A stretch of 64,000 nucleotides of DNA, from positions 1 through 64,000 of the forward strand of contig JBCBZT010000021.1 in NCBI GenBank assembly GCA_039815185.1, given 5' to 3'. A program made the position numbers and the translations under genes. This stretch comes from Cyanobacteria bacterium P01_A01_bin.123 (lineage in GTDB: Bacteria > Cyanobacteriota > Cyanobacteriia > Phormidesmidales > Phormidesmidaceae). This document shows positions 1 to 64,000 of the stretch, one piece after another. Below the pieces are notes generated by a model. It worked only from the letters and a program-made list of their open reading frames with translations, made no database searches and was not told the origin of the DNA. Position 1 is the first letter of the stretch. Each line of letters starts with the position of its first letter.

Positions 1-329
1 GCGACACAATACTGGATGAGACGGGTGAAGTCGAAGCGATTTTGAAGGAATATAAGCCGGATATTGTGATTGCGCACACGGGCGGGGCGGTGATCGAAGC
101 GATCGCACCCGATCCGCTCATGATGAACGAAGCTCAAGCGCTCCAATTTTTTCAGCTAGCCAAACAGAACAACGCTAAAGCCAAGATCATATGCGTTCAT
201 ATGCAGGCGCTAGATCACTGCTTCACAACCCGAGAGAGCTTGAAAGCAGCGATGCAAGTGTTACCGGAGGCGATTCGTCAAGACATCTACATGCCAACTG
301 AGGGCGAGACAATCACCATAAGACTTTGA
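1..329 (+). CDS. MBL-fold metallo-hydrolase, C-terminal part (5' truncated by window edge)
   Basis: Frame is open from base 3 (DTILDETGEV, preceded by a G codon). C-terminal VHMQALDHC and PDIVIAHTGGA segments are typical of L-ascorbate/UlaG-like MBL proteins. Confidence 0.65.
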   Translation, partial: DTILDETGEVEAILKEYKPDIVIAHTGGAVIEAIAPDPLMMNEAQALQFFQLAKQNNAKAKIICVHMQALDHCFTTRESLKAAMQVLPEAIRQDIYMPTEGETITIRL

Positions 330-602
330 AACGCTAGAGGCTGAAACCTAAACCTTGATGCCGCTGAGTCCATCCTAGGATAGCGATAAGCGCGATCGCA
401 CTGAAATGCGATCGCCCGCTTTGTGGGATGCGTCGCGACGCATCGATCTGTCTGGGAACACTTACTTTAACGCCTCCTTTTTCAACATTAGCTACACTCA
501 AATTGTTGTCAATATGCTAGAGAGGGCACTTATGATGAAGATTGGGGTGCGGATAAACAAATGACTTTTCGCTCGATTATTGGGGGGAGTAAGTTCATTT
601 TT

Positions 603-651
603 GTGTCAGGTTTCATCCCTCAACCCGACCTACGGCGAGGGGCGATCGCAC
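603..651 (-). repeat. HIP1 plus GTAG-type REP-like hairpin (left copy)
   Basis: Minus strand reads gtGCGATCGCccctcgccGTAG-GTCGGGTT-gagggatga-AACCTGAC. Confidence 0.65.
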
Positions 652-719
652 TATAGCATTACCCAATTTTGAGCCTTGCAGGTGTAATTCTATTGATCAA
701 ATCAACAAGAAATGCGGCT

Positions 720-1286
720 TTAATTATACTCAAGTACATATTTAGTGTTACTTTTTTCCTTGAAAGCTTTGATAGCCTGATCACCCTCATAAACGATTGA
801 GCCTTGACTACCTTCTAGTCTCAAAGGTTCAATTCTAAGGCGATGTACACGACCTGATTCCATAGCTCGCTCACTTTCTTTCTCATGTCCTAAATAGTTG
901 ACTTCCCAATGTATTTCCACCGCCGTTTGAGGGGCAATTCTAAAGTTGACTACTCGCTCCTCAACATCGCAAAAGTATTCATTTGAATTTAGCTGTCTCC
1001 AGTCAGATGAAGCTGGCCTGAGCTCAGAAGCTTTCCTAACATTTTCAAGGATGTAAGATGCACTTCTAGCAGATGTTTCAAAGCAATCAGAGAAATCGAT
1101 GTTGTCTGTAGGCTTAGACGAAATATATCTCGACACACGATATGAAATCATTATGTCATCGTCAGAATTGTTAATTATATAAAAACTTGATACCCACGAA
1201 CAGCCAGAAAAAATAGATAAGGATGCAATCAGGCAGATAGTTCGAGCATAAATATACAATTTTCTGCGTAGAAAAATATTTTTCAT
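720..1286 (-). CDS. Hypothetical lipoprotein, AT-rich
   Basis: 188 aa with a basic N-terminus, hydrophobic stretch and lipobox FSG-C. Clearly lower GC than the flanks, no HIP1 inside. Confidence 0.7.
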   Translation of the reverse strand: MKNIFLRRKLYIYARTICLIASLSIFSGCSWVSSFYIINNSDDDIMISYRVSRYISSKPTDNIDFSDCFETSARSASYILENVRKASELRPASSDWRQLNSNEYFCDVEERVVNFRIAPQTAVEIHWEVNYLGHEKESERAMESGRVHRLRIEPLRLEGSQGSIVYEGDQAIKAFKEKSNTKYVLEYN

Positions 1287-1411
1287 GATTTTGATTTGTC
1301 ATTAGGTGTCTTTATTCATTTCCATTTAAGTGTTTAAAGAGCTCTGTTGATAGTGCATAAAGCATTTCTAAATCTAGCAAGTATAGATAGGTTTAAATCC
1401 TTGCTCACTCA

Positions 1412-1480
1412 GTGCGATCGCCCATCGCATAGGTTGGGTTGAAGCATGTAGGCTTTGCCTTCTCGCCGAGTAACCCAACG
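1412..1480 (+). repeat. HIP1 plus REP-like hairpin (right copy)
   Basis: gtGCGATCGCccatcgcATAG-GTTGGGTT...AACCCAAC; a homologous inverted copy of 603-651. Confidence 0.6.
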
Positions 1481-1566
1481 CACCCACTACATAAGAAGAT
1501 AGCTCTTTCTGATGAGGCTTGATGGCTGACTCCATCCTTCAATCTAGTGCCTGATATCGAAATCTG

Positions 1567-2214
1567 TCACCCTATTTTCTGCTCGCGAACCCACTGTCGA
1601 AATTCTCGAATGGCTTGTCCTTGTCCCACTTCACGAGCACGCGCTATGCACTGTGCGGCTAAATCAGCAATTGGCCAACCTCGAAACGTTGGACTTACAT
1701 CTGATTTGACATATTCACCAGCTTGTAAGACATCAATTCGTAAGTGGCCGTTGTCATAACGCCACAGCTCGGGAATGCCGAGTGCTTCGTAAACTTCAAT
1801 TTGTGTTTTAGAGCTTAGGTCAATTTCAATGGCTAAGTCAGGGGGAGGATCAACACTCAGATCGAGCCGATCTTTGTGAAGCACTTGAGGAAAATTTTGA
1901 ATATAAAACGAATCATCCGGTTCAACCCCTTTACCCAAATCTTGACGCTTTAAAGTAGTCGAACCCGATGCATCGTAATCTATGCCCAATTCATCTAGAA
2001 GAACTTTGACTAAATCTCCCAAAACAACTTTCGTCTTTTCATGCCTGAACTGTGGGGTCACGATAGATAACGTCTTGTTGTTGTAAGCAATTCGGGTATT
2101 TCGATTTTCTCCCAATTCCGCCAAAATTGACTCAAGTCCTTGCCAGTCAACGTTTTGAAGTTCGACACATTGACCGGGGGGTACTCTGATTTGTCCGAGC
2201 TGTAGGGTAACCAT
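1567..2214 (-). CDS. Uma2 family (DUF820) putative endonuclease
   Basis: GVEPDDSFY, PPDLAIEID and YEALGIPELWRYD motifs of cyanobacterial Uma2 proteins. Confidence 0.92.
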   Translation of the reverse strand: MVTLQLGQIRVPPGQCVELQNVDWQGLESILAELGENRNTRIAYNNKTLSIVTPQFRHEKTKVVLGDLVKVLLDELGIDYDASGSTTLKRQDLGKGVEPDDSFYIQNFPQVLHKDRLDLSVDPPPDLAIEIDLSSKTQIEVYEALGIPELWRYDNGHLRIDVLQAGEYVKSDVSPTFRGWPIADLAAQCIARAREVGQGQAIREFRQWVREQKIG

Positions 2215-2473
2215 CAAAGTTCGAGAAATTATTTGAGGTGATCTACCGAGTTGCCCATGGGAGAAGCCCTGCCGCCATTTCCTCGCAACGGCCCTCGTTT
2301 CTAGCTTTATTTTAGAGTGGGTTTTGGTAACCTACATCAGTTGTGTTCGATCGCGGGCTGCATCTCAGGTCTATGGACACGATGATCGCATGTGTTAAAT
2401 CTCATGTCCGAAAATGGCGAGACAACCGATCGCACTGCTTCTATCCTGAGGATATTCCACTCAGCGTAAGACT

Positions 2474-3895
2474 ATGCTGACCGACGACCAATACTATCAA
2501 GCAATCTTGAGTCGAGATCGGCGCTTCGACGGTATCTTCTTTGTCGGGGTCTCCAGTACGCACATCTACTGCCGTAATGTCTGTACCGTCAAACACCCGC
2601 GTCGTGAGAACTGCACCTTCTATCCCAGTGCCGCTGCCGCTGAACAAGCGGGATATCGTCCCTGTTTGCGCTGTCGACCTGAATTAGCCCCAGGGCAAGC
2701 CAAGATTGATGCCGTCAGTCGCTTAGCGGCAGCGGCAGTGAGTCAGATTGAAGATGGGGCCTTGACTGAACAATCGGTAAGCGAATTAGCCGATTCCCTA
2801 GGCATTAGCGATCGCCATTTGCGCCGCGTCCTCCAGCAAGAATTTGGCGTATCGCCGATTCAACTGGCCCAAACTCAGCGGTTGCTGCTAGCAAAACGAC
2901 TGCTGACCGATAGCAATTTATCCATTGCCGATGTGGCCTTCGCCAGTGGCTTTTCAAGCGTGAGGCGGTTCAATGCGTTATTTCAAAAGCGCTATCGGCT
3001 CAACCCAACGGCTCTACGCAAAGCGACCAATTTGCCCCAAGATACCCTGCGGTGTGAATTGGCCTATCGTCCGCCCTTAGATTGGCAGGCGATGCTGGGG
3101 TTTTTGCAAAGTCGGGCGATCGCAGGAGTAGAGCTAATCGCAAACAATCGCTACCAGCGCACCGTCCAGCTCGGCAAATATCAAGGCTGGATTCAGGTGT
3201 CGCCCATCCCCAAGCAAAACAAGCTGCAAGTGGAACTCTCCGCTTCATTAGTCGCAGCGATTCTGCCTGTACTCACCCGCGTCAAAGCCCTGTTTGATCT
3301 CCCGGCTGATCCGGTGCAGATTGCCGATCATTTGGGGGAAATGGCCGTCTCTTTTCCGGGGTTGAGGGTGCCCGGTGCGTTTAATGGGTTTGAAGTAGCG
3401 GTGCGGGCAATTCTGGGTCAACAGGTCAGTGTCAAAGCGGCATCAACCCTGATGACAAGGCTAGTGAAACAGTTTGGCACGCCGCTCCAAACCCCCATAG
3501 CCGGCCTCACGCACCTAACACCCACCCCGGCCCAACTTGCGCCACTCGCGCCGCAAGGCTTGGCTGAACTCGGCATTTTGCCAAAGCGGGCGGCATCAAT
3601 TCTGGCAATCGCCCAAGCCATTACCCACGGAGACTTACAGCTCAATACCTATTCAGATATTGAAACCACGATCGCCCATCTCAAGACCTTTCCTGGTATT
3701 GGCGATTGGACCGCCCAGTACATTGCCATGCGAGTGCTGGCCTATCCCGACGCGTTTCCCCACAGTGATTTGTGGCTGCGACGGGCCTTAGCGGTTGAAA
3801 AACCGACTCAAGTTTTGCGGATTGCAGAAGCATGGCGACCCTGGCGAGCCTATGCCGCCATGCACCTTTGGAAATCTTTGGAGGAAGCGGGATGA
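2474..3895 (+). CDS. alkA: Ada-AlkA fusion: Ada Zn domain + AraC HTH + DNA-3-methyladenine glycosylase II
   Basis: YCRNVC...YRPCLRC Zn site, AraC HTH ([14 protein letters not shown]), AILGQQVSV, Hh[10 protein letters not shown] and AFPHSD. Confidence 0.92.
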
Positions 3896-4422
3896 TTTAT
3901 TACAAATGGATGGATAGTCCCCTAGGTCTGTTAATGATGACGGCCAATGGTCGATCGCTAACCGGACTCTATATCCAGGGGCAAAAACACTTCCCTCAGC
4001 AGACCGAAGTCTGGTGCAAGGCGGGAGACGTTGAACCCTTTGTGCAAGTCCAGGCCCAGCTTGCCGAATACTTCGCCCATGAACGGCAAGAGTTTGATCT
4101 CTCCCTGGAGCCTGAAGGGACTGATTTTCAAAAACGGGTTTGGCAGCTTTTACATCAAATTCCCTTTGGCGAAACTATTTCCTACGGCACTCTAGCCGAG
4201 ATGACCGGGAACCCCTCTGCCTCTCGTGCCGTGGGAGCTGCGAATGGCCGGAATCCGATCTCAATCATTGTGCCTTGTCATCGGGTGATTGCCGCTAACG
4301 GTAAGTTAACGGGCTACGCAGGTGGGATCAATCGCAAGCAGTGGTTGCTTGAGCACGAGCAGGGTGGGGGCAGCTCCCAAGTTTCTCAACCCCGGCAAAC
4401 TTCGTTGGCGCTGTTTGAGTAA
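3892..4422 (+). CDS. ogt: Methylated-DNA--protein-cysteine S-methyltransferase
   Basis: [22 protein letters not shown] and the active site IVPCHRV. ATGA overlap with the alkA stop. Confidence 0.95.
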
Positions 4423-4494
4423 ATCGGTTGACCTGTGCGTTTTCTTAGATCGACAGGTCTGACTTGATTCAATTGATTTTATCCAGGATGACTT

Positions 4495-5355
4495 ATGAAA
4501 CTCTCAGATGTCGCTGAGCTGTTATTGCTTGCTGCGTTGTGGGGAGGCTCGTTTTTATTTATGCGGATTGCAGCCCCCGTATTAGGGCCAGTTTGGTTAA
4601 TTGAGTTCCGGGTGTTGATAGCAGGGTTAGTATTGCTGCCGATTTTGGCGCGACTGAAGCTGTTGCAGCAGATGCGGCAATACTTAAAGCCCCTGTTGAT
4701 CGTCGGCTGCATCAATTCTGCGATTCCATTTTTGCTCTTGGCGTTTGCGTCTGTCTCACTACCCGCTGGGTTTACGTCCACTTTGAATGCTACAGCCCCC
4801 CTGTTTGGCACCATTGTCGCTGCGGTTTGGTTGAAAGAGAGACTCACCGTCACTCGCATGGTGGGCTTCATTTTGGGATTTGTGGGAGTGGCGATTTTAG
4901 TGGGATGGAAGGGTATTGCACCCGCACCAAACTTTTTTTTGGCGGTCTTAGCGGGGTTATCGGGGGCTTTTATGTATGCGATCGCGGCCCCCTATATCAA
5001 ACAAAATCTAGTGGGTGTGCCCTCCCTGGTTGTCACAACCGGCAGTCAGCTCGGGGCAGCATTGGTCATTTTGCCTGCTCTGCCGTTTACAGTGCCGCAG
5101 CAAACGCCATCGCTAACGGTTGGGCTGTCTGTGATTGCCCTGGCTGTGGTGTCAACTGCCCTGGCTTACATTCTTTTCTTCAGGCTGATTCAAAACGTCG
5201 GATCAACCAAGGCATTGACGGTTACCTATCTGATCCCCTTATTCGCCATGCTTTGGGGGGCGATCGCGATCCAAGAAGCGATCACGATATCAATGATATT
5301 GGGCTGTGGTTTGATTTTATTGGGCACCGCGATCGCGAATGATATATGGCAGTAG
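4495..5355 (+). CDS. DMT/EamA family transporter
   Basis: About 10 TM segments; LAALWGGSFLF and duplicated EamA pattern. Confidence 0.9.
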   Translation: MKLSDVAELLLLAALWGGSFLFMRIAAPVLGPVWLIEFRVLIAGLVLLPILARLKLLQQMRQYLKPLLIVGCINSAIPFLLLAFASVSLPAGFTSTLNATAPLFGTIVAAVWLKERLTVTRMVGFILGFVGVAILVGWKGIAPAPNFFLAVLAGLSGAFMYAIAAPYIKQNLVGVPSLVVTTGSQLGAALVILPALPFTVPQQTPSLTVGLSVIALAVVSTALAYILFFRLIQNVGSTKALTVTYLIPLFAMLWGAIAIQEAITISMILGCGLILLGTAIANDIWQ

Positions 5356-5449
5356 CCACAAAGCTTTGTGCGCTACTGCGAGCCAGATTGCCTGTAGACT
5401 CAGCACTTTAGCGATACCCGGTGCATTAAGCAATCTGGCCGACGCTATA
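5349..5449 (+). repeat. ~100 bp structured dispersed repeat (MITE-like), copy 1
   Basis: Homologous to the reverse complement of 46344-46444; internal inverted repeats. Confidence 0.8.
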
Positions 5450-5505
5450 TTCGCAACCATGCTAGATAAAAAGTAGATTTGAGTTGAAAAATAGGCTGGC
5501 AAGGC

Positions 5506-5546
5506 ATTCAGGCATCAGAATGATTTCATTCTGATGCCTGAATTTT
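5506..5546. terminator. Perfect 18-bp hairpin between convergent genes
   Basis: ATTCAGGCATCAGAATGA-tt-TCATTCTGATGCCTGAAT followed by TTT. Confidence 0.7.
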
Positions 5547-5592
5547 AAGTTCTATGTTGGGGATCGCTTCCCACTATGGGTTAGCTGTTAAC

Positions 5593-6540
5593 TTATGGCA
5601 CTTTATAAGTTTTAGTTCCGACATCAAATAAGAGCCCCTGCTCTGCTTTGCCACCATTAAATGCGACTTGGAAAAGTTCTCTGATTCTGGAATTTTGAAG
5701 TGCACTTTCATCCGAGAAATAGTTGTGATGTGCTCGAATAAACTGAGCATCTGTGAAATCTAAATAAGTTGCATTTTTAGCCGTTAGATTTCGGAGCCAA
5801 TGGCCTAAACGGGCTCTTTGTTGCTCTCCAGTTTTGGCTCTCGATGCAAAAAGAGCTGAATCATCTTCATTGATAGTGATAAAAAGTCGGTTGCGATATT
5901 GAATTCGATCAACCCATTGGGCATGATCATGATTGTTGACATCAGCTGCTAGCATCACAATATTATCAAAAAGCAGCGTCTCACCCTGATAAACTGATGA
6001 CTTTAGTAGATGCTTCAACAAATAGTTGCCCATACTATGGGTTGCCAAACTAAACTTTTGTGTGCACTGCTCCGCGTATTTGTCAAAATAGTGAGTCAAC
6101 TTCTCGAAACAGCGATCAAGGGCATTAACTGACAGCGCCGCGTCCCGCTTATCATCTCGATAACTGGCGACACCACTAATTCCCCCACCATTCGACGGCC
6201 AGGTGAATAAGACAACTTCAACCCGATAGATCTGCTGGATGCGGTAGGCACTTTCTAAGGCATCATCAAAGTCTGTATTAAATCCATGAACCAAGAAGAC
6301 GCAGTTGGTGTCTATTTCACGCATACGCTGCTGCGCAGTCAGAAAAGCAGCTTCACTGGCCCACATCTCTTGTCCGCCATAGGCCATTCGATCCTCTAAG
6401 ATATTGACTTGCCAATTACCATTAACCTTATTGGCCTCCGCCAGTCTCAATTCATTTGGGCCTAATTGATTGAAGGAAGGTCCGAAGCGTCTTTCCGGCC
6501 TTTCGTTGGGTTGAAGATTGCGGTTTGTAACCACATACAT
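5593..6540 (-). CDS. Alpha/beta hydrolase (DUF900 family)
   Basis: YVVTNR N-terminus, VHGFN, FTWPS, nucleophile THSMG, AADV, HNYF. Confidence 0.85.
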   Translation of the reverse strand: MYVVTNRNLQPNERPERRFGPSFNQLGPNELRLAEANKVNGNWQVNILEDRMAYGGQEMWASEAAFLTAQQRMREIDTNCVFLVHGFNTDFDDALESAYRIQQIYRVEVVLFTWPSNGGGISGVASYRDDKRDAALSVNALDRCFEKLTHYFDKYAEQCTQKFSLATHSMGNYLLKHLLKSSVYQGETLLFDNIVMLAADVNNHDHAQWVDRIQYRNRLFITINEDDSALFASRAKTGEQQRARLGHWLRNLTAKNATYLDFTDAQFIRAHHNYFSDESALQNSRIRELFQVAFNGGKAEQGLLFDVGTKTYKVP

Positions 6541-6853
6541 CAGGCAGAACCTCTACTGTAGTGTGTGTAGTCTGAGTCTACTAGAGTGACGCGTTGCCAG
6601 AGTCGGCTAGTGGACAAAAGTAAACGATCCAAAGATTGATGCACCAGAGGTGCAATCAAGTATCACTCATGATCCACAATAAGATAGGCTAGGTTTTTAT
6701 TCCATATCCCTTTTTAAGTATCCCTATTAGTTTATTAATATTGAGGAGTCGAATGCTATTCTAAGCATCAATTTTGATCTTCCATAGTGTTTTACAAGAT
6801 GGCTTAAACCGACCCGAGAATATAGTAGCCCTTTCCTTTTTCAGTCAACGGTG

Positions 6854-7276
6854 TCAGTTCTTCAAGGCTGTAGGAACATTTATTAGGTAGATGACGGCTG
6901 ATGCGTAAAAGACAGCGTCAAAACGCTCACCTTTAAAGTTGACATGCTCTGCATCTGCTGCAATAAGCTCAATATTTTGCAGTCCTAATTCTGCAATTTT
7001 TTGGGCAGCTTGTTTGATCATGCCTGGGAAGCAATCTCCGCTCACGAATTATCCATCTGGGTCAACTGGTGTAGCCGCTGGGCACTGATAAATCAGCGCT
7101 TCGCGATCGCGATCAGGCCCGTTCTCGTTGCTAGACTAGCACCTGTTGACTGGTAAGCACTGCAGGGGCACTAAGCTTAATAGAAGGGCTCGCTGAATCG
7201 TGTGTTCATTGTCGTAACGATTGCTGCTATCGAAGAAATCGATGACGGTTTGTTTGTCGCATTGCTCATCAGTCAT
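6854..7276 (-). pseudogene. Degraded class I SAM-dependent methyltransferase
   Basis: Fragments in different frames: KQTVIDFFD..YDNE, a VL-x-LATRTGLIAIA motif I remnant, and GMIKQAAQK..NIELIAADAE..FDAVF. Frameshifts, stops and 3' truncation. Confidence 0.75.
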
Positions 7277-7471
7277 ACCATTTTTTGCGGTAGATAGTTG
7301 GATTGAGCCATCGACAGGCAAAGCATTAGAATCTATCTAGTGATGGCCCAGTTTTACGATGTATTTTGAGGTCTAATCGTGTTTTAGAAGAGTCCAGTCG
7401 AATACTGCGATTTTCGGCGGCATTTGAGAGAATGCCAGAATTGATTCTCATGTTTTCTGATCAAGCCCCCT

Positions 7472-9124
7472 ATGGATAAGCCAGTCATTCTGACGATCGA
7501 TGATGACCCAGCGGTGCTCCAAGCGATCGCCCGCGATCTGCGCAAACAATATGGCGATCGCTTCCGCATTGTCCGCGCTGATTCTGGTGCAACCGCTCTG
7601 GATGCAGTACAGCAGCTCAAGTTGCGGGGTGACACCGTAGCGTTGTTTTTGGCAGACCAGCGGATGCCAGAGATGAGTGGCGTTGAGTTTTTGGAACAGG
7701 CCAGCGAGATTTTCCCTCGGGCCAAACGCGCCCTGCTGACGGCCTATGCTGACACCAATGCCGCGATCGATGCGATTAACACCGCTCAACTCGACTATTA
7801 CCTGCTCAAACCCTGGGATCCGCCCGAGGAAAAGCTTTATCCGGTACTCGATGATCTCATTCGCGATTGGCAGGCGACATTCAAGCCTGAGTTTCAAGGG
7901 GTAAAGGTAATCAGCGATCGCTGGTCTCCTGTCTCCCATGATTTACGAGATTTCCTGGCCCGCAACCAGGTTCCTTATCGTTGGCTCGATATTGAGCGGG
8001 AACCAGAAGCCCAGCAACTCGTGACCTATGCGGGTGAAAAAGATAATCCTTGCTTACCGCTTGTGCTGTTGCCTAATGGTGAGAAATTGATCAAACCCAG
8101 CACGGCTCAACTGGCCCAGCAAGTGGGGATGCAGACCGAGGCGACCAAACCGTTTTACGACTTAGTGATTGTAGGCGGTGGCCCTGCAGGGTTGGCGGCA
8201 GCTGTGTATGGTGCTTCAGAAGGCTTACGCACGGTGATGATCGAACGTGAGGCTCCCGGTGGACAGGCCGGCACCAGCTCTCGCATTGAAAATTACTTGG
8301 GCTTTCCGGTGGGGTTGAGCGGGGCCGATCTGGCTCGCCGTGCGGTCACCCAAGCCAAGCGTTTTGGCGTGGAGATTCTCACCCCTCAGGAAGTCAAGGC
8401 GATTCGTCTAGAAGATAACTACCGGATCATTACCCTTTCAGACGGCAGTGAGATCAGCTGCCATGCGCTGATCTTAGCGATGGGTGTTGCTTGGCGGAGA
8501 TTAACGGTGCCGGGTGTTGAGCAGTTCACCGGAGCAGGGGTGTATTATGGCGCAGCCCAAACCGAGGCAGCCGCTTGTCAGGATGAAGATGTGTATGTCG
8601 TGGGTGGGGCCAATTCAGCCGGCCAGGCGGCCATGTATTTTGCCAAATATGCGAGCAAAGTGCGCATCTTAGTGCGGGGCGAGTCGTTGACCAAGAGCAT
8701 GTCTCAGTACCTGATTGATCAAATTGACGGCACTGAAAATATTGAAGTTTTGCCCTTTCATAGTGTGATAGAGGCCAAAGGGGGCGATCGCCTCGAAACA
8801 ATTCTGGTCAAAGATTCTCAAAAGGACGAGGTCAAAATCTTTAAAACCAATTCCCTATTCATTTTCATTGGTGCGACCCCGAGCACAGGCTGGCTTGATG
8901 GCACCGTGCAGCGAGATGAGCGGGGGTTTATCTGCACCGGACCAGACGTGCCAGAGGAAACGTCTTGGCCTCTAGCGCGCGATCGCTTTTTGCTTGAAAC
9001 TAGCGTACCCGGCATTTTTGCAGTGGGTGATGTGCGGCACGGGTCGATTAAGCGGGTGGCCTCTGGGGTGGGTGAAGGGTCTATCTGCGTGCAGTTTGTC
9101 CATCGGCATTTGGCCCAAGTGTAG
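7472..9124 (+). CDS. Response-regulator receiver + glutaredoxin-like + thioredoxin reductase-like FAD oxidoreductase
   Basis: REC (IDDD, LADQRMP, LLKPW); GGGPAGLAAA FAD motif; GGANSAG; GIFAVGDVR. Confidence 0.9.
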   Translation: MDKPVILTIDDDPAVLQAIARDLRKQYGDRFRIVRADSGATALDAVQQLKLRGDTVALFLADQRMPEMSGVEFLEQASEIFPRAKRALLTAYADTNAAIDAINTAQLDYYLLKPWDPPEEKLYPVLDDLIRDWQATFKPEFQGVKVISDRWSPVSHDLRDFLARNQVPYRWLDIEREPEAQQLVTYAGEKDNPCLPLVLLPNGEKLIKPSTAQLAQQVGMQTEATKPFYDLVIVGGGPAGLAAAVYGASEGLRTVMIEREAPGGQAGTSSRIENYLGFPVGLSGADLARRAVTQAKRFGVEILTPQEVKAIRLEDNYRIITLSDGSEISCHALILAMGVAWRRLTVPGVEQFTGAGVYYGAAQTEAAACQDEDVYVVGGANSAGQAAMYFAKYASKVRILVRGESLTKSMSQYLIDQIDGTENIEVLPFHSVIEAKGGDRLETILVKDSQKDEVKIFKTNSLFIFIGATPSTGWLDGTVQRDERGFICTGPDVPEETSWPLARDRFLLETSVPGIFAVGDVRHGSIKRVASGVGEGSICVQFVHRHLAQV

Positions 9125-9146
9125 TTTTACTCAGCTGTCTGGCTTG

Positions 9147-9181
9147 GTTTGGCAGGGTTGACCCGTTCAACCCTGCCAAAC
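9147..9181. terminator. 15-bp hairpin downstream of the REC-TrxB gene
   Basis: GTTTGGCAGGGTTGA-cccgt-TCAACCCTGCCAAAC. Confidence 0.55.
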
Positions 9182-9297
9182 ATGACCGCCATTAGGGGCG
9201 AATAAATTGGCACACTAACGCCAATCTATAATCTGGGATCATTCAACCCGACCGTTTCAGTGCAAAAGATTTCTCGCTATTCTAAAGGTGTTGATCG

Positions 9298-11217
9298 TTG
9301 TGGCTAAAGAAACGATTGAGCGCGCCATTGTCTGAACCGTTGGGCTCAACCCCACTGCCCCTGGTTAAAGATGCCGACAGATTGGCGTCCCGGTTAAAAG
9401 AAATTCCCCAAGAGCCGGGAGTTTATTTTATGCGGGATGCCAGCGACCAAATCCTGTACATCGGTAAATCTAAAAGTCTGCGATCGCGAGTGCGGTCTTA
9501 CTTCCGCGATCACTACCACCACACTCCCCGAATTACGATCATGGTGATGCAGGTGATGGACATTGAGTTCATCGTCACCGACACCGAAGCCGAAGCTTTA
9601 GCCCTAGAGGCCAATCTGATCAAGCAGCATCAGCCCCACTTCAATGTGCTGCTCAAAGATGATAAAAAATATCCCTATCTCTGTATTACCTGGTCAGAAG
9701 ACTATCCGCGTATCTTTATTACCCGTAAGCGGCGGAAAAATAACAAACGCGATCGCTACTATGGCCCCTATGTCGACACAGGCTTGCTGCGCCGTACCCT
9801 ACATTTGGCCAAACGAATCTTTCCAGTGCGGCAGCGCCCCCAACCTTTATTCAAAGATCGTCCCTGCCTCAATTACGACATTGGTCGTTGTCCAGGGGTG
9901 TGTCAACAGCTGATTAGCCCAGAAGATTACCACAAAACCATGCAGCGGGTGGTGATGGTGTTTCAGGGGCGCACTAAAGAACTGGTGGATATTTTGACCC
10001 AGCAAATGGCGACGGCTGCCGAAAAGCTCAATTTTGAACAGGCTGCCCAACTGAGGGATCAAATTCGAGGCATTCAATCCTTAACTGCCAACCAAAAAAC
10101 GGCCCTCTCTGACGATACGGTTTCTCGAGACGCGATCGCGCTCTCCGCTGACGATCAACATGCATCCATTCAGCTATTCCAAATTCGTGCAGGGCGCTTG
10201 GTAGGAAGATTAGGGTTTTTAGCTGATGCTCAGTCCGGGGAACCCGGCGCAATTTTGCAACGGGTATTAGAAGAGCACTATCCCACCGTCGATGATGTTG
10301 AAATTCCCTCAGAAATTTTGGTGCAGCACGACTTGCCCCAGGCTGATATTTTGCTGGAGTATCTCAGCCAACGTAGAGGCCGCAAAGTCTCTATAGAAAT
10401 GCCCCAACGCCAGACTAAGGCAGAACTGGTAGAGATGGTCGAACGCAACGCTCAGTATGAACTGGCGCGAACTCAGCGCTTTGCCGATCGCAATGCCCAA
10501 GCCATGCAAGATCTGGCAGAAATTTTAGACTTACCCGATTTGCCCCACCGGATTGAAGGCTACGACATTTCCCATATTCAGGGTTCAGATGCGGTGGGCT
10601 CTCAGGTCGTGTTTGTGGATGGTTTGCCCGCTAAGCAACATTATCGCCATTACAAAATCAAAAATCCCACTGTACACAGCGGCCATTCTGACGACTTCGC
10701 CAGTATGGCTGAAGTCATTCGCCGTCGCTTTCGACGCTACGCAACCGATGCTTCGGTGGAACGGGTGGGTAACCCAGACTGGCCTGATGTGGTGATGATC
10801 GATGGTGGCAAAGGCCAGCTTTCAGCCGTGGTGGCGGAACTGCGAGAGATGAACTTGCTTCCAGAAGTGCGGGTGGTGAGTTTAGCAAAACAGCGCGAAG
10901 AAATCTTTCTGCCGGGGGAATCGATTCCCCTGACAACTGAAGCAGAGCAACCCGGCGTCCAACTCTTGCGACGTCTGCGGGACGAGGCCCATCGCTTTGC
11001 CGTCAGTTTTCACCGCAAAAAACGTAGCGATCGCATGCGGCGATCGCGCCTCTCTGACATTCCAGGCCTAGGACATCATCGTCAAAAACAACTGCTGTCG
11101 ACGTTTCGATCGATTGACTACATTCGTGAAGCATCCCCAGAGCAATTAACCACCGTCGCTGGCATCGGCCCCCAACTGGCCCAACAAATTTATGATTATT
11201 TTCATCCCCAGCCATAA
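9298..11217 (+). CDS. uvrC: Excinuclease ABC subunit C (start uncertain)
   Basis: GIY-YIG (PGVYFM..LYIGKS), UVR domain, RNase H-like IEGYDISH and [15 protein letters not shown], HhH. Confidence 0.97.
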
Positions 11218-11556
11218 GTGGGTTGAGAAAATCACGCCTTAGTCATTTCTGAAGTGATTCCAAAGCCTTAAGGTGTCGGGCCGCCATCTTTTTGGAAGAT
11301 GGAGCTAATACTGTAGCTAAAAATACTAAACGTCTCGTCCATCATAAATTTCCAGAAAATCTTCCAATTTGCAGATCAAAAACCTCCCTTAAGACAGCGC
11401 TTTGATAAAGTTTTAAAAATTAATTCGTTGCAATAGATCAAATCCCCGCGCTGAGCGATTTTTGGGCATTTTAATATAAATTTTAGGGTCTGGACAAGCC
11501 TGTAAGTGTTCAAGACGAGAACCCGCTAAAACCCTACCTAAATCAGTTACTCCAGC

Positions 11557-11595
11557 GCTGGGATCGCTCTCAAAAAAGGCGATCCCAGCATTTTT
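11557..11595 (+). terminator. Rho-independent terminator-like hairpin
   Basis: GCTGGGATCGC-loop-GCGATCCCAGC-ATTTTT. Confidence 0.65.
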
Positions 11596-11798
11596 ATCAG
11601 TAGTGATATAGTTTGCTGCTCCACGGGAAAGTTGACATAATAGATATATTCGTTAAGCAACATTTGATAACTTTGCATCAAGTGAACAAATATATAGAAT
11701 TTGTTTTTTGTTCATTGTGTTTAACAAACTGTCTGTTCAAGTTAGCGCTGTTTTAAGTTGCTGATTGATTTATATCCGTATATGACTGGAGTTCACCC

Positions 11799-11981
11799 AT
11801 GACAATGACCCATAGCCTGCACTGTCCAAATTGCGGCCATTCGGCTGCAGAGAGACACTATCTATCCAGCGATTCCATCATCAGGACTCAGTGCCCTCGT
11901 TGCGATTACTTGATGATTACCTGTTCAAACACAGGTAAAGTGATCGAGGCCTACGCACCTGGTTTACCTGCCCTTAGGTAG
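11799..11981 (+). CDS. Small conserved cyanobacterial Zn-ribbon protein
   Basis: CPNC...AERHY...TQCPRCDYLMITC...VIEAYAPG; GGAG RBS upstream. Confidence 0.8.
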   Translation: MTMTHSLHCPNCGHSAAERHYLSSDSIIRTQCPRCDYLMITCSNTGKVIEAYAPGLPALR

Positions 11982-12125
11982 GGTCATCGCGATGGCGGTG
12001 ATTGCTCCATGAGCAAATAGGCTTAGCCCCATATCCGGCAGCAATTCTCTACATATGCTTGAAAAGCTGAGTGTGTTTGAGCCTACCGCCATCAAACCCC
12101 ACTCGGGTCACGATACAGAACCCAA

Positions 12126-13220
12126 TTACGATGCTTGTGACGCCCGGAGTTGGCCGCAAGCCGCATCTTTTTCTAAGCCGCGTGAATATCGGATGCTGAC
12201 TGCAATGTGTTCTTGTTGCAATACATCCATGAACTGCTGCACCCGCTGTTCAGAGGGGCGCTGGTAATCGACTTCAGCAATCGGATTATAGGGAATTAAG
12301 TTCACATGGCTTTGAAATCCGCGCAGATGTTGGGCCAGTTCCATCGCGTGATCGGGTTCATCATTGAGTTGGGCCAGCAGGATGTACTCAAAGGTCACCC
12401 GTCGCCCCGTCAGGCGAACATAGTCTCGACATTCACCCAGCAATGCCTTGAGCGGATACGGGGTCGCGCTAGGGATGAGTTTCTCGCGCAAGACCTGATT
12501 AGAGGCATGCAAACTCACTGCCAAAGTCACCTGCAAGCCATAGTCAGCCAGTCGTCGGATGCGCCCCGGAATCCCTACCGTGGATACGGTTATATTGCGC
12601 TGGCCAATCCCCACATCTTGATTGAGCGATCGCACCGCGGCTACCACTGCATCCGTATTCAGTAACGGTTCACCCATGCCCATAAACACAATATTGCTGA
12701 CCCGTTGCTGAAAGTCTTCCTGCACGGTCAAAACTTGATCCACAATTTCATGGGTGGCTAAATTGCGGACAAAGCCCCCCTTGCCCGTGGCGCAAAAATC
12801 ACAAGCCATCGGGCACCCCACCTGGGAAGACACGCATACCGTGAGTCGGCGATCGCTAGGGATGCCGACGGTTTCGATAATTTGGCCATCGGCTAACTTG
12901 AGCAAAAACTTAACCGCCCCATCTGGCGCTTGAGAACGCAGGTGCAGGCTTGAACGACCAATCTCAACGGTCGCTACCTGTGAACGCCACTGTTTTGGGA
13001 AGACGGTAATCTCAGCTAGCGATCGCGCCCCCTTATGATAGAGCCACTGGTGCAATTGCTTGCCACGATAAGCCGGTTGCCCCTGGGTTTGCACCCAATC
13101 AACTAAAGCAGCTTGGGATTGACCGAGTAAAGGCAAGACTTTAGATTGCGCGACTGCTTGAGCGAGATTCGGCGGAGAAGACGGTTCAGCATTGAACCCA
13201 GAAGCGGGAAGGGGTGTCAT
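12126..13220 (-). CDS. rlmN: 23S rRNA (A2503-C2) methyltransferase
   Basis: [38 protein letters not shown]. Confidence 0.97.
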
Positions 13221-13229
13221 GGTAATTTG

Positions 13230-14075
13230 CTAAGACTCCCCACCATTCGAGGAGCCACGGTTGATTTCGGGCATGTCGTTCATTAATTCCACGAGCCCTT
13301 CTGAAAGGAACTTTGGATCCATAAAGACCACTTTTGAGTTGTTGCTTTCCCCGAGTTTTTGGTTTGCCTCCACATACTGCTGGGCCAGCAAAAACTGCAA
13401 AATTTGACGTCGGCTACCTGGATCTTGCAAGGATTGGGACAATAACTGCATCGATCTGACTGTCCCTTCCGCGCGGGTGATAGCGGCTTGCTTTTCCCCC
13501 TCAGCTTCAGAAATCGCGGCGCGTTTTTTGATCTCTGCGGCTTGCTGTAGCTGCATGGAGTCTTTCACTTCCTTGGGGGGATCAATTTTTTGGACTTCCA
13601 CCCGGGTTACCTTCACGCCCCAGGGTTCAGTGGCTTCATCGAGTTGATCCAGCAGAGTTTTATTTAATTCATCACGGGAGGAGAAGGTTTCCTCCAGCTT
13701 CATCTTACCAATGGCGGAACGTAGGGTTGTCGTCACCAGTTCTTGAATGCCGTTTTCGACATCTTCGATGGCGTAGTAAGTGCGTTCTAAATCTAGAATT
13801 TTCCAATATACGACTGCATCAACATTTAAGGGCACATTGTCCGTGGTGATTGCCGATTGGGGTTCAGTATCCAGAATTTGCTCCCGTACGGTGTCTTCTA
13901 ACACAATGCTATCCAGCACGGGGATCACAAAATTTAAGCCGGGTCTGAGTTTACGCTGATAGCGGCCTAGCCGCTCGACTAAGGCTTCATTACCTTGTTT
14001 GATAATGCGCACAGAGCCAACCGTGTAGCCAATGACAACGAACGCCAAAATGCCGAAAATTGAAGAAGGCCCCAT
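13230..14075 (-). CDS. SPFH/Band 7 stomatin-like protein
   Basis: N-terminal TM, LVERLGRY, AITTDNV, PWGVKVTRVEV. Confidence 0.92.
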   Translation of the reverse strand: MGPSSIFGILAFVVIGYTVGSVRIIKQGNEALVERLGRYQRKLRPGLNFVIPVLDSIVLEDTVREQILDTEPQSAITTDNVPLNVDAVVYWKILDLERTYYAIEDVENGIQELVTTTLRSAIGKMKLEETFSSRDELNKTLLDQLDEATEPWGVKVTRVEVQKIDPPKEVKDSMQLQQAAEIKKRAAISEAEGEKQAAITRAEGTVRSMQLLSQSLQDPGSRRQILQFLLAQQYVEANQKLGESNNSKVVFMDPKFLSEGLVELMNDMPEINRGSSNGGES

Positions 14076-14138
14076 ACCTGGTGTGCTCCGGGGGCTCTGC
14101 CCCAATGTAAAACTGGATTACTTACTATATCGAATAGT

Positions 14139-14609
14139 CTAGTCTTGGGGCTTATCTAGCGTGTCAAATTGGGCCAGGATTGGCGTAACAATTAACGTGT
14201 TGCCTTGGCGGGCAACCACGCTGACAGTGTCTCCCTCTGCAAGATAGACGTCGCTGATTTGGCAACGAGCGTTCCACAACGCCCCCTCGTAGAGAACCTT
14301 ACCCATTTCTTGGGGCAAAATCGAGGTAGCAACCTGGGCCGTCGCATCATGTTTTAGGGCGGGTGAGGGGTTGGGGACGAAATTTCTGAGCAATAAGGCG
14401 AGCGCGATCGATAAAAGACCCCAAACGAGAAATTGTTGACTCAAAACGGGCATGCTAAGGGAGATAATCGAGGTGCCAACCCCTGCTCCGCCCATGGCGA
14501 GTAACAAGGGACGGTGAGCCACTAGGCTAATAGATAGGAACCCCAAACTGATCAATAACCACATCAACGATGGGTTTTGATCAGCAAGCGACTGGATAAA
14601 CTCGACCAC
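14139..14609 (-). CDS. NfeD family protein (SPFH partner)
   Basis: TM helices plus OB-fold GKVLYEGALWNARC and QGNTLIV; directly upstream of the SPFH gene. Confidence 0.88.
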   Translation of the reverse strand: MVEFIQSLADQNPSLMWLLISLGFLSISLVAHRPLLLAMGGAGVGTSIISLSMPVLSQQFLVWGLLSIALALLLRNFVPNPSPALKHDATAQVATSILPQEMGKVLYEGALWNARCQISDVYLAEGDTVSVVARQGNTLIVTPILAQFDTLDKPQD

Positions 14610-14696
14610 GAAAATGCCTCCCCTGAAATTACGATCCTGGCATCCCTAATCAAAGATCCAGATCGAACGCAATCTATTTCTGAAACTAAACCGGAT

Positions 14697-15311
14697 ATGA
14701 CGAAACTCTCACCTTTCTTAACTGTGCAAAGCGCTTTGATCCCCTTACTGTCTGCGATCGCCTGTATCGGGGTCTTCACTACCGCTCATCAAACGGCTGA
14801 GGCTCAAGTTCAGGGCGTTTGCTTCGTAGAAAACGAAACGGGGCAGGTCTTTGACCTATCAGCCCTCTGTGGTGAGTCAGATTTAGAGAGTGGGTTGCTA
14901 CCGCGTCCGACCTTATCTACCGGAGATATCCAGGTCACGCTAGATTGGTCAGGATTCGACGATTTGGATTTGGCAGTTGTGGATCCTGCTGGGGATACTA
15001 TTGGCTATTTTAACCCTAGGGTAGCTTCTGGTGGCGCTTTGGATGTTGATGCCAACGCCTTTTGCTTTGACATCATGAGCAATCCCGTAGAAAACATCTT
15101 CTGGCCCGATGGGGAAGCACCGCCAGGAGAATATACCGTGATTGTTAATCTCTATGCTCTGTGTGACGGCGTTGAGCAGCCTGCTAGCCCCAACGCTAGC
15201 CGCGCAGTGGACTTTTCCTTAAGAGTTTTGGTGCAAGGCGAGATCCGAGAATTTAGCGGCGCAGTCAGCCCAGCGCAACCCGATGCCCAATATAGCTTCA
15301 GTTCACCCTAG
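14697..15311 (+). CDS. Secreted protein with YfaP/DUF2135-like domain
   Basis: Signal peptide; GDIQVTLDW..DLDLAVVDP, LDVDAN, PVENIFW, GEYTVIV. Confidence 0.7.
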   Translation: MTKLSPFLTVQSALIPLLSAIACIGVFTTAHQTAEAQVQGVCFVENETGQVFDLSALCGESDLESGLLPRPTLSTGDIQVTLDWSGFDDLDLAVVDPAGDTIGYFNPRVASGGALDVDANAFCFDIMSNPVENIFWPDGEAPPGEYTVIVNLYALCDGVEQPASPNASRAVDFSLRVLVQGEIREFSGAVSPAQPDAQYSFSSP

Positions 15312-15318
15312 GTCATGC

Positions 15319-15636
15319 TTAAACGCGGTTAGCGGTCATCACCATCGGCACCAAAGCCACCAGACCTGCCACAATCATCAAGGCGGCGGGCATGGCTTTG
15401 CGGGTTTTAATCAGGCGGATAATGAATACCACGATCAAGAGCGCAGTCACAACCAGGCTAAGGATCACACCAGCGGGGTTGCCTTGACTCGCTAAAAGTG
15501 CTCCGACCAGTAGCAATAGGCCACTCACTAGTCCGGAAATCAGAGAAACTTTACTACTCGCTTGGGCAAAACCAATGATGCCGCCCACTATGGCTAATAA
15601 ACCATAGGCGATTGCAGCTAAAATGCCTAAACTCAT
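15319..15636 (-). CDS. TMEM14 family small membrane protein
   Basis: YGLLAIVGGIIGF, SKVSLISG, KTRKAMPA. Confidence 0.88.
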   Translation of the reverse strand: MSLGILAAIAYGLLAIVGGIIGFAQASSKVSLISGLVSGLLLLVGALLASQGNPAGVILSLVVTALLIVVFIIRLIKTRKAMPAALMIVAGLVALVPMVMTANRV

Positions 15637-15809
15637 GATTGCAACACGCTTGAATTACACCTTGGCCATGTCCAGATCTGGTGTTTTTCCCTCAGGGTGA
15701 AAATTCCAGTCTTCAGATCGGACATGATTGAACTGGGTTTATCCTCCCAGGTTCTCGATGGCATTGCTGCAAATGATTGGGATTTGTTACATTCAACTGC
15801 GTTTTTAGC

Positions 15810-17108
15810 ATGGGCTATCTTGACCCCATTGTGCTCGACACCCTCGGGCATTACCGCCGCCAGGCGGCGAGTTTACTGATTTATCAGGCTGTTTTAGACA
15901 CCCCGCCCAGTCAAGCATTTCTGCACCTGCTGGGTGTCCTTGAAGCGGGTGAGTCTGAGGTCATCCTCCGCGCCTATGGTCGGTGGTTTAAGACTTTGGC
16001 TAATGCTCAACAAACCTGGCAGAGTCATCTGATTCAGCAGATTTTGCGGGCTGAGAATGGGTTCACGCATCAGATTCAACAGTCATCCCTAGAGGCGCTT
16101 CCCCCAGCCCTGGTTAATGCGGTGCGCCATGACTTGCAAGCCCTCCAGCAGTTGTATCTTTGCCAAGGCAACCAGTTGAGTATCTGGGTTCGTCAAGCCG
16201 CACAGATGCCTGAAACGCCCGTCGTGTGGGATGCCGATACGATTCAAGCACCCGTTGCTTTCCCATCACTACCCGATTGGAGTACGGGCTTAGCAGAACT
16301 GGCGGACTATTATCAACAGAAAGGCATCGGGCTCTTTGCAGACTATCGCGTCCTCCGCTGGCAACAAGGCAAACTCGTGGGTATTGCCCACCCGGATGAA
16401 AGCCGACTTGATCAACTGGTGGGTTACGCTTTGCCAAAGCAGACACTGATTCAAAATACTGAATTTTTACTGTCCGGGTTTACGGCGCTCCACGTCTTGC
16501 TTTATGGCAGTCGCGGTTCTGGTAAGTCGTCTTTGGTTAAGGCATTGGCAAATCACTATGGCGATCGCGGTTTGCGTCTGATCGAAGTCACCAAAGCCGA
16601 TTTGTACCATTTGCCACACATTGTTGAACAGCTGCGGTCTGTCCCGCAAAAATTCATCATCTTTGTAGATGATTTGTCTTTTGAGGAAGATGATGAAGCC
16701 TTCAAAGCCCTAAAAGTGGTGTTAGAAGGAAGCGTTACAGCGCGCCCACAAAATGTGGTGGTTTATGCCACTTCTAATCGACGGCATTTGATTCGGGAAT
16801 TCTTTGGCGATCGCCCCCGCCCCAGCGATGCCGACGAAATCCACAACTGGGATACGGTTCAAGAAAAACTCTCGTTTAGCGATCGCTTTGGCCTCACCCT
16901 CACCTTTGAACCCGCTGACCAATCTACTTATCTGGAAATTGTGCGTCACCTGGCAGCCCAAGCCCAGCTTAATATCTCGCCAGAAGACCTGGAATATCGA
17001 TCGCTCCAGTGGGCTACTCGCCGCAACGGTCGCTCGGGACGCACAGCCCGTCAGTTTATCGACTATCTCACTGCCGAGCTAGCCACTATGAACAACTCGA
17101 CACGCTAG
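15810..17108 (+). CDS. DUF815 family AAA+ ATP-binding protein
   Basis: Walker A YGSRGSGKSS, FVDDLSFE, YATSNRRH, LSFSDRFG, RSGRTARQF. Confidence 0.9.
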   Translation: MGYLDPIVLDTLGHYRRQAASLLIYQAVLDTPPSQAFLHLLGVLEAGESEVILRAYGRWFKTLANAQQTWQSHLIQQILRAENGFTHQIQQSSLEALPPALVNAVRHDLQALQQLYLCQGNQLSIWVRQAAQMPETPVVWDADTIQAPVAFPSLPDWSTGLAELADYYQQKGIGLFADYRVLRWQQGKLVGIAHPDESRLDQLVGYALPKQTLIQNTEFLLSGFTALHVLLYGSRGSGKSSLVKALANHYGDRGLRLIEVTKADLYHLPHIVEQLRSVPQKFIIFVDDLSFEEDDEAFKALKVVLEGSVTARPQNVVVYATSNRRHLIREFFGDRPRPSDADEIHNWDTVQEKLSFSDRFGLTLTFEPADQSTYLEIVRHLAAQAQLNISPEDLEYRSLQWATRRNGRSGRTARQFIDYLTAELATMNNSTR

Positions 17109-19104
17109 TGGAATTTGTGTCATCCAGTGTTGCATCCGGCAATGCAGCTGCATTGCTAAACATGTTGATCACATCAAAGGTATTGGTATTTAGGGTATCT
17201 AGGTTAGACCGCCCGACAATTTGGAAATTCCCTGGAATAGCTGTCGTAGCATCGAACCGATTGAGCAAATATAGATCCAAATCATTGCTGAACGGCACCC
17301 CCAAAGAAGGTGGCATGGCGCTGGTATTGCCAGATAGTTCGAAGCACACCTGGCTGCTGTCCGACTGAGTTGCCACGCCAATGCTGGCAGCGGGTGGTGT
17401 GGCTGCAGTACCTGCGCTGGTAATGGTGTTGTGGGTAATCACTGCATTTGCAACCGTTGAACCACTACCAGGCGTGAGCAGGTTCGGGGCCGAGAGGGTA
17501 TCAACCCCAATGCCAATGCCAAATCGTCCGGTGGCGGTGATTTGATTTTGGGTCACAATCGCCTGGGTGAGTTCACTATTGCCGTGGGCACCAATGCCAA
17601 TGCCATCTCTGCCCACTGTATTGATCTCATTATTTTGAATCGTGACATCGCTGAGCGTACTGCCCGCTGAGGCACCCACAAAAATGCCGTCATAGTTTGT
17701 CACGTTCTCAATTGTGTTGTGTTCAATCACGATATTGCCAGAGGTGCCACCAGTATCTGCACCTACAAAAACGCCGAAGTTTTGTGCACTAGTAATCTGA
17801 TTGAATTGAATTGCTACATCAGTCACGTTGTTGGCCTCAATGCCGCTGCCTGCTGAAGCAGCAATCTCAAACCCTGATAGGCGCGTTTGGTTGCCCATCG
17901 TTACTGTCCCGGCCAGCTGGGGCAACGTGCCTACCCCAGAATCCGGCAATTGCACACGCCCAAACTGAGTATCGACGGTTTGAACTGGCCCCACGGAAAG
18001 GACTTGTACCCCGTCCGGAATAGTAAATCCACCACCTGCATGGCCCGTTTGTACATAAACGATGTCGCCACTGTTGGCGATGCCTACCGTGTTGGCAACT
18101 GTGTTGCGAGGTGTTTCAACGGCACCGTTACTGCCTATAGCTGATCCGGTATGGGGATCCACATGGCGAAACACATAGGCGTTGCCTGTGGCTGGATCGG
18201 TGGCGACTTGGGTTTGTTCGACCAACACAATCGCCCCCTGGCGATGAACCGATTCATTGCCTCGTGCCCAGACGGTTGCAGGTGAGTCCTGTGACGCGGG
18301 GGAGTGTGGGTTTAGATCAATCCCTACTTGAAATAAAACACTCGTACCAAATAAGCTGTCGTGCTGTAAGCCTAACCCAGTCGTCAGGTAAGGGGCAGGC
18401 TGGAGGGTGAGTTCCACCCGTCCCCCAATCGTATCGGCGATATTATGGGCAGTGTAGACATACAAGTCTCCACTGGCCCGCAGTCCTCCGCCGTTTTCAA
18501 ACCGCAACAGTTCAGCGCCGACACCGATATCAGCACCCGTCATCGCCGCTTGGATCGGCACCAATAGCGCATTACCTTGAAACTGTGGGGTGCCGTTCAA
18601 ACGACTATTATCACCCACCGGTAAATAAACATTGGCGTGGGCATCCCAACCGTCACCGAGCAACTCAGCGCCTAATCCTAACTGATAAAAGGTATTGCCA
18701 CTGTTAGCGTTGCGAATATCAACAGCCACATAGCCCCCCAGCCAGTATTGATTGGCCGGATCAAACACGCGATGGCCAAAAACCACATTACCCCCAAGGC
18801 TGGCGTCGTTGTCGAGCAAGACACGACCTTCAATAAATGAGAGAGCCCCATCGGGGGTTTGCATGAGGGGAAATAAGCCTTCAAGACTGCCGTATCCGGT
18901 ATATCCACTGCCACTGTTTTGATAGTTCACCCGGTAGCGGGATGAGTGTAGCGGGTGGGTTGGATTGGATTGGGAGATGGGCTGGGAAACTGGGGCTCCA
19001 ATATCAGGGGAGGGGTTGGCCAGCGCAATGGCAGGCGCGAAAAAAAATCCAAGCGCGATCGAATTGGCGCACTGAACCGTGCGCCTCAGACGGAGATGAT
19101 CCAT
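17086..19104 (-). CDS. Outer-membrane beta-barrel (inverse-autotransporter-like) with right-handed beta-helix passenger
   Basis: Signal peptide, N-terminal amphipathic beta-strands (FYQLGLGAE..WDAHANVYLP, QHDSLFGT), C-terminal IxxNxI parallel beta-helix repeats. Confidence 0.72.
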   Translation of the reverse strand: MDHLRLRRTVQCANSIALGFFFAPAIALANPSPDIGAPVSQPISQSNPTHPLHSSRYRVNYQNSGSGYTGYGSLEGLFPLMQTPDGALSFIEGRVLLDNDASLGGNVVFGHRVFDPANQYWLGGYVAVDIRNANSGNTFYQLGLGAELLGDGWDAHANVYLPVGDNSRLNGTPQFQGNALLVPIQAAMTGADIGVGAELLRFENGGGLRASGDLYVYTAHNIADTIGGRVELTLQPAPYLTTGLGLQHDSLFGTSVLFQVGIDLNPHSPASQDSPATVWARGNESVHRQGAIVLVEQTQVATDPATGNAYVFRHVDPHTGSAIGSNGAVETPRNTVANTVGIANSGDIVYVQTGHAGGGFTIPDGVQVLSVGPVQTVDTQFGRVQLPDSGVGTLPQLAGTVTMGNQTRLSGFEIAASAGSGIEANNVTDVAIQFNQITSAQNFGVFVGADTGGTSGNIVIEHNTIENVTNYDGIFVGASAGSTLSDVTIQNNEINTVGRDGIGIGAHGNSELTQAIVTQNQITATGRFGIGIGVDTLSAPNLLTPGSGSTVANAVITHNTITSAGTAATPPAASIGVATQSDSSQVCFELSGNTSAMPPSLGVPFSNDLDLYLLNRFDATTAIPGNFQIVGRSNLDTLNTNTFDVINMFSNAAALPDATLDDTNSTSVSSCS

Positions 19105-19392
19105 GATCTTCAGGAACTGAGTCGTTTTTGATAGTTGATTCTCTCAGAATTCCCGTGATTTCAACGTTTCCTCAGGATCCGGATAATAGCAGCAAAATTT
19201 TATAATGTAGCAACCAATACGAAATTATGATGAGGTTCGCAGTGTCAATCCGCTTTGTGTGGCTGTAAGCCACGGTGTCGATCTGTCTAGAACGTCGCAA
19301 ACAGACTCAATGCTCTTAACAATGCGTCTGATAATCGCCCGTACTGTCAGGCCATTCTCTTGGGGCAGCAAAGTGAATGGATGTATCTGCAA

Positions 19393-21126
19393 TTAAGGTT
19401 GCAATGCATCTAGCGGCAAGGCTTCTAAAATTTTGAAGCGGACATGGTTGATGGCTAACTCCCCCAGTTTCACCTCTGGGTCGCCCTCAGCGGTCTGAAC
19501 CTTCTCAAAGGTGACTTCTTTACCCATTTCTACGTGATACCAGGGCAATCCCATAAAAAAACGAGTGGGGTAAGGGCCACCCTCCACCACATCATCAACA
19601 TTGGACTCCATCGGTAACCAGCCATACCCCGGGACAAAAAACTCAATCCACACGTGGTTGAAATCAGGTTCTAGGAGCAAGCCAATGTGATCGGCATGGG
19701 GCGGGCATTTATAGCGTCCGACAGTGCGGCAGGCGATGCCGTTCAATCGACAGAGGGCAAGTAGCAGACCAACGTATTCTCCACAGGAGCCAATCCCCCG
19801 TTCGAGCACGACATCTGGTGTATCGATGTGGGGCCGAATGCCGTAGGAGAGGCGATCATACACATAATTGCGAATGCTCAGCACCTTTCGCAGCAGATTG
19901 GTTTCGCGGCCTACAGCAACTTTTGCAGCAGCTTGGATAGTGGGGTTATCCATGGCCAGTTCATCGTCGTCGATCAAGTAACGCTGTTGATAGTCGGCGG
20001 AGAGGGGAGATACCCCTTCAACCTGGCGGGGAGAGAGTTGATATTTAATACCACCCACTTCGATTTGGGCTTTCCAGCCCAACAAATGGCTTTCATGGGG
20101 ATTGAGTTCGTCAAAGTGGAATACGACTGTCCGCCGACCATTAACCTGTTCTTCTCGAAAGGGAACCCCGACAGGTTCTACGTATGTGAGTGTTTGCCGA
20201 TCGGTGTCGGCAGGCAACGCCATTCGCCATTCAACGTTGTGTAGTTGGATGGCATCAAGGGGAGAAATCTCTTCGACATAAGCCATCTCAATCCGATAGC
20301 GGTTGGAGAGCACATAGCCTGCATCGGCGTGATAGCGAAAATGGAGGGGGGCAATGAAGGTGCGATCGCGAAAGGTGAGCTCAAATGGATCGACCGCATT
20401 GGGATTGTCGCGAATATAGGGTTCTTCGTTGGCATAAGCCAACCAAACTGTCCCAACTGTCGGGGTTGTTTCAGGCAGTACTGCGATCCCCGTTGGTGAA
20501 GCAAAGGGGGTGAGCGCACTCATCAGCACCTCGCCTGTGGCTCGATCGAGGCAGTATACCGTTTGTTCAGTTTGGTCACAGACCCAGAGATAATCTCCCC
20601 AGACTGTAATATTTTCGACCCCAATGCCGGGGGCTGGGAATTTAGTGATGCGCCGTCCCGTATCGCTGTTGAACACCAGGATTGCCCCGGCTTTTTGGCA
20701 GGTGACATAAATAGTAGACTGCCAAACTGCAACCCCATCAGCCGTGTAGGGCAGTTGCGAAAAAGGTGTTGGCAGAGGATTTTGCAAGGGACAACGCAAA
20801 ATCTCTTGGTTGCGGGTAATCCAAACGGTGTCTTCCCACAGGGCAAGACCTGTCGCGTCTACGTAATGGTCAATGTGGCTATGGTTGACAATCGTAGCGT
20901 CATCACTCGCAGGGTCGATATCGAGTAAATAACCCCGAATCAAGTCTAGCCCCAGCAGTCGATTCTCCTGAAAAGCGATGCCCTGGAGTGCATAAGCGCC
21001 AATAGGTCGGATCAGGCGATTGCTCGCCGTCTTAGCCATAGCTGGAGGCGTATCGGGGGATAATGGCCGAGCAGATAGAGAAGAGTTTGACATTACAGGC
21101 GATCGCACCAAAATCTGGACATTCAC
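19393..21126 (-). CDS. Transglutaminase-like domain protein with N-terminal beta-propeller-like region
   Basis: GSCGEY...NHVWIEF catalytic pattern. Confidence 0.88.
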   Translation of the reverse strand: MNVQILVRSPVMSNSSLSARPLSPDTPPAMAKTASNRLIRPIGAYALQGIAFQENRLLGLDLIRGYLLDIDPASDDATIVNHSHIDHYVDATGLALWEDTVWITRNQEILRCPLQNPLPTPFSQLPYTADGVAVWQSTIYVTCQKAGAILVFNSDTGRRITKFPAPGIGVENITVWGDYLWVCDQTEQTVYCLDRATGEVLMSALTPFASPTGIAVLPETTPTVGTVWLAYANEEPYIRDNPNAVDPFELTFRDRTFIAPLHFRYHADAGYVLSNRYRIEMAYVEEISPLDAIQLHNVEWRMALPADTDRQTLTYVEPVGVPFREEQVNGRRTVVFHFDELNPHESHLLGWKAQIEVGGIKYQLSPRQVEGVSPLSADYQQRYLIDDDELAMDNPTIQAAAKVAVGRETNLLRKVLSIRNYVYDRLSYGIRPHIDTPDVVLERGIGSCGEYVGLLLALCRLNGIACRTVGRYKCPPHADHIGLLLEPDFNHVWIEFFVPGYGWLPMESNVDDVVEGGPYPTRFFMGLPWYHVEMGKEVTFEKVQTAEGDPEVKLGELAINHVRFKILEALPLDALQP

Positions 21127-21191
21127 TCAGGGGTATATCTTAAACAGAATCCGAAGGCATCTTTGTATTCAAGCCATCAGTGCTGTGATCC

Positions 21192-23576
21192 TTATTGTTC
21201 TATATATCGCGACGGGCTCGGATTCACGCGATAACAGTTTCGCCCTGCGGATTTAGCCAAATAAAGGGCTTGATCAGCCAATTGAATTAGCTTATCTACT
21301 GAAAAATTAGATTTTGGGATCCTGCTTGTGACCCCTAAACTAACGGTGACATAAGGGGCGGCGGGAGAAGTCCGATGGGGAACCTGTAGCTTTTCAATGG
21401 CACTGCGAATCGATTCTGCGACTTGAATGGCGCCGTCCAAATGAGTTGTTGGCAGGACGACCGCAAATTCCTCGCCGCCATAGCGGGCAATCAGATCGCT
21501 AGGCCGTTTCACGACCTGCTGTAGGGTTGCCGCGATATTTTGCAAACAAGCATCGCCAGCTTGGTGTCCATAGGTATCGTTATAGGGTTTGAAGGCATCC
21601 ACATCGCACATGATCAGCGAGAGGGGTTGTTGTTGCCGCAACATACGCTGCCACTCTTGGGTCAGCTGATCGTTGAAATAGCGACGATTGGCAATTTGGG
21701 TCAGGCCATCCATAATCGCCAAGTGTTTCAGGGTTTCATTGGTTTTCTGCACCTGTAGATAAAGCTGGGACTGTTGAATCGCGATCGCGAGTTGGTCAGC
21801 CATCGTCCGCGCAATCTCAACGTCTGACTCTTTCCAGGGTTCAGGAAAATTAATTTTGATAGCGCTTAATGCTCCCCAAATGCACCCGTCAATGGCAATA
21901 GGCACTAGCAACCAGGCACCTGGGAATTGCTCGGCCAAGGCTTGATTAATCGGGTCTTGACACTGCCGCACTGCATCAGCAATTTGAACGACTTGCAGTT
22001 GTTTGAGCTGAGCTGCAACAGCATTGGCTTCATCTGGAATTTCTGGGGCTGCGTCACTGGGTAACTGATCGCTGGTGCTGTGGGTAGCTAGACTGCGCCA
22101 GAGCTTTTCTTCAGAGAGGTATCGCGCAATGCTAACCCGATCAACCTGCAACAGCAGCGCAATTTCAGCCACTGCTGTCGCAAACACGGCGGATAAGTCT
22201 AGCGATCGCCCGATTGCCCTAATCACTTTGGTAATGGCTTGCTCTCGCTGAAGCTGATGCTGCATTTGGGTGTAAAGCTGCTGCTTTTGCACCGCGATCG
22301 CCATCTGGCTAGCAATCTGCTGGAGCCAATCAATCTCTTGGCTACACCATTGACGCGGCCCGGCGCAATGTTGAGCTAATAGCAACCCCCACCGCTCCCC
22401 CCCCTGCAAAATGGGTATCGTGAGATTGGCCCGGACTTCGTACTGGCGTAGCCAGGTGACATAATCATGATCGAGCTCAGCATTCAAAATATCGGCAACC
22501 GCTTGAACCTGCCCTTGGTGCTTGGCATCGGCGTATTCTGGCGTATCTAAACAGAAATCTTGGCGGTCTTTGTCCAGGATTTTAGGCCACCCGCCTGCTA
22601 CCGATTCAACGATTACCGCACCTGCTCCAGCGGTTTCAAACCGATAAATCATCACCCGGTCGGTCTTAAGCAGTTGCCGAGCCTCATCCACAGCAATCTG
22701 GATAATTTCTATCCCATTGGTCGATTCGCACATGCGGCGAGTCACCTGTGTAATCAAGCGTTCCCCTTCTGCTTGTTGCTTCAAAGCAGTTTCAGCCCGC
22801 TTGCGATCGCTAATATCTTGAACAATCACCCCATAGCTTTCAATATTGCCTGCCTGATCATGAATCTGGGTCACATGAATGCAAGTCCACTGGGTTTGCC
22901 CATCTTTGCGCAAGAAGCGTTTTTCTATGGAAAAGGCATTGATTTCCCCTGCATGCATGAGGCCCATCATGTGCAGATCAGTGCCCAGATCATCAGGGTG
23001 GGTTAATTGTTGCCACCGTCGATGCTGTAATTCTGCTTTGGTATAGCCCAGTAAATTGCAAAAAGCATCATTAACGCATAGGTACTGACCAGAAACATCT
23101 GTCCAGGTCATCCCGATGACACTTTGGTCAAATAAGTTAGCAACGAGCCGAGTTGCATCATCACGCCTGAAGACCTGGAATAAATGGTCATCCTTTAAAC
23201 GATCATTGCGTTGATTTGCCAGCATGGTCAGTGCCATTTGCAAATTCTGTATTTCGCTGAATCTAAGACGGTGCAAAAGCGCAGAGGGGTTTCCCTGCCT
23301 TTGGGGAATCAGGTGATGGGCTAGGTCGCTAAGACGACGCAGACTGCCTGCAATCCAAAAGCCTTGTAGTAAGCCTAAGCTACCTACCCCTAAAAGCCCT
23401 ACTAACAGACTGATACTATCGCTGCCACCGCTGGAATTAGCAGCCCTGGAACCTAACCCTTGAATGAGTGCTACGGTAATGGCGAGTTGTAATACGTGGG
23501 GAGTCAGCAGACGGGCCAACACTGGAAGACTGCTCAGGCTGCTTTGTACCCAGCAGAGTAGTGATGAAGTCCGCAT
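21192..23576 (-). CDS. Diguanylate cyclase: TM + PAS/PAC + 2 GAF + GGDEF
   Basis: THPDD PAS, two GAF domains, DGLTQIANRR, RYGGEEF, I-site RPSD. Confidence 0.92.
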   Translation of the reverse strand: MRTSSLLCWVQSSLSSLPVLARLLTPHVLQLAITVALIQGLGSRAANSSGGSDSISLLVGLLGVGSLGLLQGFWIAGSLRRLSDLAHHLIPQRQGNPSALLHRLRFSEIQNLQMALTMLANQRNDRLKDDHLFQVFRRDDATRLVANLFDQSVIGMTWTDVSGQYLCVNDAFCNLLGYTKAELQHRRWQQLTHPDDLGTDLHMMGLMHAGEINAFSIEKRFLRKDGQTQWTCIHVTQIHDQAGNIESYGVIVQDISDRKRAETALKQQAEGERLITQVTRRMCESTNGIEIIQIAVDEARQLLKTDRVMIYRFETAGAGAVIVESVAGGWPKILDKDRQDFCLDTPEYADAKHQGQVQAVADILNAELDHDYVTWLRQYEVRANLTIPILQGGERWGLLLAQHCAGPRQWCSQEIDWLQQIASQMAIAVQKQQLYTQMQHQLQREQAITKVIRAIGRSLDLSAVFATAVAEIALLLQVDRVSIARYLSEEKLWRSLATHSTSDQLPSDAAPEIPDEANAVAAQLKQLQVVQIADAVRQCQDPINQALAEQFPGAWLLVPIAIDGCIWGALSAIKINFPEPWKESDVEIARTMADQLAIAIQQSQLYLQVQKTNETLKHLAIMDGLTQIANRRYFNDQLTQEWQRMLRQQQPLSLIMCDVDAFKPYNDTYGHQAGDACLQNIAATLQQVVKRPSDLIARYGGEEFAVVLPTTHLDGAIQVAESIRSAIEKLQVPHRTSPAAPYVTVSLGVTSRIPKSNFSVDKLIQLADQALYLAKSAGRNCYRVNPSPSRYIEQ

Positions 23577-24107
23577 TGGTTGGTAAGAGTAATAAAGACA
23601 TCTAAAATGCGTAAATTTTTGTCCGTGGGGATACCTAGGCTCTGGTTAGTAGACCGCAAACCTCAGCAGATTGTGGCTAACTAGAATAAAAAATCTATAC
23701 GACCTTCCGAGCGAAAGCCTGTTTGGATCAGGTGTTCAACCTGCTTCAACAAATCCAATTTTTCCTCAGGAATGTTTCCTTTCTAAACAAAATATTTAAA
23801 TTACTTCCATTAAATCATTTCTATTGTCACGGTGAGTTCAATCTGCTGGATTTGCAGCATTCAAAGCTTTTTAAGCTTGATTTATGCCGCTACACCTCAT
23901 AAAAACGCTGATTTAGGCATTTAGCTGTAATCTCATGTGCCAGGCATTTCGGATCGCTGAGCGCCTTTGTTAATAATCCACACTCCTGACAGGGAATTGA
24001 GTATGGGGTGATCTCAGGGGGGGAGGGGCAGTCAGCACCGACCAATTACAAAAGTTAAACAATCTGTTAAAAACAAGGAAGAGATTTTTAAGAATGGCCT
24101 ACGCCTT

Positions 24108-24494
24108 ATGTTGACTGACATGCTCCCCTTTAGTATTCACCTTGACCCAGCAGCGATCGCGGGGGCAGCACTTTGGGCGTTGGCACTCTATCTTGGGCTT
24201 TCCCCAGTCGCTAATTGGCTGATCACCCAGCTAAATCGCTGGTTTAACTTTGCGGAGCGATCGCTTTACATTTCTCAACAAGAATTTGAACGGACTCGTA
24301 AAGCCAGAGAATCGCAAAATGCCTTTTATGCCTCCCTATTCAGCATCATTCCCTTTGGCATCTGCGGGATTTTGCTCCATTGGGGATTGGAGGTGGGTAT
24401 GGGGCAAAGCTGGTCGATTAGTGTCGGCATTATTGCCTGCATGGGTAGTGCGGTTTACGAACTGGGTCGTCGCAGTAGCCAAGTTTCAGATTAG
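24108..24494 (+). CDS. Conserved cyanobacterial small membrane protein
   Basis: RWFNFAERSLY...RESQNAFYAS...YELGR pattern with TM segments. Confidence 0.75.
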   Translation: MLTDMLPFSIHLDPAAIAGAALWALALYLGLSPVANWLITQLNRWFNFAERSLYISQQEFERTRKARESQNAFYASLFSIIPFGICGILLHWGLEVGMGQSWSISVGIIACMGSAVYELGRRSSQVSD

Positions 24495-24585
24495 TGAGGT
24501 TTTGCGCATCTACAACAATAACAATTGAGGACGCACAGCAGCGCGTCCCCGGTCGTGGCAGCAATTGTCGTCAATTCAAGGATGA

Positions 24586-26064
24586 CTACTTATGGCGAAT
24601 GTGTTCATAGACGTCAACATATTGCTCGCCTGGATCCTGCCAAGAATAGTCATAGGCCATGCCCTGTAGCGCTAACTTTTCAAAATCTTCGGGGTAGAAG
24701 CGATAAAGGCCAATTGCCCGATCCATAGCCGACTCCAGCGCGGGGAAATCGCTTTGGAAGAAAACATAACCATTGCGTGCTTCAGGGTCGTGGTCTTTAT
24801 CGTAATCGCGATCGAAGACGGTGTTAATCAAGCCACCTACGCCACGCACAATGGGGACAGTTCCATAGCGTAAGCCAATCACTTGGGTCAATCCACAGGG
24901 TTCGTAGTTGCTGGGCACCACAATCATGTCAGCTGCAGCATAGATCAAATGGGCGAGTTCTTCGTTAAAGCTCAGTTCAAGATGACAATCAGGGTTGTCA
25001 TTTAAGTAATTCTTTTCATGCCAGAACCAACTGTTAATGCCGGTTTCTGTGGCGGAACCCAGCAGCACAAACTGAGCATTACGACTGAGTGCGTAATACA
25101 ACGCATGGTGAACTAAGTGGACTCCTTTTTGATCATCCAGACGGCCGATGAAAGCCACTAGGGGTTTATCGCCTTGGTCGCTCATCAAGAGCCGTTCTCG
25201 CAATGCCTTTTTATTCTTAGCTTTTAGGTGAAAGTCTTCGGCCGTGTAGTGTTCGGCAATAAAGCGATCGCTTTTGGGGTTCCAGGTGTCGTAGTCGATG
25301 CCGTTGAGAATGCCAGCAAATTTGTAGTGGTATAGCTCTAGGGTATGGCCCAAACCGTAGCTCACACCGGAATACCGCGCTTCCCAAGCGTGGTGGGGCG
25401 AAACCGTATTGATATGGTTGGAATAGACAATCCCCCCTTTCATAAAGTTAATCGCGAAGGGATTGAAGTTATCACGCAGTTTTTCATAACTGAAGTAGTA
25501 AGGCTCGTTGTTGAGGCCAGTGGCCCAAAGGATTTCAGACCCACCCGTCCCCTGATGCTTAAAGTTGTGGATGGTGTAAGCGACTCGTTGATTTTCCATA
25601 CCGTGGAAGCGATATATTTCATACAGCATCACGGGGACTAGCCCAGTTTGCCAGTCATGGCAGTGAATCACATCTGGGCGCTTATTAGACTGCAACAAAA
25701 ATTCGAGCGCCGCCTTGCTAAAGAAAGCAAAGCGCATGTTGTCATCTGACCCGCCGTAATAAAGGCCTCGGTTGAAATAGTTCTCGGCAGAGTGGGGCTG
25801 AATGAAAAAACATAGTTGCCCATGCACCCAACCACAAAATACTGAGCAGTGGATCCGATCGCCTTTCCAGGGCACCCACAAATCGCGATAGGCATCGTGC
25901 AGTCCCCAGATTTGGTCGTAGCGCATGCAGTCATACATCGGCAGAATTAACTCAACGGTGTGACCTCGCTGTTCTAAGTCGCGGCTAAGGCCATACACCA
26001 CATCTCCGAGCCCTCCTGCTTTAATCACAGGCGCACACTCAGAAGCAATTTGCACGATGTACAT
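24586..26064 (-). CDS. glgA: Glycogen synthase
   Basis: KAGGLGDV, HCHDWQT, EPCGLTQ. Confidence 0.97.
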   Translation of the reverse strand: MYIVQIASECAPVIKAGGLGDVVYGLSRDLEQRGHTVELILPMYDCMRYDQIWGLHDAYRDLWVPWKGDRIHCSVFCGWVHGQLCFFIQPHSAENYFNRGLYYGGSDDNMRFAFFSKAALEFLLQSNKRPDVIHCHDWQTGLVPVMLYEIYRFHGMENQRVAYTIHNFKHQGTGGSEILWATGLNNEPYYFSYEKLRDNFNPFAINFMKGGIVYSNHINTVSPHHAWEARYSGVSYGLGHTLELYHYKFAGILNGIDYDTWNPKSDRFIAEHYTAEDFHLKAKNKKALRERLLMSDQGDKPLVAFIGRLDDQKGVHLVHHALYYALSRNAQFVLLGSATETGINSWFWHEKNYLNDNPDCHLELSFNEELAHLIYAAADMIVVPSNYEPCGLTQVIGLRYGTVPIVRGVGGLINTVFDRDYDKDHDPEARNGYVFFQSDFPALESAMDRAIGLYRFYPEDFEKLALQGMAYDYSWQDPGEQYVDVYEHIRHK

Positions 26065-26190
26065 ATGCTCTCCTCTCGTAATAAAACTTTATTATCTTGT
26101 TCTTATTCAAGCAGGAATTTTCACCAATGACTACGGGATAGTGCCATTTGATTGGGATGATTGTGGTGTGAAACATTAGCATTAGAACCT

Positions 26191-27204
26191 ATGGATATGG
26201 CCCAAAAAGTCGTTGTCAACGCCTTCGGAGGCGTGGAGCATCTCTGCTTGGTGAACCATGCCATTCCTCAACCCTCTGCCCACGAAGTGGTGGTCCGCCT
26301 CACCAGTATTGGCATGAATCAAGCTGATTTAATGGCGCGGCGGGGGGAATATCGTTTGATCTCGGGCAATCCTCCGTTTACGCCAGGGATTGAGGCGGGG
26401 GGCGTCATTGAGCAGATAGGCACTGGAGTAGATGAGCGAACTTTGGGGCAACGCATCATCCTCAGTTTGGATGCCCCATCGTCTCAGGGTTTGGGTAACG
26501 GTACCTATCAATCTCACTTTGTGGTGCATGCTAGCAAAACGATTCCCGTACCAGATGGCATCCCCGATGAGTTGATTGGGGCCTTGTGGTTACCGTTTTT
26601 GACCGCCTGGGGCTGTTTGATTGGTCAGCAGCATTTGCAACCGGGGCAGACGGTGCTGTTGCCAGCGGCAAGCAGCAGTGTTGCGATCGCGGCCTCACAA
26701 ATCGTTAAGCACTATGGCGGTATTACCATCGGTACCACCACCCGCCCTGAAAAGGTTGAAACCTTAGAAAAAATGATGGCTGCCCAGTTCGATCATTTGA
26801 TTGTGACCCGTGATCCCAATTGGTGGCGCAGTGTCAAGAAACTCACCCAGGGCAAAGGTGTAGACATTATTTTCGACCCAGTGGCGGCTGGTGCATTTCT
26901 CAACACCGAAATTCGCCTTTTGGCTCAAGGGGGCACCCTGTGGGTCTATGGATTGCTCGGCCAACCCGATACCGTCGATGTCACCCCACTGATTCGCAAA
27001 CTGGCTTCAATCCGAGGCTGGCTCCTAAACGCTGTGTCAGGCAGCGATCAAGAGCAATCTGCATATGCCCACATTCTGACGAATGTCAGCAACGGGACTT
27101 ACCAACTGCCAGTTGCCGCGCAGTTTTCGCTGGCAGAGGTGCAAGCTGCCCACAGCTACATGGAGCAAGGGAAACACATCGGCAAGCTGATCCTAGTACC
27201 TTGA
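26191..27204 (+). CDS. MDR/quinone oxidoreductase-like dehydrogenase
   Basis: PGIEAGG, AASSSV, GVDIIFDPV, HIGKLIL. Confidence 0.88.
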   Translation: MDMAQKVVVNAFGGVEHLCLVNHAIPQPSAHEVVVRLTSIGMNQADLMARRGEYRLISGNPPFTPGIEAGGVIEQIGTGVDERTLGQRIILSLDAPSSQGLGNGTYQSHFVVHASKTIPVPDGIPDELIGALWLPFLTAWGCLIGQQHLQPGQTVLLPAASSSVAIAASQIVKHYGGITIGTTTRPEKVETLEKMMAAQFDHLIVTRDPNWWRSVKKLTQGKGVDIIFDPVAAGAFLNTEIRLLAQGGTLWVYGLLGQPDTVDVTPLIRKLASIRGWLLNAVSGSDQEQSAYAHILTNVSNGTYQLPVAAQFSLAEVQAAHSYMEQGKHIGKLILVP

Positions 27205-27327
27205 ACCTAATCCTCCCTGATTCCACTCACTGAGCCAAGTCAGGGGCAGAACAAAGGGAGTAGGGACAACGTGAAGACCGGCGCTAGCAAGTCTCATCCT
27301 CTAGCTGTCAGGCCTATCACCAAGCAT

Positions 27328-27918
27328 CTATTCCGCCTCAGATGTCTCCCCAGTGTCATCAGGTGCCTCTTCCGATTCGCTATCCCCTGAATCATTTGGT
27401 TCAACAGCATCTGGAGTGTCTCCGTCTGTCGGTATACCAGACGGCGTCGCTTCAGGTACGGTTGGTGTTTCGGGCGGTGTCGCTTCAGGTACGGTCGGTG
27501 TTTCGGGCGGCGTTGCTCCGGGCACGGTCGGTGTTTCAGGCGTTGTAGGATCAACCGCTTCAGGGTCAGTCTCTTCAGGATCAGCTTCTTCAGGATCAGC
27601 TTCTTCCGGATCAGCACCTTCAGAATCCGGTGTCGTTTCAGGTGAAGCACCAGATGGAACCTGGGGGATGGTACCGCGATTGGAGCCGTCAATCAAAATA
27701 ATGACCTCTGGGTCTTCCTCAGTCGCTTCTGCTTCTGCATTCGTGCTGGATTCGGGAGGTTCGCTATCAATACAAAATTCTTCTAAATCTACAATTTGAC
27801 CCGTTTGATCAATCATCCAGCAAGGGCTAGGCACACTAGCAGGATCATCAGCACGGGCAACCGTTCCAGGAAGCGAAATTGCCAAAATGGGTAAAACACA
27901 CCATAAATAACGAATCAT
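27328..27918 (-). CDS. Secreted acidic Pro/Thr/Glu-rich repeat protein
   Basis: Signal peptide, C-x15-C motif, PEEAD and TVPEATPPETP repeats. Confidence 0.7.
   Translation of the reverse strand: MIRYLWCVLPILAISLPGTVARADDPASVPSPCWMIDQTGQIVDLEEFCIDSEPPESSTNAEAEATEEDPEVIILIDGSNRGTIPQVPSGASPETTPDSEGADPEEADPEEADPEETDPEAVDPTTPETPTVPGATPPETPTVPEATPPETPTVPEATPSGIPTDGDTPDAVEPNDSGDSESEEAPDDTGETSEAE
27440..27625 (-). repeat. Coding tandem repeats (33-bp and 15-bp units)
   Basis: About three copies of a 33-bp unit and about four to five copies of a 15-bp unit (ttcaggatcagcttc-like). Confidence 0.75.
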
Positions 27919-27997
27919 CGCAATGTCCTATGAAGAACTACACGTAAATTTTACAATAACTTTATAATTATCTGTTCTTAAGCAGAGATTTACCGAA

Positions 27998-29002
27998 TCA
28001 ACTGGCAAAACGCAAATCGACGATTAAGGGCCGATGATCCGATCCAGTATCAGCCCCCGTATAAATATTCGTCGTGTCTAGCTCAGAGCTGATTAGACAG
28101 TGATCGATGGGAATTAAAAACAGCGATGTTAGCCAACCCGGGATGCGATGATAAGTGCCTTTAGTTGGCCAGGTGGGCAAAATCCCAAAATCGTCACGGG
28201 CATTGTTTAGCCTGGTTTTATTGACAAGGCGTTTGTAATAGGGCGACCACATTGTGGTGTTGAGATCACCGGCAAGAATCACTGGCCCCTCTAGCGTTTC
28301 TATGTATTGGCTGACCAGATCGAGTTGTCGATTACGCGCCTGAAAAAAACTAGATTTTGCGGGGGGTAGTGGGTGAGTGGCGAGTAGGTTAACTGACTGT
28401 TCTGCCACGGTTATTTGAGTGACTACGCTAGCGTTATTTTCAGTTCCAAAGAATTCTATTGTTGGATTGCCAAGTTCTAAATTGCTATAGACCAAAATTC
28501 CCAAGTTATAGGGATTAGTTTGCCCAGAAGAATGAGGCAGTAGATCGCTTAGAGTATCTAGCTGACTTTTCCAGGCATCGTCTACTTCCATAAAAATTGC
28601 TAAATCAGGCGTTTCAGATCTAACTAAATTTATGACTTTGTCGTAGCTTTTATTCTGGGTATTGACATTGGCAATCAATACCCGCAAAGCTGATTCTAAT
28701 CGAGCCCCTGAAGATAATTGTGCTGGCGGGAGATACCAAGGAAGAATCTGAGCTGATAAAAGCGCGCAAAAAAAGAATCCTAATAAAATCAAAAACCTAC
28801 GTCTCAGCAGTATCAAAATCCCCATCAAAATTAGGGAAAGCAGAAAATATTGAACTTGGAAATGACAAAAGATTTCTAAATAAATTTTCCAGCCGTAGCG
28901 AGAGGTCCCGTAGGAGAAGAGTGTAATGACGACGATCGCGCCCAGAATCAAAACTGATAGCCCCAACCCTAGACATGATTTCGACGAACTTTTCTCAGCC
29001 AT
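27998..29002 (-). CDS. Endonuclease/exonuclease/phosphatase family membrane protein
   Basis: N-terminal TMs; ANVN, FMEV, LAGDLN, IPIDH, GSDHRP. Confidence 0.9.
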   Translation of the reverse strand: MAEKSSSKSCLGLGLSVLILGAIVVITLFSYGTSRYGWKIYLEIFCHFQVQYFLLSLILMGILILLRRRFLILLGFFFCALLSAQILPWYLPPAQLSSGARLESALRVLIANVNTQNKSYDKVINLVRSETPDLAIFMEVDDAWKSQLDTLSDLLPHSSGQTNPYNLGILVYSNLELGNPTIEFFGTENNASVVTQITVAEQSVNLLATHPLPPAKSSFFQARNRQLDLVSQYIETLEGPVILAGDLNTTMWSPYYKRLVNKTRLNNARDDFGILPTWPTKGTYHRIPGWLTSLFLIPIDHCLISSELDTTNIYTGADTGSDHRPLIVDLRFAS

Positions 29003-29306
29003 CTCTGTCCTTCTCCTCAAACTGCGCCTTTAACGTAACAAAAGCATTCACTATAGAGGGATATCTATCCCTAACATGCGAGTTATTTTTCCTGGAAAAT
29101 GCCTTGTCGTGTCGCTGGCTACTGCTTAGAGAGACAGGATGATATCAAATCTAACTACACCTGATCTTTGGCCAACCTGTTACTTGAAAAAGAACGGCAA
29201 GTTTTCCGTTTTTTGGCAGCGGGGGTTGATCTTGAGACGGCTCTCTACCCAGTAAGATGCTGGACGATAATGACGACCAGGCAATTTTCTATACGGGGTG
29301 ACTGTG

Positions 29307-31373
29307 ATGGGAGAATACTCAATCCAACCGGGGAAAAGTCATCCTTTAGGCGCAACAGTTTATCCCAACGGTGTCAACTTTTGCATTTTCTCAAAACAGG
29401 CTGAGGCGTTGGAACTCCTCTTGTTTGAAGAGGCCGAAGTTGCTATGCCGTATCAGGTGATTGCCCTCAATTCAAAAGAGCATCGCACTTTCTACTACTG
29501 GCATGTCTTTGTGGAGCGGATCGGCGCAGGGCAGGTGTATGCTTACCGGGCCTACGGTGAATTCAATCCGTCCCAGGGGTTGCTTTTCGATAGTAGTAAA
29601 GTACTACTCGACCCCTATGCCTGCGCTGTGGTGGGTTGGGAAAGTTACGATCGCCAAGCCGCTATCTCTCCCGGCGACAACTGTGCCCATGCCCTGCGTG
29701 GGGTGGTCGTTGAATCCAGTGATTACAACTGGGAAGACGACAGCCCTCTAGAAATTCCCTACGCAGACAGTGTGATTTATGAACTGCATGTGGGTGGGTT
29801 TACCCGCAATCCGAACTCTGGGGTTGCTCCCCACCGGCGGGGAACCTATGCCGGGCTGATTGAAAAAATTCCTTACCTCAAAGATTTGGGTATCACCGCC
29901 GTTGAACTACTGCCCATTCATCAATTTGATGATCAAGAAGCGCCCCCCGGTTTGACCAACTATTGGGGCTACAGTCCGATTTCGTTTTTTGCTCCTCATA
30001 TTGGCTACAGTTCACGCAAAGACCCGACTGGCCCCCTCGACGAATTTCGCGACATGGTCAAGGCCTTGCACCGGGCTGGCATTGAAGTAATTTTAGATGT
30101 GGTTTTCAACCATACTGCTGAGGGCGATCATCGAGGGCCAACCCTATCTTTTAAGGGTTTAGACAACCAGGCTTACTATATGCTGGAAGCTGATAATCCC
30201 TCTCAGTACAGCAATTACAGCGGTTGCGGCAATACGCTCAAGGCTAACCATGAAATTGCTGGCCGCTTAATCTTAGATTCGTTGCGCTACTGGGTGGCTG
30301 AAATGCACGTTGATGGGTTTCGGTTTGATTTGGCCTCAGTATTGTCCCGTAGTCGTACAGGTCGTCCTATGGAGGATCCACCGATTCTTTGGGTGATCGA
30401 ATCTGACCCGATTTTGGCTGGCACGAAAATTATCGCTGAGGCCTGGGACGCAGCAGGGCTGTATCAAGTAGGGACGTTTATCGGCGATCGCTTTGCAGAA
30501 TGGAACGGCCCTTATCGTGATGAAGTACGGCAGTTTGTCAAAGCCAATAAGGACATGGTGAGCAAGCTAGCCGCTCGAATTATGGCCAGTCCTGACATCT
30601 ACCACAAACCCGATCGTGAACCCAATCGCAGCATCAACTTCATTACCTGCCATGACGGTTTCACCCTCAATGATGTGGTGTCGTTCAATGACAAACACAA
30701 CGAAGCCAATCGAGAGGATAATCGCGACGGCAGCAATGATAATCACAGTTGGAATTGTGGGATCGAAGGCCCCACGGATGATGCCAACATCGAGTACCTG
30801 CGGCAACAGCAAATCAAAAACTTTTTAACCATTTTGCTCATGTCCCAGGGGACACCCATGTTGCTGATGGGGGATGAAGTGCGGCGATCGCAGGGGGGCA
30901 ATAATAACGCCTATTGCCAAGATAATGAGCTGAGCTGGTTCGACTGGGACTTGCTTGCCAAAAATGCAGGGCTGCTGCGCTTTACCCAAGGGCTGATTGA
31001 GTTTATCCAAAGCCATGATGTCTTTCGCCACGAGTACATTCTTCACATCGGTGCTGATCCTCAACTGCCTTACATCGAGTGGCATGGGGTTAAACTACAT
31101 GCCCCTGATTTGAACGATTACTCTCACACGCTGGCTTATACCCTGGGTTACGGACAACAAGAGCGACTGCACATCATGTTCAATTCCTATTGGGAACCCC
31201 TAACCTTTCAACTTCCCCCTTCAAAACAAAGCAAGCGCTGGCATTGCCTGGTAGATACAGCTTTACCCTCACCTAAGGACTTTCAACCCGTCGCGATCGC
31301 GACCAGGGTCAGCACTAGCACCTATGACACCCATGCCCGGTCTGCTGTTGTGCTGATCGAGTTGGAGAATTGA
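29307..31373 (+). CDS. glgX: Glycogen debranching enzyme
   Basis: YELHVGGF, NYWGY, DVVFNH, DGFRFDLA, AEAWD, CHDGFTL. Confidence 0.96.
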   Translation: MGEYSIQPGKSHPLGATVYPNGVNFCIFSKQAEALELLLFEEAEVAMPYQVIALNSKEHRTFYYWHVFVERIGAGQVYAYRAYGEFNPSQGLLFDSSKVLLDPYACAVVGWESYDRQAAISPGDNCAHALRGVVVESSDYNWEDDSPLEIPYADSVIYELHVGGFTRNPNSGVAPHRRGTYAGLIEKIPYLKDLGITAVELLPIHQFDDQEAPPGLTNYWGYSPISFFAPHIGYSSRKDPTGPLDEFRDMVKALHRAGIEVILDVVFNHTAEGDHRGPTLSFKGLDNQAYYMLEADNPSQYSNYSGCGNTLKANHEIAGRLILDSLRYWVAEMHVDGFRFDLASVLSRSRTGRPMEDPPILWVIESDPILAGTKIIAEAWDAAGLYQVGTFIGDRFAEWNGPYRDEVRQFVKANKDMVSKLAARIMASPDIYHKPDREPNRSINFITCHDGFTLNDVVSFNDKHNEANREDNRDGSNDNHSWNCGIEGPTDDANIEYLRQQQIKNFLTILLMSQGTPMLLMGDEVRRSQGGNNNAYCQDNELSWFDWDLLAKNAGLLRFTQGLIEFIQSHDVFRHEYILHIGADPQLPYIEWHGVKLHAPDLNDYSHTLAYTLGYGQQERLHIMFNSYWEPLTFQLPPSKQSKRWHCLVDTALPSPKDFQPVAIATRVSTSTYDTHARSAVVLIELEN

Positions 31374-31416
31374 GTGGGAACTCACGCCCCCTATAACCCC
31401 CGTCCGGACTGCCCAG

Positions 31417-31432
31417 GTTCGGTAACCCCCCC
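31417..31432 (+). promoter_or_regulatory. K-box-like element upstream of dnaK
   Basis: GTTCGG-TAAC-CCCCCC against the cyanobacterial K-box GTTCGG-NNAN-CCNNAC (one mismatch), about 60 bp upstream of the ATG. Confidence 0.5.
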
Positions 31433-31494
31433 TTCAGAGAATCGAAGCTGGTTAGCACTATATAAATAGCTGTCAAGCCGGAGCAAACAAAAAT

Positions 31495-33411
31495 ATGGCA
31501 AAAGTGGTTGGGATTGACTTAGGAACAACCAATTCCTGTGTTGCGGTAATGGAAGGGGGCAAGCCCACCGTTATCGCTAACGCTGAAGGATTTCGAACAA
31601 CGCCGTCTGTCGTCGCCTATGCGAAAAACGGCGATCGCCTCGTGGGGCAAATCGCTAAACGTCAGGCGGTGATGAACCCTGTTAACACCTTTTACTCTGT
31701 CAAGCGCTTCATTGGTCGTCGCTTTGATGAGGTTACCAATGAGGCCACCGAGGTTGCCTATGGCGTCCTGAATTCTGGCGGCAACGTCCGCATCGAATCT
31801 TCAAACGCGGATAAGCAGTTTGCCCCAGAGGAGATTTCGGCCCAAGTTTTGCGCAAACTGATTGAAGATGCCAGCAAGTACATTGGCGAAACGATCACCC
31901 AAGCGGTGATTACAGTTCCCGCCTATTTCAACGACTCCCAGCGTCAAGCTACCAAAGACGCAGGCAAAATTGCCGGGGTTGAAGTTCTCCGCATCATCAA
32001 TGAACCGACGGCTGCATCCCTAGCCTATGGCCTCGATAAAAAGAGCAACGAAACCATTTTGGTCTTCGACCTTGGGGGGGGTACCTTCGACGTCTCTGTG
32101 CTGGAAGTGGGCGATGGCGTATTTGAAGTACTCTCCACCTCTGGAGACACTCACCTGGGTGGTGACGACTTCGATAAGAAAATCGTAGATTATCTGGCCC
32201 AAGAGTTCCAAAAACAAGAGGGCATGGATCTGCGCAAAGATAAGCAGGCCCTCCAGCGCCTCACCGAAGCCGCTGAGAAAGCTAAAATCGAGCTCTCCAG
32301 CGCCACCCAAGCTGAAATCAACCTGCCCTTCATCACTGCGACTCAAGACGGCCCTAAGCACTTAGACACGGTTCTCACCCGCGCTAAGTTTGAAGAGCTG
32401 GCTGATGACTTGATTGAGCGTTGTCGCATTCCGGTGGAAAACGCGGTTAAAGACGCCAAAATTGACAAGAGTGCCATCGACGAAGTGGTGCTAGTTGGGG
32501 GATCAACCCGGATTCCCGCAGTGCAAGAGCTGGTGAAACGCGTCTTGGGCAAAGATCCCAATCAAAGCGTTAACCCCGATGAAGTGGTTGCAGTCGGTGC
32601 CGCGATTCAGGCTGGCGTTCTGGCTGGGGAAGTTAAAGACATCTTGCTGCTCGACGTCACACCGTTGTCCCTGGGTGTAGAAACCTTAGGGGGTGTGATG
32701 ACTAAGCTAATTCCTCGCAACACCACGGTACCCACCAAGAAGTCTGAGGTGTTCTCAACTGCCGTGGATAGCCAAACTAATGTAGAAATTCACGTGCTCC
32801 AGGGTGAGCGGGAAATGTCCAATGACAACAAGAGTCTGGGGACTTTCCGACTCGACGGCATTCCCCCAGCTCCTCGTGGTGTGCCCCAAATTGAAGTGAT
32901 CTTTGATATCGACGCCAACGGGATTTTGAACGTGACGGCGAAAGACAAGGGCACTGGCAAGGAGCAATCCATCAGCATTACTGGTGCCTCTACGCTCTCT
33001 GATACCGAAGTCGAGCGCATGGTTAAAGACGCTGAGAGCAACGCTGAAGTGGATAAAGCACGGCGCGAAAATATCGATCTGAAGAACCAAGCCGATTCCC
33101 TCTGCTACCAAGCTGAAAAGCAAATGGGCGAAATTGGGGATAAGGTTTCTGACGACGAGAAATCTAAAGTTGAAAGCCAGGTGAAAGATCTGCGAGAAGC
33201 CCTCAACAGCGAAGACTTCGAAAAGATCAAGAGCCTCACCACCGAGCTGCAACAGACCCTGTATACCATTAGCAGCAACATCTACCAGCAGGCAGGGGGT
33301 GAACCTGGAGCTGAAGGTGCTGCACCCGGGGCTGACCCGACCACGGATGCAGCAGCCAGCGAAGGTGGCGAAGATGTGATTGATGCAGAATTCTCTGAAC
33401 CTGAGAAGTAG
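31495..33411 (+). CDS. dnaK: Molecular chaperone DnaK (DnaK2 type)
   Basis: [26 protein letters not shown]-terminal DVIDAEFSE. Confidence 0.99.
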
Positions 33412-33513
33412 ATCTAATTTGCATCGGAGCGTTTCGTTTAGAGGACGCTCCGATGTCACTGCTTTGGAATGCTTCTATGGGTTTGAGATAACACCTTGCT
33501 CCGGCGAGCAAGA

Positions 33514-33542
33514 GGCGGATGGCGATTGCTGTCCGCTTTTTT
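33514..33542 (+). terminator. Terminator downstream of dnaK
   Basis: GGCGGATGGC-gatt-GCTGTCCGCT followed by a T run. A second hairpin lies at about 33422-33455. Confidence 0.65.
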
Positions 33543-33644
33543 GCGTTTTCCGACAGATTGCTAAGTTTGGTGATCGAGTTTGGTTCAGTAGGGGGCCTCT
33601 CCGTTAAAACGAGATCAGAGGTTGGGCTGTAGTATCAAACGCCT

Positions 33645-34586
33645 ATGTCTGATTTCGCATTGGCTTCCACAGAATCGCTGAGGGCAGACACCATGGGGAC
33701 TGCCCCAAAGGGTGCTGTTGAAACCTTGCGAGACCAGATGCAAATTGCTTTGGCGATCGCCGATGGAACCCGCCTGCGATCGCTGCTCACCGAGAGCAGA
33801 CCCAGTGTGGTTGAATCTCACCAAATTGGTACAGTGTCGGCCAATATCGGTGTGCCCATAGAAGGCAGCAGCGATGTCACCCTAGATGGGGTCGTACACT
33901 ACGAGCTCATTCACTGTGTACTAGCCCAACATGCGCCTCCAGTTGGCGTTGGATCCTATGGCGATAGGCCACCAGCGTCAGCCTTTGATCACCGCGCTTA
34001 CGCCCAGATTACCCAGTTCCAATCTGAGTTAAAAAATTTGGCTCAGAACGTGCCTCTTTCTCAAGCGATCGCGCTGCTGACCCACGCCGGATTCGACTCG
34101 CAGCAAATCTCGACCATTCTGCATTTGCCTCACCAAGGGTGGTACAAATCCTGGTGGTACGGTTCAGACGACCAGGGCAGGTTTAATCGCCCCTTTCAGC
34201 GTTGGTTTAGGTCACGGCACTTTGCAGACGGTACGTTCAGCTTGCAATACCGAGACTTTTACCCCCAGGAAGCCCCACCCTGCTTTAAGAGTGAAATTCG
34301 GATGCTGCCAGTGGTGATTCAGGCGGCTAGCCTTAACTTTCGCGAAACGCTGCGACTGGTGAATCAAGCCCGCAATGCCTTTCACAGTGAAGGGGCAATT
34401 TTAATTTGCGATCGCTTGTCGGATTTAGAGTTGCAGGGCTACCTCTGCCAGGGCGTTAGCATCTATGGCGCACACGAATTGTTGTCCCCTAGCGTTGTCA
34501 ATTGCGCTGAGTGTATCCAACACACTTGTCCCCTCCAGGGCGAGGCAGATTCCCCTGTAGAAAAGTGTAAGCAGTTTGTGGTCTAG
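33645..34586 (+). CDS. Hypothetical protein with C-terminal four-Cys cluster
   Basis: 313 aa ORF ending CAEC-x4-CP-x11-C. Confidence 0.7.
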   Translation: MSDFALASTESLRADTMGTAPKGAVETLRDQMQIALAIADGTRLRSLLTESRPSVVESHQIGTVSANIGVPIEGSSDVTLDGVVHYELIHCVLAQHAPPVGVGSYGDRPPASAFDHRAYAQITQFQSELKNLAQNVPLSQAIALLTHAGFDSQQISTILHLPHQGWYKSWWYGSDDQGRFNRPFQRWFRSRHFADGTFSLQYRDFYPQEAPPCFKSEIRMLPVVIQAASLNFRETLRLVNQARNAFHSEGAILICDRLSDLELQGYLCQGVSIYGAHELLSPSVVNCAECIQHTCPLQGEADSPVEKCKQFVV

Positions 34587-34715
34587 CTGCCAGCAAGTGC
34601 TGTCAATTTTGCCAAAAGCCAGCATAGTAGAGGAGTCGGATGTGCGCCTCAGACTGAGTCATCGCACGCTTCTATTGTCTTCTCAGGCTACCCTTGACAA
34701 TCCATCGCCTCATCC

Positions 34716-36056
34716 ATGAAGTTCCCTCTCATTAAATTTTTCAAACGTCCCCTGCCGTGGCTGATCGGCGGTATTCTGATTGGCCTGGTGGCGATCGCGG
34801 CCATTATTCCCCTAACCCTGCGTAATCGATTTTCAGCCTATGACGTCAACGACTACACCGTTGAAGCGACAGAAGCGGCCCTGAAGGTGCGGGTCACCGC
34901 TAGCGGCACGGTGCAGCCCATCCAAACCGTTAACCTTAGCCCCAAAAACGCCGGGATTGTCGTAGAACTCTATGTGGAACAGGGGGATGCCGTCGTTCAG
35001 GGACAGATTATTGCCCGCATGGACAATGATGATCTGCAGGCCGAGCTACAGCAGGGTAGGGCGAGTCTGGCTGAGGCTCAAGCCCAGCTGCAAGATGTGC
35101 AAGATGGCAACCGTCCTGAAGAAATCGCTCAGGCTGCTGCAGCTGTTGATGCGGCGGCGGCTCAACTCCGCGATGCTGAAGCCCGCTTAGCCTTGGCCGA
35201 TCAACGGCTTGCACGCAATCAAGATATGGCCTTACGGGGTGCTATTTCAGAAAACGAACTCGATGGATTTGTCAATGAGAGCCGCAGTGCTATAGCTGGG
35301 GTCGATCAGGCAGAATCGCGTCTGCTTGAAGCTCAAGAAAGACTGGCCGATCTGCGATCGCAACCCGAAGATACTGAGATCGCTGCTGCTGCCGCTCGCG
35401 TGGATCAAGCTCAGGCCCAAATCGACGCGATCCAAGTCCGGATTGAAGACACCATTATTCGAGCCCCTTTCTCTGGCATTGTCACTCAAAAGTTTGCCAC
35501 CCTTGGCGCTTTTGTAACCCCAACAACCACTGCGTCTGAAGCGACTTCGGCGACATCCACCGCGATTGTAGCGCTGGCTGACGGCTTAGAAGTGGTGGCC
35601 GAAGTCCCCGAAGCCGATATTGATCAAATCCAACCGGGTCAGGCGGTCGAAATCCAAGCGGATGCCTTCCCCGATGACACCTTTAATGGCAAAGTGCATC
35701 TCATCGCTCCTGAAGCGATCGAACAGCAAAACGTCACCCTGTTTCAAGTCCGTATTGATCTAACTACAGGTACAGACAAGCTCTTATCTAACATGAATGT
35801 TGACGTCGCCTTTATCGGTGATGCTATCGAAGCTGCTATCGTCATCCCCACCGTCGCCATCATTACTCAAAACGGTCAACCCGGTGTGATTGTCCCCGGT
35901 GAGCAAAACCGCATCAGCTTCCGTCCGGTGACCCTCGGATCCCAAGCTGGAGACGAAATTCAGATCATCGAAGGCGTCACCTTAGGCGATCGCGTTTTTA
36001 TCGATCTCCCGCCAGGGCAGCGATTAGAGAATTTAACATTTGGTCAGGAGGAGTAG
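34716..36056 (+). CDS. Efflux RND/ABC periplasmic adaptor (membrane fusion protein)
   Basis: N-terminal TM, VNLSPKNAG, coiled coil, IRAPFSGIV, RPVTLG. Confidence 0.92.
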   Translation: MKFPLIKFFKRPLPWLIGGILIGLVAIAAIIPLTLRNRFSAYDVNDYTVEATEAALKVRVTASGTVQPIQTVNLSPKNAGIVVELYVEQGDAVVQGQIIARMDNDDLQAELQQGRASLAEAQAQLQDVQDGNRPEEIAQAAAAVDAAAAQLRDAEARLALADQRLARNQDMALRGAISENELDGFVNESRSAIAGVDQAESRLLEAQERLADLRSQPEDTEIAAAAARVDQAQAQIDAIQVRIEDTIIRAPFSGIVTQKFATLGAFVTPTTTASEATSATSTAIVALADGLEVVAEVPEADIDQIQPGQAVEIQADAFPDDTFNGKVHLIAPEAIEQQNVTLFQVRIDLTTGTDKLLSNMNVDVAFIGDAIEAAIVIPTVAIITQNGQPGVIVPGEQNRISFRPVTLGSQAGDEIQIIEGVTLGDRVFIDLPPGQRLENLTFGQEE

Positions 36057-36116
36057 GCCGTTGACCTCTTTCGGTTCATCATCCAAAATCCGTTTTACCC
36101 CTGACGCGCTTGCACC

Positions 36117-38534
36117 CTATCCCTGACGCGGCCTTTCCCGCTGACGCTTGCTAACCAGATTGTGTTCAGCATCAGCGATCGCCCAAGCGGTCTCTCTCAA
36201 AGATTGGAAATCGACGGAAAGCGCGGTGATTCCCCACTGAACCAGGTCTTGAATCAGCCTGGGATTACGACTGGGCATCGCACCACATAAGGTTGTGGGC
36301 ACACCCGCTTGTCTTGCCGTGCGGATGATTTGGGCGATCGCGCCCATCACTGCAGGATGGCCTTGATTAAATAAATCGGCAAAGGCCGGTTGGTCTCGAT
36401 CAATACCCAACATCAATTGAATTAAATCGTTGCTGCCAATAGCAATCCCTTGGGCACCCGCAGCCACATAATCGGATAGTAAAAATAGCACTGACGGGAC
36501 TTCTGCCATGATCCACAGCTGAAACTGTGAAGCTTGAAAGAGTCGAGCCTTTTCCACCCGCTGGCGGCAGAATTGAAACTCCTCCACAGTGCGGACAAAG
36601 GGCAGTATCAGCTGTAGGTTGGTGCATCCGGCCTGCTGAGCTGCGGCCAAAGCCTCTAGTTCCAAATCAAATAAATCCGGGTGTTGCTGGATACTAAAAG
36701 TGCCCCGAATGTCTAAGGCAGGATTAGTGGACGGGGTGGGATTGCCCTTGAGCTGTTGGAACTCATGGGGGCGCAAATCTAAAGCCCGATAGCGCACGGG
36801 GCGTGGTGAAAACTTGCGGGCAATATCAATCAATAGCTGGCTGAGGCGGTTGGTCAGTTCGGCACGATGGTCAAAGGCTGTCCCTTGGGGATGATCGCGC
36901 CGGGTTAGCCAAGCTTGTGGATGATAGCCATCTAAATGAGGCAACAGCAGCAGTTCTGCCCTAATTAAGCCAACCCCATCAATCGGAAGACGATGGATGT
37001 TTTGCGCCAAGGTCTCAATCTGACTCACCGTGACCATCAGTTGTGTCGTCAATGGCACAGGGGGAAATTGACTCGAACGGGGATCGGCAGCATGCCTGAG
37101 GCGCTTTGAGTCAGTGGCTTTAGACAATTGGGCACGATCGGCGGGATAAATCGCACCGCGATCGGCATCGAGTAAAATCGTCTTCCCGGTCACAATCACA
37201 TCCGTTGCCTGGGGCACACCCACAACGGCAGGAATCCCCAATTCTCTTGCTAAAATCGCGGCATGGGAGGTGAATCCACCCCGTTCTGCAATTAAGCCAG
37301 CACTGCCTTTGAGATAGGTAATCCAGTCGGGTTGGATCGATTTGGCAACAACAATCCGCCCGAGGGGCAAGGGAATCACTGGCAAATTGTTATCTGTGAG
37401 TACCACGGCTGGGGCAATCACGGAGCCAGGCGCCACCCCGAGGCCCTGGGCTAAAGTAACGGTAGGAATTTCAGGCTTTATGGGGATGAAGGTTTGCCGC
37501 TGCAAGCCGACAGAGTTGAGGTATCCCTGGGTTAGATAGAGCTGAGTGGGGTGAGTTCCTATTTCTGTCGCCTTGTCTAGGGCAAATAGCCATTCCACGG
37601 TAATGGGTTTACCCAAGGTCTTGGCAGCAGTCTGCAAAGCGTCCCGCAGCATTGTGAGCTGATCAGGCGTGAGCGTTGGCGTCGTCGCGGTGTGCAAGCT
37701 TGTTGGGGTGAGATAGGCTAAGTCCTGTGCCTGGGTTACAGCGTTGATCGTCGTTGCCAAGGGCTGACTGGAGTCAGCAACGCCAGCATCAGAACTATGA
37801 GCACCTTGCCAAGCCAAGGTTTGATGCCCAGCAGTATGAGCCTGGAGGGTTGAACCTTGGAATGTGTATCGCGTGGGGACAGCTTCACCTCGGGTAAGGG
37901 CCTGCCCTAGGCCCATCACAACCTTAACTTCAGTCATCTCAGAAGTGACTGTAGCCACGCCAGCCGCGATCGCCGCCGATAGGGGCTGAATCATAACGGC
38001 TAAGCGGACGTTTTGTAAGGCAACGGGCGAGCGCTGCCAATAGAGCAAACTTTTCGCACTAAAAAGCTTTGCCCAGAGTGCCTGCACCCCCTGCTGCAAG
38101 GCAGTCGGCTGTTGCCAACACACTACAGCCCCTAACAGCCCTGAGACTTGTTGTTCTAACAAGGGATTCATGTTTCCTAGAACGCTGAATGAGGGGCGCA
38201 AAATGGCGGCAGGGGTTTGGATCTGGCGGCTAATCGGCTCAAGATTAAGGGGGAAATCGGCTTGCAGAATCGCTTGCTGAATCCGCTGGGCCACCTGTTG
38301 TAGTTGCCAAGGATTAGAGACATCCAGTCTCAGTGATGAACTCGGAAAATCCCGAAACAGCGGATCAGGGTGCTTGAGCGTAGCCAAGAATTGACTCAAC
38401 TGCTCAGCCGAAATCACCCAACCCGGCAGAATTGGCAGGTTGGCAGCCATCAGTCGGTTCAAAGCTAATGCTTTGTCCCCGGCCCAAACTCGATCACGCG
38501 GGAGAAGCTGATGCAGGGAGCGAAATTGAGCCAT
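36117..38534 (-). CDS. PEP synthase/PPDK-like PEP-utilising protein
   Basis: GGFTSHAAILARELGIPAVVG His domain; DGVGLIRAE, MAEVPS, IGSNDL, LCG TIM barrel. Confidence 0.85.
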   Translation of the reverse strand: MAQFRSLHQLLPRDRVWAGDKALALNRLMAANLPILPGWVISAEQLSQFLATLKHPDPLFRDFPSSSLRLDVSNPWQLQQVAQRIQQAILQADFPLNLEPISRQIQTPAAILRPSFSVLGNMNPLLEQQVSGLLGAVVCWQQPTALQQGVQALWAKLFSAKSLLYWQRSPVALQNVRLAVMIQPLSAAIAAGVATVTSEMTEVKVVMGLGQALTRGEAVPTRYTFQGSTLQAHTAGHQTLAWQGAHSSDAGVADSSQPLATTINAVTQAQDLAYLTPTSLHTATTPTLTPDQLTMLRDALQTAAKTLGKPITVEWLFALDKATEIGTHPTQLYLTQGYLNSVGLQRQTFIPIKPEIPTVTLAQGLGVAPGSVIAPAVVLTDNNLPVIPLPLGRIVVAKSIQPDWITYLKGSAGLIAERGGFTSHAAILARELGIPAVVGVPQATDVIVTGKTILLDADRGAIYPADRAQLSKATDSKRLRHAADPRSSQFPPVPLTTQLMVTVSQIETLAQNIHRLPIDGVGLIRAELLLLPHLDGYHPQAWLTRRDHPQGTAFDHRAELTNRLSQLLIDIARKFSPRPVRYRALDLRPHEFQQLKGNPTPSTNPALDIRGTFSIQQHPDLFDLELEALAAAQQAGCTNLQLILPFVRTVEEFQFCRQRVEKARLFQASQFQLWIMAEVPSVLFLLSDYVAAGAQGIAIGSNDLIQLMLGIDRDQPAFADLFNQGHPAVMGAIAQIIRTARQAGVPTTLCGAMPSRNPRLIQDLVQWGITALSVDFQSLRETAWAIADAEHNLVSKRQRERPRQG

Positions 38535-38855
38535 ATTGCAAGAGTCGGACACAAGGGTGATGGCGAGTGATGTATTTACTGTCACTCAATCGGTTCAAGC
38601 AGGCAATGATAAAGCTAGGAGTTGGCCAAGCTAAATCTGACAGGCCGTTAACCACTTTGATGTGAGTCAAGGGTAAGGCTTAAGGGGTAAGGGATAAAGC
38701 CATCTCCTGTCAAAATCAAGTTGGTGGAGCACTAGGCCCAAGTCAGCGCTAATCCTGCCATGTTTGAGTTAGGTAGCCAGCCCAGTTAGGTAACCACCCA
38801 ATAGTTTTGTTCTGTTCTTAACATCTATACCTATTATCTTCTCAAAGGGAATCTC

Positions 38856-39542
38856 ATGGGGTCAAAGCATTGGTCTCCGTTCAAACCAATTTTGCAGCTG
38901 TTTTTGACAGCACCCTGCCCGGGTTGCGATCGCCCAATTTCAAGGACTTTGTGTGCAACCTGTGAGCAGCAACTGCAACAGTGCGCCTTGGCTAAACCGG
39001 CAGCAACTTGGCGGGGGAGTCTGCCTCTGTTTGCTTGGGGGAGATATGAGGGAAAGCTGCGTCAGGCGATCGCGGCGTTGAAATATCACAATCATCCCCA
39101 GCTCGCTGATGATTTGGGCAATCGGATGGCCAAAAGCTGGCGCACCCAATCCTTGAGTCGAAATTTATGTTCACCACCCATCGTCGTGCCGGTGCCGCTG
39201 CATCCCGCTCGCGCTCAAGAACGAGGCTACAATCAAGCGGCGCTCTTAGCGCGGGCCTTTTGCCAACGCATCCAGTTACCCTTAGCTGAGCAGGGGCTAT
39301 CTCGATGTCGCGCAACGGAAGCCCAGTTTGGGCTATCCGCCTCAGCCCGTCAGCAAAATCTAGCCGGGGCCTTTCAACTGTGCGATCGCTGGCAACGGCA
39401 CCCCCCTCAACGACCTGTGTTACTGCTAGATGACATTTATACCACTGGATCTACTGTGCAAGCTGCGGCTCAAACCCTGAGAAGCGCAAGCATTTCAGTC
39501 ATCGGTACGGTTGTTTTGGCACGGGCCATCAAAGCCGACTGA
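38856..39542 (+). CDS. comF: ComF family protein
   Basis: CPGC..CATC Zn ribbon, VPVPLH, ERGYNQA, LLLDDIYTTGST. Confidence 0.92.
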   Translation: MGSKHWSPFKPILQLFLTAPCPGCDRPISRTLCATCEQQLQQCALAKPAATWRGSLPLFAWGRYEGKLRQAIAALKYHNHPQLADDLGNRMAKSWRTQSLSRNLCSPPIVVPVPLHPARAQERGYNQAALLARAFCQRIQLPLAEQGLSRCRATEAQFGLSASARQQNLAGAFQLCDRWQRHPPQRPVLLLDDIYTTGSTVQAAAQTLRSASISVIGTVVLARAIKAD

Positions 39543-39676
39543 GCCTCGTAACTGTCCGCCCGTAACTGTCTGTATGATGGGGAGCATGCTCCGTGTTCTA
39601 AACCTGCTTAGATAGGCAGTCTTAGATATTCAGTCACGGTTGCGGTTTATTCTTCTCGTGGAGGGGTTGCGTTGGT

Positions 39677-40951
39677 ATGAGTTCTCTTTCGCCTACTCTG
39701 ATTTTGCGTCAGTGTCGCTTGCTCGATGCCAATCTTGCTGAGCCCCCAGTCGATATTGCCATCGAGCAAGACAAAATCGTGGCGATCGCCCCCCAGCTCA
39801 CGCTCCAAGCACCATTTGAACTCAACGTTCATGAGCAGTTAGTGAGTCCTCCCTTCATTGAATCCCACATTCACCTAGACTCCGTGCTCACGGCTGGTGA
39901 ACCGCGATGGAACACCAGCGGCACCCTGTTTGAAGGGATCGACATCTGGCGCGATCGCAAGCAACAACTTACCCCAGAGGATGTCAAACAGCGGGCGATC
40001 GCAGCCCTAAAGCAGCAGGCCACCCAAGGGGTACTGTTTGTACGCAGTCATGCCGATGTGAGTGAACAAAATTTGGTTGCCTTAAAGGGGTTACTGGCAG
40101 TACGAGAAGCTGTAAAAGACTGGCTCACACTGCAGGTGGTTGCCTTTCCCCAAGACGGGGTGTACGGTGGCGCACAAAACGAGACACTCCTCGAAACCGC
40201 CTTGGAAATGGGGGCTGACGCGGTCGGGGGGATCCCCCACTATGAACTCACCCGCGAAGATGGCGTGCGCTCGGTTCACCGGATTTTTGAACTAGCCCAG
40301 AAATACGACCGCCTGATTGATATTCACTGCGATGAAATTGATGATGATCAGGCTCGATTTTTAGAGGTGGTCGTAGCCTGCGCCATTCGCAGCGGTTTGG
40401 GATCACGGGTAACCGCCAGCCATACCACCGCTTTTGGGTCTTACAACAATGCCTACGCGCTGAAGCTGATGGGATTTATCCAACGCACAGCGATTAACTT
40501 TATCGCCAACCCGCTGATCAACATTACCCTCCAGGGGCGAACCGATAGCTATCCCAAACGGCGCGGCGTGACTCGCGTCAAAGAACTTTGGCAGGTCGGT
40601 CAAAACGTTAGCCTGGGCCATGATTGTATTCAAGATCCTTGGTACAGCTTGGGCACAGGCAATATGTTGGAGGTTGCCTGGATGGCATTGCATCTTTGTC
40701 AGATGACCGGACGGGATGAAATCAATGCCTGCTATGACATGGTGACGACCCACGCAGCCCAGACGCTAAACTTATCGGATCACTATGGTATTTGCGAAGG
40801 CAAACCCGCGAATTTGATCGTGCTGGATGCCCGCGATCGCTACGATGCCCTACTGCGACGGCCCCCAGCACACTACGTCATTGCCCAGGGCAAGCTTTTG
40901 GCTCAAACAGCACCCGCCGTCAGCCAGTGGCATCTATCCGTGGGAACCTAA
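39677..40951 (+). CDS. codA: Cytosine deaminase
   Basis: ESHIHLD, QVVAFPQDG, DIHCDE, TASH, GHDCIQDPWY. Confidence 0.93.
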   Translation: MSSLSPTLILRQCRLLDANLAEPPVDIAIEQDKIVAIAPQLTLQAPFELNVHEQLVSPPFIESHIHLDSVLTAGEPRWNTSGTLFEGIDIWRDRKQQLTPEDVKQRAIAALKQQATQGVLFVRSHADVSEQNLVALKGLLAVREAVKDWLTLQVVAFPQDGVYGGAQNETLLETALEMGADAVGGIPHYELTREDGVRSVHRIFELAQKYDRLIDIHCDEIDDDQARFLEVVVACAIRSGLGSRVTASHTTAFGSYNNAYALKLMGFIQRTAINFIANPLINITLQGRTDSYPKRRGVTRVKELWQVGQNVSLGHDCIQDPWYSLGTGNMLEVAWMALHLCQMTGRDEINACYDMVTTHAAQTLNLSDHYGICEGKPANLIVLDARDRYDALLRRPPAHYVIAQGKLLAQTAPAVSQWHLSVGT

Positions 40952-41572
40952 TCGTGGCCAACTGAATCAATAAGATTAAATACTTATGCATTAGGTTTGC
41001 CTCTACCTCTGCAAGGTTTGCATCTCAGATAGCCTTTAAAGCATTTAGCCTACGATGAATGGTATTTAAGTCATAGGCTAGGCCTGTGCCAGCCGATTAG
41101 GGATCACGGTTCCAAAACTGTTGATCGATCTAGTCGAGCACCATCAGAATCATGTATCTACTGTGTTCAAAAGGCTGAGATTTGACCCTGACAATTCGAT
41201 GATTTCACTGAACTTCGGCTTCAGAAATTCATTGAAATTATGGATACAATATGAACACAGTGAAAATTGATTGAACCAGATCAGCAGTTTTCCATAAAGA
41301 TTGCTTCATACATCCGAAATGAGCTTGCATCGTTGAGTTTTGAGGATCATCATAATTTCAGTGATTCAACTTACTCAGCTACCAGGAGTTTCTTCTATAG
41401 CTTTATGAACTGCTCATGTAAGCTGCTAGTTATCTTCAAAATACAAAGGTTAGGTAAGGTTTTTGTTAATACGTTAACGGTTTTGTAAAGAGCAGTCATT
41501 CTGATCCTATCAGCCGATAACGCAAGCAGTTTAGTCAGTGTAGGTCGACATCTACTACTTATTAAAAGAAGC

Positions 41573-43465
41573 ATGTTGAACCAAACAACATTAGGTGGTC
41601 GCTATAAACTTCTCTCCCATCTCGGGGGGGGTGGATTTGGTCAAACCTATCTGGCCGAAGATTGGCATTTGCCCGGTAATCCACGATGCGTTGTTAAACA
41701 GCTAAAGCTCCGCAAGGTTGACGGGATCTCTATGGAATCGGCTCGGCGATTGTTTGATGCTGAAGCTGAAGCGCTCTATCGACTGGGTAGCCACGATCAG
41801 ATCCCGCGGCTGATGGCTCACTTTGAAGAAAATGAGCAATTTTATCTGGTTCAGGAATTCGTTGCCGGAACGGTGCTGAGTAGTTTATTAAAACTAGGGC
41901 AACGTTGGGAAGAGTCCCAAACCTTGAATTTGATTGAAGGCTTACTCAACACCTTAAGTTTTGTTCACCAGCACCAGGTGATTCATCGCGATCTCAAACC
42001 TTCCAATTTGATCTTGCGCCACAGTGATCAACGCCTAGTGCTGATCGATTTTGGGTCTGTCAAACAGGTGAATACCCAGCCTGTAGAAACAGATGGACAA
42101 GTGAGCATTACGATTGCGATTGGTTCTATGGGCTATATGCCCAACGAGCAACTGGCTGGCCAGCCTTGCCTAAGTAGTGATATCTACGCCGTGGGCATGT
42201 TAGCGATTCAGGCATTGACTGGGATTGAACCCAAGCGGCTGCGCAAAGATCCAAAAACCAGTGAAATTCGATGGAGAGAATTTGCCAACGTCAGCGATGC
42301 CTTTGCAGAAATTATTGAGACGATGGTGCGCTATGACTTTCGCCAGCGTTATCCCTCGGCAACGGAAGCAAGCGCTGCCCTATTGCCGCTTTTAAAGTCT
42401 GCTGAAGAGACGCTCATCTTTGAGTTGGTACCCACCCATCCAGAGCAGGCCGTTGTGCCAAACTCCTCCGTCTCTATCAGTTCAAGCAACCACTGGGTCT
42501 GGCTTGAGCAGGGAGAAGAACTGCTCAGCCAAGAGCGTTATCGTGAAGCCGTGGACTGTTACAACCAAGTCATCGCGGTAGATACCCAAAATCCTATGGT
42601 GTGGTTCAAACAAGGGATTGCCCTGGAAAATCTCAAAGAGTTTGAAGCTGCGGTTTATGCCTACACTCAGGTGACTCAGTTGCAACCTGATGACTATTTA
42701 GCTTGGGCCAAAAAGGGTACTGCACTACAATATTTGGGCCAGTATGAGGCAGCTTTAGCTGCCTATGAAGAGGCATCGCACTTACACCCTGACAACTATT
42801 GGGTATGGCACGATCGGGCGCAGCTGTTAGAAAAGCTAGAGCGCTTTGAAGATGCGATCGCAGCTGAGGATCGGGCGATTCAGCTGCAGCCCAATTTCCA
42901 GATGGCTCAAACCAGTCGCAAACGGATTTTGCTGCGCTTGAAGCGGGTTGAACAACTCTATCAGCTTCAGCATTACGATGCTGCCATCGACGCTTGCAAT
43001 CACAACCTCAAAGCCAATCCCCACGATACTTCGACCTGGTTTATGCGAGGTATGGCCCTAGAAAAATTATCCCGATTACCAGAAGCGGCACTGTCCTATA
43101 ACCAGGTCACCAAGCAACAACCCGATGACCATGTTGCTTGGTTTAAGTTAGCTGAGGTGTTGGCCAAGCTCAATCGCCTCCAACAAGCCGCCATTGCCTA
43201 TGGTCAAGTGGTGCGAATTCACCCCCATAATCACTGGGCCTGGTATCAACGGGGCCAGTTGCTGGCGCAGTTGCAAAACTTCAAGGCGGCGATCGCCGCC
43301 TATAACTGTGCCCTCCAGCATAAGCCTGACCTCAAAGCCGCGATCGCGGCGCGTCAGGGCCTGCTTGATCACCTGATAGAGACGAGGTCACCCCTAAGTG
43401 CACCCGTTGCCATCGCTGCGAGCAATACTCCAGTCAACGTGTCGCTGACCTCCAAGATTGGGTAA
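41573..43465 (+). CDS. Ser/Thr protein kinase with TPR repeats
   Basis: GGGGFG, VVKQL, HRDLKPSN, DFG; multiple TPRs. Confidence 0.93.
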   Translation: MLNQTTLGGRYKLLSHLGGGGFGQTYLAEDWHLPGNPRCVVKQLKLRKVDGISMESARRLFDAEAEALYRLGSHDQIPRLMAHFEENEQFYLVQEFVAGTVLSSLLKLGQRWEESQTLNLIEGLLNTLSFVHQHQVIHRDLKPSNLILRHSDQRLVLIDFGSVKQVNTQPVETDGQVSITIAIGSMGYMPNEQLAGQPCLSSDIYAVGMLAIQALTGIEPKRLRKDPKTSEIRWREFANVSDAFAEIIETMVRYDFRQRYPSATEASAALLPLLKSAEETLIFELVPTHPEQAVVPNSSVSISSSNHWVWLEQGEELLSQERYREAVDCYNQVIAVDTQNPMVWFKQGIALENLKEFEAAVYAYTQVTQLQPDDYLAWAKKGTALQYLGQYEAALAAYEEASHLHPDNYWVWHDRAQLLEKLERFEDAIAAEDRAIQLQPNFQMAQTSRKRILLRLKRVEQLYQLQHYDAAIDACNHNLKANPHDTSTWFMRGMALEKLSRLPEAALSYNQVTKQQPDDHVAWFKLAEVLAKLNRLQQAAIAYGQVVRIHPHNHWAWYQRGQLLAQLQNFKAAIAAYNCALQHKPDLKAAIAARQGLLDHLIETRSPLSAPVAIAASNTPVNVSLTSKIG

Positions 43466-43890
43466 GCCCATCAGGTCAGTCAAGTGATTGATCAGGCTGG
43501 CTACCCAACGGTGGCCTGACTGGCACACTAGAGACCCATGTCATGATTAACCCGGTCACCCCTGAACCGAATAAAGGGTAGTTCAGGCTAGACTTATCCC
43601 TAAGCGAGCGATGGGGCACACACGATTTTCAGCTGTGGATGCAGCATTCAGAGTTTAGGGTCGGTGTGTCAGGGGAATGCTAACGCTAGGCAATCATCAG
43701 CCCCACCCATGCTTGAGCTAAAAAAGCCATCGTTTTTTGCTGGATAGCAACGCTTAAGCTCGAAGAAGGTAGAACAACTCCATACCTTCATCACTGGCTT
43801 TGACCGCTGGCCATTATTGTGGGTTAAACACAAATCTCCTAGTGAAACGGGCTTTGTAAGCCAAACCCTCTCTCCCTTTGCTTGCCCAAC

Positions 43891-46302
43891 ATGATGCCTT
43901 CCCGCTTTACTCAGCAGTTTCAGTCTGTGCCTACTTCCCCAGTCTTTGAGGAATCAATATTTCAGGCCTGTCTTGATAGCCTGACCGATCTCGTCTACAT
44001 CGTGGACATCAAAGGTGTCATCACTTATATCAATACCTATGGGGCTGAGCTTTTAGGCTATACCGTCGAGGAGGTTTTGGGCCTCCATTTTCTAGATATT
44101 GTGATGCCCAAAATGCGCTTGAGGGCAGGACAAGCGTTTGCCCGACTGATCGGTCGGGGTGAGTTGATTAATGAGTCCTTCCAGCTGTGCACTCGCTCGG
44201 GGAACGCTGTCCTAGTTCAGGTCAATAGTCGACGCTTGTTGCTCCAGGGTAAATTTGGGGGATTCACTGGGGTAGCGCGGGTGGTTAGTTCTACCCCTGA
44301 ACTTGAGCTGACAGCGAACGCTCCCATTGAGCCTGACACAGCAGATCTGTCTCCGCCAGCAGATCTAAAACCTGCCGTCTTGACTGCCAAGGATTCCGGT
44401 GACGATTTGTTCCGGGCCTATGTAGAAGCGGCAAACGATATTGTTTACACGCTAGATCTGCGGGGAAAATTTGCTTTTCTCAATGATTATGGCTTGCAAC
44501 TGTTTGGCTATCCTGAGCATGAAATTGTCGGTAAGTACTATCTCGATTTTGTCGCATCAGAATCTCGAGAAGCCACGGCAACAGCGTTTGCCAATTTACT
44601 CGATACGGGAGAACTCAGAGACTACGAATTTGTGATCGAGCAGGCCAGTGGCGATCGCGTTTTTTTAGAAGTTAATGGCCGCCTCCTGTATCGCGACGGA
44701 GAGCTGATCGGTGGCTTGGGCATCGGACGTGATATCACAGAGCGAAAACGGGTTGAGCAACAGCTCAAAATGTTTTCCAAAGCCTTAGATGCGGCTAATG
44801 ACAGCGCTATTATCACCGATTTGAGTGGTACCGTGCTTTACGCAAATCAGGCCACCCAGAGAATTTTTGGCTACAGTTTGACGAATTTGCTCGATCACAA
44901 CGTCAATCGTTTATATCCCAATCCAGCCCAATCTCCATGGCTGATTGAGCAGGCCAAACAAGGGGGTTGGAGTGGCCAAGTCATTTGCCAACGGCAAGAT
45001 GCTCAGATCCTCACGGCATTGGTTTCAGTCGGGCCTGTGTGTGACGAAGCTGGGGAACCGACCGCAGTGTCTATTATTTATCGCGACATCACCCAACTCG
45101 AAAACATCAAGGCTGAGCTGGCCTCAAAAAATTTAGAACTCCAGCGGGCAAATCAGCTGAAGTCCCAATTCTTAGCTAACATGTCCCACGAACTGCGGAC
45201 ACCCATGACGTCGATCTTGGGATTTTCGTCTCTTCTAGAACAAGAGATGTTCGGGCCGCTAAACGAGCGCCAAATGCTCTATGTGCAACAGATTTATCAA
45301 AGCGGCGAACACTTGTTGACCTTGATTAATGAGGTGCTCGATCTCTCCAAAATTGAGGCCGGCCAGATGGCGTTGGAGCTGGCTCCAGTCATTATTGATA
45401 GCTTGTGCCACAACGCCTTGACCATGGTAAGTGCCCAAATCACGACTAAGGGTCTAACGGTGCATCAGCATCTTGAGGAAAACTTGCCCCCTCTGATTGG
45501 GGATGAACTGCGACTGCGCCAGATGTTACTCAACCTGCTCTCGAATGCCATTAAGTTCTCGAATGAAGGGGCTGAGATCGGCTTAGAAGTGCGTCAGGTG
45601 GCTCACCAACTACTGCTGACGGTTTGGGATAAAGGTATTGGTATTCCTTCAGACCAACAGGGGGGGCTCTTTCAGCCGTTTCAACAACTCGATAGTTCAC
45701 TGTCTCGCCGCCATGAAGGGACGGGATTAGGGCTGGCCTTGACCCGTCGCCTCGCCACAATGCATGGGGGAGATGTGTCTTTAGAGTCAGTATCGGGGCA
45801 GGGCAGTCGGTTCACCATTTGCTTACCCCTAAGTGGCCCCAACGCCGGCCCCAAAGGGGGACCCTTGCGACCCAACCAGCCAGACTCCACTGTCAGCCCC
45901 TTGTTGGCAACCCCTCAGGGCCAAATAGAAGGCACTGTGTTAATCGTTGAAGATCATCCTGTCAACGCGATTCTGCTAGAGCATATGCTCACGTACTGGG
46001 GCTATGAAACCTTCCACGCCCTGAATGGGCAAATCGCGTTAGAGTGGCTCGAAACCCATCAGCCCACACTCATCTTGATGGATATCCACTTGCCAGAACT
46101 CGATGGTCTGGCGTTAACCCAGAAAATTCGCCAAAATCCCTCCTGGCAGGATATTCCGATCGTGGCAACGACGGCATTAGCGATGGATGGCGATCGCGAT
46201 CGCTGTTTGGACGCAGGGATGCAAGATTATCTCAGCAAACCGATCAACTCGATAGATTTGGTCTCCATCCTGGCAAAATACACTTGGCGTCGTGGCAGCT
46301 AG
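43891..46302 (+). CDS. Hybrid histidine kinase: 3 PAS + HisKA + HATPase + REC
   Basis: MSHELRTP, NLLSNAIKF, GTGLGL, LMDIHLP. Confidence 0.94.
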   Translation: MMPSRFTQQFQSVPTSPVFEESIFQACLDSLTDLVYIVDIKGVITYINTYGAELLGYTVEEVLGLHFLDIVMPKMRLRAGQAFARLIGRGELINESFQLCTRSGNAVLVQVNSRRLLLQGKFGGFTGVARVVSSTPELELTANAPIEPDTADLSPPADLKPAVLTAKDSGDDLFRAYVEAANDIVYTLDLRGKFAFLNDYGLQLFGYPEHEIVGKYYLDFVASESREATATAFANLLDTGELRDYEFVIEQASGDRVFLEVNGRLLYRDGELIGGLGIGRDITERKRVEQQLKMFSKALDAANDSAIITDLSGTVLYANQATQRIFGYSLTNLLDHNVNRLYPNPAQSPWLIEQAKQGGWSGQVICQRQDAQILTALVSVGPVCDEAGEPTAVSIIYRDITQLENIKAELASKNLELQRANQLKSQFLANMSHELRTPMTSILGFSSLLEQEMFGPLNERQMLYVQQIYQSGEHLLTLINEVLDLSKIEAGQMALELAPVIIDSLCHNALTMVSAQITTKGLTVHQHLEENLPPLIGDELRLRQMLLNLLSNAIKFSNEGAEIGLEVRQVAHQLLLTVWDKGIGIPSDQQGGLFQPFQQLDSSLSRRHEGTGLGLALTRRLATMHGGDVSLESVSGQGSRFTICLPLSGPNAGPKGGPLRPNQPDSTVSPLLATPQGQIEGTVLIVEDHPVNAILLEHMLTYWGYETFHALNGQIALEWLETHQPTLILMDIHLPELDGLALTQKIRQNPSWQDIPIVATTALAMDGDRDRCLDAGMQDYLSKPINSIDLVSILAKYTWRRGS

Positions 46303-46343
46303 CTGATCTTGATCACATCTGGGGCTCAAGTTTTTCGCTGAGT

Positions 46344-46444
46344 TATAGCGCTGGTCAGATTGCTTAATGCACCGAGTATCGCCAGGATGCTTAGTTCACA
46401 TGCAATCTGGCTCGCGGTAGCGCACAAAGCTTTGTTGCTACCGC
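46344..46444 (-). repeat. ~100 bp structured dispersed repeat (MITE-like), copy 2
   Basis: Reverse complement aligns along its length with 5349-5449. Confidence 0.8.
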
Positions 46445-46480
46445 GATAAACCCCAAACTTTCAAATCGACTGTGGATTAA

Positions 46481-46543
46481 GAAAAAACCCCAGAAACCTT
46501 TCAAAAGAAAAGCTCCAGGGTTTTAATCAGGGTGCATCTACCA
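46481..46543 (-). ncRNA. nsiR1: NsiR1-like small RNA
   Basis: 5' TGGTAGATGCACCCTGATT followed by a strand-specific terminator with U-tail, about 63 nt; TCCGGA about 30-35 nt upstream. Family match is from memory of NsiR1. Confidence 0.65.
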
Positions 46544-46572
46544 CTTCACACTCCTGTTATGACGGCCAACCA

Positions 46573-46578
46573 TCCGGA
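46573..46578 (-). promoter_or_regulatory. DIF1-like TCCGGA motif at about -35 of the sRNA
   Basis: Palindromic TCCGGA at the spacing known for NsiR1 and other HetR-dependent promoters. Confidence 0.55.
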
Positions 46579-46669
46579 ATTCCTTCCCGGCTTTAAGTTC
46601 TCTTTAAGGAAGCCCGCTGATCTGGGGAAGATATAAAATGCTGATGAAGTAAAATACCCTGCGATCGCC

Positions 46670-47491
46670 ATGACCCTTGCCCAATCTCACCCGGTTACCC
46701 CGGCTCAAACGCCTTTAGCTCCAGCCGTGTATATCGTCGGGGCTGGCCCAGGAGATCCTGAATTACTCACGGTCAAGGCCCAAAAGCTTCTGATGCAGGC
46801 GGATGTTGTGCTCTATGCTAATTCCCTCGTGCCGCCCCAACTGCTGACGATCATGCGACCAGAGGCTGAGCGGGTCGGCACCGCCAATATGACCCTAGAA
46901 GCAATCTTGCCGTTGATGATAGAGCGGGTCAGATCAGGGCAATCTGTAGTGCGTCTGCATTCGGGCGATCCCAGTCTCTACAGCGCCATCCATGAACAGA
47001 TTCAAGTGCTAGCGGCGGCAGATATCCCTTTTGAAGTCGTCCCTGGCATTAGCGCTTTTCAAGCTGCTGCGGCAAAGTTAGGGGCAGAACTTACCATTCC
47101 TGGGCTAGTGCAGTCGATCATTTTGACCCGCATGAGTGGGCGTACCCAAGTCCCCCCAGCCGAAGAATTGGCATCTCTAGCGGCCCATCGTGCTAGCCTC
47201 TGCCTGTATCTCAGTGCTCGTCATGTGGAAGCAGCCCAAACCCAACTGCTAGACCACTATCCCCCAGAGACGCCTGTGGCGGTTTGTTTTCGCGTTGGTT
47301 GGCCGGATGAAAAAATTCGAGTGGTGCCTTTGTCTGACATGGCTAGTGTGACCCATAATGAAGATCTAATTCGCACTACCCTATATCTGATCAGTCCAGC
47401 TTTGGCAGGTTGTCAAGGGCGATCGCGCCTCTACAACCCGGATCACCACCATCTGTTTCGCCCTAAACCGCTCCGTAGAAATGGTAGCTAG
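46670..47491 (+). CDS. cobM: Precorrin-4 C11-methyltransferase
   Basis: VGAGPGDPELLT, VRLHSGDPSLY, VPGISAF, VGWPDE, SRLYNP. Confidence 0.95.
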   Translation: MTLAQSHPVTPAQTPLAPAVYIVGAGPGDPELLTVKAQKLLMQADVVLYANSLVPPQLLTIMRPEAERVGTANMTLEAILPLMIERVRSGQSVVRLHSGDPSLYSAIHEQIQVLAAADIPFEVVPGISAFQAAAAKLGAELTIPGLVQSIILTRMSGRTQVPPAEELASLAAHRASLCLYLSARHVEAAQTQLLDHYPPETPVAVCFRVGWPDEKIRVVPLSDMASVTHNEDLIRTTLYLISPALAGCQGRSRLYNPDHHHLFRPKPLRRNGS

Positions 47492-47621
47492 CGGCGAATA
47501 TTGCATCTTTGAATTGGGCATTCGAGGTTCAAGCACCCCGATAAGACAGACTATGACTTTCTAAGGTGCTGCCCCCATAGATCGCAAGCCCTGATCGATC
47601 TAGTTTTGCATCAGGATTGAA

Positions 47622-48425
47622 TTATTCACTGATGCTGTCCATCACCTGATCAATTTGAGGCTGGGTCGGGATGGGGCGATCAAAGTTGTTGAGCAAGCGG
47701 CTTTGTTGCCGCTGCTGTCGAATTTGACGGCGATTTAAACTGGCGATGCGATTTCTCAGGGCAGGCAAATCCGTCTCTCCTGCTCGTAGGCGCAGCCCTT
47801 GACCCCCTTCGAGTACTAGGGATTCGCTTTCTCCTGGTACTGTGAAGGTAATTGTGCCTTCCCAGGCCAAGATGTGAACTTCAGGCTCAGGCTCATCAGA
47901 AATTTCAATAAAAATAGTTGTCCCCCGCAACCCCGCAACCCCAGCAGGTGTGACGATTTCTGTAGGTACCTGTTTACCGGGTTCAACCCAAGCGATGATT
48001 TGCCCAGATGACAACTCCATGCGGTTGTCGGGTTGCAACACCAACGATGCATTGCCCCCAAGCCGAAAGGCTAGTCCGCTTGACAGGGCAACTTCTGCTA
48101 GGGCATCCGCTTCAGTACGCAGGATGTCACCAAAGATTAAGCCAGTCCCAACTTGGGCTTCGAGTTCTGTCTGAGTAGAGACGGACTTTACCCAAATGGA
48201 AGGCTGCTGAACTTGGGTAATGGTGGCATCGTTCTTGCGTTCTGCTTCGATGTTAGAAGTTGTTTCCGCAACGCTAGAAGTCGCGGCTGGTTCTGTCTGG
48301 GTGTCTGATGCAACAGTTGGGGTGCTGGTTTGACCAGAATCAGATTGCCCCTGACAGGCCGCAAGTGTGGTTGCCAAAATTAGAGCAAGGCTCATTAACG
48401 ATCGCGAAAACAAAGCGTAGTTCAT
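47622..48425 (-). CDS. FecR-domain lipoprotein
   Basis: Lipobox LAAC; GDILRT..AEV, FRLGGNA, TPAGVAGLRGT. Confidence 0.8.
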   Translation of the reverse strand: MNYALFSRSLMSLALILATTLAACQGQSDSGQTSTPTVASDTQTEPAATSSVAETTSNIEAERKNDATITQVQQPSIWVKSVSTQTELEAQVGTGLIFGDILRTEADALAEVALSSGLAFRLGGNASLVLQPDNRMELSSGQIIAWVEPGKQVPTEIVTPAGVAGLRGTTIFIEISDEPEPEVHILAWEGTITFTVPGESESLVLEGGQGLRLRAGETDLPALRNRIASLNRRQIRQQRQQSRLLNNFDRPIPTQPQIDQVMDSISE

Positions 48426-48612
48426 GGTTGTTTCTCCGGTAGCAGCATCACAGTCTTCAAGTCACAACAGCATCAGCAGTTGTTGATGGCACCCGCTCTC
48501 CTTACACTTCAAATCGGAAGCTTTTGGATCCGGAGCACTGGGATGGAGCCCCAAAGAGGATAATGGAAATTACCCTCATTACCCCGATGTTAACGTTTGC
48601 AATTGCCGATTT

Positions 48613-49128
48613 ATGAATTACCTGGTAGCCGTTCTCAGCGATCGCATCAAAGCCGAAGCAGCCTACTCTGCCCTAGAGGCGGCTGATTTTGCCATGGAAA
48701 ATATCGATATCCTGGGCAAGGGCTATAAGAGTGCGGATGAATATGGTCTGATCGATCCCAATCAAGAAGCTTGGAAACAGGTGCGTCTCATGGCACTGTG
48801 GCTAATTCCTTTTGGCTTCGGTGCGGGATTTATCTTTAATCTGATCACAGGCCTGGATACCTTTCCCTGGGCAGGTACCTTGGGTAATCAAATCATTGGT
48901 GGTTGCTTAGGAGCGGCGTCTGGAGCATTGGGTAGCTTTGTCGTAGGGGGTGGGGTTGGTCTGGCAATCGGTAGCGGTGACGCGATCGCCTATCGCAACC
49001 GCCTCAATGCGGGCAAATATGTGGTGGTCGTTAAAGGGACAGACAGCATTATTGGGCAAGCCACCCGCATTATCCGTCAGTTTAGACCTGAGAATATTCA
49101 AGGCTACAGTGTGCCAGAAGCGACTTAG
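48613..49128 (+). CDS. Conserved cyanobacterial membrane protein (Gly-zipper, general-stress-like)
   Basis: ILGKGYKSADEYG, Gly-rich TM hairpin, YRNRLNAGKY. Confidence 0.75.
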   Translation: MNYLVAVLSDRIKAEAAYSALEAADFAMENIDILGKGYKSADEYGLIDPNQEAWKQVRLMALWLIPFGFGAGFIFNLITGLDTFPWAGTLGNQIIGGCLGAASGALGSFVVGGGVGLAIGSGDAIAYRNRLNAGKYVVVVKGTDSIIGQATRIIRQFRPENIQGYSVPEAT

Positions 49129-49143
49129 AGGGCAGATCGAGCC

Positions 49144-49509
49144 GTGACCCAGAAAAAGCGTTTGATTATTGAAATGGGAATGGGCATAGATCAGCATGGC
49201 CAAGATCCAACCGTGGCGGCATCGCGGGCGGTACGCAATGCGATCGCGCACAATGCTCTCCCCGGTGTTTGGGAGGTGGCCGGGTTGAACCACCCCAACG
49301 AAATGATGGTGGAAGTACAAATCGCCGTACCGTTTCCTGCAAGCGTCAGACAGGATGAGGTGTTGGCGGTGCTGCCCTTCGGACAAAAAACGCTGACTTT
49401 AGAGGACGGGGGCATGATCGTTGCAGGTCGGGCGATCGCAGAACTCAACGATAAAAACGATGACATGTACATCGCGATCGCGGCAGTAACCGTCTCCATC
49501 TTGGCTTGA
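49144..49509 (+). CDS. Lin0512 family protein
   Basis: IEMGMGIDQHGQDPTVAA.RAV.NAI motif. Confidence 0.88.
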   Translation: MTQKKRLIIEMGMGIDQHGQDPTVAASRAVRNAIAHNALPGVWEVAGLNHPNEMMVEVQIAVPFPASVRQDEVLAVLPFGQKTLTLEDGGMIVAGRAIAELNDKNDDMYIAIAAVTVSILA

Positions 49510-49520
49510 ATTCAGCAGCC

Positions 49521-50582
49521 TTAACGCAGTCGTGCCCCCCGATAGCGCATTTCTTGTTTCATGGCATAGCGCTTTGCAAATTGGGGCATGTCGCCTTGGT
49601 GACCCATGATAATCACAGTATCCCCCTGGGCCAAAAACAAATCGCGTCCCGGATGGATCGTGACCGAACCGTCGGCTCGCTTCAGCGCCACAATGATAAA
49701 CGTGCCCTTGCCCCGGACTTCAATGTCACCCACGGTGCCGCCCACCAGCGGTGATTCTGGGGTAATTCGTAGTTCATTCAACTGAATGTCTAACTCTGCG
49801 AGCATTTGGTTTAGATTTTCTTTGCCGTCGCTTTGAGCCAAAAAGTCTACGGCAGTGGGATGGGCGATCAGTTGAGCCATTCGCAGTGCACCAATAGAAG
49901 CGGGCAAAATGACGTGGTTAGCCCCAGCGAGACGGAGCTTTTTCTCGGTGGAAGGCATTTCTCCCCGAGCCAGCAGCATTAAATTGGCGTTCATCTCCCG
50001 TGCAGTCAGGGTAATAAATACGTTAGCGGCATCACTTGGCAAGACAGTGGCAAGTGCCCGTGCCCGATCAATCCGAACCGCTTGCAAGATAATTTCATCG
50101 GTGGCGTTGCCTTGGTACATCAAGTAGCCCCGCTCGCGGGCCATGGCAATCCGTTCTGGGTCATTGTCGATCACCACAAACGCCTGTTGTTCTTCTTTCA
50201 GTTTAGTCGCTAACATTTGGCCGATACGACCAAAGCCGCAGATAATCACGTGATTTTGGAGGTTTTCAATTTCTTGATTCATACGTTTGAAATTGAGGGC
50301 ACGGCTAATTTCCCCCTCTGTAATGAGTTGCACAAAGCCTGAGACGGTATACGCTACCGATAATGCACCCGCCACAATCACCACAATCGTGAAAATCTTC
50401 AGGGCAATACTCTCTAGGGGGTTGACCTCCCCGTAGCCCACCCCAAAAATCGTAATTACCACCATGTAGATGGCATCAAGCAGCGTCCAACCTGCCAAAA
50501 CATATCCAAACACTGCGATAATCACCGTCAGCGAGAAGAAGAAGATGCCTGTGATAATGCGTTGGGAAGAGAGACTTTTCAT
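49521..50582 (-). CDS. Potassium channel family protein with RCK (TrkA-N/C) domains
   Basis: 2TM pore TIFGVGYGE; CGFGRIG NAD-binding; TrkA-C. Confidence 0.92.
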   Translation of the reverse strand: MKSLSSQRIITGIFFFSLTVIIAVFGYVLAGWTLLDAIYMVVITIFGVGYGEVNPLESIALKIFTIVVIVAGALSVAYTVSGFVQLITEGEISRALNFKRMNQEIENLQNHVIICGFGRIGQMLATKLKEEQQAFVVIDNDPERIAMARERGYLMYQGNATDEIILQAVRIDRARALATVLPSDAANVFITLTAREMNANLMLLARGEMPSTEKKLRLAGANHVILPASIGALRMAQLIAHPTAVDFLAQSDGKENLNQMLAELDIQLNELRITPESPLVGGTVGDIEVRGKGTFIIVALKRADGSVTIHPGRDLFLAQGDTVIIMGHQGDMPQFAKRYAMKQEMRYRGARLR

Positions 50583-51007
50583 CGGCGATCGCGATCCGAC
50601 TCGCGCCACGAGGTGGAGTAACTCGCTGCTCCATGAGACCTGCATAAATATAGGGTATGAACGCTCCCAAACTTGTCTCCATTCATACTACGGACAAAGA
50701 AAATAAATCACTATTGTCGAGAACAATTGAGGTTGATGTGATGTTGCCCATTGGGCTGTTGAGCTGTTAGTAATGAGGCTGGATAAAACTGACGCTTTGT
50801 GCCATATAGTTTCGTTTTATCTTGATCAGCCAGATCGGAATTACGACAGCGCTGACCACTGATCGACACTTTGAATCAGTAGGGCTGTTGCGTTTGCTGT
50901 GTCCAGAAATCTAAGCTGTTGGGTGCGGACGTAATCGTGAAAAATGCGTTAGATTACATAAAGTCGGAATGACTACGGATAAATATAAGTCGACACAACA
51001 TAATTCT

Positions 51008-53101
51008 ATGAGTTCAACTGCGACCCTCAACCAAAATCCTTTGCTGATCGGGGAAGGGCTGCCCCCCTTCGACGCCATTCAGCCCGAGCATGTAGTGTCC
51101 GGCATAACTCAACTGATCGAACAGCTTGATCAGTCTTTGAGTGCACTGGAGTCTAACGTGACACCGACCTGGGCTGATTTGGTTGACCCACTGACCCAAA
51201 TTGAGGAGCGGCTGCGGTGGAGTTGGGGCATTGTCGGCCATTTGATGGGTGTCAAAAACAGTGCTGAATTACGCCAAGCCTATGAAACCGTGCAGCCGCC
51301 CCTGGTGCAGTTTTCTAACCGAATGGGGCAAAGCAAACCCATTTATGAGGCGTTTAAGCAAATTCGCCAGAACCCCGATTGGCAGACTTTAGATCCAGCC
51401 CAGCAGCGGATTGTCGAGTCTGCTATTCGTGATGCTGAACTGTCTGGTGTCGGTCTCGAAGGGGCTGCCAAAGAGCAGTTCAACAAAATTCAGCAAGAAC
51501 TGGCGGAACTGTCAACTAAATTTTCTAACCATGTGTTGGATGCGACTAAGGCATTTAGTTTGACCCTCCGCGATCGCGACGAAGTAGACGGCCTCCCCCC
51601 CAGTCTATTAGCCCTGACAGCCCAAGCTGCCCGAGAAGCAGGAGAAGAGACTGCCACGGCTGAAGCTGGCCCTTGGCGGATCACCCTCGACTTCCCGAGC
51701 TATGTGCCCTTTATGCAGCACAGTCGCCGTCGGGATCTCAGAGAGCAACTCTATCGTGCTTTTATCACCCGGGCGGCGTCTGGAGAGCTAGACAATAATC
51801 CAATGATTGAACGCACCCTAGAACTCCGCCATCAGCAAGCCAACCTGCTGGGCTACGAGACATATGCAGACCTTAGCGTGGCCCGCAAAATGGCCCCGTC
51901 AGTCGCAGCGGTGGAACAACTGATGGAAGAACTGCGGAGTGCAAGCTATGAAGCATCTCAGCAAGAATTAGCCGATCTAAAAGCTTTTGCCCAATCGAAG
52001 GGTAATCCAGAAGCTGATGACCTCAAGCATTGGGATATAGCCTTTTGGTCAGAGCGGATGCGCGAGGAAAAATATGGCCTCAACGACGAAGAACTGCGGC
52101 CCTATTTCCCATTGCCTCAAGTGCTCGATGGGTTGTTCACGTTGGCCAGTCGCCTGTTTGGCGTGAAGATTGTAGCTGCCGATGGGGAAGCTCCCGTATG
52201 GCATGCCGATGTACGCTATTTCCAGGTACAAGATGAGACGGGTGCTGCGATCGCCCATTTTTACCTCGACCCTTACAGCCGTCCAGCAGAAAAACGGGGC
52301 GGTGCTTGGATGGATGAATGCTTGAACCGGGGCAAGCTAGTCGACGGCATTCGTTTACCGGTGGCCTATCTGGTGTGCAATCAGTCTCCCCCAGTGGATG
52401 GCAAACCTAGCTTAATGACCTTCCGGGAAGTTGAAACCCTGTTCCACGAGTTTGGCCACGGATTGCACCACATGCTAACGCGGGTAGACTATCCCGGTGC
52501 TGCCGGGATCAACAACGTCGAATGGGACGCAGTCGAACTCCCTAGTCAGTTTATGGAGAACTGGTGCTACCATCGGGCGACGCTACTGACACTGGCACGG
52601 CACTACGAAACAGGCGACCCCTTACCTGAAGAGATTTACCAAAAGATTCTCAAGGCCCGCAACTTTATGACCGGCAGCGCTATTTTGCGCCAGGTCAATT
52701 TTGGCTGGCTGGATATCGAATTGCACCATCGCTATCAATCTGGGGGTAATGAGTCAATCTGGGACGTGCGCGATCGCCTAGCCGAAAAAACCACCGTGCT
52801 CAAACCCCTACCTGAAGACGCTTTCCTCTGTGCCTTTGGTCATATTTTTGCGGGGGGCTATGCAGCGGGTTACTACAGCTATTTCTGGGCTGAGGTACTC
52901 AGTGCTGACGCCTTTGCCGCCTTTGAAGAAGCGGGTCTCGAAGATGAAACCGCTTTGGTCGAAACCGGGCACCGTTTCCGTGAAACCGTGCTGGCTCTAG
53001 GCGGTAGCCGCCACCCAATGGAGGTCTTCAAATCCTTCCGGGGAAGAGAGCCGAGTACCGCTGCCCTATTACGTCATCGGGGGTTGGCAACGGCAGCTTA
53101 A
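51008..53101 (+). CDS. prlC: Oligopeptidase A (M3 family)
   Basis: LFHEFGHGLHH, WDAVELPSQ, GGYAAGYYSY. Confidence 0.95.
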   Translation: MSSTATLNQNPLLIGEGLPPFDAIQPEHVVSGITQLIEQLDQSLSALESNVTPTWADLVDPLTQIEERLRWSWGIVGHLMGVKNSAELRQAYETVQPPLVQFSNRMGQSKPIYEAFKQIRQNPDWQTLDPAQQRIVESAIRDAELSGVGLEGAAKEQFNKIQQELAELSTKFSNHVLDATKAFSLTLRDRDEVDGLPPSLLALTAQAAREAGEETATAEAGPWRITLDFPSYVPFMQHSRRRDLREQLYRAFITRAASGELDNNPMIERTLELRHQQANLLGYETYADLSVARKMAPSVAAVEQLMEELRSASYEASQQELADLKAFAQSKGNPEADDLKHWDIAFWSERMREEKYGLNDEELRPYFPLPQVLDGLFTLASRLFGVKIVAADGEAPVWHADVRYFQVQDETGAAIAHFYLDPYSRPAEKRGGAWMDECLNRGKLVDGIRLPVAYLVCNQSPPVDGKPSLMTFREVETLFHEFGHGLHHMLTRVDYPGAAGINNVEWDAVELPSQFMENWCYHRATLLTLARHYETGDPLPEEIYQKILKARNFMTGSAILRQVNFGWLDIELHHRYQSGGNESIWDVRDRLAEKTTVLKPLPEDAFLCAFGHIFAGGYAAGYYSYFWAEVLSADAFAAFEEAGLEDETALVETGHRFRETVLALGGSRHPMEVFKSFRGREPSTAALLRHRGLATAA

Positions 53102-53241
53102 CTGAGTAAGTCGATCAGGGTGTTCAACAGTAGGGGGGTGTGTTTAGCCAGCAATCATTGATGATGGCAATGGATGGTCGTCAAAATGCACCCCTAAACT
53201 ATTGTCAAAAACCGATGGCCCGTGGTGGGGAAGCTGAAGCA

Positions 53242-53988
53242 ATGAGTTGGGTAAGTGCAGGTTACTTACTCATTAGGCCTGCGCCTCGCCCCCAGTGGCC
53301 TGATGCGGCAGGAAGCGTTCAGGCTGCTCTGTTACCCCAGCCTATGCTCAGCGCCAGCAATTGCCTCTGTTCACAGTTTCCAGGCACCTATGCCATTGAC
53401 TGGTGTGGAGATACCGAGGCAGAAAGGGAACGGGCATTTGACGCGATCGCCCTCGATTCTAACTCCCGTGCCATGGCTCGAACCTGGGCAACGGAACAGT
53501 TTGGTCAGGTTTACGGCTGGCCAGGAGTATTTTATGACTTGGAAAACGCGATCGCAGCCAAACAAAAATTCTTCCCCAACGACTCGAATCTGCGTCTGAT
53601 TGCCCTAGGGTTACCCGCTGAATTTCGCGAAACCTTTATCGCCGCAGCAACCCCGGCACCCCCCCCAGCAGGATTCGCCCCAGCGGGCAAATCTGGGTAT
53701 TTAGAAACCTTAGAGCGCAATCATCCTGTGCTCAAGGGCGGCGTTGTGTTGGGCTACGAATTGCTCAATATTGATGTGGGCCAGGTGGGGTGTTCTTGGT
53801 TGTGCAATGGGTTGGAGCGACACTGTGCTAAGACGCTGGGGATTACCCCAAACTGCCATGGATTAATTGACACGCTGCCCCTAGCTCAAGCCTGTCTCAC
53901 TGAAATCACAAAACCAGCGGTCGGGGCTGAACCAGGTCTCTGGCTACCCTTCGCGCTGGTTCGGTTTTCAGCAGCAACGGTTGTTTGA
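53242..53988 (+). CDS. Hypothetical protein
   Basis: Long ORF with normal composition; LGYELL..SWLCN..PN..GLI motif; no recognised function. Confidence 0.65.
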   Translation: MSWVSAGYLLIRPAPRPQWPDAAGSVQAALLPQPMLSASNCLCSQFPGTYAIDWCGDTEAERERAFDAIALDSNSRAMARTWATEQFGQVYGWPGVFYDLENAIAAKQKFFPNDSNLRLIALGLPAEFRETFIAAATPAPPPAGFAPAGKSGYLETLERNHPVLKGGVVLGYELLNIDVGQVGCSWLCNGLERHCAKTLGITPNCHGLIDTLPLAQACLTEITKPAVGAEPGLWLPFALVRFSAATVV

Positions 53989-53993
53989 GAACC

Positions 53994-54635
53994 CTACTTC
54001 AGCAGTTGAATGTTGGAGAACAAGAACTCATTGGTTTCAGGGGTGTCACCGTCGGTTTTGATCAGGCGACGGTTAAGAATAAAGTAGTCCCCGACTTTTT
54101 CATACTCATCTTCAAAAGTGCTGTGGCCGCCCTTTTGTTCGCCTGTCTTGGGGTCGTGATAGACGGAGTCGTAGCGGTGGGAGAGATAGCCTGCTCCAGT
54201 ATCATGGCTGCTTTCGGTGTGGATGGTGACCACGATACCGTGGATGTGCCGATGCACCATTGAAACTTCGTTGTTGCGAAGCTTGTAGCGATCGCCTTCA
54301 GCCTTGCCGCCCATTAAAATTTCCACTTCACCAGACTCGTCGGTTTTCCCATAGGTGAAGATGTTGCTGCCATGGGTGCTTTCAAAGCTGCGACGAACGC
54401 GATGAATAGACACTTCAAACAGTTGACCGTGAATCGCTTTCGTTGCGTCTTCATCATCGATGCCAGAGACCTCTGGCTTCATGTCTGCACTCACTTTGGC
54501 AGTGCCCGTAAAGGTTTCGCCATTGTGCTTGTAGGTGACCTCAGCGGTATAGCCTGGAAAGCTTTTGTCCCAGGTGTAGCGATTTTCGTAGGCGGCACGG
54601 AACAGTTCTTGAGCGGAAACTTGCGCTTGTACCAT
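53994..54635 (-). CDS. DUF3386 domain protein
   Basis: LFRAAYENRYTWD..FPGY and IHRVRRSFE motifs. Confidence 0.9.
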   Translation of the reverse strand: MVQAQVSAQELFRAAYENRYTWDKSFPGYTAEVTYKHNGETFTGTAKVSADMKPEVSGIDDEDATKAIHGQLFEVSIHRVRRSFESTHGSNIFTYGKTDESGEVEILMGGKAEGDRYKLRNNEVSMVHRHIHGIVVTIHTESSHDTGAGYLSHRYDSVYHDPKTGEQKGGHSTFEDEYEKVGDYFILNRRLIKTDGDTPETNEFLFSNIQLLK

Positions 54636-54716
54636 CGATTTTCCTTGGTGTGTTGCGAATGTCTTTGTTTATGGTAGCGGGGAATGAGACAGACTCCCTT
54701 TCAATGACACTCTGGT

Positions 54717-55598
54717 TCAATGACACTCTGGATCGCTATTGAGCTGTTTCACCATATCGAGGAAGACATTCACCGCAGGCGATCGCGGGGTATTGGCCAA
54801 TGTAGCGACGGCAATTGCTCGCTGGAGCGGAACGGGCAGCGATCGCACCTGTACCCCATCCGGAATCGGCAGGGCTGCCAATCGAGGTAAGATGGCTGAG
54901 CCTAAGCCCTGGGCCACCATGCTGACAATGGTGGAATCTTCCTTGACTTCATGGGCAACGCGCAGGGTTTGACCCCAATCGTCCCAGTGATTACGGACTG
55001 CCGTTGTACATTCAGCATAATTAAACAAAATAAAGCCGTGGGCAGAGAGTTCTTCCCAAGATAAAGATTGGGGTGTTTTTCCATTGACATCGGTCAATAA
55101 CACAACGTATTCGTCCCGGGCAATTTCCCAAGTGTCAAATTCATCGGAGCGCGGTAAGGGCACTAGCCCGACATCAACCTGTCCCTCTCGTAAAGCCTGC
55201 TCAACCCCGGCTGGATCCGCTTCGGTGATCAAGACTTCGACCCGTGGAAACCGTTTGCAAAATTGTGCAATCAGGGGAGGCAAGAGATGAGTGGCAGCAC
55301 TGCGAAAGGCAGCAATTCGTAACCGTCCGCCATACAGACCTTTTTCGAGATTGACCTCATATTCAATATTTTCTCTCAGGGCTAAAATTTCCGTAGCATG
55401 GGTCATGATCCGTTCGCCGACGCGGGTTAATCTGGCCCCAAATCTGCCCCGGGTTAACAGTGGCACCCCGAGCTCAGCTTCTAACGATGCGATCGCTCGA
55501 CTGACGGCTGACTGCGAAATATCCAGAGCCAAGGCAGCCTCTGAGAAACTTTTATGCTCGGCAACTGCTGCCAAGATTTCGAGCTGATAGATGTTCAT
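54717..55598 (-). CDS. LysR family transcriptional regulator
   Basis: SFSEAALALDISQSAVSRAIASLE HTH and substrate-binding domain. Confidence 0.95.
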   Translation of the reverse strand: MNIYQLEILAAVAEHKSFSEAALALDISQSAVSRAIASLEAELGVPLLTRGRFGARLTRVGERIMTHATEILALRENIEYEVNLEKGLYGGRLRIAAFRSAATHLLPPLIAQFCKRFPRVEVLITEADPAGVEQALREGQVDVGLVPLPRSDEFDTWEIARDEYVVLLTDVNGKTPQSLSWEELSAHGFILFNYAECTTAVRNHWDDWGQTLRVAHEVKEDSTIVSMVAQGLGSAILPRLAALPIPDGVQVRSLPVPLQRAIAVATLANTPRSPAVNVFLDMVKQLNSDPECH

Positions 55599-55717
55599 GG
55601 AGCACATCTATTCGGTTACTGCATGGATATGAATCGGTCTCGTTTTTGATTAACCAAAACGGGAAAGTTAGGTTAGCTAGCAAGTTGTTCGTCCGGTCCA
55701 CAGAGATTCACAATGCC

Positions 55718-56206
55718 ATGTTTGAACTCTTGAGCTTCGAAAAGTTTAGAGACACCCCCAGTGTGCGATTTTTCGACATTACCATCACTGATTCTAATGC
55801 CCGTGATTTAGTCTTTCACGATGGGCCAGCTACAAGTCCCAATAATAATAGTTCGGGTTGTTGGCAATTTTACTTACATCCCAAACAAGAAGACAATCTT
55901 TTAGCACTCCAAGGGGGACGAACTTTCTATCTAGTCAATTTTGACTGGGCGCATCCCTTTCATGTGATCCGTCTAGAAGCCAACCGCGATATCCTGCGCA
56001 TTCCTCCCGGGACGTTCCATCGCTCGGTCTCTGATCCGAAAGGTTCTCTAGTCATCAACCAGGCTGTACGCCACGAAACTGCTACCCTCGAACACGAGTT
56101 TCGCGTCTACGATTCAGCGGAAATTCCGCGCCTTCATGCTTTGTTGGCTTCAGGGCTAACCCCCAAATATCATCGTTTTGAAGACTTTTCGCTTAAAGCA
56201 GCATAG
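55718..56206 (+). CDS. Conserved cyanobacterial cupin-fold protein
   Basis: KFRDTPSVRFFDI, QFYLHPKQEDN, IPPGTFHRS. Confidence 0.8.
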   Translation: MFELLSFEKFRDTPSVRFFDITITDSNARDLVFHDGPATSPNNNSSGCWQFYLHPKQEDNLLALQGGRTFYLVNFDWAHPFHVIRLEANRDILRIPPGTFHRSVSDPKGSLVINQAVRHETATLEHEFRVYDSAEIPRLHALLASGLTPKYHRFEDFSLKAA

Positions 56207-56234
56207 ACCTATCAACTAATAACCCATGCTCGAC

Positions 56235-56279
56235 AATAGCGGTTTGAAGCCAATGGTCAGGCTTCAAACCGCTGTTTTT
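56235..56279 (+). terminator. Terminator hairpin between convergent genes
   Basis: AATAGCGGTTTGAAGCC-loop-GGCTTCAAACCGCTGTT-TTT. Confidence 0.7.
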
Positions 56280-56371
56280 GGATAGGAGAATGGGTATCGG
56301 TTCAGACCTGGAGTTTTGCCTATAGAAAAACTCGATATCCTGAGCTGGACTAGTTATGAACCAGTCTTTCC

Positions 56372-57358
56372 TTAGCCACCTTCACAGGTGCAAGTGCCTA
56401 ATTCTTGGCAATTCACCTGAATGTCTGAGGATGCCCCTTGAAACGCTTCAATCCTCTGTTGCAGAGCAGTTCGTTCAGTTGAATTGAGCTGTACCTGATC
56501 CAAAATTTGAGTTAGTTCTGCCACGATCGCACTCTGCTCTGGCCCACTGCAATTGGCGCTCACCAGGATATCCCGCAAGATTGCGTGGCGCATGACCTGT
56601 AATTGCTGGGTAAAGGTGGTCAGGTACGATTGCAAAATGTATTGCTCGTGCTGTTGCTGATACTGATCAATTTGGAGCAGCAGTTCTAGATGCTTGCCTT
56701 CCCCGAGGAGGCTATACCCCCCGTAGTCCCAGGTGCGTTGAAAGAACGTGGGCCATCCCCACAGTTGCCCCTCAAGCGCATAGGGATAGTCATAGTAAGC
56801 TTGAACCAACTTGAAGAAATCATCATCGGCGTTGGTCTCAGTTCTAGCTGCGATCGCCAGGAAGTCTTCTACATTGGCAACAAAAGCAGGCGAAGTGCAT
56901 TCTGCAATACAGCTTGGGTCTAAGCCCCAAATGTCTAAATCGGATTCCCTAAACTGCTGGAGTTTTTCATCTGTCCATGAGTCTTGGTATTGACTATCGA
57001 TCAGCAGTTCTTCGGCGAGTTGGAGTGCTTGACGATAGAGTGACTCTACATCCCCATCGTCTGGGGTTGGGTTGTTGTGAATCGAGATCGCATTTGATTG
57101 ATAAAAATTGGCATGCTCAACTTGCCAAGGCAAGAAAAAAGCGTTTAGCGTTACTTGTGAAAGGTCTTCGGGGGGCTGTTCCGCTTGGGCAACGACTAAT
57201 GGATTCTGAGGACGGCTGTTTTGTCCTTGAAGGGCGTTTTGGCTTTGAGAATTGCTTGTCACCGCAGCCGTTGCTGTTAAATTGGTGTCGGCACTGACCG
57301 CAGATAGCAGCGGCATCAGCCCAACAATTGACAAAAACGCAGCGGAGAAAACTTTCAT
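56372..57358 (-). CDS. Hypothetical secreted protein
   Basis: Signal-like N-terminus (MKVFSAAFLSIVGLMPLLSAVSA); WDYGGYSLLGEG; Cys-rich C-terminus. Confidence 0.65.
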   Translation of the reverse strand: MKVFSAAFLSIVGLMPLLSAVSADTNLTATAAVTSNSQSQNALQGQNSRPQNPLVVAQAEQPPEDLSQVTLNAFFLPWQVEHANFYQSNAISIHNNPTPDDGDVESLYRQALQLAEELLIDSQYQDSWTDEKLQQFRESDLDIWGLDPSCIAECTSPAFVANVEDFLAIAARTETNADDDFFKLVQAYYDYPYALEGQLWGWPTFFQRTWDYGGYSLLGEGKHLELLLQIDQYQQQHEQYILQSYLTTFTQQLQVMRHAILRDILVSANCSGPEQSAIVAELTQILDQVQLNSTERTALQQRIEAFQGASSDIQVNCQELGTCTCEGG

Positions 57359-57638
57359 TGGCTCTAACCTAAACGGGACGGCTTTTTTTTCTACAGACTG
57401 CCCCGCCTTGATTCCCAATCTCCCTATCCTTTCTTTGCAATCCTCATACAACAGAGAGCTGTTTACACCATGTTCAAAAAAGTCAGCACCCTTGAATGGA
57501 TTTTTTGGGCCGTCTTTCTAGGCTCCTCTGCTGCCATGATTCTGCAAGCCTATATTCTTCAATAGAAACCGGGTTTCTGGTTGGGCAGTCAAATCGAGTG
57601 GAATACCTGATCCAAGAAACCCGGTCGCGCAAAGCTGC

Positions 57639-58646
57639 TTATCGGTTAAGCAGGTCTGCGATCGCAGCGTCAATAAATGCCGTGTCCACTGGATTTCGCC
57701 CTGGCCCACCGCTACAGTGTCCCCAATCGGTTGGCATGATCCGTAATTCTGCATTGGGCATGCGTTTGACTTCAATTTCACTGTCTGCTGGGGTGAAATA
57801 TAAGTCCGTCGCCGCTGGCATCACAATCGCCTTGGCCTGAATCGAGGCTAAGGCTTGATAAAAATCTTTGGCATAGATGGGATTATCGCTGACGTCGGCA
57901 TGTTGCCAAGACCACAGCATGGCGAGCAAATCGTTGGCATCCCAGGTGGTGTGGTCGTCTTCCCAGAATTTCAGCAGCTCCTCGATCGTGTCAAACCCCA
58001 ACTTTTGATAGAGCTTTTCACGAAAGAAGGTCTGAGAATAAGCCCACCCGGCATAGATGCGGCCAAAGGCTTTGAGTCCGGCGGTTGGCGGTTCGCTGTA
58101 GTTGCCCCCGTTCCAGACCGGATCCGTTTGCAGAGCCGCTTTCACCCCGTCGAGAAAAATCCAGTTGTGTGCGGCACATTTAGCTGCGCCACAGTAAGGC
58201 AAAATCCGCTCCACCTGTTGGGGATAGATTGCGCCCCAGTGAAATGCCTGCATTGCCCCCATTGACCAGCCTGTGACCAAAGCCAGGGTTTCGATGCCGA
58301 ATTTTTCGGTAATCAGTCGATGCTGACAGACCACGTTGTCGTAGAGGGTAATGTTAGGAAAGTTGCTGCCGTTGTAGGGGGCTGGTGTATTGCTGGGGGA
58401 AGATGACACCCCGTTGCCAAACATATTCACCACCAGGATGAAGTATCGGGTGGGATCTAGGGGATGATCGGGGCCGATGGTGGGGACGTAGCTGGCGTGG
58501 GTACCTGTGTAGTAAGTCAGCACCAAAATGGCGTTAGTTTTGGTGGCGTTGAGGCTGCCGTGGGTTTGGTACGCGAGTTTAGCATCAGGCAGGATTTTGC
58601 CTGACTGGAGAGTAATGTTGCCGAGGTCAAAGATGTCGTAGTCCAT
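57639..58646 (-). CDS. Homoserine O-acetyltransferase-like alpha/beta hydrolase
   Basis: LQSG..LAYQTHG, GNGVSSSPSN, nucleophile GWSMG, TDLYF, WGH. Confidence 0.85.
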   Translation of the reverse strand: MDYDIFDLGNITLQSGKILPDAKLAYQTHGSLNATKTNAILVLTYYTGTHASYVPTIGPDHPLDPTRYFILVVNMFGNGVSSSPSNTPAPYNGSNFPNITLYDNVVCQHRLITEKFGIETLALVTGWSMGAMQAFHWGAIYPQQVERILPYCGAAKCAAHNWIFLDGVKAALQTDPVWNGGNYSEPPTAGLKAFGRIYAGWAYSQTFFREKLYQKLGFDTIEELLKFWEDDHTTWDANDLLAMLWSWQHADVSDNPIYAKDFYQALASIQAKAIVMPAATDLYFTPADSEIEVKRMPNAELRIMPTDWGHCSGGPGRNPVDTAFIDAAIADLLNR

Positions 58647-58660
58647 CGTGTCCTACCGGG

Positions 58661-59434
58661 CTAGTGCACAATTGCTGCTTCTGATTGGTCTCTCAGCAAG
58701 TCCATAATTTCTTCGCGATAGCTTTGAAAGACGCGATCGCGGCGAATCAGATAGGTGCGATCGCTGGGCAAATCTACCAGCACTTCTTGCTGAATCGTAC
58801 CAGGATGGGCGGTCAACACGTAAATCCGCTGGGCCAGGAACACCGCTTCATCCACATCATGGGTAATCATCAAGACGCTGATGCCTGTTCGCTTCCATAG
58901 ATCCAGCATAAACTGCTGCATGGTTTCTTTCGTTTGCACATCCAGTGCGCCAAAGGGTTCATCCATCAGCAAAATCTTGGGTTGGGAGGCTAATGCACGG
59001 GCGATCGCGACCCGCTGCTTCATCCCCCCAGAAAGTTCTTTCGGTAACGCCCGCGAAAATTTTGTCAGGCCCACCACATCTAAAAAGTAAGACGCTTGTT
59101 CTCGCCGTTCCTTTGCCCCTATGCCCTGAAGCTTGAGGCCAAATTCTACATTCTTTTGCACTGTCATCCAGGGGTAGAGGGTGTAGGCCTGAAACACCAT
59201 GCCCCGATCGGCCCCTGGCCCGACAACTCGCTCACCATCTACCATAATCTCGCCGCCTGTCGGCATATCTAGCCCTGCCACTAGCCGTAGCAGCGTTGAT
59301 TTGCCTGACCCCGATGCCCCTACCGCACAAACAAATTCTCCTGTTTCCACGTGCATATTAATGTCCCGGAGGGCAACGATCGCACCTTGGCGGGTGGGGA
59401 ATTGTTTATGGAGGTTGTTGATTTCGAGGTGCAT
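58661..59434 (-). CDS. ABC transporter ATP-binding protein (SsuB/TauB/NrtD type)
   Basis: GASGSGKST, LSGGMKQR, LLMDEPFGALD, ITHD. Confidence 0.96.
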   Translation of the reverse strand: MHLEINNLHKQFPTRQGAIVALRDINMHVETGEFVCAVGASGSGKSTLLRLVAGLDMPTGGEIMVDGERVVGPGADRGMVFQAYTLYPWMTVQKNVEFGLKLQGIGAKERREQASYFLDVVGLTKFSRALPKELSGGMKQRVAIARALASQPKILLMDEPFGALDVQTKETMQQFMLDLWKRTGISVLMITHDVDEAVFLAQRIYVLTAHPGTIQQEVLVDLPSDRTYLIRRDRVFQSYREEIMDLLRDQSEAAIVH

Positions 59435-59566
59435 AGGATGATTTTAATAGAGCAGAGAGAAGTGAGTTACATAAGAGGAACAGAGGAATAACATAATTAG
59501 GGAGATGACGTGCGAACTTTGTATACCGCGTAATTAGGTGATAGATAGGCACTGCACCGACGAAAT

Positions 59567-61120
59567 TCAAGTGGGTAGTGATACTGTGTAACGAGCATGC
59601 TGCTCCGCTAATCCCAGTACTAACTGACCGTCATGCTCAACTTGAGAAGATCCAACCCAATGAAGATACTGATCTAAAGTCCCAAGTTCCTTTGCAACAG
59701 CCTTCAGAGAGAGTCGTCTCAGCACATCTATTGTTACTGGCCTTTTCTCATCCCAGAAAATCATAGAACTTAAGAACTCAATTGAAGGCCTTGATGTAAC
59801 CAATTCAAAAATATATTTAGCTTCCTTCTCAGTATCAAAAGACAAGAAATTTACGGTGTCGTCAAAAACGACTGCTTTCTCATCTAATGGGCCAACGATA
59901 CAGAAGTTCAATTTCTTGTAAAGTCCTGATATTGCTATTTTCCATTTCTTAAAAGTGTAAGAGCCAATGCCAAAAATTGAATATGGCGGCTTGTTCTTAT
60001 AAATTGAACTTTTTCTGTTCTTTAGATATTCATCATGTTCTAATAAATATTGCCATGTTTTCGGAAAATTTTCTTTGATAACACTCGTATCTTCAGCAAT
60101 TGATTTCTGCGTAATCAGGACAAGTTTACGATAAGACGTAACTCTATTATTGCCGATATCGGAACTTTTGAGGAGAGGGAATAGACACTCTTCCTCTAAA
60201 GAATACTTTTCTCCAAAACCATTGCAGAAAAGAGAACTGTCAATCTGTTCAAGCACCATGACTTTGGAACAATCATGTTTGACACCAGAACGCCATAAAT
60301 ATCTTAGATCTTGACCTGCCAGATGTTTCCATTGCTTATATAAAATTGTATTGCTTAGAAGCCATCCATCCCTTTCTCCAATGATATAAGATGGCTTTCC
60401 TGACTCTAAGCTTTCGTATACTTCACAGTCATAATTTCCATCGTCAGTGGAGAGTACAAAAAGGCATGCTTCCACTGATGCTCCAAAATAAGCCTTTGTG
60501 TCTATTAAATAGACATAGCCTGCGAATCTATGTCCCGAATCCTTTCTGACTTGACGCATGACTTTACGAGCGACTGAGTATTTGCATAAAACTGCTATAG
60601 TTCCTTCTCTCTTTGATAACCACTCTGCATGTTTCAATAGCATCCATTCTGAAATGTCGAAATTCCCTGATCCAGTAATTGCATCAATGCCTCGTCTATT
60701 TTGGAAATTGGATTTTGAAGGAATGTTTTTGCTATTGAGAGAACTCAATTCGCTACTCGTAACCCAAGGTGGATTGCCAATTATCAAAATATAGCCTGTA
60801 TGCTCTGAAATAATAGATTGCCAATCAGTAGTAAAAAAATCAGATTCTCTGAGTGTTACAGTGGCTGAGTTTGGATATCCAGAAATAGATGATTTAGCAT
60901 CCAAGATGTATTCGTTATTTATGTCTAAGCCTATGATCCTTGAGTTCTTAAACTCAGCAAGAGCAGCTCGAATAAATGCTCCTTTCCCACAACTTGGCTC
61001 TATAATAATCTGTGGCTTTATTTTGTGATTGAGCTTTAAAGTCGAAACTACTTTTCGGGCAAGATTTTCAGGGGTTTGAAAATCACCAAATTGCCACTTT
61101 AGCAATGATTTCTTTGCCAT
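59567..61120 (-). CDS. Gamma-class N6-adenine DNA methyltransferase (type II RM)
   Basis: GDFQTP, motif I IEPSCGKG before motif IV GNPPW; AT-rich. Confidence 0.88.
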   Translation of the reverse strand: MAKKSLLKWQFGDFQTPENLARKVVSTLKLNHKIKPQIIIEPSCGKGAFIRAALAEFKNSRIIGLDINNEYILDAKSSISGYPNSATVTLRESDFFTTDWQSIISEHTGYILIIGNPPWVTSSELSSLNSKNIPSKSNFQNRRGIDAITGSGNFDISEWMLLKHAEWLSKREGTIAVLCKYSVARKVMRQVRKDSGHRFAGYVYLIDTKAYFGASVEACLFVLSTDDGNYDCEVYESLESGKPSYIIGERDGWLLSNTILYKQWKHLAGQDLRYLWRSGVKHDCSKVMVLEQIDSSLFCNGFGEKYSLEEECLFPLLKSSDIGNNRVTSYRKLVLITQKSIAEDTSVIKENFPKTWQYLLEHDEYLKNRKSSIYKNKPPYSIFGIGSYTFKKWKIAISGLYKKLNFCIVGPLDEKAVVFDDTVNFLSFDTEKEAKYIFELVTSRPSIEFLSSMIFWDEKRPVTIDVLRRLSLKAVAKELGTLDQYLHWVGSSQVEHDGQLVLGLAEQHARYTVSLPT

Positions 61121-61774
61121 TTATCGAACTCTTAGTATTCCTGAAGTTTTTCCGGTCTTATCAATAACGCGGCGATATTGAAGCCTCCACTGAAGAGCAT
61201 TTGACATTGTTAAGTAGCCTTGATTTGGACGCGACTCTAAAATCCTATCAGCCAGTTGATTCGCACCGATTTCATCAACAGGAAGATGTCTTTCTAATAT
61301 GAAGGCAACAATATCATCTTTATTTGCATCTCGATCTAAGATCTCCCGTAGTCCTGTGGTAGTTTGAAAGTCAGCAGTTCTAGTTTTGTCTACAAAAACA
61401 GTGTGTTTGATATCTAACCTTCCAGTTCTATTTTCAGAGTCGTCATATTTTTCATAAACAAATACTAGAAGATGATATCCTAATCCAAAAACTTTCTGGG
61501 CTGCTGATTTAAATGGGCAAGAAGATTGGGGCTGTTTGATACTTGTCACTTTCATGTCAACTTCGAGACCAGGGAAATCAATACCTGACGCGGAATTACC
61601 TGGTTGATAGTCATAACTTTCGGATAAATATGCCGTAAACTTATGCTCAAGATAAGTGCCGATTGCTTTACCGTCTGTTATGCCATAAAGCGTAGGTTCG
61701 TTATATGCAGTTTCGACTTCAGCAAACTTGGCTGCCTCAATGCGCAAGTATTCGGCTGTCAATTCTCGCTTCAT
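61121..61774 (-). CDS. Type II restriction endonuclease, NspV-like
   Basis: GIDFP..VDMK PD-(D/E)xK core; LYGITDGKAIGTY, PQSSCPFKSA and SNALQWRLQY recalled from NspV-family enzymes. Stop abuts the MTase ATG. Confidence 0.8.
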   Translation of the reverse strand: MKRELTAEYLRIEAAKFAEVETAYNEPTLYGITDGKAIGTYLEHKFTAYLSESYDYQPGNSASGIDFPGLEVDMKVTSIKQPQSSCPFKSAAQKVFGLGYHLLVFVYEKYDDSENRTGRLDIKHTVFVDKTRTADFQTTTGLREILDRDANKDDIVAFILERHLPVDEIGANQLADRILESRPNQGYLTMSNALQWRLQYRRVIDKTGKTSGILRVR

Positions 61775-62000
61775 ACTGATTTTAATGATGGCTCACTCTA
61801 AATAGTACACTGCTCCTCTTGTTTGAAGTTGATATCTTCTTGGCTCAAGTTTCTTTAGAGATGTCAGGTATAAGAGCTTATATATTCAGGCACCTGAATA
61901 TAGAGTGAGAGTTACTGATTGACTGAGATTAAGGTAGGTGTGTCTCAGATGGACAGATGTAAGGAGTAGTTTTAACCCCTCATACTTCTCCCTTACGATC

Positions 62001-62843
62001 TCAATCAACTGCCCATCTGCAAGTCTCTTTCAGCAGATATTTCAACGACAGATCCATGATGAAGCCAATCACGCCGAGCACAATCAGGCAGGCGAAGATT
62101 GTGTCGGTTTGGAAGAATTTTTGAGCGAGTAAGATGCGTCTACCGAGGCCAGTTTCGGCTGCGACCAGTTCGGCGACAACCACCAGATTCCAAGAAGAAG
62201 CCATATTGATCCGAAAGGCATCGATGATGTTGGGCAACACATAAGGCGTAATCACCTGAAACATCACCTGTCGCCGTTGTCCCCCCAGGGTATAGGTCGT
62301 CTCTAACAGGTCTTTAGGCACAAACTTAACGGCATCCATAATCATCAGCGTGTTATAGAACACAGTGCCGATGAAAATTAGCGCAATTTTTGGGGCTTCA
62401 TCGAGACCCAGATAGATAATCAACAGGGGAGTAAAGGCAGGCGCTGGCATATAGCGAACGATGCCGATAATCGGTTCAAATAGCGATCGCAGACTGGCAA
62501 ACGCACCCATGGCAATGCCAATCGGCACTGAAACCAGCCCAGCCAACAAGAAGCCTGCGGCCACCCGCAAAAAGCTGGCGATAGTGTCATCGAGCAGAAA
62601 GCCATCGTTCCAAAGCTTGCCCAAAGCTTGAGCGACCTGTACTGGAGAAGGTAAAAACTTGTCTTCTACCCAGCCCAGACTGGCAATGAGCCACCAAGCC
62701 ATGAAGGGGATTGCCACGGATAAAATCACGAGAATAGTGCTCAGCGATCGCGGCACATCTTCCCCAATCCGCCAAAACACAGTGGGTTTGAGGCTGGGAG
62801 ATTTTTGAGCTGAGGTTTGAACTGAATTAGAAACAGTAGTCAC
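62001..62843 (-). CDS. ABC transporter permease (SsuC/TauC type)
   Basis: FLPSP, RYMPAPAF, ETTYTLG EAA-like loop, VVAELVAA..GLG. Confidence 0.94.
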   Translation of the reverse strand: MTTVSNSVQTSAQKSPSLKPTVFWRIGEDVPRSLSTILVILSVAIPFMAWWLIASLGWVEDKFLPSPVQVAQALGKLWNDGFLLDDTIASFLRVAAGFLLAGLVSVPIGIAMGAFASLRSLFEPIIGIVRYMPAPAFTPLLIIYLGLDEAPKIALIFIGTVFYNTLMIMDAVKFVPKDLLETTYTLGGQRRQVMFQVITPYVLPNIIDAFRINMASSWNLVVVAELVAAETGLGRRILLAQKFFQTDTIFACLIVLGVIGFIMDLSLKYLLKETCRWAVD

Positions 62844-63054
62844 GGTTCAGACTCCGTTAATTCGTCTTTTGTACTTTGCCTTTCGCCCCCCCTTCAAGCT
62901 AATGCGTATACATGAAAAAGGTAGGGATGATTCTTTAGCCAAAAAATATTCAGAGAAGGCGACTGTCAAAGTTGCTAAAGGTTTTTGGAGGCCCCCAAAG
63001 TTTCGGGTTTGGGGGCTTTGAGTCTTGTCAATGCCGACGCAACCGTGTTGATGC

Positions 63055-64000
63055 CTACTGCGCCTCGGCGTAAGCCTGAACAAACTGATCATCGAGCACT
63101 GCTTCTAGATCGGGGGCTTCGGGGATGAAGCCGACGCTTACCATGAAATCAGCCATTTGTTCGGCAGCGTAGGGCATAGACGTCATATCTTCCCCCGCTT
63201 GGAAGGCTTCTAGATTTTCCTCTAGGGTGAAGAACCGCGTTCCTTCTAAGTAAAGCCCAAACTCATCGGCGCTGACGCTGGCCCGTGCCGCCATAATTTC
63301 ATTGGCCCGTTCGGTGTTTTCTTCCATAAAGGCCAGAATGTCAAACCAGGTGTTGATAAGAGCCTGCACTTGCTCGGGCTGTTCATCCCGGAGGGTATGA
63401 CTCACCACCAGCAAATCGGGAATTGCCCCTGGATATTCCGCAGAACTAACCAGCTCCTTGCTGCCCTCACGGCTTAAGGCCGTTTCCCAGAAAGGCACCC
63501 AACCTGCGAAGGCATCGACCTGCTCGGCGGCGAAGGCGGTTGCCGCAGCCCCGGTCTCTAAGTTTTTGATCTCAACATCATCGCGGCTTAGCCCTGCATC
63601 TTCTAGCGCTAGACTCAGCAAAAAGTCCCCGACGACGCCTTCTTCTAGGGCAATGGACTTACCGGCAAGATCTTCGACGCTGTTGATATCTCCGGTGACG
63701 ATGATTTTGTCATTGCCTGCGGAGTTGTCGTTGACCAACACTGCGACTTCTCCATTGACGGCTGCATCTGCAAAGGAAATAGTGTCATTGAGGGTTTGGC
63801 AATTGGCATCCAGTTGTCCTGAGGCCAGCGCTTCCATCGAGGCTAAATACCCATCAAACCAAATCAGTTCAACGTTGGCCCCATTTTTTTCAAACAGACC
63901 TTCTTCCTCTGCGATCGCCCAAGGCCACCAGCCCGCCCAACTGCTGTAGCCCATTTTGATCGCTTCTCCGTCACTGGCCACTACTTCAGTCTCTAGGGCA
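63055..64000 (-). CDS. ABC transporter substrate-binding protein (5' end outside window), guanidine/urea-carboxylase-associated type
   Basis: Frame is open to the window edge; GYSSWAGWWPW, QTLNDT, DNSAGND, GAIPDL. Confidence 0.85.
   Translation of the reverse strand, partial: ALETEVVASDGEAIKMGYSSWAGWWPWAIAEEEGLFEKNGANVELIWFDGYLASMEALASGQLDANCQTLNDTISFADAAVNGEVAVLVNDNSAGNDKIIVTGDINSVEDLAGKSIALEEGVVGDFLLSLALEDAGLSRDDVEIKNLETGAAATAFAAEQVDAFAGWVPFWETALSREGSKELVSSAEYPGAIPDLLVVSHTLRDEQPEQVQALINTWFDILAFMEENTERANEIMAARASVSADEFGLYLEGTRFFTLEENLEAFQAGEDMTSMPYAAEQMADFMVSVGFIPEAPDLEAVLDDQFVQAYAEAQ

Follow-up and report, generated by a model that had tools for sequence, protein, structure and literature searches.

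An NsiR1 small RNA gene divergent from cobM in a probably non-heterocystous cyanobacterium, with hetZ as a candidate target of its invariant 5′ end

In Nostoc, 12 copies of the small RNA NsiR1 are located upstream of hetF, and hetF (by antisense pairing) and alr3234 are its described targets (PMC9045159). HetZ has recently been shown to be a sigma factor at the center of the patterning circuit; it reads the DIF1 motif directly, with HetR acting upstream, and its consensus TCCGGA-N16-17-TGNA-N7-9-T derives from nine promoters, an nsiR1 promoter among them (PMC13342950). In the −10 element, A is tolerated for the first T, and G in the third place is not among the bases that this paper lists as tolerated. 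HetZ ChIP covers the nsiR1 array in Anabaena, and Dataset S2 records nsiR1 expression as up and its ChIP peak as down in the hetZ4-201 mutant (PMC13342950); the increased expression, which speaks against the feedback on hetZ proposed below, might be explained by a hetZ paralog or by lost pairing. NsiR1 is presented as an RNA of heterocyst formers (PMC6596454, PMC4030482), and the role of hetR and patX in heterocyst-less filaments has been called a mystery (PMC11298460). One such non-heterocystous strain, the tractable Leptolyngbya BL0902, has hetR and hetZ-patU but no nif (PMC11298460). Table S3 of PMC4734099 lists NsiR1 homologs in 38 genomes, of which 27 stand in a second column that we take to be heterocystous strains; it marks Trichodesmium, Arthrospira 8005, Oscillatoria, and Microcoleus, and RNA162 of Limnospira indica is an NsiR1 homolog (PMC8400943). 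These records mean that NsiR1 outside heterocyst formers is not new, and the surprise at a non-heterocystous host implied by an earlier note on this DNA does not hold.

The window, that is, the whole stretch of 64,000 nucleotides analyzed here, was searched by cmscan against Rfam. NsiR1 (RF02399) was the sole match at gathering score, at 46543-46479 on the minus strand (49.9 bits versus a cut-off of 39, E 7.7e-07), and the alignment was complete over model positions 1-60 of 60. The T at 46543 on the minus strand belongs to the sequence TGGTAGATGCACCCTGATT, which is followed by a hairpin and a U-run. The features of the locus are as follows.

46479..46543, minus strand: NsiR1 small RNA gene, about 62-65 nt (RF02399, full model; 5′ end placed by homology)
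46526..46543, minus strand: first 18 nt of the RNA, invariant and predicted to be the pairing (seed) region (invariance from cobM-linked copies; complementary to the hetZ leader)
46482..46524, minus strand: intrinsic terminator, a hairpin with G-U pairs plus a U-tract (fold z −4.82 on the minus strand versus −1.55 on the plus strand)
46552..46555, minus strand: likely sigma-HetZ −10 element AGGA, separated by 17 nt from the upstream TCCGGA and by 8 nt from the RNA start (from the sequence)
46573..46578, minus strand: DIF1/sigma-HetZ −35 element TCCGGA, a palindrome (from the sequence; −35 to −30 from the RNA start)
46670..47491, plus strand: cobM/cbiF, the divergent neighbor, 127 nt from the RNA 5′ end (TIGR01465, 329 bits versus a cut-off of 259.65)
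43882..46302, plus strand: PAS-domain hybrid histidine kinase, the convergent neighbor, ending 177 nt before the RNA 3′ end (ORF and profile search)

The locus is almost certainly a member of the NsiR1 family. The covariance-model match above the gathering score bears out the NsiR1-like RNA with seed, hairpin, and U-run that the earlier note had read from the letters, and its divergent cobM and its TCCGGA upstream of the RNA start agree with the profile match and the sequence, respectively. Its view that the stem works only on the minus strand is backed by folding: at −22.3 kcal/mol, the minus-strand fold (z −2.96; equaled by 2 of 200 shuffles) is far better than that of the plus strand at −11.8 kcal/mol (z −0.88; 42 of 200). 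No ORF of at least 80 aa overlaps the RNA gene, and there was no sign that the PAS-domain hybrid histidine kinase belongs to the NsiR1 circuit. With its 5′ seed, length of about 60 nt, DIF1 promoter, terminator, and multiple copies per genome, this RNA resembles NsiR1 of Nostoc/Anabaena sp. PCC 7120 as described in PMC9045159 and PMC4030482.

The promoter reads TCCGGA-N17-AGGA-N8-T, and the window holds a single instance of the pattern of promoter plus seed, which was absent from all 100 shuffles. For membership in the sigma-HetZ regulon, we looked for a genomic HetZ together with a promoter no more than two mismatches from TCCGGA-N16-17-TGNA-N7-9-T; the host encodes a HetZ of 619.5 bits (NF037963; cut-off 550), besides paralogs, and the promoter carries one mismatch. 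Among the copies with flanking sequence in the matches listed, exact TCCGGA at −34 to −36 was present in 132 of 211 and TCCGGA with at most one mismatch in 208; 200 of the copies have G at −11 and 202 have A at −9, while the G found here in the third −10 place is a minority base (16/211). The same AGGA stands in the −10 place in 6 of 19 cobM-linked copies, and a recognizable promoter is retained in 17 of the 19. Judged from these sequences, sigma-HetZ likely transcribes the copy at 46543. The DIF1 promoter of the earlier note is thus of the sigma-HetZ form and conserved across orthologous cobM loci; the HetR dependence that it gives for NsiR1 stands insofar as HetR acts upstream, but the direct reader is the sigma factor HetZ (PMC13342950). 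A bidirectional role of the TCCGGA palindrome toward cobM was rejected, as the plus strand has no NGNA −10 element at 16-17 nt. A second promoter-like site, TCCGGA-N17-TGAA, lies at window position 48534 (minus strand), upstream of a FecR-domain ORF at 47622-48425.

The earlier note had called this copy solitary, which is right within the window only: the host genome (G000) holds five NsiR1 matches above the Rfam cut-off and a sixth variant. The copies outside the window are as follows, with the neighbors on C54 and C113 named from their translations.

C17, 1-170: tandem NsiR1 pair with a 95-nt period, at the very start of the contig
C54: NsiR1 copy before ddl
C113: NsiR1 copy flanked by an ABC binding-protein gene and citrate synthase
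C115, 170500-170612 (170559): sixth, NsiR1-like variant after gatB, with a GGGG-N5-CCCC palindrome in place of DIF1

The C17 array may be longer and broken by the assembly. The HetR box has the consensus GGG-N5-CCC, and we take the palindrome of the gatB-linked copy to be such a box; another genome, G167, also has a gatB-linked copy with a similar palindrome. Unlike the 12-copy array of PCC 7120, the host copies are dispersed (opposite cobM, before ddl, and opposite the ABC binding-protein gene). The Nostoc arrangement of a tandem array upstream of hetF, with the first copy antisense to the hetF leader, was not found in the host: its hetF ortholog (C115:132537) has no NsiR1 copy upstream, in keeping with the earlier statement that no hetF adjoins this copy. 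The host further differs from PCC 7120 in lacking a HetP-family match and in its predicted target, hetZ.

The host assembly comprises 8.09 Mb in 133 contigs (GC 50.2%, completeness 99.99, contamination 5.99) and carries a nif cluster, 42 CHAT-domain matches, and, on C79, a type I PKS region of several genes. HetR was over its cut-off, and hetR is preceded by an ORF with RGSGR repeats; this 142-aa ORF (L006:2395-2823, G000:C26) has four RGSGR motifs, as a multi-repeat PatX-like protein. A second HetR-like protein (L007:1315-2247, G000:C93; 399 bits, below the 489 cut-off) adjoins an AraC-like regulator ORF. The HetF ortholog scored 689 bits, under the Nostocales-type cut-off of 1200, and the TCCGGA promoter form was also located after hetZ. 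In promoter form and in the presence of hetZ, its paralog, hetR with the RGSGR ORF, and hetF, the host resembles the sigma-HetZ, HetZ-PatU, and HetR-PatX circuit (PMC13342950, PMC7377430); it differs in that it probably forms no heterocysts and in that the accessible text of PMC13342950 describes no RNA-level feedback on hetZ. The HetP family (NF037966) had no match in the 133-contig assembly, while three of five control genomes were positive, and by the same model no counterpart of the hetP-like target alr3234 was found. The best PfaA/HglE-like match (TIGR02813) reached 380 bits versus a cut-off of 1010, which 3/3 controls of family group f22, taken as Nostocales, exceeded; PfaA is an imperfect heterocyst marker, because 5 of 41 relatives are also over the cut-off. 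The marker check proposed in the earlier note thus turned up hetR, hetF, hetZ, and nif, but neither HetP nor an HglE-like protein, and with positive controls this favors its guess of a non-heterocystous host. From gene content, the host is probably a non-heterocystous diazotrophic filament.

NsiR1 exceeded the cut-off in 35 of 41 relatives and in 35 of 150 genomes from across the phylum. HetZ (E 1e-60) was detected in exactly the same genomes, 67 of 186 distinct ones, most of the negatives being distant. HetF was found in 35/41 relatives and 34/150 phylum genomes, and HetR in 36/150 phylum genomes. In the host family, NsiR1 is present in 24/24 genomes and nifH in 7/24, which rules out that NsiR1 is tied to nitrogen fixation. 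A pattern scan of named genomes (at least 122 stretches, 80 of them titled) detected the seed in Microcoleus, Symploca, Spirulina, Chamaesiphon, Geitlerinema, Leptothoe, and Nostocales, besides two non-cyanobacterial matches that are retained in the counts. The co-occurrence of NsiR1 and HetZ across relatives and phylum, regardless of nifH, fits the older HetR/DIF1-sRNA circuit suggested earlier, and these data support that the NsiR1 circuit predates heterocysts. Previous records likewise placed NsiR1 outside heterocyst formers, but PMC4734099 and PMC8400943, in their accessible parts, give no promoter, synteny, or target analysis.

Synteny with cobM, which the earlier note had proposed to check in relatives, proved to be kept across several families. 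From 38 genomes with a cobM match, 30 cobM loci were fetched, and a divergent NsiR1 copy precedes cobM in 20 of them (19 detected by the seed, the twentieth by Rfam), at 62-288 nt from the aligned cobM start. The 5′ 18 nt were identical in 16 of 18 cobM-linked copies, and the remaining two differ at nt 1 only. When each of these 18 copies was folded into its own minimum-free-energy structure, two to five pair types occurred at each of eight stem positions; RNAalifold on a MAFFT alignment, in which the stems were unaligned, gave only a three-pair 5′ hairpin and no covariation. In L054 (G012:C1217), L119, and L146, the cobM-linked copy has expanded into an array of two to four, indicating that NsiR1 arrays arise at loci besides hetF. 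The locus is a true NsiR1 gene whose position is old and conserved, in a setting without either known Nostoc target arrangement.

The earlier note had supposed different targets for such an RNA, and sequence comparison offers hetZ as a concrete candidate. NsiR1 nt 11-18, and more weakly nt 1-8, are complementary to a site that spans from about 25 to 4 nt ahead of the hetZ GTG. Seven regulators had been chosen in advance for a pairing scan; of these, hetZ of the host, whose GTG is at C99:15093, paired at −18.2 kcal/mol. Good pairing was also predicted for hetF and the hetZ paralog but not for hetR, patX, or the second hetR, and the cobM match was the NsiR1 gene itself. The five NsiR1 copies gave net cofold energies of −10.1 to −14.2 with the host hetZ leader; four pair over the hetZ site, and the best fold of the C113 copy is in another register. 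By energy in the host alone, hetZ ranks eighth among the genes listed with the motif.

We then compared hetZ 5′ regions from 61 of the 67 HetZ-positive genomes (the host and 60 others). In the first 41 leaders, for which the pairing window was picked after the site had been seen, the mean duplex energy was −15.3 kcal/mol in 21 relatives, versus −9.5 for shuffled sRNAs (0 of 200 as good) and −10.5 for shuffled targets (0/60), and −14.2 kcal/mol in 20 phylum genomes, versus −9.0 for shuffled sRNAs (0/200); such shuffle counts overstate the case, because kin share leaders and the held-out set described below includes congeners of the first set. Twenty hetZ paralogs averaged −9.8 kcal/mol, a value reached by 76 of 200 shuffles. 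The motif RTYRGGG occurred in 14 of the 21 relatives and in 0 of the 20 phylum genomes, 8 of which had the shorter TYRGGG. A test on 20 unseen hetZ leaders was fixed before they were fetched: RTYRGGG was present in 8/20, versus 100 of 6827 (1.5%) host genes, and a duplex of −14 or lower formed in 12/20, versus 5.9% of the background and 15% of GGG-bearing leaders. Over all 61 hetZ leaders the median net cofolding energy was −8.6, versus −4.7 for paralogs and for 600 random genes. In a fixed-metric test that excluded 13 of the 61 leaders for want of a GTGG start at the expected place, nt 11-18 were matched at seven or more of eight positions in 22 of 38 leaders outside f22, versus 2.2% of the background (0 of 500 shuffles). 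None of the 10 f22 leaders, in which the site may be coding, and none of the 28 cobM leaders reached such a match. Pairing by nt 1-8 peaks at one register and is weak, being equaled by 104 of 2000 shuffles outside f22 and 36 of 2000 within it. Of the 25 leaders that carry the core motif, 14 have A and 11 have G opposite U15; either base can pair with U, though the motif itself admits only A or G there.

In three genomes, in-frame stops 15 nt ahead of profile residue 1 show that the hetZ site is non-coding. About 60 nt ahead of HetZ profile residue 1, a TRTGYTA element recurs that is, by consensus, presumably an extended −10 box; the hetZ leader would then be about 35 nt long and include the site. 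A HetR box was rejected as the source of the motif, GGG-N5-CCC being found in 2 of 61 upstream regions and away from the site. The site is absent from some genera, represented by L325, L377, L329, L379, and L378, though the NsiR1 seed is unchanged there. We found no report of NsiR1-hetZ pairing in a literature search that ran without Ionescu 2010, Du 2012, and Brenes-Alvarez 2020, whose target lists, or the hetZ start site, may bear on novelty. As the family and its range are already known, what would be new here is the conserved complement to the NsiR1 5′ end that these alignments point to in the hetZ leader.

The mechanism that we propose is a feedback loop. Sigma-HetZ would read the TCCGGA promoter and NsiR1 would be transcribed; the hetZ mRNA would carry a leader of about 35 nt from its extended −10 box; the invariant NsiR1 5′ end would base-pair over the ribosome-loading region of this mRNA; and the duplex would lower hetZ translation, giving negative feedback of NsiR1 on its own sigma factor. 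We infer transcription, promoter reading by HetZ, the hetZ leader, the duplex in vivo, and reduced translation alike from sequence, and regard pairing with the hetZ leader and negative feedback on hetZ translation as evenly balanced between true and false. Known sRNAs that repress their own activator are OmrA/OmrB, acting on ompR-envZ, and Qrr, acting on luxO; as in these cases, a regulator-induced sRNA is here predicted to pair with the mRNA leader of its regulator. More tentatively, and with doubt prevailing, feedback on HetZ could be the ancestral, phylum-wide job of NsiR1, with the HetR-box copy as a feed-forward arm, a circuit older than both heterocysts and nitrogen fixation to which the hetF and alr3234 targets were added later.

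A rather unlikely alternative is that sigma-HetZ-driven NsiR1 acts in trans elsewhere (on cell division, hetF, or others) and that the hetZ motif is conserved for ribosome binding or as a protein site. The loss of the hetZ site in several genera is in its favor, and so is G167, which has HetR, lacks HetZ and HetF at the thresholds used, and keeps nt 4-18 intact in its gatB-linked copy, so that hetZ cannot be the sole reason for seed conservation. Known NsiR1 copies also have distinct targets (PMC9045159), and a weak, post hoc excess is seen in hetF leaders that lack a cis copy: nt 11-18-type matches of at least seven of eight occur in 7/31, versus a 4.9% background (0 of 500 shuffles), and in 0/19 leaders with a cis copy. 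Pairing of hetF in trans is strong in the host and its congener only, with a weak excess overall (mean −11.0 versus −9.1; 4 of 200 shuffles), making hetF, from these predictions, a weaker second target candidate. Against action elsewhere, the enrichment is specific to hetZ when compared with cobM and with the hetZ paralog, and the motif goes past GGG, taking in TC on the upstream side and often T on the downstream side. A Shine-Dalgarno element at long spacing could account for the GGG core, but the core lies at least 16 nt from the GTG, and usual Shine-Dalgarno spacing is shorter. For the preferred reading of feedback on hetZ, this leaves hetZ as probably one of several NsiR1 targets.

The conserved placement beside cobM could instead mean that this copy works in cis as an antisense RNA to a long 5′ leader of cobM, much as NsiR1.1 does with hetF in Nostoc, tying cobalamin synthesis to the HetZ regulon. 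Divergence from cobM in 20/30 loci of several families agrees with this, as does the finding that the commonest genes upstream of 152 NsiR1 loci are divergent (hetF 21, cobM 9, ABC binding protein 8). We consider it improbable, since it requires a cobM leader longer than 127 nt, and TAnnnT boxes at 46634 and 46650 near the cobM start suggest a short one (a sigma-70 scan upstream of cobM gave no full promoter). Moreover, the spacing varies from 62 to 288 nt, the copy is missing from 10/30 loci, and a perfect cis antisense needs no invariant seed common to dispersed copies. A very improbable reading makes the copy a relic, silent or redundant, behind a weak promoter: the minority G in the third −10 place and the further copies in the genome would suit a relic, but TCCGGA is exact, the spacing correct, and seed and terminator are intact, and AGGA recurs among the cobM-linked copies, 17 of 19 of which keep a recognizable promoter. 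If feedback on hetZ is true, models of the patterning circuit would gain, in a conserved sRNA brake on hetZ, an inhibitory loop that they lack, and the pairing would partly explain the fixity of the 18 nt of NsiR1 across the group; without the hetZ link, the locus would be an ordinary additional member of a known family.

Other targets were sought in the host genome. The 7-nt seed match occurs in 416 of 6860 called genes, and a single-genome target scan was too noisy to use, 35 genes reaching −20 kcal/mol versus 12.5 ± 7.8 for 20 shuffled sRNAs. The hetZ paralog was rejected as a target, its site in the host being within the coding region and unconserved. A receiver-like gene on C119 was not established as a target: in a wider window, the leaders of 7 of 23 homologs reach −14, but at scattered positions. 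This gene (G000:C119:83623-84168, L240) encodes a receiver-like protein of 181 aa, and its leader carries two separate near-perfect NsiR1-seed half-sites.
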